Shown in pieces: positions 1 through 40,658 of a stretch of 40,658 nt of DNA. The notes beneath the pieces are model-generated. The model made no database searches and was not told the DNA's origin. It saw only the letters and a list, made by a program, of their open reading frames with translations. The position numbers and the translations under genes are program-made. Origin of the DNA: Candidatus Nanoarchaeia archaeon (GTDB taxonomy: Archaea > Nanobdellota > Nanobdellia > Pacearchaeales > GW2011-AR1); NCBI GenBank assembly GCA_035290465.1, contig DATDUI010000054.1, positions 1 to 40,658 of the forward strand. Direction: 5' to 3'. Positions within the stretch are counted from its first letter, which is position 1, and every line of letters starts with the position of its first letter.

Positions 1-1
1 T

Positions 2-3000
2 TTAATTTCAACAATTTATCCTCAAATGAAAGGGACAGGAATAGCAAAAAGGATACTTGAATTAGAAGAACAATATGGAAAGTTAGATACAACAGTTGTT
101 TTTAAAATTGCTGAAGAAGTTTCAAAACAAGAATTCTGTAAATTTGATACCGTTCTGCAAGCAATTGATGCAGGAATAAGGGTAGGTTTTGCATATATTA
201 CTTTAGGAGTTGTAGCTTCACCAATAGAAGGATATACAGAATTAAAAATAGGTAAAACAAAAGACGGAAAAGAATATTTTATTGCTTATTTTTCAGGGCC
301 AATTAGAAGTGCCGGAACAACCGCAACATGTATAGCATTAATGTTAATAGATTATTTAAGAGAACTTTTTGGATATGCAAAATATGATCCCACTGAAGAA
401 GAAATAAAAAGATATATCACAGAAAACACAGATTATCATGAAAGAGTAAGTAATCTGCAATATTTCCCTTTGGAACCGGAAATGGAATTTTTAGCAAGGA
501 ATTTACCATTTCAAATAGCGGGAGAACCAACAGAAAGTATAGAAGTATCAAATTATAAAAATCTGGAACGTGTTGACACAAATTTTATTCGTGGAGGAAT
601 GTGTTTAACCTTTTCAGAAGGTCTTGCCCAAAAAGGACAAAAAGCATATAGATTATATAACGGAGCAAAAAAAAATGGTGTAAACATGACAGGTTTTGAT
701 TTTCTTAAAGAATATATTGAACTGCATGAAAAATTAACCTCCGGAAAAAAAGGGAAATCAAGCGGTGGGATACCTCCTTATATGAAAGACCTAGTCGCAG
801 GCAGACCGATTTATGGGCACCCCTCTCGATCAGGATCATTTAGATTTAGATATGGAAGAAGCAGAGTTGATGGTTTTTCAGCAGTATCATTAAATCCTGC
901 AACAATGGCAATAACAGATAATTTCATTGCAATGGGGACACAGCTAAAAATTGAAAAACCAACAAAAGGATGCGTCACAATGTGTTGCGACAAAATAGAT
1001 GGACCAATTATAAAATTAATTAACGGAAGTGTAAGAAGGATAACGGACAAAGAAGAAGCAAGAAAAATCTATAAAGATATGGAAGAAGTAATTTATCTTG
1101 GAGATATGTTATTTCCTTATAGTGATGTTCTTAATAGAAATGCAGTTTTGCTAAAGCCGGGTTATGTCGAAGAATGGTGGAAATTAAATTTAACAGATGT
1201 TTCTGAAAATAATCTCGACGAATTTAATATTTCTTTTGAAGAAGCAATAGGAATAAGCCTCAAGCATAAAATACCATTGCATCCAAAATATATTTTTTAT
1301 TGGACAGAGATAACAATAGAACAATTTAAAGGATTAATTGATTGGATAAAACATTCAAAAGTAAATAATAAATTAATTTTACCTTATAACAAAACAGAAA
1401 AAGAAATCTTTCAAATTGGAAAAAGGGCATTAGAATTATTAGGTATACCTCATGAAGTAACAATAGAGAATGTAGTAATTAATTCTGAAGAAAGCAGAGC
1501 ATTATTTGCAAATCTTGGATTGGATTTTAATTCAATAAAAAATGGAGAAGAATATTTTATCAAAGATTTTTCAGATAAAGCTTTTTTTAATAAAGAATTT
1601 GAAGAAGAAAATGTATTAGATAGAATAAATAAAATTTCTTCTTTTCAAATAAAAAATAAAGCAGGAGATTTCATTGGGGCAAGAATGGGCAGACCTGAAA
1701 AAGCAAAATTAAGAAAATTAACCGGTAGCCCAAACGTACTATTTCCTGTTGGAAAAGAAGGAGGAAGATTAAGAAATGTTTTAGAAGCATGCAAAGTTGG
1801 TAAAATCAAAAGTACTTTTCCTTTTTATTATTGTAAAAAGTGTGATCATGAAACAATTTATACTTCTTGCGAAAACTGTAACGAAAAAACAATAAAGAAA
1901 TATTATTTTTATGAAACTAAAGAAAAATCTTTTGACAAAAAAATAGAAGGAAGCGAAAAAGAAGGAGCACCTTATTACAATAAAATTTTAGATGTAAATT
2001 ATTATTTTGACAAAGCTAAAGAAAAAATAGGCATGAAAAAAAGTGAAACACCTTTATTAGTTAAAGGAATACGTTCAACATCTTCAGGTGAACACATGAT
2101 GGAGCATTTATCAAAAGGAATATTAAGAGCTTCTTATGATTTGCAAGTAAATAAAGACGGAACTATAAGATACGATGCTGTAGAGATGCCTTTAGTTGCG
2201 TTTAAACCTCTGGAAATCGGTGTAAGCATAGAAAAGTTAAAAGAGTTAGGTTATACGCATGATTTTAATGGAGACGAATTAAAAAAAGATGACCAAATTT
2301 TAGAGCTAATGCCTCACGATGTTTTATTGCCCTGTTATCCTGATTCAATGGATGAAAAAGCTGACGATGTTTTTTTGAAAGTTAGCCAGTTTGTTGATGA
2401 CTTACTCGTTAAATTTTATGGATTAGAGCCATTTTATAATGCAAAAAAAAGAGAAGATTTGATTGGCAAGATTGGAATTTGCATGGCACCTCATAATTGT
2501 GCAGGAGTTATTTGCAGATTTATTGGTTTTTCCAAAACATTAGGCTTAATGGCAAGTCCCTATATGCATGCGGCGATTAGAAGAGACTGTGATGGAGATG
2601 AAGCAGCGATAATGCTCCTTGGAGATGTCCTTTTGAATTTTTCACGTTCATTTTTGCCTGGACATAGGGGCGGAACTCAGGATGCACCTTTGGTTTTAAA
2701 TGCCAGAATTGATGCAGGAGAAGTTGATGACCAGATTCTTGATTTTGAATTTGTTAAAGGTCATTATCCTTTAGAACTATATGAAAAAGCTGAGAAAAGA
2801 ATGCATTCTTCAGAAGTAAAAGGAATAAGAACTTGCAGAGATGTAATGAAAGAAAAAAAAGACCCTTTTATCGGATTAGGTTTTACTCATGACACGACTA
2901 ACTTTAATGACGGTGTTGGTTGTTCTTCGTATAAAACTCTGGGAACAATGCAGGAAAAAGTACGGCATCAAATGGAACTTGTTGAAAAACTTAGAGCCGT

Positions 3001-3343
3001 TGATACAAGTGATACCGCAAGACTTATTATTGAAAGACACTTTATGAGAGATCTAAGAGGTAATTTAAGAAAGTTTTCAATGCAGGGATTTAGATGTGTA
3101 GCTTGCAACGATATCATGAGGCGTCCACCACTAAGCGGAGTATGTATAAAATGCGGAGGAAAACTTATATTCACAATTCATGAAGGGGGAATAAAAAAAT
3201 ACCTTGAACCAGCATTAGAGCTTGCAACAAAATATAATTTATCGCCCTATATGAAACAAAATCTTGATTTAGTAAAGAGATATATTGAAAGTATTTTTGG
3301 GAAAGAACTTGAAAAGCAAGAAGAATTAGGCAAATGGTTTTAA
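2..3343 (+). CDS. polC: DNA polymerase II (PolD) large subunit DP2, 5'-partial (frame open to window edge)
   Basis: 1105-aa ORF colinear with archaeal DP2 as I remember it. Motifs seen: GPIRSAGTTA, YGRSRVDGF, IGARMGRPEKA, a CKKC..CENC zinc module, the CDGDEAAIMLL acidic cluster and a C-terminal FRCVACN..CIKCGG zinc finger. There is no in-frame stop between nt 2 and the ATG at 26. The first ~50 aa of typical DP2 are missing, so the gene probably starts upstream of the window. Confidence 0.95.
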   Translation, partial: LISTIYPQMKGTGIAKRILELEEQYGKLDTTVVFKIAEEVSKQEFCKFDTVLQAIDAGIRVGFAYITLGVVASPIEGYTELKIGKTKDGKEYFIAYFSGPIRSAGTTATCIALMLIDYLRELFGYAKYDPTEEEIKRYITENTDYHERVSNLQYFPLEPEMEFLARNLPFQIAGEPTESIEVSNYKNLERVDTNFIRGGMCLTFSEGLAQKGQKAYRLYNGAKKNGVNMTGFDFLKEYIELHEKLTSGKKGKSSGGIPPYMKDLVAGRPIYGHPSRSGSFRFRYGRSRVDGFSAVSLNPATMAITDNFIAMGTQLKIEKPTKGCVTMCCDKIDGPIIKLINGSVRRITDKEEARKIYKDMEEVIYLGDMLFPYSDVLNRNAVLLKPGYVEEWWKLNLTDVSENNLDEFNISFEEAIGISLKHKIPLHPKYIFYWTEITIEQFKGLIDWIKHSKVNNKLILPYNKTEKEIFQIGKRALELLGIPHEVTIENVVINSEESRALFANLGLDFNSIKNGEEYFIKDFSDKAFFNKEFEEENVLDRINKISSFQIKNKAGDFIGARMGRPEKAKLRKLTGSPNVLFPVGKEGGRLRNVLEACKVGKIKSTFPFYYCKKCDHETIYTSCENCNEKTIKKYYFYETKEKSFDKKIEGSEKEGAPYYNKILDVNYYFDKAKEKIGMKKSETPLLVKGIRSTSSGEHMMEHLSKGILRASYDLQVNKDGTIRYDAVEMPLVAFKPLEIGVSIEKLKELGYTHDFNGDELKKDDQILELMPHDVLLPCYPDSMDEKADDVFLKVSQFVDDLLVKFYGLEPFYNAKKREDLIGKIGICMAPHNCAGVICRFIGFSKTLGLMASPYMHAAIRRDCDGDEAAIMLLGDVLLNFSRSFLPGHRGGTQDAPLVLNARIDAGEVDDQILDFEFVKGHYPLELYEKAEKRMHSSEVKGIRTCRDVMKEKKDPFIGLGFTHDTTNFNDGVGCSSYKTLGTMQEKVRHQMELVEKLRAVDTSDTARLIIERHFMRDLRGNLRKFSMQGFRCVACNDIMRRPPLSGVCIKCGGKLIFTIHEGGIKKYLEPALELATKYNLSPYMKQNLDLVKRYIESIFGKELEKQEELGKWF

Positions 3344-3402
3344 GAATTTAAATAACCCTTATAAAATAGAATATTTATTAAGTTCCTCGTATATAGAATT
3401 TA

Positions 3403-5313
3403 ATGGATGATACTAAAGAAATTAATGATTTCTTAAAAGTATGTAACGAAAAAGATTACCTTAAAAAAGATATAAATTCTTTTTTAATTGCAATAGATTT
3501 TGCAAAGAAAAATTTAGAAAACCGTAAAAGAGAATCAGGGGAATATATTTATCAAAATAATATAAACATCGGAATAATTTTAGTTAAATCCAATTTATCT
3601 AAAGAGATTGTGATTGCAGGACTTTTGTATGGTCTTGAAAAGTTAGTTATTGCAAAAGAAATTAAAGAAACTTTTGGAGAAGATATTGCAAGTCTTATTT
3701 TTGGGCAGTTACAATTTAATGAAGTTAAAAAAGGAAACAAAAATCTTGAAGCAGGAATAATTAGAAAAATTCTTTTGACCAGCCTATACGATGTAAGAAT
3801 TATTTTGGTCAAGCTTGCTGTAAAATTAGCAAGTTTGAATACTATTCAAGTCTTTGATGCAAAAAAGCAAAAAGAAATAGCAAAAGAAGTTCTCGAGATT
3901 TATGTGCCCTTGGCAGCAAGATTAGGTTTAGAATATATTAGGACAAGATTAGAATCATTAGCATTTAAGGTTGTTTATCCTAAACAATATTTAGAAATTT
4001 CAAATTTTTTTAAAGAAACATCTAAAGAAAGAGAAGAATTTGTAAAAAATTTAGTTGAAGAAATAATAATTTTATTAGATAAAAAAGTCGGAATAGTAAA
4101 AGTAAAAGGAAGGCATAAACAAATAAGAAGTATTTTTAAAAAGATTTTAGAAAAAGGAACATCATTAAAAGAACAGAAAGATCATTATGCTATAAGAATA
4201 ATTGTTAAAACTATAGACGATTGTTATAAAACTCTTGGAATTTTACACCAGAATTATGAACCATCGGAAGAAGGACTTAAAGATTATATAAATTCTCCTA
4301 AACCAAACGGATATCAATCAATTCATACAATCATAAAAATTCCAAAGGAAAAGAAGGAGGTGGAAGTTCAAATAAGAACACAGGATATGGATGAGTTTGC
4401 CGAAGAAGGAGGAGCATCTCATTGGAGTTATAAAAAACTGCAATCAGATAAAAATTTTGAAAAGAAAGTAGGATGGCTCAGAGAATTAATTGAATTCCAA
4501 AAAAATTCTTCAGAAAAAGATTTTATGAATGGATTAAAATTGGACCTGTTTGCAGATAAGATTTATTGTTATACTCCAAAAGGAGATGTTAGGGAATTAC
4601 CAAAAAATGCAACAGTATTAGACTTTGCATATAGTATTCATCAGGAAATTGGAGAAAAATCTATTGGAGGAAGGATAAACGGCAAATTTGTTTCATTAAA
4701 AGAACCTTTAAAAAATGGTGTAGTTGTGGAAATTGTAACAAACAAAAATCAAAGACCAAGAAGAGATTGGCTTAAATTTGTGATTTCCTCTCGAGCAAAA
4801 ACCAAAATTAAGCAAGGTGTAAAAAGATATGAATCAATTCCAATTACTCATGTATATACAGTTGAAAACAAAAAAGATGAAGATTATGACAATCTTGTTG
4901 AGTGCCCTGAATTTCCGAATGCTATTTTTTCTCTTGCAAAATGTTGTTCTCCTGTCCCAAAAGATTCTTTAATTGCAATAATGAAATCTTATAAAAACTT
5001 TTTAGTTCACAAAGAAAACTGTCCAAGGTTAAAAGGAAATATAAAAAATGCGATACCCGTTTTTTGGAAAAAAGTATTTAATAGTCCCTTAAAACTAAAA
5101 GTCTTTTCTGAAGACAGACCGGGAATTCTTGCAGATGTGCTTAATACAATCTCTCGGGAAGGATTTGTTGTAAAAAAAGCAACAGCAAAAATCGTAAGTG
5201 AAGGATTTACAGAATGTGGTTTTGTAATTATCCCAAAAGTTCTGGAAGACGTTTATGATATGGTCAATCGGGTGAAAAAAGTCAGAAGTGTGCGTAAAAT
5301 TTTCTTTGAATAA
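3403..5313 (+). CDS. Long RelA/SpoT homologue ((p)ppGpp synthetase; degenerate HD hydrolase domain, TGS and ACT-like C-terminus)
   Basis: Synthetase motifs are present: GRHKQIRSIFKKI, DHYAIRIIV, DYINSPKPNGYQSIHT, EVQIRTQDMDEFAEEGGASHWSYKK. The TGS block is IYCYTPKGDVRELPKNATVLDFAYSIH...INGKFVSL. HD-domain signature residues are replaced: HP becomes NN, LLHD..ED becomes LLYGLEK, ADRLHNM becomes AVKLASL. Confidence 0.9.
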   Translation: MDDTKEINDFLKVCNEKDYLKKDINSFLIAIDFAKKNLENRKRESGEYIYQNNINIGIILVKSNLSKEIVIAGLLYGLEKLVIAKEIKETFGEDIASLIFGQLQFNEVKKGNKNLEAGIIRKILLTSLYDVRIILVKLAVKLASLNTIQVFDAKKQKEIAKEVLEIYVPLAARLGLEYIRTRLESLAFKVVYPKQYLEISNFFKETSKEREEFVKNLVEEIIILLDKKVGIVKVKGRHKQIRSIFKKILEKGTSLKEQKDHYAIRIIVKTIDDCYKTLGILHQNYEPSEEGLKDYINSPKPNGYQSIHTIIKIPKEKKEVEVQIRTQDMDEFAEEGGASHWSYKKLQSDKNFEKKVGWLRELIEFQKNSSEKDFMNGLKLDLFADKIYCYTPKGDVRELPKNATVLDFAYSIHQEIGEKSIGGRINGKFVSLKEPLKNGVVVEIVTNKNQRPRRDWLKFVISSRAKTKIKQGVKRYESIPITHVYTVENKKDEDYDNLVECPEFPNAIFSLAKCCSPVPKDSLIAIMKSYKNFLVHKENCPRLKGNIKNAIPVFWKKVFNSPLKLKVFSEDRPGILADVLNTISREGFVVKKATAKIVSEGFTECGFVIIPKVLEDVYDMVNRVKKVRSVRKIFFE

Positions 5314-5344
5314 CTTTTTAAACAATTTTTTCTTTTAATTTCTG

Positions 5345-5641
5345 ATGACGCAAAAAGAAAAATTTCACGAAAGAGTTTATTCTAAAACAAAATCTTCTGC
5401 ACAAAGGTTCAATAATGAATTTAAAAAGCAAGTTGCAACAGGTGTAACTGCAGCATTTGCCTTTTTTATTGCATTAAGCTGGAGGACTCCAATAGAAAAT
5501 TTAATTAATCTTTTTATAAAAAAATTCGATTTTATGCAAAGTGCAATTTATTGGGAATTTCTTTCTGCAATTTTAGTGACTATTATTGCTGCTGTAGGTT
5601 TAATTTTTATTTCAAGATGGTCTTTAGAGGGTTCAAAATAA
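5345..5641 (+). CDS. Small two-helix membrane protein, unknown function (paralog of 11172..11453)
   Basis: 98 aa with a basic N-terminus followed by two hydrophobic helices. It has the same architecture and the shared A-F-x-W-R motif (FFIALSWRTP vs FTIAFTWRQT) as the ORF at 11172. Confidence 0.6.
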   Translation: MTQKEKFHERVYSKTKSSAQRFNNEFKKQVATGVTAAFAFFIALSWRTPIENLINLFIKKFDFMQSAIYWEFLSAILVTIIAAVGLIFISRWSLEGSK

Positions 5642-5652
5642 TTTATAATTCA

Positions 5653-6840
5653 TTACAAAAAATAATAAAGAATTGTAGGAATTATCAGGCAACCCATCAT
5701 ATTTGTTCTTCGAACATTTAATTTAATGCAATAAATCCCCGTAAAAGTGGAGATAACAAAAACAATCAAACCCAAAAAACCGGAAATAAAGAAAATAACA
5801 ACAAATAAAATTAATAATGTAGCAATTGAAATTTTTGTATAATTGATGTTTGTTATTTTTTGAGAGATTATTTTTGTTAAATAAATAGTTAAGAAAAAAG
5901 CGATAAACCCTGAAATCAAAATGGTTAAAATTACTAAACCCAATAATTCGGGAGTAAATGAATCCATTATTTGCTGAATTGCAACAGCAGAGCCGGTTCT
6001 GGTCTTTGAAATAGCATATAAAGAAATAAATGAAAAACCCATAACAAGAGTATTTGTCGCACCAAGTAGAACTAAAAAATCTTTATCCTTTGTCTTAGCT
6101 ATAAGATTGCCAATTATTGCTGCTTGACTACTGCCTAAACCAGGAAGAAAACAACAAAATGGTGAAGCAATTAAAGCCCCAAACATCGGTCTAAAATATT
6201 TTGTTTTTGGATTTATAATCTCCTGCTTTGGAATTTGCTTTTTATTTTTAATACTTATTATCAGCATAGAACTTCCAAAAAGACCTGTTAAGAGAGGCAA
6301 AAGTGGTTCTTTTAAAAATTCATTATTTAAAACGCATAACCCTAAAATTCCTGTAATTAAAAAAACAAAAAAAGAGGTAAATTTTTTCTTTTCTAAATAA
6401 ATTAAAAAGAATGAAACTAAAATTAAAAGATAAGGAATAAGTGGTTTAGTTAAATTGTATATACTTGGCAAAATAAATATTGAAGGAATTGCAATAAGTG
6501 AAATAAGGATAATGGAAAACAAGCTACCATAATTTGTAAGCATTACTGCCTGATAACCCTGACCCTTCTTAAGTAATTCATGCCCTGGCAAAATTGAAAG
6601 TTCTGTATCTGTGTCAGGACAGCCTAAAAAAATTGAAGGAATAAAATCAATAAATGTATGCGTAATTGACATCGCGACTATAAAAAGAATTAATATTGTA
6701 GGGTCCATTTGAGAAAAAGAAGTAAGCGACAAAGAAACAAGAAGAACCCCGATTAAATTAATATGTATTCCAGGAGTAAGACCTGTTAACGTCCCGGCAG
6801 TCACACCAAGTAAAATTGCAATCAAAATTTCAACGAGCAT
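5653..6840 (-). CDS. TctA-family / DUF112-type integral membrane protein
   Basis: 395 aa and polytopic. LTPGIH and FLPGLGSSQAAIIG motifs resemble the paired PG-loop motifs of TctA-like permeases. Confidence 0.6.
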   Translation of the reverse strand: MLVEILIAILLGVTAGTLTGLTPGIHINLIGVLLVSLSLTSFSQMDPTILILFIVAMSITHTFIDFIPSIFLGCPDTDTELSILPGHELLKKGQGYQAVMLTNYGSLFSIILISLIAIPSIFILPSIYNLTKPLIPYLLILVSFFLIYLEKKKFTSFFVFLITGILGLCVLNNEFLKEPLLPLLTGLFGSSMLIISIKNKKQIPKQEIINPKTKYFRPMFGALIASPFCCFLPGLGSSQAAIIGNLIAKTKDKDFLVLLGATNTLVMGFSFISLYAISKTRTGSAVAIQQIMDSFTPELLGLVILTILISGFIAFFLTIYLTKIISQKITNINYTKISIATLLILFVVIFFISGFLGLIVFVISTFTGIYCIKLNVRRTNMMGCLIIPTILYYFL

Positions 6841-6904
6841 GATATTTTAATCAAAAAGTGATTTATTATTCCTATCATCAATTTGGGATAAATTTTAGCC
6901 GAAA

Positions 6905-7303
6905 ATGATAATAATCTTTTTAAAGAACTTTCTGTTTAAATTTAATATGGTTCAATCAATTAAAGAAAGGTTGGAGCAATTCTATTCAGAATTTAAAACT
7001 GATAAAGAAAGAGAAGAATTTGAAAAAAATTATCAGATGTTATTTAATGAAACTTTTTCTAATGCAAAAAGAGAATTTTATAGAATTGAAGAACAAAATG
7101 AAAAAGCATATCAGGAAGCAAATAAAGCAATAGATGATTTAAGAAAATCAGAGCAAGAATTAGATTTAACCCTAGGCAAATTATTAAATGAAACAACAAA
7201 TTTAAAAAAATCTCTTGAATCTTTAGCTGATAGAATAGAGCCACAAAAAGATTTTGTTTTTTTTGATGAACCTAATGATACAAATAATGGAAAGATTCAT
7301 TAA
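6905..7303 (+). CDS. Coiled-coil hypothetical protein (true start possibly the ATG at 6947)
   Basis: 132-aa ORF rich in E/K/Q heptad-like sequence. Its stop overlaps the stop of the convergent small ORF in a TTAA. Confidence 0.5.
   Translation: MIIIFLKNFLFKFNMVQSIKERLEQFYSEFKTDKEREEFEKNYQMLFNETFSNAKREFYRIEEQNEKAYQEANKAIDDLRKSEQELDLTLGKLLNETTNLKKSLESLADRIEPQKDFVFFDEPNDTNNGKIH
7284..7303. repeat. Direct repeat copy 1 (ATAATGGAAAGATTCATTAA)
   Basis: Perfect 20-mer repeated at 7567-7586. Imperfect similarity extends a few nt on both sides. Confidence 0.9.
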
Positions 7304-7521
7304 CCTTTAATATCCTTTGACCAATCATGGTTTGGGTCTTCACCGTTTTTTATCTCATATGCTTTCAAGAGTTCCCTCATCTCTTTAATGATTCCCTGTT
7401 TCTTAACACAAGAAACTGATGCACCTCTTGTAACAATCAGGTATTCTCCAAATGGTTCCAGTATTTTTTTGCATTTTGTCAAGGCTACTCTTTTCTCTTT
7501 TAAATCTCTATATTGTTTCAT
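7300..7521 (-). CDS. Small hypothetical protein (73 aa from the internal ATG; the long form to 7605 would overlap recQ)
   Basis: ORF-track entry 7300..7605. The first 28 codons are hydrophobic AT-rich sequence overlapping the recQ 3' end, so the ATG at 7521 (MKQYRDLKEK...) is preferred. The segment is bracketed by a 20-bp direct repeat. Confidence 0.4.
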   Translation of the reverse strand: MKQYRDLKEKRVALTKCKKILEPFGEYLIVTRGASVSCVKKQGIIKEMRELLKAYEIKNGEDPNHDWSKDIKG

Positions 7522-7566
7522 TTCTATTTTATTTATTAATACTGTTGGTATAAGCAGAGCAAAAAT

Positions 7567-7586
7567 ATAATGGAAAGATTCATTAA
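7567..7586. repeat. Direct repeat copy 2 (ATAATGGAAAGATTCATTAA)
   Basis: Identical to 7284-7303. It contains the recQ stop codon at the same relative position as the small ORF's stop in copy 1. Confidence 0.9.
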
Positions 7587-8797
7587 TCCTTAAAAGGATT
7601 TTCAAATTTTGGAGAATTTAAACAGTTGTCGCAACTTTTGCAATTGTCTTCTAAGAACTTTTCCCCAAAATAGTTTAATAAAAATCTCCTTCTGCATTTA
7701 TTTGTATTGCAATATCCAATAACAATATCTAATCTCTTTTTCGTATTTTCTTTAATTTGTTCATCATCCATTTTTTCAATGAAAAATTCATGTTTATATA
7801 AATCTGATTTTGAGTAAAATAATACACACTCGCTTTTTAGTCCGTCTCTTCCTGCCCTACCAATTTCTTGATAATACCCTTCCATTGTTTTAGGAAAACT
7901 ATAATGAACTACTAATCTTACATCAGGTTTATCAATTCCCATGCCAAATGCAATTGTAGCAACAACAATCTTTACTTTGTTTTGTATAAATTGTTCTTGA
8001 TGAAATTTTCGAATATTGCCATTTAGCCCTGCATGATATGCTAAAACATTAAAACCTTTGGCCTTCAATTTTTCTGAAATCTTTTCCACTTCATTTCTTG
8101 AGAAACAATAAATAATAGAAGAACCCTCTTCATGCTTTTTTAGTAAATCAACAAGTTTCGGGAATGCATCCCTTTTTTTGATTATTATAAAACTCAAATT
8201 TTTCCTGTCAAAACTGGAAATAAAAATTTTTGGATCTATTAAAGATAATTGTTTGCAAATATCATTTTGAATTTTAGGCGTTGCAGTTGCAGTAAGTGCA
8301 ATAATTGAAATATTTGGGAATGTTTCTCTTAAATTTTTGAGTTCTCTATAACTTGGGCGAAAATCATGACCCCATTCAGAAATACAGTGTGCTTCGTCGA
8401 TTGCAATTAAACTTATATTTGCAGATTTTAAAAAATTTCTAAAGCTTTCTAAAGCCAATCTTTCCGGAGCTATGTATAGCATTTTAATTTCTCCCATTAA
8501 AATCTTAAATTGAATTTCTGCTAATTCATCTATAGCTAATGATGAATTGATAAATTCTGCCGGGATTCCTTTAGATTTTAGATTATCTACCTGATCTTTC
8601 ATTAATGCTATTAGAGGGGATATAACTAATGTAATTCCTTTCAGCTTTAATGCCGGAATTTGGTAGCAAAGTGATTTGCCTCCACCTGTAGGTAAAATTG
8701 CAAAAACATCCTTTTTCTCTAAAACGCTTTTGATTATCTCTTCTTGAGGATATCTAAATTCGTCATAACCAAAATATCTCTTTAAAACCTCTTTCAT
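7583..8797 (-). CDS. recQ: RecQ-family ATP-dependent DNA helicase (short form, no HRDC)
   Basis: Motifs seen: YPQEEII, PTGGGKSLCYQIPAL, DEAHCISEWGHDFRPSY, LTATAT, GMGIDKPDVRLVVHY, QEIGRAGRDG, and the zinc module CRRRFLLNYFGE..C..C. Confidence 0.9.
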   Translation of the reverse strand: MKEVLKRYFGYDEFRYPQEEIIKSVLEKKDVFAILPTGGGKSLCYQIPALKLKGITLVISPLIALMKDQVDNLKSKGIPAEFINSSLAIDELAEIQFKILMGEIKMLYIAPERLALESFRNFLKSANISLIAIDEAHCISEWGHDFRPSYRELKNLRETFPNISIIALTATATPKIQNDICKQLSLIDPKIFISSFDRKNLSFIIIKKRDAFPKLVDLLKKHEEGSSIIYCFSRNEVEKISEKLKAKGFNVLAYHAGLNGNIRKFHQEQFIQNKVKIVVATIAFGMGIDKPDVRLVVHYSFPKTMEGYYQEIGRAGRDGLKSECVLFYSKSDLYKHEFFIEKMDDEQIKENTKKRLDIVIGYCNTNKCRRRFLLNYFGEKFLEDNCKSCDNCLNSPKFENPFKD

Positions 8798-8916
8798 AAA
8801 TATAAATTTGAAAATAATTTTTTAAATATATATGAACTATTTAGTATTAACAAAATCCTTGATACTATATATTTTAACATCTTAAAGTTTTTATACTTTT
8901 AATATTACTTTTTTAT

Positions 8917-9693
8917 ATGGATTATGTGAAAGAGGCGTTTTTAAAAGTAAAAGAGGATATGGGTGTTTTAAAGCAAGAAATAAATTCAATGAGGGAAGAT
9001 ATAGCTTCAAGTTTATCTAAAATGCAGGAATTTGAAAAGCTGTTAAAGGATCTTCAATCAAACAATCATTCTGTTTATAATGATTCTTTCGACAGACAGA
9101 CCTTTCGACAGACAGACAGACAGATAAATTCGACAAGTTCGACAGGTTATCCAACAGATAACTATCCCTTTGAGGGCTTAAAACCCTTAAATCCTTGTGT
9201 TTCCAATGGAAACAAGGGGGTTCCAACAAACAGACAGACAAACCAACAGACAAACCAACAGATGAATTTTTTAAGCGAAAATGCCCAACTTTCTCCAGAT
9301 TTTAATCCTCTTGGGATGCAGATTCCTTTAAAATCTTCTCCTTCAATTCTCCCTCAAAATTCCATTGATAATGCAGTGAATATTTTAAACTCTTTAGATA
9401 ATTTAAAAAAAGAAATTAGATTAAAATTTAAACGTTTAACTGAACAAGAATTGCTTATTTTTTCAACAATCTATCAATTTGATGAAGAATTTGGATTTTC
9501 AGATTATCGTGGAATCTCTCAAAAATTGAATCTTTCTGAAAGTTCTATTCGGGATTATGTTCAGCGATTAATTAAAAAAGGTATTCCTATAGAAAAAAAT
9601 AAAATTAATAACAAAACTATTCAACTTTCGATTTCAAACAATCTAAAGAAAATTGCAACTCTACCGACGATATTGCAACTAAGAGATCTTTAA
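8917..9693 (+). CDS. Coiled-coil / low-complexity Q,T,N-rich linker / C-terminal winged-HTH protein
   Basis: 258 aa. The N-terminus is heptad-like (KVKEDMGVLKQEINSMREDI). The linker is encoded by GACA and 12-nt repeats (RQTFRQTDRQ, TNRQTNQQTNQQ). The C-terminus is HTH-like (LTEQELLIFSTIY...ISQKLNLSESSIRDYVQRLIKKGI). Confidence 0.7.
   Translation: MDYVKEAFLKVKEDMGVLKQEINSMREDIASSLSKMQEFEKLLKDLQSNNHSVYNDSFDRQTFRQTDRQINSTSSTGYPTDNYPFEGLKPLNPCVSNGNKGVPTNRQTNQQTNQQMNFLSENAQLSPDFNPLGMQIPLKSSPSILPQNSIDNAVNILNSLDNLKKEIRLKFKRLTEQELLIFSTIYQFDEEFGFSDYRGISQKLNLSESSIRDYVQRLIKKGIPIEKNKINNKTIQLSISNNLKKIATLPTILQLRDL
9091..9124 (+). repeat. (GACA)n tetranucleotide tracts inside the 258-aa wHTH gene
   Basis: GACAGACAGAC lies at 9091-9101 and (GACA)4 at 9107-9122. 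A further CAGACAAACCAA x2 12-nt repeat lies near 9231-9256. Confidence 0.9.
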
Positions 9694-10260
9694 AAATTAT
9701 TTTTATCTAAACAAAATCATTCTATTAAATAAATGAGTTAATCGTTTCACAGAATAACTCTTTAAATTTCCTTTTTTCTTGTTTTTTATTAAATTTTTCT
9801 CTTTCTAATGAACTTTTATAAGTTTTCCTTTTCAATCTTCTCTTTTTTCTTTAAATCCTTTTGTTTTTGTCGTCGATATCTTTGGATACATCTATTTAAT
9901 TATCTGAAAACTTTCTTTTAAGTGTTCTTAGTTAATAATTAGATATTATCTTTCATTAAAATAGTCTCACTTTTAATTTGTTTTCCTCTATTTTTACCCT
10001 TTTTTCAGGATTTTAACCAAAAATAGACATTTTTTCAATTAAAATTCCTTTTTTTAGTCTCCCTTTTTGTCATTTTCTTCTTTATTTAAGTGATTTTTAT
10101 TGGTTTTTTAATAATAGATCTTATCTTTTACTAATACTTCCTTTTAATCTCACTTTTTATCAATTTTTCATCTGTTTTTTGCTTTTTTAACTCTCACTTT
10201 TGGCTTTTTATTAGGCATTTTTAATAACAGACCTTGTCTTTTTACTAAAAATTCCCTTTT
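9694..10260 (-). repeat. Pyrimidine-skewed noncoding tract of degenerate tandem copies (~90-115 bp) of the 3' end of the 226-aa gene
   Basis: The 16-mer TTTTCATCTGTTTTTT at 10165-10180 equals 10268-10283, which is in-gene. The AAC-CTCACTTTT core recurs at 9964-9974, 10056-10068, 10147-10158 and 10189-10201, and in-gene at 10303-10315. TTAATAA-AGA-CTT-TCTTTT-ACTAA occurs at 10108-10134 and 10221-10248. Confidence 0.75.
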
Positions 10261-10941
10261 TTATTCATTTTCATCTGTTTTTTCTTGTTTTTTTGCTTTC
10301 TTAACACTCACTTTTGACTTTTTAAGCAATTTTTCTTTAATTTCTTCAGGTATGTATACCCGTTTTTTTCCATTTTTTTCTATAACTTCTTCAATTAAAC
10401 TCTCACTTTTCTGTTTTATGGTATTTATTTGGCCTCTAATTGTCGATTTTTCCTTTCCAAGCATTGCTGCAAGGTCTTCATAACTTAATCTCAACTCTGT
10501 ATTTAGCAAAATCCATAAAATTGCTCTTTCTGTTATGGAAAATTGTTCAAAATTAGGTGTTTGAACACCTGTTTGAACACCTGTTTGGACAGTGTAAACA
10601 GCTGTCTGTTTATCCAACACCTGTTTAGGTGTTTTAAACGGCTGTTGGGTTTTCATTTCTCCCATCATTGAAACAATGTTTTTTATACTTTCAATCTCTT
10701 CTTTGATAGACGATAAATCGTTTTTCAAACTTTCTATATCTTTTTTTTGGATGTTTTTTTCTGAATCAAGGTGTTTAATCCACCCGCTAACTGCGCCAAT
10801 GTCTTTTTTGACAGATTCAAAACCTTGTTTTGTATCGTCTTTTATACTTTTTATTTCTTTTTTTTGTAAAAACCAACCAAACATGGGGATATATCGTATT
10901 TTAACTTTAAAAATGTTTTGTTTTTTCGTCGTTAAAACCAT
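10261..10941 (-). CDS. Coiled-coil / repeat linker / winged-HTH protein with a lysine-rich tail (start may be the ATG at 10884)
   Basis: 226 aa with the same architecture as 8917..9693. It has a coiled coil (IESLKNDLSSIKEEIESIKN), a VQTGVQTGVQT linker, an HTH (ITERAILWILL...YEDLAAMLGKEKSTIRGQINTIKQK) and a KKSKVSVKKAKKQEK tail. Confidence 0.7.
   Translation of the reverse strand: MVLTTKKQNIFKVKIRYIPMFGWFLQKKEIKSIKDDTKQGFESVKKDIGAVSGWIKHLDSEKNIQKKDIESLKNDLSSIKEEIESIKNIVSMMGEMKTQQPFKTPKQVLDKQTAVYTVQTGVQTGVQTPNFEQFSITERAILWILLNTELRLSYEDLAAMLGKEKSTIRGQINTIKQKSESLIEEVIEKNGKKRVYIPEEIKEKLLKKSKVSVKKAKKQEKTDENE
10557..10650 (-). repeat. In-gene 12-nt repeats (GTTTGAACACCT x2 plus variants) encoding VQTGVQTGVQT
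   Basis: AACACCTGTTT occurs at 10564-10574, 10576-10586 and 10616-10626, and AAACAGCTGT near 10598-10607. This is the same word family as the intergenic palindromes. Confidence 0.85.
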
Positions 10942-10973
10942 CTTTTTTAGTATATTTTCTAATAATTTAAACC

Positions 10974-11120
10974 CTGTTTTTAAACACCTGTTTTTTTAAA
11001 AAAACACTGTTTATATAAAAATATCTCGATAAACAGGCTGTTTAAACAGGTTTAAACAGGCCAAACAACCAAATGCTTTCTCTAAATATTAATTACCTAA
11101 GGTTACCTAAGTGAATGAAG
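10974..11120. promoter_or_regulatory. Motif cluster between the 226-aa wHTH gene and the small membrane gene (motif A copies plus motif B copy 1)
   Basis: AACACCTGTTT lies at 10984-10994 and AAACAGGCTGTTTAAACAGGTTTAAACAGG at 11031-11060, which includes the 12-bp palindrome CTGTTTAAACAG at 11038-11049. TTACCTAAGGTTACCTAAGTGAATGAAG lies at 11093-11120. Confidence 0.7.
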
Positions 11121-11171
11121 CAGACAAAATAATTTGCAAAGGTTTATTAATTTTTATTTTTTTTGTCTTAT

Positions 11172-11453
11172 ATGAATAAAAATCTTCTTGATTATTTTGT
11201 TGGCGGAAAAAAATTTAAAAGCGAATTTAGAAGACAATTTCGATTATTAGTAGTAATAACTCTTGGATTTACAATCGCTTTTACCTGGCGTCAAACAGTA
11301 TTTGATATTTCACAATCCTTCATTAAGTTTATAACTCATATAGAAAATATATCTATTTCAAGCATTCTAACTTCAATTTTTATCACTCTTATAAGCATAT
11401 TTTTCATCTATTTAACTTCTCATTTCTTAAAAGACGGTGTTGAAAATTATTAG
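11172..11453 (+). CDS. Small two-helix membrane protein (paralog of 5345..5641)
   Basis: The ORF track starts at a TTG (11163); the first ATG is at 11172. Same architecture as the 98-aa protein. It is the only ORF inside the motif array. Confidence 0.55.
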   Translation: MNKNLLDYFVGGKKFKSEFRRQFRLLVVITLGFTIAFTWRQTVFDISQSFIKFITHIENISISSILTSIFITLISIFFIYLTSHFLKDGVENY

Positions 11454-11461
11454 TTAATTTA

Positions 11462-12420
11462 CTGTTTAAACAGGTGTTTAAAATAGAGATTTTATAAGGA
11501 TCTTTTTGTTAATTCTTCTGAAATTTAGTAAACTTTCTAAAAGTATTAATTATATATAAATTCATTAACCTAACCTAAGTGAATAAATTAGCTTTTTAAA
11601 CAGGTGTTTAAAACAAAGAAATTATCAATAATTTTTTTGAAGATACAAACTTTTTCTCTCGATTTTTTATTAATTTTATCTATTGGACTTAATCTTTTAT
11701 ATATTAATTTTAAGCGAAAATTTTAATATTTTGTCATAAATTTTTAATTGAAATTTATTACTTTTTCGTTGTTTAAACAGGTGTTTAACAATCAATAATC
11801 TCGAAGAAAGATTTATTTTATTTTTTATATAAAATTTAATTTTTTTATCTTTCTTAATATTTTATTTTTCTAAATAACTAACATAACCTAAGTGAATAAC
11901 CTTAAAAATTTTTCATTTGTTTAAACAGCCAATTTTATGCATTTATCTAGAGCATTCCTGAATTATATTTGAATATTTTTACTATTCTTTAATCCGATTC
12001 GTTAATCATAAGTAGATAATCTTTTATTTTGAATCTTCTAAACCTTTATGGATTTCACTAGCCTAACTTAAGTGGATGATACTAAAGATTTTTCATTATA
12101 ATTTATTAAAACAAACAGCTGTTTAAACATCCCATATTATATTTATCGAGAGAATCCCTAAAATTTATTCGAATAATTCGCTATTTACTTGAATTTATTT
12201 TCTAAATTTTTCTCTAATCATAAGTAAATAATTTTCTAAGCTTTTGTAGTTTTCATTAACCTAACCTTAGTGCACTATCTTTTGATCTTTTAATAAATTT
12301 TTTGAAAATTTTAAGTTTTAAAGGGCTAAAAATGCGTAAAATTTATATAGTTTTTCCAATAAGGCTATAATATAATTATTATAAGGGAACCCTTAATGGA
12401 AAAAACTCACCTAAGTGCAC
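11462..12420 (+). repeat. Array of alternating motif A (CTGTTTAAACAG / AAACAGGTGTTTAAA) and motif B (TTAACCTAACCTAAGTGAATAA), all co-oriented, ending in the recombinase 5' end
   Basis: Motif A: 11462-11482, 11595-11614, 11771-11790, 11919-11928, 12113-12129. Motif B: 11565-11586, 11885-11899, 12062-12077, 12256-12275, 12406-12420. The last two units (~11919-12112 and ~12113-12300) are ~190-bp tandem duplicates, which also share TAATCATAAGTA-ATAAT at 12003-12020 and 12215-12232. Confidence 0.8.
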
Positions 12421-13208
12421 GCTCTGGAACCTCTAAAATGGACTCTAATTCTCAAAATCATCCAAAAGTGGCGATTTATTCGCGTGTTTCAACTGAAGAG
12501 CAAGCAAAAGAAGGATTAAGCGTAGAAGCTCAGATAGATAAATGCAAATCTTTTTGTAATGCACGAGATTGGGAAGTCTTTAAAGTTTACAAAGACGCCG
12601 GATATTCTGCAGGTAGTTTAAATCGACCTGCTTTAGAACTTTTACTGCGTGATGCAGATGAAAACAAATTTAATATAATCTTAGTTTACAAAATTGATCG
12701 TTTCTCAAGAAAATTAAAAGATTTGATTATGGTTTTAGATGACTTAAAATCAAAAGATATTAACTTTACATCTGTTACTGAGCAAATTGATACTACCTCT
12801 GCAATGGGGGAAGCATTTTTTCAGATTATTGGTGTATTTGCCCAACTAGAGCGTGGAATGGTGAAGGAAAGAGTTGAACTAGCATTTGACAGAAAGATTC
12901 AATTTGGAGAAGCTTTATTTCGTGCTCCGCTAGGTTATACCTATCTCAACAAAAAACTTGTTCCAGACCTTGCAAATGCTCAAAAAATAATTGAAATTTT
13001 TGAGATGTGGTCCCAAAATATAAGTTACAAAGAAATTTGTGAAAAGTTCAACATTTCAACTTCAACCTTTTATCAAATTGTAAAAAATCCGGTTTATATA
13101 GGCAAAATTCAATATCGGGGCAAGCTTTATGATGGAAAACATAAGCCAATTATTGACCCTGAACTTTTTTATCAGGTAAATCCTCCTGATAAAACCTCTA
13201 AAGAATAA
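12396..13208 (+). CDS. Serine recombinase (resolvase catalytic domain plus recombinase DNA-binding domain; no zinc-ribbon or coiled-coil extension)
   Basis: VAIYSRVSTEEQ carries the catalytic Ser context. Also seen: YKDAGYSAGSLNRPAL, VYKIDRFSRK, FFQIIGVFAQLERGMVKERV, then PLGYTY..NKKLVP...YIGKIQY..GKHKPII. An alternative start is the ATG at 12438. Confidence 0.9.
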   Translation: MEKTHLSARSGTSKMDSNSQNHPKVAIYSRVSTEEQAKEGLSVEAQIDKCKSFCNARDWEVFKVYKDAGYSAGSLNRPALELLLRDADENKFNIILVYKIDRFSRKLKDLIMVLDDLKSKDINFTSVTEQIDTTSAMGEAFFQIIGVFAQLERGMVKERVELAFDRKIQFGEALFRAPLGYTYLNKKLVPDLANAQKIIEIFEMWSQNISYKEICEKFNISTSTFYQIVKNPVYIGKIQYRGKLYDGKHKPIIDPELFYQVNPPDKTSKE

Positions 13209-13245
13209 TAAAAATAAAAAAATAAATTTTAAGATTAAATTACAT

Positions 13246-13629
13246 TTAATCTTTTCTTACGTAGCAATCTTTGCAAAGTACTGGTTTATTTCCACTTGGT
13301 TTAAACGGAACTTGGCACTTTTTGTTACATTTAGCGCAAGTTGCATCGTACATTTCTCGATTACTTCTGAAATTGTCTCTTCCGCCACCAAAGCTTCTTC
13401 CACCACTACCACCACTGAAGCTTCTTCCACCACCGCCAAAACTTCTTTTAGGTTTATTTTTCCTAAAACAATCTTGACATCTAACTGGTTTACCTTCTGT
13501 GGGTTTAAATGGTACTTCACATTGAGCACCGCAATCAGTGCATTTAGCTTTGTACATTTCTCTTTCAGAAGAATCCCTCATGGATTCCTGTGTTTGCTCG
13601 ATATCTTGAGCAATTAAATCGTCTGCCAT
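13246..13629 (-). CDS. Double CxxC-x17-CxxC zinc-finger protein with a GGS/RGG-like linker (probable nucleic-acid binding)
   Basis: Two copies of EMY.A.C..C...C.VPFKP...KPV.C..C. I counted the spacing as CTDC-17-CQDC. The linker is RSFGGGGRSFSGGSGGRSFGGGRD. Confidence 0.8.
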   Translation of the reverse strand: MADDLIAQDIEQTQESMRDSSEREMYKAKCTDCGAQCEVPFKPTEGKPVRCQDCFRKNKPKRSFGGGGRSFSGGSGGRSFGGGRDNFRSNREMYDATCAKCNKKCQVPFKPSGNKPVLCKDCYVRKD

Positions 13630-13787
13630 ATTTTTTCTTATTCCTCCATTCTACTTTTATGTAGAGATATTTCTCTTATAAAGAATATAAAATGACCCTT
13701 TAAGAATCTTTACATTTTGTGATTATTGTTCTAAAATCGGCAAATACTAAGTTATTTAAATTTGCAAGAATTATTCTCTCTAAATAA

Positions 13788-13827
13788 GGTGTTTTAAACA
13801 GCTGTTTAAACAGCAAAACGGTGTTTT
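13788..13827. promoter_or_regulatory. Overlapping 12-bp palindromes AAACAGCTGTTT / CTGTTTAAACAG immediately upstream of the 180-aa gene
   Basis: GGTGTTTTAAACAGCTGTTTAAACAGCAAAACGGTGTTTT. The palindromes lie at 13796-13807 and 13802-13813, 17-34 nt upstream of the ATG at 13830. One more CTGTTTAAACAG lies at 13935-13946 inside the gene. Confidence 0.65.
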
Positions 13828-13829
13828 TT

Positions 13830-14363
13830 ATGAAAGAATGCATTAAATGTGGTTATCAATCAGAACAAAATAAAGAAAAATTTCAGGAAATTCTTTGTGA
13901 TATTTGTTATGCATTTGCCCCCAGTAGTGAAGGGCTGTTTAAACAGTATATACAAGATAAAACCAGCTGGAAATTGTTAGAAACATTTAGAAAACATTCA
14001 GAATTACGAGGAGAAACACAAAAAAAAGGCATGATCAAAAAAGCAATTGACGGAAATTTGATGTCCCGTGCCCCATTTGGTTATAACATTGAAAATAAAA
14101 AATTAATCCCTGCCGGGAATTCAAAAGAAGTAGAAGACATCTTTGAAGAATTTTTAAACTCAGGAATTAGTTTAACGCAATTATCAAAAAAGCATGGTCT
14201 ATCTGTCAACGGTCTAAAAAAAATATTAACCAATTTTACTTATTTAGGGAAGATTAAATTCAATAATCAAACACATGAAGGAACACACAAGCCCCTTATA
14301 TCTTCAATATTATTTAATCATGTTCAGGATAAACTGGAAAAATTAGGAATAAAGATTGTTTAA
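13830..14363 (+). CDS. Zinc-ribbon plus recombinase-domain protein lacking the serine catalytic domain
   Basis: The ORF track starts at a GTG (13821); the ATG at 13830 is preferred. The N-terminus has CIKC...CDIC. The C-terminal APFGYNIENKKLIP...YLGKIKF..GTHKPLI aligns with residues of the 270-aa recombinase. Confidence 0.75.
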   Translation: MKECIKCGYQSEQNKEKFQEILCDICYAFAPSSEGLFKQYIQDKTSWKLLETFRKHSELRGETQKKGMIKKAIDGNLMSRAPFGYNIENKKLIPAGNSKEVEDIFEEFLNSGISLTQLSKKHGLSVNGLKKILTNFTYLGKIKFNNQTHEGTHKPLISSILFNHVQDKLEKLGIKIV

Positions 14364-14485
14364 AATACGAATGTTTTTATACTTCTGACCACTATTAAAA
14401 TTGTGAAGCCTTATGATGAGAGGTATCTAAATCTTGAACATTTCTTTAGAAAGAATTATTTAAAAATTTTAAGGAGGATTTATAA

Positions 14486-15607
14486 ATGAAAGATAAATCC
14501 CTTAAAAAATTAATTCAAAAAGATTATGCCAATTGCTTAGCGAGATATCGTTTACCGATGGATGAAAATGTTAAAGAAGCATTAATCCCGCAAACTATTC
14601 TTGGTCATGCCATAGAAGGTCATGCAACTTTTTTTCCTAATCATTATCCCAATATAACTATCGACGAGATTTTTGAATCTCTGGGTTTTAATCCTCTTGA
14701 AAAAAGGAAATTCAGAGAAGATTTAATTTATGAAGTAAAAAATTGTTTAGAAGATTTAATCTCTGGAAAGATTGATAAATTAGTTAATAGTCGTGGAAAC
14801 CCCATTTTAGGAGCAACTTTCTTGAAAGACCATCGACTTTCTTTATCAAAAGAAACTTTTAAAGGCGCAGCTTTAGCCGGAAGAATGGATTCTGATATTT
14901 GGAGGAATCAAACTCTTTGTGATTATCCATTAACGTTAAAAGGAAATATCCTCGAAATAGGATTTGGAAAAGAATATGTCATTGATACAAACAAACTAAA
15001 CGATTTTAAACTTACCATTGAAGATTTAGCCGAAAAAGATCATTCAAAGATGATTGATTTATATCGGGCTGGGGGATTAATTGTGGAAAAAAGCGGTTAT
15101 TTAAAAGGACTTGAGAATGTTTTTATCCGAACAAATTCTGGCCTAGGTTGTTGTGATGATGCTTGTTTAATTGCAATCGGAAGGCTCCATAGTCCTGATG
15201 CATTGCTTTTAGCTTGGGCAATCGATGCAGTGGACACTTATTCTAAATGCACTATAAACTCTGTTGAAGGGGGATTTGATGAATGGCTTGGAAAAGAACT
15301 TGAAAAAAAATGGTCTGAAAAATATAATGAAGAATTAGTTACAAAAGAAGAAACAACAGAGATAATTTACCTTGGTGCAAAGAGAAACGATCCAGCAATT
15401 ACCTTTTCATCTTCACACAGAAGGTTTAACGAAATGGGTTTAAATCAATTATATCCAACAATTTTAAATCATTATAACTTTGCAAAGGATGGAACAAGAT
15501 CTCCAAAATATTCTTTAGGATTTGATCAAACATCCAGCAAACATTTTTATAAAATCATGGAAGAAAGGTTTGAGTTATTTGGAAAAGGAAGTCTGAAAAA
15601 ACAGTAA
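14486..15607 (+). CDS. Conserved hypothetical protein, tandem paralog A (family not recognised)
   Basis: 373-aa ORF with a strong SD-like AAGGAGG 7-8 nt upstream. Long blocks are shared with paralog B: LIPQTI-GHA-EGH, LSKETFKGAALAGRMD, GLGCCDDA, DAVDTYSKCT, EGGFDEW, IIYLGAK, SSSHRRFNE, QLYPTILNH. Confidence 0.85.
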   Translation: MKDKSLKKLIQKDYANCLARYRLPMDENVKEALIPQTILGHAIEGHATFFPNHYPNITIDEIFESLGFNPLEKRKFREDLIYEVKNCLEDLISGKIDKLVNSRGNPILGATFLKDHRLSLSKETFKGAALAGRMDSDIWRNQTLCDYPLTLKGNILEIGFGKEYVIDTNKLNDFKLTIEDLAEKDHSKMIDLYRAGGLIVEKSGYLKGLENVFIRTNSGLGCCDDACLIAIGRLHSPDALLLAWAIDAVDTYSKCTINSVEGGFDEWLGKELEKKWSEKYNEELVTKEETTEIIYLGAKRNDPAITFSSSHRRFNEMGLNQLYPTILNHYNFAKDGTRSPKYSLGFDQTSSKHFYKIMEERFELFGKGSLKKQ

Positions 15608-15760
15608 CTGTTTTAGAGTACTAACAAAAACGCAATATTTTTAAATATCTAAATTTTGTAAGAATATGTTGGAAAAGATTAACACTTCCCGAAAATCTTC
15701 TGTCGATAATAAATTTCTTATTAAGAATAATCTTTTTGTATCTTTAAGGGGGAAAGTTAA

Positions 15761-16876
15761 ATGACTTCTAAGTTAATCGATTCTTTAATAAAGAAAGATT
15801 ATGAATTAATTTACAATTCTAAATTACCCTTACAAGAAAGTGCAAAACAAGTTTTAATCCCGCAGACAATTCAGGGTCATGCACGTGAAGGTCATATGAG
15901 TTTTAAAAAAAATCCTATGGATTTAACAATGGATGAAATCTTTATTTCCCTTGGAATGAACCCTTTTGAAAAAAGACGGTTCAGAGAAGGTTTAATTTAT
16001 GAAGCAAAAGAATGTTTAGAAAATTTGGTTTCAGGCAGAATAAATAAACTAGTTACTAAAAAAGGTCAGCCTCTTTTTGGAGCTTATTTCTTATTGGATC
16101 AGGAGATTGATTTATCCAAAGAAACTTTCAAAGGTGCAGCTTTAGCCGGAAGAATGGATACTGATTATTGGAGAAAAAGAACCGTAGATATCTATAAAAA
16201 AACCTTGGATAATTCTGATTTAATCATCGGAGGAGGAATGGAATATCCTGTAAATCTCCTGCAATTAGCTAAACAGGGTTTGGAATTAAAAAATTTGTCC
16301 GAAGAAGAACATGATCCCAAAACAATCAATGAATACTATGAAAAAGAAATTTTATGTGAAAATGGTTCTTATAGTGACGGAATACAAAATACTTTTATAA
16401 GACATCGTTTAGGTCTTGGTTGTTGTGATGATGCAAGCTTAATTTCCATCGGTAAAATTCATGGTCCAAGTGCGTTACTTCTCGGTTGGGTTGTTGATGC
16501 TGTTGATACTTATTCCAAATGTACCTTAAATTCTATAGAAGGAGGATTTGATGAATGGGTTGGAGAAAGTTTAGAAAAACTTTGGAAAAAGAAAAATGGA
16601 TCTAACCTTATAACTCCTGAAGAAACAATGGAAATCATTTACCTTGGTGCAAAAAATAACTTCCCTAAAATTAATATGTCTTCTTCACACAGAAGATTTA
16701 ATGAGATTGGTAAAGATCAATTATATCCAACAATTTTGAATCATTTAGCCTATGTAAAACAAGGTATTATCCCTCAAGAATATCCTTTGGGGTTCCAAAA
16801 AATACCTAGTACAGAATTTTATAATTCAATAAATCAACGGTTTGAATTATTTGAAAAAAGTTTAAATTTTGATTAA
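15761..16876 (+). CDS. Conserved hypothetical protein, tandem paralog B (family not recognised)
   Basis: 371-aa ORF with SD-like AGGGGGAA upstream. By eye it is roughly half identical to paralog A, including a 24-nt identical DNA block (14867-14890 = 16136-16159). Confidence 0.85.
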   Translation: MTSKLIDSLIKKDYELIYNSKLPLQESAKQVLIPQTIQGHAREGHMSFKKNPMDLTMDEIFISLGMNPFEKRRFREGLIYEAKECLENLVSGRINKLVTKKGQPLFGAYFLLDQEIDLSKETFKGAALAGRMDTDYWRKRTVDIYKKTLDNSDLIIGGGMEYPVNLLQLAKQGLELKNLSEEEHDPKTINEYYEKEILCENGSYSDGIQNTFIRHRLGLGCCDDASLISIGKIHGPSALLLGWVVDAVDTYSKCTLNSIEGGFDEWVGESLEKLWKKKNGSNLITPEETMEIIYLGAKNNFPKINMSSSHRRFNEIGKDQLYPTILNHLAYVKQGIIPQEYPLGFQKIPSTEFYNSINQRFELFEKSLNFD

Positions 16877-16898
16877 AAATAAAATTTTTTCTAAAAAA

Positions 16899-17318
16899 CT
16901 ATCTCTTAGAAGCCTGTCTTTTACTTCTAGCTTTTGAATCACCGGGTTTATATGCTTCTTTTCGTCTAACGTCAGCTACAAGTAAATTTCTGTCATATTC
17001 CAAATATGCCTTAGTTAATTCTTCAGATTTTGTAAATTCAACTATCCCTTTAGCAAGTGCAAGACGTGCAGCTTCGATTTGTCCTTTATCTCCTCCACCT
17101 TTAACCTCGATGTTAGCATTAAAATTAATCTCACCTAAAACATGCAAAGCAATTCTTAATGGTTCTTCGATTTTAAGTTTATCAAAAATGTGTAGATAGT
17201 TATAATTTTTGTCATTAATCATTATTTGACCTTTGCCTTCTGTCAAAACTGCTCTAGCGACAGCTCTTTTTCTCTTTCCAGATTTAACCACTTTTTTGTA
17301 TTTTGTTTCAATTGCCAT
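16899..17318 (-). CDS. rps9: 30S ribosomal protein S9 (uS9)
   Basis: GKRKRAVARA is present, and the C-terminal KPGDSKARSKRQASKR is typical of uS9. Confidence 0.93.
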   Translation of the reverse strand: MAIETKYKKVVKSGKRKRAVARAVLTEGKGQIMINDKNYNYLHIFDKLKIEEPLRIALHVLGEINFNANIEVKGGGDKGQIEAARLALAKGIVEFTKSEELTKAYLEYDRNLLVADVRRKEAYKPGDSKARSKRQASKR

Positions 17319-17319
17319 T

Positions 17320-17718
17320 TTATTTTAAAAATTCATTAACCCTTGAAAATTTTCTGGGTCTTTGATGATTTAATTTGATTTTTTCAACTTCTTGATATTC
17401 TTTTGGTATTCCAATATAACATTTAACTCTCTTAAATGCTTCTCTTCCTCTTCCTTCTCTGTAGTTAGGAATCATCCCTCTGATAACTCTTTTAACCATC
17501 TTATCAGTAGCTTTGTGGTGTATTGGTCCTTTTTGACTATGCCCAAATCTGCTTCTTTGTTCATGAAATTCTTGTTGAATATTTTGTAAATTTCCTGAAA
17601 TTATTACAAATTCAGAATTTACAACAACGACCTCTGAACCTTTTAATGCTTCCTTTGCAGCAAAACTAGCTAATCTCCCTAAAACTGCATCTTTTCCGTC
17701 AATAATTTTTATACTCAT
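17320..17718 (-). CDS. rpl13: 50S ribosomal protein L13 (uL13)
   Basis: IIDGKDAVLGRLASFAAKEALKG..VVVVN matches the archaeal uL13 N-terminus. It sits in the L18e-L13-S9 gene order. Confidence 0.92.
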   Translation of the reverse strand: MSIKIIDGKDAVLGRLASFAAKEALKGSEVVVVNSEFVIISGNLQNIQQEFHEQRSRFGHSQKGPIHHKATDKMVKRVIRGMIPNYREGRGREAFKRVKCYIGIPKEYQEVEKIKLNHQRPRKFSRVNEFLK

Positions 17719-18086
17719 TGTGTTAAAACCTCAATATCTTTTGCTTTCGGATTCTTTTTAATTTCTTCAAGGATAGTTGAAGCATCGCATTTAGCATTTA
17801 ATAATTTTTCATGAGCTTTTTCAGAAAAACTTAATGCAGCAATTTTAAATTTTTTATGAATTTCACCTAAAGAAAGAATTTTTCCCGGAACAATTAATGT
17901 TTTTCCTTCAACTGTCCGAGTATCTAAATCTTTAATGTTTAAATCTAATCTTTTTCTTCGTGGACCTGATAAAATTCCGGCAACTCTTTGCCATTCAGGA
18001 TTTTTTTTTGCTAAAATAATTGTTTCAACTAATTCTGAATTAGTTTTCTTTTGTAAATGTTTTTCGATTAATGTTTTTGATTTCAT
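17715..18086 (-). CDS. rpl18e: 50S ribosomal protein L18e
   Basis: GPRRKR..LN, TLIVPGKILSLGE and AALSFSEKA blocks match archaeal L18e. There is a 4-bp overlap with rpl13. Confidence 0.88.
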   Translation of the reverse strand: MKSKTLIEKHLQKKTNSELVETIILAKKNPEWQRVAGILSGPRRKRLDLNIKDLDTRTVEGKTLIVPGKILSLGEIHKKFKIAALSFSEKAHEKLLNAKCDASTILEEIKKNPKAKDIEVLTQ

Positions 18087-18889
18087 TTTATATTTTAACG
18101 AGAAAAGTTTTTCCCGCTCTACGCGATTAACTCGCAGGTTAAAAAACTCACGAAATAATGGTTTATAAAACTTCTGATTAATTAAGAATTTTTAATTTTT
18201 AGAAAACCGAAATACCCCAAATAAACAAATTAAAATACGCTTGCAAATGGGTCAAGGATCAAAGATTTTTAAAAAATCGATAATTTCCTCATAAACTTTT
18301 AAGGCTCTTTGAAATTTTAAATAAAAATTATAAAAAAATTGATTTTTTGGTTAAAATTTGTCTAAAAATTAGGCAAAAAGTGAGAGTTGCGTGAATTTAA
18401 TCCTTTATAGTTTAAATAATTAAATTAAAAGAAATATCTTGTTTATTTTTTTGGATAAATGTTCTTTGAGTAAATAAAAGGTTTTAGAAGGAAAAGAGAA
18501 ATAAAGAAGTGAGTTTTAAATAGAAATTTTCATTGTAATCCTCAAAAAATAAACCCCTAAGAGTTATCTCGCTTACCGAATATGTAAATTAAGAAAATTG
18601 GATGAAGTCGTTTTATAACTTAAATGATTATTAGGAATAATTTATTTTGAACTGATTATTTATTTTATTAAATAAAATTATTTTAAATTTTTTAATTTTA
18701 GAAAATATTAATTTTTGTATTTATTTTTTTGTAATTTTTACTTTTTATTATCTTTGGAATTTATTTAAAAAAAGTTTACATCGTCTATAATTTATATAAT
18801 GTTTTAATAAATAAATTCACACAGTTGTTTAAGATGCAAATTTTTTGCAGATAGTAAGCTTTTTAAGTAAACATTTTCTTAAGTAATTC

Positions 18890-19462
18890 ATGGTAAAAGG
18901 ATTATATCATTATCTAAGGGAAGCTTGGAAAAAACCAGATAGAAAAACCCTTAGAGAAAGAATGGTGGAATGGAGAAAATTAAATGTTTTCACCAAGATG
19001 GATAAACCATTAAGATTAGACCGAGCAAGAGCTTTAGGTTATAAAGCCAAAAAAGGATTTGTAATAATTAGAATAAAAATAGAAAGAGGAGGGCATAAAA
19101 GACCAAGACCAACCAAAGGAAGAAGAAGTAAAAGAATGCATACAAGAAAAACTCTTAAGATGAGTTATAAATGGATTGCAGAACAAAGAGTTGCAAAAAG
19201 ATTCACAAATTTAGAAGTATTAAATTCTTACATGATTGGTAAAGATGGTATAAACTATTTTTTCGAAGTAATTTGTGTTGACCCTTCCAGACCTGAAATT
19301 AAAAATGATAAAGTAATTAATTGGATAACTAAACCGGCAAATACAAAAAGACCTCAAAGAGGGTTGACATCTGCTGCGAAAAAATCAAGAGGATTAAGAA
19401 TCAAGAATCCAATGTCAAAGGTTAGACCAAGTGTAAGAGCTGGAAAAAGAAGAGGAAAATAA
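18890..19462 (+). CDS. rpl15e: 50S ribosomal protein L15e (eL15)
   Basis: MVKGLYHYLREAWKKP...RLDRARALGYKAKKGFVI...GGHKRPRP is the archaeal/eukaryotic eL15 signature. Confidence 0.93.
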   Translation: MVKGLYHYLREAWKKPDRKTLRERMVEWRKLNVFTKMDKPLRLDRARALGYKAKKGFVIIRIKIERGGHKRPRPTKGRRSKRMHTRKTLKMSYKWIAEQRVAKRFTNLEVLNSYMIGKDGINYFFEVICVDPSRPEIKNDKVINWITKPANTKRPQRGLTSAAKKSRGLRIKNPMSKVRPSVRAGKRRGK

Positions 19463-19471
19463 TTTTTTAAA

Positions 19472-19822
19472 ATGATCCCCGTGGGGAATATCAAATATAA
19501 AGATTACAATACTCTTGTAAAAATAAGCAATTCTGTAAAAAAATTATTAGAAGATGTTAATCTTGATTTAGATCTAACAAAAAGATTTCCAAATGCAGAA
19601 TATTTTTATGAAAATTTTCTATTCATAAAACCTAACTTAAGAAAACACAAAAATTTTGAATTAATTTATATTGATGTTTTTGAAGATGACAGTACTTGTC
19701 TTTCGTTGGGAAAAATTAAAGAAAATCTCTCTTGTAAAATTTTGCTTGATGGTTCATTAACGAATTTTGAATCAGGTAAAATGATTCGCTGGGTTGTAAT
19801 TGAATCTCAAGAAACTTTTTAA
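19472..19822 (+). CDS. Hypothetical protein
   Basis: 116-aa ORF starting 9 nt after rpl15e, with plausible coding composition. No motif recognised. Confidence 0.5.
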   Translation: MIPVGNIKYKDYNTLVKISNSVKKLLEDVNLDLDLTKRFPNAEYFYENFLFIKPNLRKHKNFELIYIDVFEDDSTCLSLGKIKENLSCKILLDGSLTNFESGKMIRWVVIESQETF

Positions 19823-19844
19823 ATGAATTTAGCATTTTATATTT

Positions 19845-20132
19845 ATGACAAAAACAATTGATAATAATCTTGAAGAATCTAGATGGCTAAAAAAGATTAA
19901 CAAAACTGCAAAGCCTTTTGGTGAGAGATATATTGGAATCGGATTTCAAGAAGGACGGAGAGCTAAATTAAAACAACTTTCTGTTGATATTGCACAAAAA
20001 GCAAAAGAAGTAAACACAAATAAAGAATATGAAGCATTAAGAGAAGTATATCTAAAATGTTTTTATGATTTAATTCATGTTTACTGGACTCCCGCTTGCG
20101 ATTTTCCTTATAGAAAAGAAATGAATAAATAA
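19845..20132 (+). CDS. Hypothetical protein
   Basis: 95-aa ORF on the same strand as its neighbours. No motif recognised. Confidence 0.45.
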   Translation: MTKTIDNNLEESRWLKKINKTAKPFGERYIGIGFQEGRRAKLKQLSVDIAQKAKEVNTNKEYEALREVYLKCFYDLIHVYWTPACDFPYRKEMNK

Positions 20133-20183
20133 TAAAAATCCATTCTCCAAAATGTATATAAAAGAAAAATAATTTAATATTCT

Positions 20184-20765
20184 ATGGAGAGGACATTAAA
20201 AAATTTAACAAAAGCTTTCATTGGTGAAAGTATGGCAAGAAATAGATATACTTTCTATGCAAAAATTGCTTCTAAAGAAGGTTATGAGCAAATTTCTGCG
20301 ATTTTCTTAGAAACAGCTGAGCATGAAAAAACTCATGCAAAAAGGTTATTTGAACATATCCAAGAATTAAAAGAAAAATTAAGTGATAATGAAAAAATTA
20401 TTGTAGAGTCAGAAGTTCCAACAACTTATGATACAACAATTGAAAATTTAAAATCTGCAATTAACGGAGAACATTATGAACATTCTTCAATGTATCCTGA
20501 ATTTGCAAAAATTGCAAAAGAAGAAGGTTTGCATCAAATTGCAATAAGATTAAGTGCAATAGCAAAAGCAGAAAAGCATCATGAAGAAAGATATATTAAA
20601 TTATTAAAAGAATTAGAAAAAGGAATTATCTTCAAAAAATCTAAAGAAAAAGAATGGGTCTGTAGAGAATGTGGTTATACACATACCGGAAAAGAAGCTC
20701 CATTAAAATGCCCTTCATGTAATCATGAACAAGCATTTTTTCAACTTAGATGCGAAGAATATTAA
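20184..20765 (+). CDS. rbr: Rubrerythrin
   Basis: Ferritin-like di-iron motifs are present (E..ARNRY, ETAEHEKTHA, GEHYE, AEKHHEERY), followed by a C-terminal rubredoxin-type CRECG...CPSC. Confidence 0.92.
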   Translation: MERTLKNLTKAFIGESMARNRYTFYAKIASKEGYEQISAIFLETAEHEKTHAKRLFEHIQELKEKLSDNEKIIVESEVPTTYDTTIENLKSAINGEHYEHSSMYPEFAKIAKEEGLHQIAIRLSAIAKAEKHHEERYIKLLKELEKGIIFKKSKEKEWVCRECGYTHTGKEAPLKCPSCNHEQAFFQLRCEEY

Positions 20766-20769
20766 TAAA

Positions 20770-21132
20770 ATGACAAATAAAAAAGAAATTTACAAGTGTA
20801 ATGTTTGCGGAAATATTGTAGAAGTTTTACATGACGGAAAAGGAACACTTGTGTGTTGCAATCAAAATATGATTTTACAAAAAGAAAATACTATGGATGC
20901 TTCAGTTGAAAAACATATTCCAATAATTGAAAAGAATTTTGTAAAGGTTGGATCAATTGAACATCCAATGGAAGAAAAACATTATATTGAATGGATTGAA
21001 GCAAAAGGAAAAAGGGGAGAAGTTGCAAAGATTTTTTTGAAACCCGGAGATAAACCTTTAGCAAAATTTTGTTTTACGCCATCTTACGCAAGAGCATATT
21101 GTAATTTGCATGGATTATGGAAAAGTAAATAA
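20770..21132 (+). CDS. dfx: Desulfoferrodoxin (2Fe superoxide reductase)
   Basis: The N-terminal desulforedoxin module is YKCNVCGNIVEV...LVCC. The SOR centre II context is EKHIPII, EHPMEEKHYIEWIE, CNLHGLW. The ATG at 20770 is preferred over the ORF-track start at 20725, which overlaps rbr. Confidence 0.9.
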   Translation: MTNKKEIYKCNVCGNIVEVLHDGKGTLVCCNQNMILQKENTMDASVEKHIPIIEKNFVKVGSIEHPMEEKHYIEWIEAKGKRGEVAKIFLKPGDKPLAKFCFTPSYARAYCNLHGLWKSK

Positions 21133-21198
21133 TCTTTTCTGATTAAAATAGAATCTGTTCGTAACAACCTAATTAATCAACTTTTTTGTTTATAATTA

Positions 21199-21804
21199 AT
21201 GGCATATGAATTACCTCCTCTACCATATAAGTATGATTCTTTAGAACCATTTATTGACGAAAAAACAATGAAAATTCATCATGATAAACATCATGCTTCT
21301 TACATCATAAAATTAAATCAAACATTAAAAAATTATCCTGAAATTCAAGACAAACCAATTGAAAGTTTAATTCAAGGTTTGGAAGGTGTTTCCGAAGAAA
21401 TTAGAGAATCTGTAAAAAATAATGGAGGAGGTCATTTAAATCATACTTTCTTTTGGAGCATATTAACAAAAAAATTAATTCTCAAAGGAGAAATTTTTAA
21501 CGAAATTGATAAAACTTTTCAAACTTTTGAAAATTTCAAAGAAGAATTCACAAAATCTGCAATGAATGTCTTTGGAAGCGGTTGGACATGGTTAGTCTTA
21601 GACGGCAATCAATTAAAAATTTTAAACACTTCTGGGCATGAAAATCCGATTACTCACGGAAAAATTCCCCTTTTAGTAATAGACCTTTGGGAGCATGCAT
21701 ATTATCTAAAATATCAAAATAGAAAAAACGAATACATAGAATCTTTTTTCAATATCATTAATTGGAAAAAAGTAAATGAATTATTTCTAAAATATAAAAT
21801 TTAA
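21199..21804 (+). CDS. sod: Fe/Mn-family superoxide dismutase
   Basis: LPPLPY.YD.LEP.ID..TM..HH.KHH..Y and DLWEHAYYLKYQNRK are present. Metal specificity cannot be called by eye. Confidence 0.93.
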   Translation: MAYELPPLPYKYDSLEPFIDEKTMKIHHDKHHASYIIKLNQTLKNYPEIQDKPIESLIQGLEGVSEEIRESVKNNGGGHLNHTFFWSILTKKLILKGEIFNEIDKTFQTFENFKEEFTKSAMNVFGSGWTWLVLDGNQLKILNTSGHENPITHGKIPLLVIDLWEHAYYLKYQNRKNEYIESFFNIINWKKVNELFLKYKI

Positions 21805-21891
21805 GGATATAATATGAAATCAATTTAGAAATGAAAGAATTTAAAGATACTTCCTCTAAAAAAATTGCTTCAAGCAATTAAACATAAATCC

Positions 21892-22815
21892 ATGAAAATA
21901 ATTAAACCGATGTTATGTAAACACGGAGATAAAAAAGATTTAGATAAATTAAATTACATCTTTGAACCAAAACTTGATGGAACCAGAGCAATTTGTTATA
22001 TCAATAAGAAAATTGAATTAATTAATCGAAGAGGTATTAATATAACAAAAAGATACCCTGAATTTAATTTTAGACAAAATGTAAATAGTTCTTGCATCCT
22101 TGATGGAGAAATCATTGTTTACGGAAAAGATGGAATGTCAAATTTCAATCTCCTTCAAAAAAGAGAACAATTAGAAAAAGAAATTTTAATAGAATTACGT
22201 AGCAAGGAAATTCCTGCAACATTTGTTGTTTTTGATATATTAATGAAAGATGGAAAGAATTTAATCAATTATCCATTAAAAGAACGAAAAAAAATATTGA
22301 ATCAAACTATAAAAGAAGATAAAAGAATAGAGATTATACCATTTACTCAAGATGGAAAAAAATTATGGGAAAAAATAACTTCTAAAAAAGGGGAAGGAGT
22401 TGTTGGAAAAAATTTAGAAAGTAAATATTCTCCAAATGCAAGAGTTTCAGATTGGATAAAAATAAAATTTTTCAAATCAGTAGATTGTGTCTTAATTGGT
22501 TTTACTCAGGAAAAAAGAATTATTTCCGCATTCTTGTTAGGGCTTTATGATCATGGTCAATTAAAATATATAGGAAAAGTTGGGACAGGCTTTACAGAAA
22601 AATTTTTACAGCAAATCTTTAAAAAAATTTCAAAAATAACAATCTCAAGTTCTCCTGTTAAAGACTTGAAAAATATAAACGCAAGATGGATATCACCAAA
22701 ACTTGTAGGAGAGATAAAATATTTGGAATTTACTAAAGATAAAATCCTAAGAGCCCCGGTATTTTTGAGAATGCGTGAAGATAAAAAACCCAAAGATTGC
22801 ACATTTAATCAATAA
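21892..22815 (+). CDS. Minimal ATP-dependent DNA ligase (adenylation + OB domains only)
   Basis: FEPKLDGTRAI carries the KxDG adenylation lysine. Also seen: ILDGEIIV, FVVFDIL, EGVVGK, WIKIK. The ORF track begins at a TTG (21865); the first ATG is at 21892. Confidence 0.85.
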   Translation: MKIIKPMLCKHGDKKDLDKLNYIFEPKLDGTRAICYINKKIELINRRGINITKRYPEFNFRQNVNSSCILDGEIIVYGKDGMSNFNLLQKREQLEKEILIELRSKEIPATFVVFDILMKDGKNLINYPLKERKKILNQTIKEDKRIEIIPFTQDGKKLWEKITSKKGEGVVGKNLESKYSPNARVSDWIKIKFFKSVDCVLIGFTQEKRIISAFLLGLYDHGQLKYIGKVGTGFTEKFLQQIFKKISKITISSSPVKDLKNINARWISPKLVGEIKYLEFTKDKILRAPVFLRMREDKKPKDCTFNQ

Positions 22816-22894
22816 GTTAATACCTCAAAGTTGAATAGAGCTTCCTTTCATAAATCTTATATACTTTATTTATCAATTATTAACTAAGAGGAAA

Positions 22895-24592
22895 ATGAGA
22901 TATCAAAAATTAGCAACATTATATGAAGAACTTTCTTCAACAACAAAACGTTTAGAGAAAATAGAAATCTTATCAAAATTTTTTGAAGTATTGCCTAAAG
23001 ACGACAGCGAAGTAATTTACTTATTGATGGGAAAGATTTATCCTGAATATGATGAACGAAAAATAGGAATAAGCAACCAATTAGTAATTAAGACCATATC
23101 AAAAGCAACAGGAACAGAAATAAAAAAAATTATTCACGAATGGAAAATGCTTGGAGATTTAGGAGAAGTTGCAGAAAAATTTACCTTGCATAAAAAACAA
23201 TCAACACTCAACTCACATATTTTAACAACCACAAAAGTGTTGGAAAACCTAAGAAAATTACCGAGTTTGGAAGGAAAAGGAACTGTAAATAAAAAAATAG
23301 CAATAATTACAGAACTCTTAACTTCAGCAGACCCTTTAGAAGCGAAATATATTGCAAGAAGCTTGATTGGTGATTTAAGAATCGGAATTCAGGAAAGCAC
23401 AATAAGAGATGCCTTAGCTTTAGCTTTTTTTAAAAAAGATAAAGATGTTTCAGAAATAATTCAAAAAGCAATAGATAAATCAAATGATCTCGTTGTTGTA
23501 TTAGAAATCGCAAAACAAGGAAAAATAAAAGAATTAGAAAAAGTCTCCTTGCAGATAGGAAAACCCATTAAAGCAATGCTCGCACAAAAAGCAGTTAACC
23601 CAAAAGAAGGTTTTGTTGTCGTAGGCAAACCATGCATAATTGAATATAAATATGATGGATTTAGATTATTAATTCACAAGAATGATGAAGTAATAACTTT
23701 ATTTACAAGAAGTTTGGAAAATGTTACAGCACAATTTCCGGAAGTAGTAGAATATGTAAATCAATACGTAAAAGGAAAAACTTTTATCTTAGATTCTGAA
23801 GCTGTAGGGTATGACAAGAAAACAAAAAAATATACTGAGTTTCAGGCAATCAGCCAAAGAATACGACGTAAACATAATATAGAAAAATTACAAAAAGAAC
23901 TTCCGGTAGAAGTTAATGTTTTTGACATATTATATTTTGAAGGCAAATCTCAATTAGACGAACCTTTTGAAAAAAGAAGTAAACTTCTAAGGTCAATTGT
24001 AAAAGATACACCGTATAAAATAATTGCATCAAAACAAATAATTACCGATGACGAAGAAAAAGCAATGGAATTTTATAATCAAGCACTGGAAAATAATCAG
24101 GAAGGAATAATGATGAAAAAAATGGATGCAGAATATCGTTCTGGAAGGCGTGTAGGAAATATGATAAAAGTAAAGCCAGAAGAAAAAGATTTGGACCTTG
24201 TAATAACCGGAGCAGAATACGGGACAGGCAAGCGTTCAGGATGGCTTTCAAGTTTTATACTTTCATGCTGGGATGGAGAAAAGTTTTTAGAAATTGGAAA
24301 AGTTGGAACAGGAATAAAAGAAAAAGAAACAGCAGAGTCCGGAAATATTTCTTTCAAAGAATTAACTGAAAAATTAAAACCTTATATAATTACAGAAAAA
24401 GGCAAGAATGTAACAATTGAACCAAAAATTGTTGTAGCAGTAACATATCAGGAAATTCAAAAATCTTCAAATTATAATTCAGGATTAGCTTTAAGATTTC
24501 CAAGATTTACTGCCCTGCGACCGGATAAAAAACCCGAGCAAGCAAATACCTTAAAAGAAATTTTAGAAGATTTAAAAAATCAAAAAAAATAA
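22895..24592 (+). CDS. lig: ATP-dependent DNA ligase, Lig1/archaeal replicative type (with DNA-binding domain)
   Basis: 565 aa. Motifs seen: EYKYDGFRLLIHK, LDSEAV, VNVFDILY, EGIMMKK, MIKVKPE, and the C-terminal LRFPRFTALRPDKKPE. Confidence 0.93.
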   Translation: MRYQKLATLYEELSSTTKRLEKIEILSKFFEVLPKDDSEVIYLLMGKIYPEYDERKIGISNQLVIKTISKATGTEIKKIIHEWKMLGDLGEVAEKFTLHKKQSTLNSHILTTTKVLENLRKLPSLEGKGTVNKKIAIITELLTSADPLEAKYIARSLIGDLRIGIQESTIRDALALAFFKKDKDVSEIIQKAIDKSNDLVVVLEIAKQGKIKELEKVSLQIGKPIKAMLAQKAVNPKEGFVVVGKPCIIEYKYDGFRLLIHKNDEVITLFTRSLENVTAQFPEVVEYVNQYVKGKTFILDSEAVGYDKKTKKYTEFQAISQRIRRKHNIEKLQKELPVEVNVFDILYFEGKSQLDEPFEKRSKLLRSIVKDTPYKIIASKQIITDDEEKAMEFYNQALENNQEGIMMKKMDAEYRSGRRVGNMIKVKPEEKDLDLVITGAEYGTGKRSGWLSSFILSCWDGEKFLEIGKVGTGIKEKETAESGNISFKELTEKLKPYIITEKGKNVTIEPKIVVAVTYQEIQKSSNYNSGLALRFPRFTALRPDKKPEQANTLKEILEDLKNQKK

Positions 24593-24605
24593 TCTTCCTA
24601 ACTAA

Positions 24606-25082
24606 TTATTTTTTAGATTTTCTTTTTTCAATTTGTTCTTGAATCTCAAAATCATAAATTCTACCCCTCTTTTCTTTTGCCATTTCTATAATTTCTTCTC
24701 GTGTTAAATTTTGATTTAATGAAATAGCAGGGGTGTATTCTCTCACTGGTTCATCAGGATAATATCCTGTAACACTGATAATCTGATAAGTTATTCTATT
24801 ACAATTATTACAACTATAAAATACTGTTTTTTCACTAGGTTGGTCAAACCCTAAAGAAAGATCTGTTTCGGCAATTTTTTTATAAGAACAAATCCCTCTC
24901 CTACAGTTGCAACTTCCAATATAACTTTCTCCTAAATCTTCATAACCCTTTCTGCAACTTTGATTATTAGAATATTCAAAACTCATAAAAGATTCATTAT
25001 TTGTGTCATCAAAATTTTCCAAATCTTTCTCTAATCGCATAAAAAGAGAATAAATTCTAATCTTATAAATATTTATATTCAA
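24606..25082 (-). CDS. Cys-rich hypothetical protein (start may be the ATG at 25040)
   Basis: It contains C..GYEDLGESYIGSCNCRRGIC and YSCNNCN clusters. It is the last gene of the string downstream of gyrA. Confidence 0.5.
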   Translation of the reverse strand: MNINIYKIRIYSLFMRLEKDLENFDDTNNESFMSFEYSNNQSCRKGYEDLGESYIGSCNCRRGICSYKKIAETDLSLGFDQPSEKTVFYSCNNCNRITYQIISVTGYYPDEPVREYTPAISLNQNLTREEIIEMAKEKRGRIYDFEIQEQIEKRKSKK

Positions 25083-25084
25083 AA

Positions 25085-25621
25085 TTATAACGAATTGGTT
25101 AATCTTTGATCAAGAGATAAACCCTTCTTGTATCCCACTTGTTCTTCATTTAAAACAAAAACATCTTCATTAATTGGCTTTATAATCGCACAACTCTCTT
25201 TATAAAATTCCTGTGCTGGTGAAGACAATAATTCTAAAAGTTTATTTTTCTGAATATTAGTCTTCTCAAAATCTTCTTCTCCCTCACCAAATTGTTCAAA
25301 ATATTGTTTTTCTAAATCTTTTCTTTGAACCTTTTGTATTGATGGAGCAATATAAATTTTGCTTATTCGAGGAGGACTTGCTTCTTCTCCTTCTTTTATA
25401 TATGTATCATTACCTTCGGTCATTGTATCAGTCGTACAAAAATATCCGTACTTTAAGTTAAATCCTTGAGGATAATTTTTGATAACATTGTGCAATGCTT
25501 CCCCGCTTTCAATTGATTTAATCAAACCTTTTGTTACAAATTCTGAATCTTTTAACCTAATCTTTAAAGAAAGGGTTTGACATGAATTTGCCTTCGCAAA
25601 AAAATAATATCTTCTTTCCAT
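25085..25621 (-). CDS. Hypothetical protein, paralog of 25627..26139
   Basis: Blocks shared with its neighbour: NSC, IE-GE-L--VI, GF-L--GYF, I-KI-IAPS, RK-LE, E-Y--SC-I--P. Confidence 0.65.
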   Translation of the reverse strand: MERRYYFFAKANSCQTLSLKIRLKDSEFVTKGLIKSIESGEALHNVIKNYPQGFNLKYGYFCTTDTMTEGNDTYIKEGEEASPPRISKIYIAPSIQKVQRKDLEKQYFEQFGEGEEDFEKTNIQKNKLLELLSSPAQEFYKESCAIIKPINEDVFVLNEEQVGYKKGLSLDQRLTNSL

Positions 25622-25626
25622 TAGAA

Positions 25627-26139
25627 TTATAATTGATCCTCTTTTAAAATAAATGTTCCGTCATCTAACGGACTTCTAATTGAACAACTTTTAGCATAGT
25701 ACTCTTTGGCTTTTTGTAGTAATATTTGTTTATAATTTCTTAATTCCTGTTTAAGGATTATTCTTTGTTTTCTATCAAGCTGTTCTATCCCTTGTTTTTG
25801 AACTTGACGCATTTTTTTATATTTCTCTTCAAGATTTTTACGAGGAATAACATTCGACGGAGCAATTAAAATCTTTCCGATTTGTGTTGGTCCTTTTTTA
25901 TTAACAAAAGTAATATCATGAGTAATGATTGCTTCAATTCCTGAAAAATATCCAAACCTTAACGGAAAACCTTTTTCATAACCCGGGATAACTTCATATA
26001 GCGGTTCACCATTTTCAATTCTTTCTAACAATTTCTCCGGATGTTCTGTTAAAGGAATATCCGCAACTGGAAATTTACAAGAATTAGGTTTGCCCAAAAA
26101 AGAATAAATTGTTGAATGTTTCATGTTTTCTACATTCAT
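25627..26139 (-). CDS. Hypothetical protein, paralog of 25085..25621
   Basis: 170-aa ORF starting 38 nt downstream of gyrA. Shares the blocks listed for the 25085..25621 paralog. Confidence 0.65.
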   Translation of the reverse strand: MNVENMKHSTIYSFLGKPNSCKFPVADIPLTEHPEKLLERIENGEPLYEVIPGYEKGFPLRFGYFSGIEAIITHDITFVNKKGPTQIGKILIAPSNVIPRKNLEEKYKKMRQVQKQGIEQLDRKQRIILKQELRNYKQILLQKAKEYYAKSCSIRSPLDDGTFILKEDQL

Positions 26140-26177
26140 TGATAATTTATAAAGATTTATGTATTAAATTAATAAAA

Positions 26178-28679
26178 CTATTCCGATATTAAATTTTTTT
26201 CAGGAGTTTGAGGAATATCAGTCTCTGCATCTAAAACTCTAATTAAATCTGTAACTTTATCTCCCTCAGCAAGTTTAACAATTCTCACACCTTGTGTTGC
26301 ACGACCCATAACCCTAATATTATTTAATGTAGTCCTAATAACAATTCCTTTTGCAGTTGTAATAATAATTGTATCTTCATCATTTACAGCAACAGTAGTT
26401 ACAATCTTTCCTGTTTTTTCAGTCACTTTAAGATTAATCACACCTTTGCCTGCTCTGGCAGTTTTTCTATAATCTTCAATAGCAGTTCTTTTACCATATC
26501 CATTTTCACTGATAGTCAATATTGCAGCAGTATCTAAAACTTCTAAACTCACAACCTCATCGCCTTTTCCAAGTTTAATTCCTGTAACTCCATAACTCGC
26601 TCTGCCCATTGCCCGAACATCATTACTATTAAATCTAATTGCCTGACCTTTTTTAGTCGCAAGTAAAACTTCCTGACCTTTTTTAACAACATTAACACCA
26701 ATTAAAACATCAGAATTATCCAAAGGTAAATTAATTGCCTTAACCCCTGAAGCTCTTGGTTTTGAGAAATGGCTCAATGCAATTTTTTTAACCTGTCCTT
26801 TTTGAGTAGCCATGAATAAATCCTCATTAAAATCTTTAACAGATATAACATTTGTAACTCTTTCATCTCTTAAATTTAATAAATTAACAATTGCCTTGCC
26901 TTTGCTGTACCTTTCTGTTGCAGGAATATCATGAGCTTTTAACCATAATACTCTTCCACGTGTAGTAAAGAACATTAAATTATCATGAGTCGAACAAGTA
27001 ATTAATTGTTTGACATAATCATCTGTAGAAAGGTTGCTTCCAATAACTCCTTTGCCTCCCCTTTTTTGCTCCTTATATGTTTGCACATCCATTCTTTTGC
27101 AATAACCTTTATCTGTAACAGTTACAACAACTTCTTTTTCTTGAACCAAATCCTTTTCCGAAAATTCTCCAATTCTTTTTAGAACAGTTGTTTTTCTTTT
27201 ATCCCCATAATTTTCTTTTAAGTTCTCAACTTCTTTTTTAATAATCTTTAATACTTCTTGGATATCTCCTAAAATTTTTTCTAATTCCTGAATCTTTAAT
27301 TTTAATTCTGTTTGTTCTGCTTTTAACTTTTCAACTTCCAAAGAAGTAAGTGCTTGTAATTTAGTTTCTAAAATTGCTTCAGCTTGTTTTAATGAAAGTT
27401 TATATTTCTGAATTAAACCTTCAGCTGCTTCTGCTTTATTTTTTGATCCTTTAATTAATGCGATTACACCGTCAATATCCTTAAGAGCAATCATTAAACC
27501 ATCAACAATTTCCAGCCTTTCTTTAGCTTTTTTTAATTCAAATTTAGATCTGTTTGTAATAATGAGTTTTCTATGCCTGACATATTCTTCCATAACATCT
27601 TTCAATGTTAAAATTTTAGGTTTACCCCGGACTAATGCTAAAAAATTAACCCCAAATGATTCCTGAAGTCTTGTATATTTGTATAAAGAATTAATAACAT
27701 ATTTTGAATCTGTATCTTTCTTCAACTCTATAACAATTCTAATTTTTCCTTTTGAAGATTCATCTCTTAAATCAGATATATCTTTAAGCTTTTTATCAGT
27801 AACTAATTTTGCAATTGAAGTCATTAATACTGACTTGTCAACCATATAGGGAATTTCTGTAATAACAACAGCTTCTTTTTTCTTGACTGTTTCAGTAGTA
27901 ATTCTTCCCCTCATAATTAATTTTCCTTTTCCAGTTTTATACAATTCACTCATATTTCCTTGAACAAGTCCTCCTGTAGGGAAATCTGGTCCGGTAATAA
28001 TCTTGCAAAGTTCATCAATTGTGATTTCTGGATTTTGGATATGTGCAATAAGTGCATCACAAACTTCAGTTAAATTATGTGGGGGAATATTTGTAGCCAT
28101 ACCAACTGCAATACCTGTAGCACCATTAAGCATTAATGCCGGCAATTTTCCTGGAAGTAATGAAGGTTCTTCAACACTGCCGTCATAGTTTGGGACAAAT
28201 TGAACTGTTTCTTTTTCAATATCCTCTAATAATTCAAAACTTAATTTTTGTAATTTTGCTTCAGTATAACGCATCGCTGCAGGAGAATCACCATCAATAG
28301 AACCAAAGTTACCCTGACCATAAACTAAAGGATATCTTAATGAAAAAGTTTGAGCCATTCTAACCATTGCTTCATAAATAGAACTATCTCCATGAGGGTG
28401 ATATTTACCCATAACTTCACCCACAACCCTCGCTGATTTTTTTGTTTGTCCGGTAGGCTTTAAACCCATTTGATGCATAGCATAAAGAATTCTTCTTTGA
28501 ACAGGTTTCATACCGTCTTCAATTGAAGGAATTGCACGAGAAACAATAACACTCATAGCATAATCTAAGTATGCTTTTCGCATCTCTTCGGAAACTTCTG
28601 CATTAATTATCCCTTCTTCAACTGGCGGATGTTTTGTAATAGGAGTTACCGGTTCTAATTTTTCTTGCTCTTCTGTCAT
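26178..28679 (-). CDS. gyrA: DNA gyrase subunit A
   Basis: [32 protein letters not shown] and [10 protein letters not shown] (active-site Tyr context) are present. The C-terminus has repeated beta-pinwheel-like blades. Confidence 0.96.
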
Positions 28680-29215
28680 ATGACGTCCTCCAATCTTTGT
28701 TTAGTTCTATCAATTAATCTTGCTTGCATTCCCAAATCTAACGCCGGTTCAATATCATCTTTATAATTATCCCCAATCATCATTACTTCTTGTGGAATAA
28801 TGTGTGTTCCTTTTTTATTATTTAACTGATTCAATGTTTGAATGAAAATTTCTTTATTTGGTTTTTTTATTCCAATTTCAGAAGAAAATGTTACTATGTC
28901 AAATTTTGAAATAAATTCTGGAAATGTTTCTCTAAGTCTGTCGTTTGTCACAAGATAAACATTTGAAACTATTGCTAAATTATACTTATTACTTAACCTA
29001 TTAATTACTTTTTCACTATCTTCAAAAAGGGAAAATTTTGCACTATATAAAGCATCTAAAAGTTGGTTTTTATATCCTTGAATTGAATAATAATTTAATC
29101 CTAAACTTGTCTGTAATATCTCATCCATTTCTAAACCCACCAATTTTCTAATATCTGTTGTATCTTTAACATCTCCTAATGTTTTCATCCAATCAAAAAA
29201 ATATGCTTTTATCAT
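28676..29215 (-). CDS. HAD-superfamily hydrolase-like protein (motif I variant D-W-M-K-T)
   Basis: YFFDWMKTL is motif I with the Asp+2 position replaced by Met. LAIVSN is motif [10 protein letters not shown] is motif III and IGDNYKDDI is motif IV. ATGA overlaps occur at both ends. Confidence 0.75.
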
Positions 29216-29409
29216 TCTTCATCCTCCTCACATTCTGAATCTTCCCCATAATTAATCAGTAATTCATTTTCATCATCAATTTCAAAAGAAGTCTGTGATT
29301 TTGTTTCTTTAAGTTCAACTAGTTTAGCAATTAACTCATCAATTTCATCTTCATCCAACGTGAATTCCATAATTTCTACTTCTATTTCTTCATTTTCTTC
29401 GTCTGTCAT
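29212..29409 (-). CDS. Extremely acidic small protein
   Basis: 65 aa, of which I count 29 as D/E and only 3 as K. It abuts or overlaps both neighbouring genes in the gyrB-gyrA string. Confidence 0.6.
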   Translation of the reverse strand: MTDEENEEIEVEIMEFTLDEDEIDELIAKLVELKETKSQTSFEIDDENELLINYGEDSECEEDEE

Positions 29410-29715
29410 TTATGCCACTTCCTCCCCTTTTTCATCTAAATATTTCATAAAATCATCTTCTGTTAATTCTTCAATTATAACATCTTTTCCAACCCATTTG
29501 CATTCACGGCATTCCCAATTTTTTGCACTTTTTCCTTCTTCGCCAATTAATTGAACTCCAATATTATAACTCTTGCATTTTGGGCATTTTCTTACTTTGA
29601 AAGTTTTACCCTCTTTTTTCTTTTCTTTCACCCCTTTTGCTTTTTCATATTCTTCAGGTGAATCATAACCTTCAATAATCCATGTCGGCGTACTTAGTTT
29701 TGATTTCTTTTTCAT
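29410..29715 (-). CDS. Small zinc-ribbon protein
   Basis: CPKC-x24-CREC (spacing by my count), with a basic N-terminal half and an acidic tail. There is an ATGA overlap with the upstream gene. Confidence 0.65.
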   Translation of the reverse strand: MKKKSKLSTPTWIIEGYDSPEEYEKAKGVKEKKKEGKTFKVRKCPKCKSYNIGVQLIGEEGKSAKNWECRECKWVGKDVIIEELTEDDFMKYLDEKGEEVA

Positions 29716-30005
29716 TTTTTTGTTCCATCAGTTATTGGATAAACTTTAATAAATCTTTTAACTATATCCCCTTTCTTAAATCTATTATTATCTTCTTCAA
29801 TTATTTTCTCCCCGCAAAATCTCTCAAGTGAACTTGAAAATCTTGTTCCACTTTTATGTTTTTCACAATCCTCTAATGAAGTATATTCAACTCTTAATCG
29901 TCTCTGGTTATCATCTGCATCAATTGTAAGTCCGTTAATAACATATTTTCTTCCTTTAAAATTTCTATAAATCTCTCCTGCTCCTGGTAAATCTGTATTT
30001 TCCAT
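29712..30005 (-). CDS. Small hypothetical protein, possibly DUF1653-like
   Basis: The GEIYRNFKGRKYVINGL...RVEYTSL...RF pattern resembles my memory of DUF1653; this is a weak call. The gene starts 2 nt after the gyrB stop. Confidence 0.55.
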   Translation of the reverse strand: MENTDLPGAGEIYRNFKGRKYVINGLTIDADDNQRRLRVEYTSLEDCEKHKSGTRFSSSLERFCGEKIIEEDNNRFKKGDIVKRFIKVYPITDGTKK

Positions 30006-30007
30006 TT

Positions 30008-31888
30008 TTAAATATCCAAATTTGCATACTCTGCATTTTCAGCAATGAATGCTTTCCTCCCTTGCACATCATCTCCCATAAGCATAGAAAATGTTTGATC
30101 CGCAACAATAGCATCTTCAATAAAAACTCTTTTTAATTTACGTGTTTTTGGATCCATAGTAGTTTCCCATAACTGTGAAGCACTCATCTCCCCAAGACCC
30201 TTGAACCTTGTAACATTAGTTGCATCTAATCTTTCACAAATCTTCTTTAATTCCTTCTCGGTATAAACATAATAATCTTTTTTCTTTCTTACTCTATATA
30301 ATGGAGGCATTGCAACAAAAATATTTCCGTTCTCAATTAATTGTGGCATAAACCTAAAAAAGAAAGTCAATAATAAAGTTTTAATATGTTCCCCGTCGAC
30401 ATCTGCATCTGTCATAATTATAATTCTTTTATATCTTAACTTGCTTATATCAAATTGTTCTCCAACACCGACGCCAATTGCCGTAATCATATTTGTAATC
30501 TCTTCGCTTGAAAGTGCTTTTGCCGAATTTGCTTTTTCAACATTCAAAATTTTACCTTTTAATGGTAAAATAGCTTGCAAATCTTTATTTCTTGCTTGAC
30601 GGGCTGAACCCCCAGCACTATCTCCCTCTACAAGATAAACTTCAGTATCCTCAGCTTTTTTGTTCGCACAGTCAGAAAGTTTTCCCGGCAATCCCCCCAA
30701 TGAAAATGCATTTTTTCGTCGAACTAAATCTTTAGCTCTTTTTGCAGCAAGTCTTGCTTTTGCTGAATCTAATGCCTTTCCTGTAATCCTTTTTGCAACA
30801 TTCGGGTTTTCTTCTAAAAATTCAGTTAGAAATAAACTAACTGCTGAATCGACAAGTCCTTTAACTTCAGAATTGCCTAACTTTGTTTTTGTTTGACCTT
30901 CAAATTGAGGCTCTCCGATTTTAATGCTGATTACTGAAGTAAGTCCTTCACGAACATCGTCTCCAGTTAATGTGTCTGATTTCAATAATCCTTTTTTCTT
31001 AACATAATCATTTATAACTCTCGTAACTGCTGTTTTAAATCCTGAAACATGTGTTCCACCTTCAACAGTATTAATGGTATTAACAAAACCAAATATGTTC
31101 TCCTGGTAACCCTCATTATATTGAAGAGCAACTTCTACTACTGTATTGTCGGCTTCTTTTTTAAAATAAATTGGTTTATGTAAAACTTCTTTTGTTCGGT
31201 TTAGCCATTTTACAAATTCCATTAAACCCCCTTCAGCAAAATATTCTGCTTTAAATCCATCTCTTTCATCACTTAAAGTAACTTTTAGCCCGGCATTTAA
31301 AAAAGTAACTTCTCTAAATCTATCTTCCAAAACTTTATGATCAAAAATAATTGTAGAAAAAATTTCCGGGTCTGGCCAAAAAGTAATTGTTGTTCCATTT
31401 TCTTCAGGATTGCATTCACCGATAACTTTTAATTTTGTAGTGGGGTTTCCTCTTGAATATTCTTGCTGATGTATTTTTCCATTTCGTTGAATTTCAACAA
31501 TTAATTTTATAGACAAAGCATTTACACAACTCATACCCACTCCATGTAATCCTCCTGAAATTTTATATGAATCTTTGTCAAACTTTCCTCCTGCATGTAA
31601 TTTTGTTAAGGCTAATTCAACTGCAGGGATTTTATAAATCTCATTAATTTCTACAGGTATTCCACGTCCATGATCTTTAACTGTGCAAGAACCATCTTTG
31701 TTTATTATTACTTGGATTTCCTTGCCAAATCCTGCTAAATGTTCATCTACTGAATTATCAATAATCTCCCAAACTAAATGATGTAAACCCTCTTTATGTG
31801 TAGAACCGATATACATTGCAGGTCTTTTTCGCACTGCTTCTAGTCCTTCAAGGACCTTAATTTGTGATGCACCATATTCATTTGCCAT
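30008..31888 (-). CDS. gyrB: DNA gyrase subunit B
   Basis: Motifs seen: YGASQIKVLEGLEAVRKRPAMYIGST, GLHHLVWEIIDNSVDE, GGLHGVG, EGDSAGGSA, PLKGKILNVE, IMTDADVDGEHI. Confidence 0.96.
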   Translation of the reverse strand: MANEYGASQIKVLEGLEAVRKRPAMYIGSTHKEGLHHLVWEIIDNSVDEHLAGFGKEIQVIINKDGSCTVKDHGRGIPVEINEIYKIPAVELALTKLHAGGKFDKDSYKISGGLHGVGMSCVNALSIKLIVEIQRNGKIHQQEYSRGNPTTKLKVIGECNPEENGTTITFWPDPEIFSTIIFDHKVLEDRFREVTFLNAGLKVTLSDERDGFKAEYFAEGGLMEFVKWLNRTKEVLHKPIYFKKEADNTVVEVALQYNEGYQENIFGFVNTINTVEGGTHVSGFKTAVTRVINDYVKKKGLLKSDTLTGDDVREGLTSVISIKIGEPQFEGQTKTKLGNSEVKGLVDSAVSLFLTEFLEENPNVAKRITGKALDSAKARLAAKRAKDLVRRKNAFSLGGLPGKLSDCANKKAEDTEVYLVEGDSAGGSARQARNKDLQAILPLKGKILNVEKANSAKALSSEEITNMITAIGVGVGEQFDISKLRYKRIIIMTDADVDGEHIKTLLLTFFFRFMPQLIENGNIFVAMPPLYRVRKKKDYYVYTEKELKKICERLDATNVTRFKGLGEMSASQLWETTMDPKTRKLKRVFIEDAIVADQTFSMLMGDDVQGRKAFIAENAEYANLDI

Positions 31889-32073
31889 TTTATAATTTGA
31901 AATTAATTTTTATTGTTTAAAATCAACAAAAATTCTCTTAATTTAATAAAGAAACTCTTCAATCCTTTATAAATTTTTCTTACTCTCTTTAAGTTTTTGT
32001 CGTCGGAGAATGGTAAAAATAAATGGATTTTTTTATTAAAATATTAATCTGTTTAAATTATTTTTTAAAAAAG

Positions 32074-33795
32074 TTATCCCTGTTCAACTGCTGGGTGGTC
32101 TTTACCCCTTTGCATAATTTTAATTAAATCTTTAATATGTTTATCCTTTTCATTCTTATATGTCTCTTTGTCCATCTTATCCTCCTGAATCATTTTTGCA
32201 ATATATTCTCCTCCTAAAAAATGAGGTGTTAATACATAACTTGCACCTGCTTGATATAATTCCAAGGCATCTTTAATTTGATGTGCCCTAACAATAATTA
32301 TAGATTCAGGATTAATTAATCTTATATTTTTAATTAATAATAAATTAATCTCAAAACTCGGAATAGTTGAAATTGCAATTTTTATTTTATCTAATGGTAA
32401 TTCTTCTAAAAATTCCTGATCATAAGCATCTCCGTAAATACATGGAATATTAAATTTCTTTAAATCAGTGATTGCATCCGGATTAAAATCTACCACTAAA
32501 TATCTTTTTTTTATCCTCTTAAGTGATTGTAAAATCCCAAATCCAATTCTATTATATCCAAAGAGAATGGCATCGTAATTTTTAGTAACGTTTATTTTTT
32601 GTTTAACACTCTTTTTTTCCAGAATACCGATAAAATCTGATACTTTACTATAAAATTTTTCTGAGTAAATAATCATATATGTTGAAATTATTGTAGTAAT
32701 AACTAATGTTAGCGTTAATGTCGATAAAATCTCACTTTGGATATGCCCGATTGAAACTCCTAATGCTAAAATAATCAAAGAAAATTCTGAAATCTGTGCA
32801 AGAGTTGTCCCCACTAAAAAGTTTGTTCTTTTTGTATAATTAAAAGTTCTCATAAAAAGCATAATAATTAATGGTTTGAATAATAAGGCAATCACAGATA
32901 AAATCACTGCATCTACTAATATAGCACTAATATTTGAAATATGAATATTAATTCCCAAAATTATAAAGAAAATAATTAAGAAAAAATCTCTCAAAGGTCT
33001 TATTTTTGAACTAATCTCAATACTATATGGTGAAATAGATAAAATGACCCCCGCAATTAATGCTCCGATTTCTAAAGAAAATCCCATTAAACTGAAAAGT
33101 GCACTGATAATAAAACACCAGCAAATTGAAAATAAAAATAATAATTCCTGAGATTTAGCAAGAATTTTCATTAATTTTGGAATAATAAAAAATCCAATTA
33201 AAAATAAGCAAAGTGCCAATATTGTTCCACCAAGTAATCCTCTGATTGCAAAAGAACTAATACTTGTTCCGTTTGCTGAAGATGAAATTAACATAAGAAT
33301 AATTATAGCAACCAAATCCTGAATAATTAAAATTCCTGTTGAAATTTTTCCGTATAATGAATCAAGCTGTTTTTGGTCATAAATTAATTTTATGACTATA
33401 ATTGTACTGCTGAATGCAAGTGCAATTCCAACATAAGAAGATGTAATTAAGTCAAAACCTAAAAATTTACTGGAAATAACAAATGTTAAAAGGAAAGTTA
33501 AGATAATTTGCCCTAAACCAATTAATAATGCAGAAGTTCCGATTTCTTTTATAACCTTTGGATTTAAATGAAGCCCCACTATAAAAAGTAGAAATGCAAT
33601 CCCGAATTCTGAAAATAAACCAATAAGTCCTGTTGAAATTTCAAAATCAAATACACTAAATTCAATTATTACTGCAACAATCATTCCGGCAAAAATATAA
33701 CCAATTACCAATGGCTGATTAAACGCACGAACTATAAGCGAAACTACAAAAGCCATAAAAAGAATCGTCGCTAGCTGAATAAATACAATTTCCAT
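32074..33795 (-). CDS. Kef-type (CPA2) cation:proton antiporter with a C-terminal RCK/TrkA-N domain
   Basis: About 12 hydrophobic helices are followed by ILFGYNRIGFGILQSL (GxGxxG), with the soluble domain running to the C-terminus. Confidence 0.85.
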   Translation of the reverse strand: MEIVFIQLATILFMAFVVSLIVRAFNQPLVIGYIFAGMIVAVIIEFSVFDFEISTGLIGLFSEFGIAFLLFIVGLHLNPKVIKEIGTSALLIGLGQIILTFLLTFVISSKFLGFDLITSSYVGIALAFSSTIIVIKLIYDQKQLDSLYGKISTGILIIQDLVAIIILMLISSSANGTSISSFAIRGLLGGTILALCLFLIGFFIIPKLMKILAKSQELLFLFSICWCFIISALFSLMGFSLEIGALIAGVILSISPYSIEISSKIRPLRDFFLIIFFIILGINIHISNISAILVDAVILSVIALLFKPLIIMLFMRTFNYTKRTNFLVGTTLAQISEFSLIILALGVSIGHIQSEILSTLTLTLVITTIISTYMIIYSEKFYSKVSDFIGILEKKSVKQKINVTKNYDAILFGYNRIGFGILQSLKRIKKRYLVVDFNPDAITDLKKFNIPCIYGDAYDQEFLEELPLDKIKIAISTIPSFEINLLLIKNIRLINPESIIIVRAHQIKDALELYQAGASYVLTPHFLGGEYIAKMIQEDKMDKETYKNEKDKHIKDLIKIMQRGKDHPAVEQG

Positions 33796-33867
33796 CCTTC
33801 ACCTCTTAATTATGTAGGAGATGTCCTATAAAAAGGTTTTTAAACTAATGTCCATCTAAAATTAGAT

Positions 33868-34176
33868 ATGGCAAAAGTAAGAATAAAAATCCAAAGTACA
33901 GATATAGAAATGCTGAATGCTATTTGTAATGAAATTAAAGAGTTAGCTAAAAAATCCGGAATTGTATTAAGCGGACCTGTGCCATTACCCACAAAAAAAC
34001 TTAAAATTACAACAAGAAAATCTCCTTGTGGTAACGGAACTGCAACTTTTGATAATTTTGAGATGAGAATTCATAAAAGATTAATTGATTTGCCTGCAAA
34101 TGAAAAAGTTCTTCATCACATTATGAAGATGAGAATTCCCAAAAGCATTAATATTAAGATTGAAATGAAGGATTAA
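33868..34176 (+). CDS. rps10: 30S ribosomal protein S10 (uS10)
   Basis: VRIKIQS.D...L......I...A...G....GPVPLPTK......RKSPCG.G..TFD.FEMRIHKRLIDL is the canonical uS10 pattern. Confidence 0.93.
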   Translation: MAKVRIKIQSTDIEMLNAICNEIKELAKKSGIVLSGPVPLPTKKLKITTRKSPCGNGTATFDNFEMRIHKRLIDLPANEKVLHHIMKMRIPKSINIKIEMKD

Positions 34177-34238
34177 GAATTCTAAAATATATTTTTTTCT
34201 ATAGATGTTTTTATAAAATAATTATTATTTATATTAAA

Positions 34239-35126
34239 ATGCAAGAATATAAAGATGTGATAAATAAGGTATTAAAATATGGGGAGCAAAAAGGGGATCG
34301 TACTGGTACTGGAACAATTTCTGTATCTGGAGCTTATTTTGAACATGATATGTCAAAAGGATTTCCACTTTTAACCACAAAAAGAATGCCATTTAATTTA
34401 ATTGCTTCAGAATTAGAATTTTTTATTAAAGGAATTACAGATAAACAATGGTTATTAGATCGAAATAATCATATTTGGGATGAATGGTGTAGTCCGGATA
34501 AAGTTTCTTATGGACATGATAAAGAAACTAAAGAAAAAATGATGGTTGAAAGAGATTTGGGGCCAATCTATGGTTTTCAATGGAGACATTTTGATGCTGA
34601 ATATAACGGTTATGATAAAGATTATACTGGTCAAGGTATAGATCAATTGGAAGATGTAGTTAAGACTCTCAAAACAAATCCTCATGACCGAAGAATGATT
34701 GTTGATGCATGGAATCCTAAGCAAAAACAAAGAATGGCATTGCCTCCTTGTCATTATGGTTTTCAAGTTTTAGCAAATAAAAATAATAACACTCTGGATT
34801 TACTTTGGAGGCAAAGATCAGTAGATACAATTTTAGGCTTGCCATTTAATATTGCAAGTTATGGATTGCTTTTGCATCTTTTAGCAAAAGAAAGTGGTTT
34901 TAAAGAAGGCAAATTAATTGGTTTTCTTGCTGATGTGCATATTTATAATAATCATTTAGAAGGAGAATTTATGGAAAAAATCAATAAGCAATTATCTCGA
35001 GAATTAAAATCTTTACCCGGAATAGAAACTGAAAATTTTAATTCTATTTTTGATTGGAATTTTGGGCAATCTAAAGTTGTGGGTTATGAATCTCATCCTG
35101 GTTTAAAATTTCCAATTGCTGTTTAA
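34239..35126 (+). CDS. thyA: Thymidylate synthase (ThyA type)
   Basis: Motifs seen: DRTGTGT, FPLLTTKR, GPIYGFQWRHF, NPHDRRMIVDAWNP, ALPPCH (catalytic Cys), RSVDTILGLPFNIASY. Confidence 0.95.
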   Translation: MQEYKDVINKVLKYGEQKGDRTGTGTISVSGAYFEHDMSKGFPLLTTKRMPFNLIASELEFFIKGITDKQWLLDRNNHIWDEWCSPDKVSYGHDKETKEKMMVERDLGPIYGFQWRHFDAEYNGYDKDYTGQGIDQLEDVVKTLKTNPHDRRMIVDAWNPKQKQRMALPPCHYGFQVLANKNNNTLDLLWRQRSVDTILGLPFNIASYGLLLHLLAKESGFKEGKLIGFLADVHIYNNHLEGEFMEKINKQLSRELKSLPGIETENFNSIFDWNFGQSKVVGYESHPGLKFPIAV

Positions 35127-35138
35127 TTTCAAATAAAA

Positions 35139-35747
35139 ATGAAAGGAAAATATATTGTTTTTGAAGGAGGTGAAGGTTGCGGGAAAACTACACAATCAAA
35201 ATTATTATATGAAAATTTAACCAAAAAAGGATATAGTTGTATTCACATTCGAGAACCCGGAAGTACAAAAGAAGCTCAGAAATTACGTTTAAGATTATTA
35301 AATTCTAAAAGATTATCTGTAAATGGAGAAAGAATCCTCTTTGCACGAGCAAGGTATTCATTATTCGAGCAAGTGATTATTCCTGCATTAAACGAAGATA
35401 AAATTGTCCTTTCTGATCGATCTTTTTACTCAACTTTGGCTTACCAAGGATATGGTTCAGAATATCCGATAAAATATTTGGAAAACTTAATTGATGTAGC
35501 AACTTTTGGGATAAAACCAGATTTAGCAGTTATAATTGATATTGATCCAAAAGTCGGATTAAAAAAGGAAACCAATCCCGACAGATATGCTAGTAAACCT
35601 TTAGAATATCATAAAAGGGTAAACCAAGGTTTTCTGCAATTAGCAAAAGATAATAAAGAATGTATTTTAATTCCTTATGTCGAAGGAAAAGCACAATTAA
35701 TGCAAGAATCAATTCAATATTATCTTAAACAAAGATTAAACTTATAA
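35139..35747 (+). CDS. tmk: Thymidylate kinase
   Basis: IVFEGGEGCGKTTQ is the P-loop. REPGST and SDRSFYSTLAYQG are also present. Confidence 0.9.
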   Translation: MKGKYIVFEGGEGCGKTTQSKLLYENLTKKGYSCIHIREPGSTKEAQKLRLRLLNSKRLSVNGERILFARARYSLFEQVIIPALNEDKIVLSDRSFYSTLAYQGYGSEYPIKYLENLIDVATFGIKPDLAVIIDIDPKVGLKKETNPDRYASKPLEYHKRVNQGFLQLAKDNKECILIPYVEGKAQLMQESIQYYLKQRLNL

Positions 35748-35769
35748 ATTCCTTTTATCGCACTCTTCT

Positions 35770-36399
35770 ATGGATTCCTCTAAAATTATGGATATTTTGC
35801 AAAAAAAATATCCTGTGCCTAAGACAACTTTAAATAAAATGCGAAGTAAACCAGATGCATTTAAAATTTTAATTTCATGTTTAATTTCATTAAGAACACG
35901 GGATGAAAACACAAAAATTGCTACAGAAAAATTATTTGCCGTTGTAAAAACCCCCAAAGGTATTTTAAATTTACCAATAGAAAAATTAGAAGAATTAATT
36001 TTCTCTTCAGGTCATTATAAGAAAAAATCCCAAATATTAAAGCACATTTCTTATGAATTAATAAATAGATTTAATTCAAAAGTTCCAAATACTAAAGAAG
36101 AATTATTAAGCATAAAATGGATTGGTCCAAAAACTGCAAGTATTGTTTTAGCATTTGCATTCAATAAAGAAACAATTCCAGTTGATACAAATGTCCATAG
36201 AATTGTAAACAGAATTGGTTGGCTAAAAACTAAAAATCCAAATGAAACACAAATAGAACTTGAAAAGATTTTGCCAAAAAAATACTGGAAAGAATTTAAT
36301 AGCATCTGCATGCAACACGGACGAGAAATCTGCAAACCTATAAAACCTGATTGCAAAAATTGTCCTATAAAAAATTATTGTAAGAAGATAATTAATTAA
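35770..36399 (+). CDS. nth: Endonuclease III (HhH-GPD DNA glycosylase/lyase with a 4Fe-4S cluster)
   Basis: SLRTRDE, the HhH segment IKWIGPKTASIVLAFAF, and VDTNVHRIVNRIG are present. The cluster motif is C-x6-C-x2-C-x5-C (CKPIKPDCKNCPIKNYC). Confidence 0.92.
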   Translation: MDSSKIMDILQKKYPVPKTTLNKMRSKPDAFKILISCLISLRTRDENTKIATEKLFAVVKTPKGILNLPIEKLEELIFSSGHYKKKSQILKHISYELINRFNSKVPNTKEELLSIKWIGPKTASIVLAFAFNKETIPVDTNVHRIVNRIGWLKTKNPNETQIELEKILPKKYWKEFNSICMQHGREICKPIKPDCKNCPIKNYCKKIIN

Positions 36400-36402
36400 A
36401 AA

Positions 36403-37668
36403 TTAACCTTCTAAAAGCCATTTCCAAATTGGCATTACTATTATTTCTTTTTTATCTATCTCAAATCTCTCTTCTTCATCGTAAGTTAGGATTAAACCTT
36501 TTTTTAAACTGAATTTATTCATTGCTTCAAGAAGACCTTTTATCTCTCTGTCCTTGTTTTCATTATGTAAATCATAACAAACCTGAATTGCATTAGTTAT
36601 TTTATTTTTTTCTTTCACCACAAAATCACATTCTGTTTTTTCTCTGTGATAATAAATTTCAAGTTCTCTTTGGTTGAGAGAAATCGCAGCTAAATTTTCT
36701 AAAGTTTTTCCTGAATTTTCTGAGAATTTAAATCCTAAATTATTTGGGAATCCAATATCAATTGAATAAATTTTTTTTGGATTTTGCATCTGTTTTTTTA
36801 TTGAATAGTCAAATTTATTAATCATAAAAAATAAAAAAGCTTTTTCAAAAGAAGAATATATCTCACTTAAAATTCCTAAATTTTTGATCCCTGAAACTTT
36901 TGAGAGTGTCCTTAAACTCACATCTGAAGAGATGTTAGATAGAAAATAAACAGAAATTTCTTTTATAGGTTTTGTTAAATTTGGATTAAATCTTCTGACT
37001 ATATCTCTATATATTATGTTTTCATATAACTCTTTTAATATTATTTTATTCTTTTCTAAAATCATTTTTGGCATTCCTCCATTAGAAAAATATACTTTAA
37101 ATTCAGACTTAATCTTATTTTGTAATTTTGTATCCAAAGAATAATCGGTTATGTTTATCTTTTTATATTTTAGATATTCTGAAAAACTAAATGGAAATAG
37201 TCTTATGCTAAGTGATCTGCCGGTTAAAATTGTTGAAATTTCCGAACTTAGTAATTGAGAATTTGAGCCAGTGACAATGATTGGAAACTTTTCTTTTATT
37301 CTATCTATCCACTTTTCCCAATTTTTAACTTCTTGTATTTCATCTAAAAACAAATAAACTTTTTGATGATATTTGTTTTCTTCAATATAATCTAAAATAT
37401 TTTGAAAATTTTCATCTTTGAAATCAATTAATCTTTCATCATTGAAATTTATATACAAAAACTCTTCTTTTGTTAATTTTAATTCATTTGAAATTATCTT
37501 TAATAATGAAGATTTTCCACATCTTCTTATTCCAGTAATTATTATCGGTAATTTTAACTTTAATAATTTAATTACTTCTTTTGTTTTTTCCCTCTCAATT
37601 AAATCTTTTAGGGATAAGAAATCTTCTTGTTGACTATAAATTACCTGATAAAGCAAATTTTTTTTCAT
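36403..37668 (-). CDS. AAA-family ATPase with a DUF4143-like C-terminal domain (COG1373-type)
   Basis: ITGIRRCGKSSL is Walker A and VYLFLDEIQ is Walker B. Size and layout are typical of archaeal DUF4143 ATPases. Confidence 0.8.
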   Translation of the reverse strand: MKKNLLYQVIYSQQEDFLSLKDLIEREKTKEVIKLLKLKLPIIITGIRRCGKSSLLKIISNELKLTKEEFLYINFNDERLIDFKDENFQNILDYIEENKYHQKVYLFLDEIQEVKNWEKWIDRIKEKFPIIVTGSNSQLLSSEISTILTGRSLSIRLFPFSFSEYLKYKKINITDYSLDTKLQNKIKSEFKVYFSNGGMPKMILEKNKIILKELYENIIYRDIVRRFNPNLTKPIKEISVYFLSNISSDVSLRTLSKVSGIKNLGILSEIYSSFEKAFLFFMINKFDYSIKKQMQNPKKIYSIDIGFPNNLGFKFSENSGKTLENLAAISLNQRELEIYYHREKTECDFVVKEKNKITNAIQVCYDLHNENKDREIKGLLEAMNKFSLKKGLILTYDEEERFEIDKKEIIVMPIWKWLLEG

Positions 37669-37704
37669 AAATAGTCTTAGTTTAGTTTATATATAAATCT
37701 TTCC

Positions 37705-37880
37705 AAAGTGTTACCGTTTTTGTATCACTTTAGGAGCAAAGTGTTACTATTTTCGTATCACTTTGTCAATCTTCTAAAAGCCATGTCCTCCACGATTTTT
37801 TTATTTAAACTTTCTTTTTTTGTCCTGCTCACAGGACAAAAAGATAATCTTTCTAAGTGTTACCGTTTTTGTATCACTTT
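37705..37880. promoter_or_regulatory. Three copies of a 26-nt imperfect palindrome AAGTGTTAC-N7-GTATCACTT upstream of the DUF4143 ATPase gene
   Basis: Copies lie at 37705-37731, 37738-37764 (3 mismatches) and 37855-37880 (identical to copy 1 over 26 nt). Copy 1 abuts a TTTATATATA TATA-like box (minus strand) about 30 nt upstream of the ATPase ATG. Confidence 0.7.
37817..37842. other. Perfect 11-bp stem / 4-nt loop hairpin (TTTTGTCCTG-CTCA-CAGGACAAAA)
   Basis: Read directly from the sequence. It lies between palindrome copies 2 and 3, in the PRC-barrel to ATPase intergenic region. Confidence 0.7.
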
Positions 37881-37984
37881 TTATGATAAATATTTAGGAG
37901 AATTCTTCAATAAACTTTCCAGATTTTCTTTTCACATAAATAAAAATTAATCCCTTAAAGCATTTATCCAGAATTTAATGACCC

Positions 37985-38245
37985 TTAAATTAAATCTTCT
38001 TCAGAAACAATCACAAAATCCCCAATAGCAATAATTGCACTATATGGAATTAAAAGTTCACCCATTTTTGTAACTTCTAGATTTAAATTTCTAGTATATG
38101 GTGTAGCTTCTTTTAAAATTAAATTGATAAGTTCACCTGATTTAGTTTCAAAAGTAATATCTTTAACAAAGCCTAATCTTTTACCTTCTTTTGTAACAAT
38201 CATTTTTCCTATAATCGCACTAAATAAGTTTTTGTTTTCTAACAT
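37985..38245 (-). CDS. PRC-barrel domain protein
   Basis: 86 aa. The pattern IIGKMIVTKEGKRLGFVKDITFETKSGELINLIL...LIPYSAIIAIGDFVIV is typical of PRC-barrel proteins. Confidence 0.7.
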   Translation of the reverse strand: MLENKNLFSAIIGKMIVTKEGKRLGFVKDITFETKSGELINLILKEATPYTRNLNLEVTKMGELLIPYSAIIAIGDFVIVSEEDLI

Positions 38246-38380
38246 CCTTTTTTGAAATAGAAATTATTTATAAACTTTTCCGTGAAAATTGTCAACAATC
38301 AAAAAAACCCAAATTTAGAAAACTTTATATAAAATCATTATTATCTCCCCTTATGAGGTGTCAATTTAATTGTAATTAAA

Positions 38381-39241
38381 ATGTTTGAATCAATAGTAAA
38401 TCCCAAAAGAATGGATAAAGGTCCGTTAAAAATGTTATTTATCGGATTAATTTATGCAACTCTTTCTTTAGGTATTGTTAAATTTGCTTTTTCAGGTGAC
38501 CCTGTATTATCTCAATATTCCGGCATGATTGTCGTGACATTTTGTGTAATGTTCTCTTTGCCTTTTATGTATTTTTTAATAAAACAGGAAGAAGAAGAAG
38601 ATGAAGTTGTTGAAGGTTTTTTTAGAGTCTGGAAAATGCATAGCGACGCAGTTTATTCCTTTATGTTTTTATTCTTAGGGTTTGTTTTAGCTTTTTCATT
38701 TTGGTATATTATAATCGGTGATTCAACTTTATTTAATGCTCAGATTGAAACATATTGTATGATAAATAGTCCAGGTAATATTGAAGGATGTGTAGAAAAA
38801 TACGATTTTTCTCAAAAGATAACAAGTACTGGTGCAGCAACAAAGGAAATGAGATTGCTGTCAATTATTGAAAATAATATTTATGTCATGATTTTTACTT
38901 TAATATTTTCTTTAATTTTTGGTGCAGGTGCAATATTTATTTTAGCATGGAATGCAAGTGTAATTGCTGCAGCTATAGGCATATTTACAAATTATAGCCT
39001 TTCAGGGATTCCAATGGGGATTGTAAGATATATGATTCATGGTTTTCCTGAAATTGCCGCGTATTTCATAACTGCTTTAGCTGGTGGGATATTTGGAGTT
39101 GGAGCAATTAGAAACGGATTTAAAAGTCAGAAATTTTTAAGGGTAGTTGAAAATAGTATAATTCTTCTCTTTATTGCAATAATAATAATAATAATTGCCG
39201 GACTTATTGAAGTTTATTTTACTCCGATATTATTTAATTAA
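38381..39241 (+). CDS. SpoIIM/DUF95-family membrane protein
   Basis: Polytopic, with IIENNIYVM....G......WNAS and HGFPEIAAYFITALAGG motifs. Confidence 0.7.
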   Translation: MFESIVNPKRMDKGPLKMLFIGLIYATLSLGIVKFAFSGDPVLSQYSGMIVVTFCVMFSLPFMYFLIKQEEEEDEVVEGFFRVWKMHSDAVYSFMFLFLGFVLAFSFWYIIIGDSTLFNAQIETYCMINSPGNIEGCVEKYDFSQKITSTGAATKEMRLLSIIENNIYVMIFTLIFSLIFGAGAIFILAWNASVIAAAIGIFTNYSLSGIPMGIVRYMIHGFPEIAAYFITALAGGIFGVGAIRNGFKSQKFLRVVENSIILLFIAIIIIIIAGLIEVYFTPILFN

Positions 39242-39282
39242 TATTTAAATAAATTTAAAAGTTTAAGTAATTTAATTAATTA

Positions 39283-40272
39283 ATGGATCCAATTTTATTA
39301 ATCGCAATTTCAGTTAGTTTTTTTTGTACTTATTTAGTTTTACCCTTCTGGATAAAAAAAGCAAAGCAAATTGGATTAGTTTGGGAAGATATGCATAAGA
39401 CAGGACATCCAAAGAATGTTGCAGGTTCAGGTGGTTTAATCGTTGTTTTAAGTTTTATTTTAGGAGTTTTAATTTATGTAGCAATAACCACCTTTTATTT
39501 AAAATCCTCCGGAAATTTAATTGAAATTTTCGCACTTATTTGTTCAATACTTTTAGTCTCAATTGTAGGTTTAATCGATGACCTTTTTGGCTGGCAAAGA
39601 GGGGGATTATCAAAAAAATCAAGATTAATTTTAGTTTTATTCTCGGCAATTCCTTTAATGGTAATTAACGCCGGTGAATCAACAATGTTCGGAATAAATT
39701 TTGGAATTTTATACCCTCTTTTTGTAATCCCTATTGGAGTTATTGGAGCAACTACAACATTCAATTTTTTAGCAGGATATAACGGTCTAGAAGCAAGTCA
39801 GGGAATAATCCTTTTATCAGCTTTCGCAATTACAACTTATTTAACTGGCAATGCTTGGCTGAGTGTTATTGCATTATGTATGGTTGTTTCATTATTTGCA
39901 TTTTATATCTTTAATAAATGTCCTGCAAAAGTTTTTCCCGGAGATGTTATGACTTATGCAATTGGTTCATTAATTGCAATTATTGCTATTTTAGGAAACA
40001 TGGAAAAAATAGCTGTGTTCTTTTTTATCCCTTATATATGTGAAGTAATCTTAAAATCACGAGGAAAATTAGAAATTCAAAGTTTTGCAAAATTAAACAA
40101 TGACGGAAGTTTAGAGCAACCACATAAAAAAATTTATGGGTTGGAACATTTAGCAGTTTTAATTTTGAAAAAAATAAAACCTTCAAAAAAAGTTTATGAA
40201 AAAGACGTTGTACTTTTAATTAACGGATTTCAAATAATAATAATTCTTTTAGGATTTTGGTTGTTTCTGTGA
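39283..40272 (+). CDS. Glycosyltransferase family 4 (MraY/WecA/AglH-like polyprenyl-phosphate GlcNAc-1-P transferase)
   Basis: Polytopic, with GLIDDLFG, NFLAGYNGLEASQG and VFPGDVMTYAIG motifs. Confidence 0.85.
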   Translation: MDPILLIAISVSFFCTYLVLPFWIKKAKQIGLVWEDMHKTGHPKNVAGSGGLIVVLSFILGVLIYVAITTFYLKSSGNLIEIFALICSILLVSIVGLIDDLFGWQRGGLSKKSRLILVLFSAIPLMVINAGESTMFGINFGILYPLFVIPIGVIGATTTFNFLAGYNGLEASQGIILLSAFAITTYLTGNAWLSVIALCMVVSLFAFYIFNKCPAKVFPGDVMTYAIGSLIAIIAILGNMEKIAVFFFIPYICEVILKSRGKLEIQSFAKLNNDGSLEQPHKKIYGLEHLAVLILKKIKPSKKVYEKDVVLLINGFQIIIILLGFWLFL

Positions 40273-40340
40273 TTAACTAACTAATTATGCTCAAAAGTAA
40301 AGTTAGAAATCTTTTTAAGTTAAATTAATTAGTGTTTGTT

Positions 40341-40658
40341 ATGAAGGTTAATTTAGGGTGTGGAAAAGATATTCGAAAAGGTTTTGTAAATGTTGATAAG
40401 GTTTCTCTTGAAGGAGTGAATATTGTTTGTGATTTTGAAAAGAAAAAACTTCCATTTAAAGATGATTCTGTGAGTTTTATAGTGATTAATCATGTTTTAG
40501 AACATGTTTTTGATCTGGAATTTCTTTTAAAAGAAATTTATAGAATTAGTGAAAATGGTGCAAAAATATCTATACGTGTTCCTTATTTTTCGCATGAATC
40601 TGCATTTTCTCATTATCAGCATATAAGAAGATTTACTTGGACAACTTTTGATTTATTT
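40341..40658 (+). CDS. Class I SAM-dependent methyltransferase (type 11-like), 3'-partial at window edge
   Basis: The frame is open from the ATG at 40341 to the end of the window. My translation is MKVNLGCGKDIRKGFVNVD...LPFKDDSVSFIVINHVLEHV...EIYRISENGAKISIRVP. It is not in the supplied ORF track because no stop is reached. Confidence 0.75.
   Translation, partial: MKVNLGCGKDIRKGFVNVDKVSLEGVNIVCDFEKKKLPFKDDSVSFIVINHVLEHVFDLEFLLKEIYRISENGAKISIRVPYFSHESAFSHYQHIRRFTWTTFDLF

Follow-up and report, generated by a model that had tools for sequence, protein, structure and literature searches.

Two adjacent genes in the stretch of DNA analysed here (the window; positions 1 to 40,658 of contig DATDUI010000054.1, 40,658 nucleotides from a Candidatus Nanoarchaeia archaeon) encode paralogs that belong to an undescribed family of stand-alone, soluble proteins of ~42 kDa. 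Populations in nature have, at this site, either the pair or a single allele that is 42% identical to it. We propose, with a probability of roughly 0.4, that the family is a divalent-metal enzyme acting on phosphate esters of a nucleotide or nucleic acid, and that it is a dispensable supplement to the metabolism of DNA and nucleotides.

Paralog 1 (14486..15607, forward strand) encodes 373 aa (42.5 kDa, pI 6.4) and paralog 2 (15761..16876, forward strand) encodes 371 aa (42.4 kDa, pI 5.8). BLASTP aligns 368 residues with 55% identity and 69% positives (E 5e-143), in agreement with an earlier note on this DNA, which had judged the two ~370-aa products to be about half identical by eye. All of the motif blocks quoted in that note are found in both proteins: LIPQTI.GHA.EGH, NP.EKR.FRE.LIYE, LSKETFKGAALAGRMD.D.WR, GLGCCDDA.LI.IG, DAVDTYSKCT.NS.EGGFDEW, EIIYLGAK, and SSSHRRFNE.G..QLYPTILNH. 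So is the variable middle segment, with residues 151-210 only 30% identical compared with 67-77% in residues 61-90, 121-150 and 211-270. Neither protein is predicted to have a transmembrane helix or signal peptide, as had also been claimed, because the maximum Kyte-Doolittle hydropathy over 19 residues is low (1.31-1.39) and the N-termini are polar. SD-like sequences precede both genes, AAGGAGG at 14471..14477 (forward strand, 8 nt 5' of the paralog 1 ATG) and AAGGGGGAA at 15746..15754 (forward strand, 6 nt 5' of the paralog 2 ATG); the earlier note took them as a hint of high expression. SD matches of at least 5 nt occur at only ~5 of the 37 ORFs of the window, most of which look leaderless, and the sites at the paralogs indicate only that their mRNAs are leadered.

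Judged by their divergence, the paralogs are old tandem duplicates. They share 63% nucleotide identity overall, and also 63% at the third positions of identical residues, each branch is ~0.43 substitutions per site long, and both copies are already present in a strain with 5.5% DNA divergence. The longest word common to both genes is a 24-nt block (GCAGCTTTAGCCGGAAGAATGGAT), at 14867..14890 in paralog 1 and 16136..16159 in paralog 2 (both forward strand), which had been taken to suggest recent duplication or gene conversion. We reject both, since the block encodes the invariant AALAGRMD, including the invariant D135, and is thus no sign of either event. Both genes are evidently under purifying selection: dN/dS relative to strain L073 is 0.10 for each, dS is similar to that of the flanks, and a comparison of G000 with L073 shows no excess divergence at the paralogs.

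The family comprises 240 clusters at 50% identity, from DPANN archaea and a few bacteria, Thermodesulfobium among them, and its HMM matches paralog 1 with E 1e-130 and paralog 2 with E 1e-128. A word-indexed homologue search yields only 5-6 proteins. The family occurs in ~10% of the sampled genomes of the window's phylum (40/401; DPANN archaea including Woesearchaeota), and within the window's taxonomic family only the window's genus has it. With few exceptions a genome has one copy of the gene, and the family tree largely tracks taxonomic families. The earlier note could match the proteins to nothing familiar and proposed a search for a confident profile or structural match to a well-known family; none came up. 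No Pfam or NCBIfam family matches either paralog at E≤1, the PADLOC anti-phage defence and PHROGs phage HMMs give no match, and against PDB sequences the best phmmer E is 0.52 and the best profile E is 0.1. No mention of named family members was found in the literature. Among 71 diverse members the only Pfam or NCBIfam domain is CBS, in four; CBS domains, which are adenine-nucleotide sensors, are fused C-terminally in one bacterial subgroup and are absent from the window paralogs by Pfam. Ten long members contain no additional domains, and fused domains are rejected as the cause of their length, which comes from N-terminal extensions and insertions.

An AlphaFold model of a family protein (pLDDT 95.9, pTM 0.93) predicts with confidence an alpha-rich fold. 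Foldseek, run against PDB and BFVD, finds no neighbour for it (best E 1.8 and 0.22, respectively; TM ~0.1). Ten residues are invariant across 158 members: D135, R140, D224, D225, D247, D250, T251, K254, D265, and S310. Neither paralog, nor the alternative allele, departs from any of them. The conserved constellation further includes GxG161 and G219xG221xxD224-D225 and, more loosely, H46, R215, R312, H329, and Y355; the residues lie at helix ends and in Gly-rich loops. This set of Asp, Arg, Thr, Lys and Ser residues together with the Gly-rich loops points to a divalent-metal site for phosphoryl transfer or hydrolysis. The earlier note had proposed the GHA-EGH, CCDD and SSSH clusters as metal-binding or catalytic sites, and a site is indeed plausible, although the Cys and His residues in these clusters fare less well: across the 158 members the Cys pair of 'CCDD' varies (consensus GxGxSDD), H46 and H329 are conserved at 84-85%, and H41 is often Arg. 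A tyrosine-recombinase-like reading of the conserved residues (R/K/H/R/H/Y) is rejected, having no Pfam or Foldseek support. The residues might instead serve only folding or binding in a non-catalytic structural or regulatory protein, a reading that accommodates the failure of known catalytic motifs to match. We consider it very improbable, since an active site is what usually leaves five invariant Asp, together with invariant Arg, Thr, Lys and Ser, in sequences only ~25% identical.

The paralog pair is a genus-specific insertion at an otherwise invariant junction. On its left is RecFrag180 (13821..14363, forward strand), which has only a Zn-ribbon and a Recombinase domain (Pfam PF07508), lacks the catalytic resolvase domain, and shows 97.8% aa identity in G001. 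On its right is the gene for ribosomal protein S9 (16899..17318, reverse strand; Pfam PF00380), convergent with paralog 2, the first gene of an S9-L13-L18e block and 99.3% identical in G001. RecFrag180 adjoins S9 in 62/62 informative metagenome loci and in the genomes of five relatives. In other strains of the species, one 407-aa allele takes the place of the pair. Homology to G001 by blastn ends at window position 14420 and restarts at 16855; the exchangeable cassette (14421..16872, no strand assigned) extends from the promoter or leader of paralog 1 to nearly the end of paralog 2. L073 and G001 share flanks of 99.8-99.9% identity and have no homologous sequence over the cassette itself. The pair and single-allele types are both common in metagenomes (28 and 29 collection blocks).

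The genes lie just downstream of a recombinase module, and the earlier note suggested that they might be the cargo of an island. The insertion is real and genus-specific, but a recombinase-borne mobile island is rejected. The serine recombinase (12396..13208, forward strand; 270 aa, Resolvase and Recombinase domains) belongs to an ancient, conserved synteny and is not specific to the cassette, recombinase genes being kept beside S9 as family-wide core synteny in relatives that lack the protein family. No att-like repeats were found at the cassette borders, and CTGTTTAAACAG palindromes are confined to the surroundings of the recombinase genes.

The dimorphism raises the possibility of a conflict- or defence-type cassette, or some other frequency-dependent accessory one, whose effector (for example a nuclease or a nucleotide-depleting enzyme) would be present as interchangeable, divergent hotspot alleles. 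This would fit the patchy distribution, down to the restriction to a single genus of the window's taxonomic family, the precise insertion between conserved genes, the tandem duplication, and two common alleles only 42% identical within flanks 99.8% identical. It would also fit lineage f20, where the slot beside Rad50 is a variable hotspot otherwise occupied by PhoH-like and unknown genes. However, the PADLOC and PHROG models find nothing, the neighbours are housekeeping genes rather than defence islands, selection is purifying without raised divergence between G000 and L073, and the family tree mostly follows taxonomic families. The f20 gene, moreover, has diverged together with Rad50 (mean identity 0.43 versus 0.45, with no outlier pair), so that recent transfer is not apparent there. 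On balance we regard such a cassette as unlikely. The same f20 values lead us to reject homing-like recent spread in that lineage, and Pfam finds no LAGLIDADG, HNH or GIY-YIG domain in the paralogs; in the g1 lineage, the dimorphism might still reflect selfish, homing-like spread.

No neighbour of the family gene is conserved across lineages. The neighbourhoods do lean modestly, albeit inconsistently, towards DNA and nucleotide metabolism (Rad50, HerA-Mre11, RFC, DnaE, PNP), with a roughly two-fold excess of such genes by a rough count. RFC small and large subunits are downstream in some loci, DnaE is 80 bp upstream in one bacterium, and Endo_dU, HhH-GPD, PolB, ligase, and a Cas4-like nuclease are found nearby. 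In the two most distant clades a divergent PNP occupies position -1, and APRT, TK, RNR, and NrdR also occur. Unrelated neighbours are present in many lineages, including CysRS, a MiaB-like radical SAM enzyme, Lon, a glycosyltransferase, MscS, and the thermosome. A PCNA-client role is rejected: a C-terminal PIP box (Qxx[LIVM]xx[FYW][FYW]) occurs in 4/170 members by a strict and 12/170 by a relaxed definition, and in neither window paralog.

Several of these neighbours would also suit a small-molecule enzyme unrelated to DNA, such as a sugar-phosphate or nucleoside-salvage phosphomutase, phosphatase or kinase, in which S310 would be the phospho-acceptor, the Asp cluster would hold Mg2+, and adenylates would regulate the CBS-fused forms. 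Consistent with this are the CBS fusions themselves, the divergent PNP (position -1; f29 and f34) next to APRT, the nearby TK, RNR and NrdR, the YjeF-type NAD(P)HX repair enzyme that Thermodesulfobium encodes 25 bp upstream of the family gene, and DeoC and GalK near the family gene in a bacterium; the Gly-rich loops and the S-S-S-H-R-R loop could likewise fit phosphate binding. No pathway neighbour is consistent, however, and co-occurrence with PNP is weak, at 27/39 family-positive versus 174/361 family-negative genomes (tally), for which reason dependence on PNP is rejected. PNP is undetected in 12 of the 39 positive genomes, and none was seen in the window's own genome. Replacement of alleles within a species and a dispensable, patchy spread would be unusual for core salvage enzymes, and the resemblance to phosphohexomutases is one of motifs, with a fold that does not match. 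A small-molecule role of this kind is therefore doubtful.

Other neighbours recall the archaeal HerA-Mre11-Rad50-NurA end-resection machinery, to which the family could contribute a dedicated extra part, for example an analogue of the NurA nuclease. The family gene adjoins Rad50 (f20, where Rad50 is directly upstream and on the same strand), HerA (L025, convergent) and herA-mre11 (L052) in three independent lineages, with a herA-mre11 operon divergent from it in G179. HerA is within 4-6 genes in two further lineages, and the genome from which the window comes has genes for Rad50-like and HerA-like proteins, although the family gene is unlinked to either there. Yet the f20 adjacency may lack functional meaning because the slot itself is a variable hotspot, and an obligate partnership with Rad50 is rejected, as Rad50 is near-universal in f20 (68/71 genomes) and the family is present in only 18% (13/71). 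Nor is NurA complementary to the family: it is found in 9/39 family-positive and 119/361 family-negative genomes (tally), the two thus occurring together in nine. The predicted fold, moreover, is unlike that of NurA or Mre11. A replacement of Mre11 is rejected too, since a separate Metallophos (Mre11-like) protein of 400-460 aa, located elsewhere, is retained in 5/5 f20 genomes. Membership of this machinery thus seems distinctly improbable, more so than either the defence-type or the small-molecule alternative.

We return to a divalent-metal phosphate-ester enzyme of DNA and nucleotide metabolism. The conserved residues would form a centre for a divalent cation (Mg2+ or Mn2+) at which a phosphate ester, presumably of a nucleotide or nucleic acid, is bound and then hydrolysed or transferred. 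The protein would act alone, as a dispensable accessory, with no dedicated partner gene needed because the family gene is single-copy nearly everywhere and no neighbour is kept across lineages. The variable 150-210 segment may have let the two paralogs diverge in specificity, or may let them pair as a heteromer. No particular chemistry is backed by biochemical or structural homology. A bolder version, which we offer only as a speculation with low odds, is a new enzyme superfamily with an unseen fold and a penta-aspartate metal centre, whose targets would be DNA ends or nucleotide pools and which would serve DPANN archaea in genome maintenance or immunity, as a new kind of accessory cassette that is exchangeable and varies among strains.

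DPANN archaea have reduced genomes rich in unassigned genes, and their DNA and nucleotide economy relies on salvage. A family of several hundred clusters whose model is very confident, resembles no fold found in PDB or BFVD, and shows an obvious candidate for the active site is a clean target for a new enzyme fold and chemistry. The locus is in addition an unusually sharp natural experiment, in which cassettes of two deeply divergent types, inserted precisely between conserved genes, occur in backgrounds that are 99.8% identical, with the duplicates under purifying selection. It offers a route to the selective forces behind such genes in archaea that have not been cultivated. Should the function prove ordinary, the value would be confined to the annotation of one more family.

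We note parallels with several known systems. NurA (PF09376), the nuclease partner of HerA, is alike in size (330-450 aa) and in its acidic, putative metal-dependent site, and its gene is often beside herA, rad50 or mre11 in archaea, as the family gene sometimes is. It differs in having an RNase H-like alpha/beta fold with PDB structures, as opposed to the alpha-rich family model, which has no Foldseek match, and PF09376 finds no sequence or profile match in the paralogs. With neither a fold match nor a complementary phyletic pattern, the family is rejected as a NurA analogue. The Mre11/SbcD metallophosphoesterases (PF00149) are ~400 aa long and are the usual gene partners of Rad50, and the f20 family gene occupies the place where an Mre11 gene could be expected, with no PF00149 motif or match in the paralogs. 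All-alpha, metal-dependent nucleotide hydrolases, such as the HD-domain dNTPases dGTPase/SAMHD1, have Asp/His metal centres and need no partner to act on nucleotides; accessory or defence genes are found among them, as are nucleotide-regulated forms. The family differs from them in lacking the H..HD..D motif, a Pfam HD match, and a Foldseek match to any of the many HD structures in PDB. Alpha-D-phosphohexomutases, with their phosphoserine 'T-A-S-H-N' loop and 'D-x-D-x-D-R' Mg loop, differ in fold and domain count and have no sequence or structure match to the family; the likeness is one of motif only, namely the Ser-His loop (S310-H311) and Asp cluster, along with sugar- and nucleoside-phosphate neighbours in some lineages. 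Lastly, although variable accessory and defence hotspots differ from the slot described here, which holds one homologous family under purifying selection and no known defence signature, the family locus shares with them the precision of presence and absence, alternative occupants of the slot, and divergent alleles between near-identical strains.

The paralogs lie in archaeal sequence of ~29% GC whose genes include those for ribosomal proteins S9, L13, L18e and L15e, PolD DP2, gyrase and ATP-dependent ligases. The products of paralog 1 (14486–15607, + strand; 373 aa) and paralog 2 (15761–16876, + strand; 371 aa) share 55% amino-acid identity (E 5e-143). Every motif quoted in the earlier note is found in them, and the variable middle segment that it described is evident at residues 151–210, which are only 30% identical as compared to ~70% in the conserved blocks. 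Both proteins are soluble, with no transmembrane helix or signal peptide, and both genes are preceded by SD-like sites, which only ~5 of the 37 ORFs in the window have. A 13-nt direct repeat (TATCTAAATCTTG / TATCTAAATTTTG, at 14424–14436 and 15646–15658) lies upstream of both, 62 nt from the ATG of paralog 1 and 115 nt from that of paralog 2, and may be a common promoter or regulatory element.

These are the only family copies in this genome (1.15 Mb, 74% complete), and among 60 relatives the family is present only in the same-genus genome G001, in one copy. Across the phylum it occurs in 40 of 401 genomes, almost always in single copy and patchily by taxonomic family (f20, 11/42; f32, 7/15; f29, 3/3; f34, 3/8); one host is named Candidatus Woesearchaeota, and bacterial members include Thermodesulfobium and MAGs. 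The family tree mostly tracks the taxonomic families and places the G001 allele outside the two paralogs (support 96/85 and 96/84), with a branch length of ~0.43 substitutions per site for each paralog. The 24-nt block identical between the paralogs is real, but the recent duplication or gene conversion once read from it does not hold; nucleotide identity is 63%, and third positions at identical residues are also 63% identical, so that the block reflects the invariant AALAGRMD motif. Compared with strain contig L073, which carries both paralogs (94.5% nucleotide identity), paralog 1 has a dN/dS of 0.101 and a dS of 0.16, and paralog 2 has values of 0.100 and 0.22; both dS values fall inside the span of the flanking genes, 0.07–0.32. 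Both paralogs are functional and have been passed down along with their flanks.

The paralogs separate RecFrag180 (13821–14363, + strand) from the S9 gene (16899–17318, − strand). RecFrag180 directly adjoins S9 in the genomes of five relatives and in all 62 informative metagenome loci, which were anchored on RecFrag180 as the gene upstream of the insertion; the gap is 7–1167 bp and holds no family gene, and a serine recombinase, a Zn-finger gene, orf226 and HTH258 are also kept there. The recombinase module is therefore an ancient, conserved gene order rather than a mobile island. The proposal that the paralogs are island cargo thus stands in part, in that they are a genus-specific insertion at this junction, although the adjoining recombinase genes are not part of it and no att-like repeats border the insertion.

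RecFrag180 itself (180 aa) has a Zn-ribbon and a "Recombinase" domain alone, without the catalytic resolvase domain, and SerRec270 (12396–13208), a 270-aa resolvase plus recombinase-domain protein, lies near it in several loci of the lineage; this looks like a large serine recombinase that has been split or domesticated and is retained as a core gene. A 127-aa protein (13246–13629, − strand) in which a GGGRSF-repeat linker connects two treble-clef zinc fingers (PF23477) is 97% identical in G001 and more weakly conserved in two of five relatives examined. The palindrome CTGTTTAAACAG is over-represented (eight copies with at most one mismatch, 0.25 expected) and confined to the surroundings of the recombinase genes. 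Six copies (11038–12130) occupy the AT-rich stretch that precedes the serine recombinase, and two (13802–13813 and 13935–13946) bracket the RecFrag180 start; a second repeated word, AACCTAAGTGAATAA, is found alongside. These repeats could form an array bound by a recombinase or a regulator. The stretch at ~11589–12230 is the region's only other one poorly conserved between this genome and G001.

G001 and the window share 90–95% DNA identity on either side of the cassette, with flanking proteins 96–99% identical, and their homology ends at ~14420 and restarts at ~16855. In G001 the intervening space holds one 407-aa gene whose product is 42–43% identical to each paralog. L073 carries both paralogs, yet its flanks are each 99.8–99.9% identical to those of G001, and one species thus harbours two cassette types. 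The collection has exact copies of paralog 1 in 28 blocks and of the 407-aa allele in 29, at the same locus in every place shown. Rapid in-situ divergence is excluded, since dN/dS and dS are ordinary, and the 42% allele must either have arrived by horizontal replacement or persist as an old balanced polymorphism. Strains L073 and L076 also carry Ku (PF02735, 250 aa; L073 18650–19402) between SOD and a LigD-like ATP-dependent ligase (306 aa), which gives these DPANN strains an NHEJ pair; Ku is absent at the corresponding spot in the window (~21805–21865), where the ligase alone remains (316 aa, TTG start).

No universal partner emerged from comparison of ~45 family neighbourhoods, and the protein therefore probably acts unaided. 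DNA and nucleotide genes do recur beside it in independent lineages. In f20 the housekeeping Rad50, the sole copy, lies 3–184 bp upstream on the same strand; elsewhere the family gene is divergent from a herA-mre11 operon (G179), is convergent with HerA (L025), is followed by the small and large RFC subunits (two contigs), and in a bacterium has DnaE 80 bp upstream. Endo_dU, HhH-GPD, PolB, ligase and a Cas4-like nuclease are found nearby, as are TK, RNR and NrdR. Other lineages have CysRS, radical SAM, Lon, glycosyltransferase, MscS, thermosome or ZPR1. In G179, a distant lineage, the gene is split into two adjoining ORFs (L052:5890–8004; 328 and 371 aa), one matching the N-terminal and the other the C-terminal part of the profile. 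They adjoin the herA-mre11 operon and are either a frameshift or pseudogene or a natural split. The window also encodes a long RelA/SpoT homologue (3403–5313, + strand; HD_4, RelA_SpoT, TGS and ACT; 636 aa), with look-alikes of 627–674 aa, judged by eye, in several f20 genomes (cluster c10, e.g. L168:1030–3051); to our knowledge (p)ppGpp synthetase/hydrolases are uncommon in archaea.

The Rad50 and HerA neighbours bear on a role as a dedicated HerA-Mre11-Rad50 component, which we consider distinctly improbable: Rad50 is present in 68 of 71 f20 genomes and the family in 13, which argues against an obligate link, Mre11-like genes are still present, as in each of five f20 genomes, which argues against replacement, and there is no complementarity with NurA (9/39 family-positive and 119/361 family-negative genomes). 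The family lacks a PIP box. The slot between Rad50 and DUF1385 in f20 is a variable hotspot, empty in one genome and occupied by PhoH-like or unknown genes in others; in L157–L172, where it is downstream of Rad50, it holds the family gene, nothing, small unknown genes followed by a PhoH-like ATPase (PF02562), or further unannotated genes of 220–250 aa. Mean identity within f20 is 0.43 for the family and 0.45 for Rad50; the two diverge in step, so that in f20 the family has been inherited vertically and lost in places, and has not spread recently. A conflict-type cassette, to be weighed with the two cassette types on one side and this vertical descent on the other, is unlikely. Similarly doubtful is a small-molecule phosphate enzyme; PNP is divergent at −1 in the most distant clades, f29 and f34, with APRT beside it in f29, and its co-occurrence with the family is weak (27/39 family-positive and 174/361 family-negative genomes).

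The family was unrecognised, as first claimed: neither paralog has a match in Pfam, NCBIfam, PADLOC or PHROGs, nor among PDB sequences by single sequence or 71-sequence profile, and it is genuinely uncharacterised. Searching 1.84 billion representatives exhaustively with an HMM gave 240 clusters at E≤1e-3 and 103 at E≤1e-30, and judged by these sequences the family is real and diverse; only four of the 71 scanned members have a Pfam domain that is credible, in each case CBS at the C terminus. AlphaFold2 with a 71-sequence alignment gave a confident model (pLDDT 95.9, pTM 0.93, all five models >95), for which Foldseek found no neighbour in PDB (best E 1.8, TM 0.10) or BFVD (best E 0.22), and the fold is thus predicted to be new relative to these two databases.

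Among 158 distinct full-length members, D135, R140, D224, D247 and D250 are 100% conserved, followed by G161, G221, T251 and D265 (99%), S310 (98%), G40 and G219 (97%), K254 (96%), D225 and G45 (94%), G127 (93%), and H46, R215, R312, H329 and Y355 (84–87%). The initial emphasis on His and Cys needs correcting, as the Cys pair is variable and the consensus is GxGxSDD. The model places the conserved residues at helix ends and Gly-rich loops, and the candidate metal site is convincing. The complete set is retained in both paralogs and the 407-aa allele, and a non-catalytic protein seems very improbable. The best-supported reading, to which we give a probability of roughly 40%, is that the family would act on nucleotides or nucleic acids as a metal-dependent, stand-alone phosphoesterase or phosphotransferase, and would be a dispensable accessory; from the Asp cluster with its Arg, Lys, Ser and Thr residues we infer a resemblance to divalent-metal sites of phosphoryl transfer or hydrolysis.
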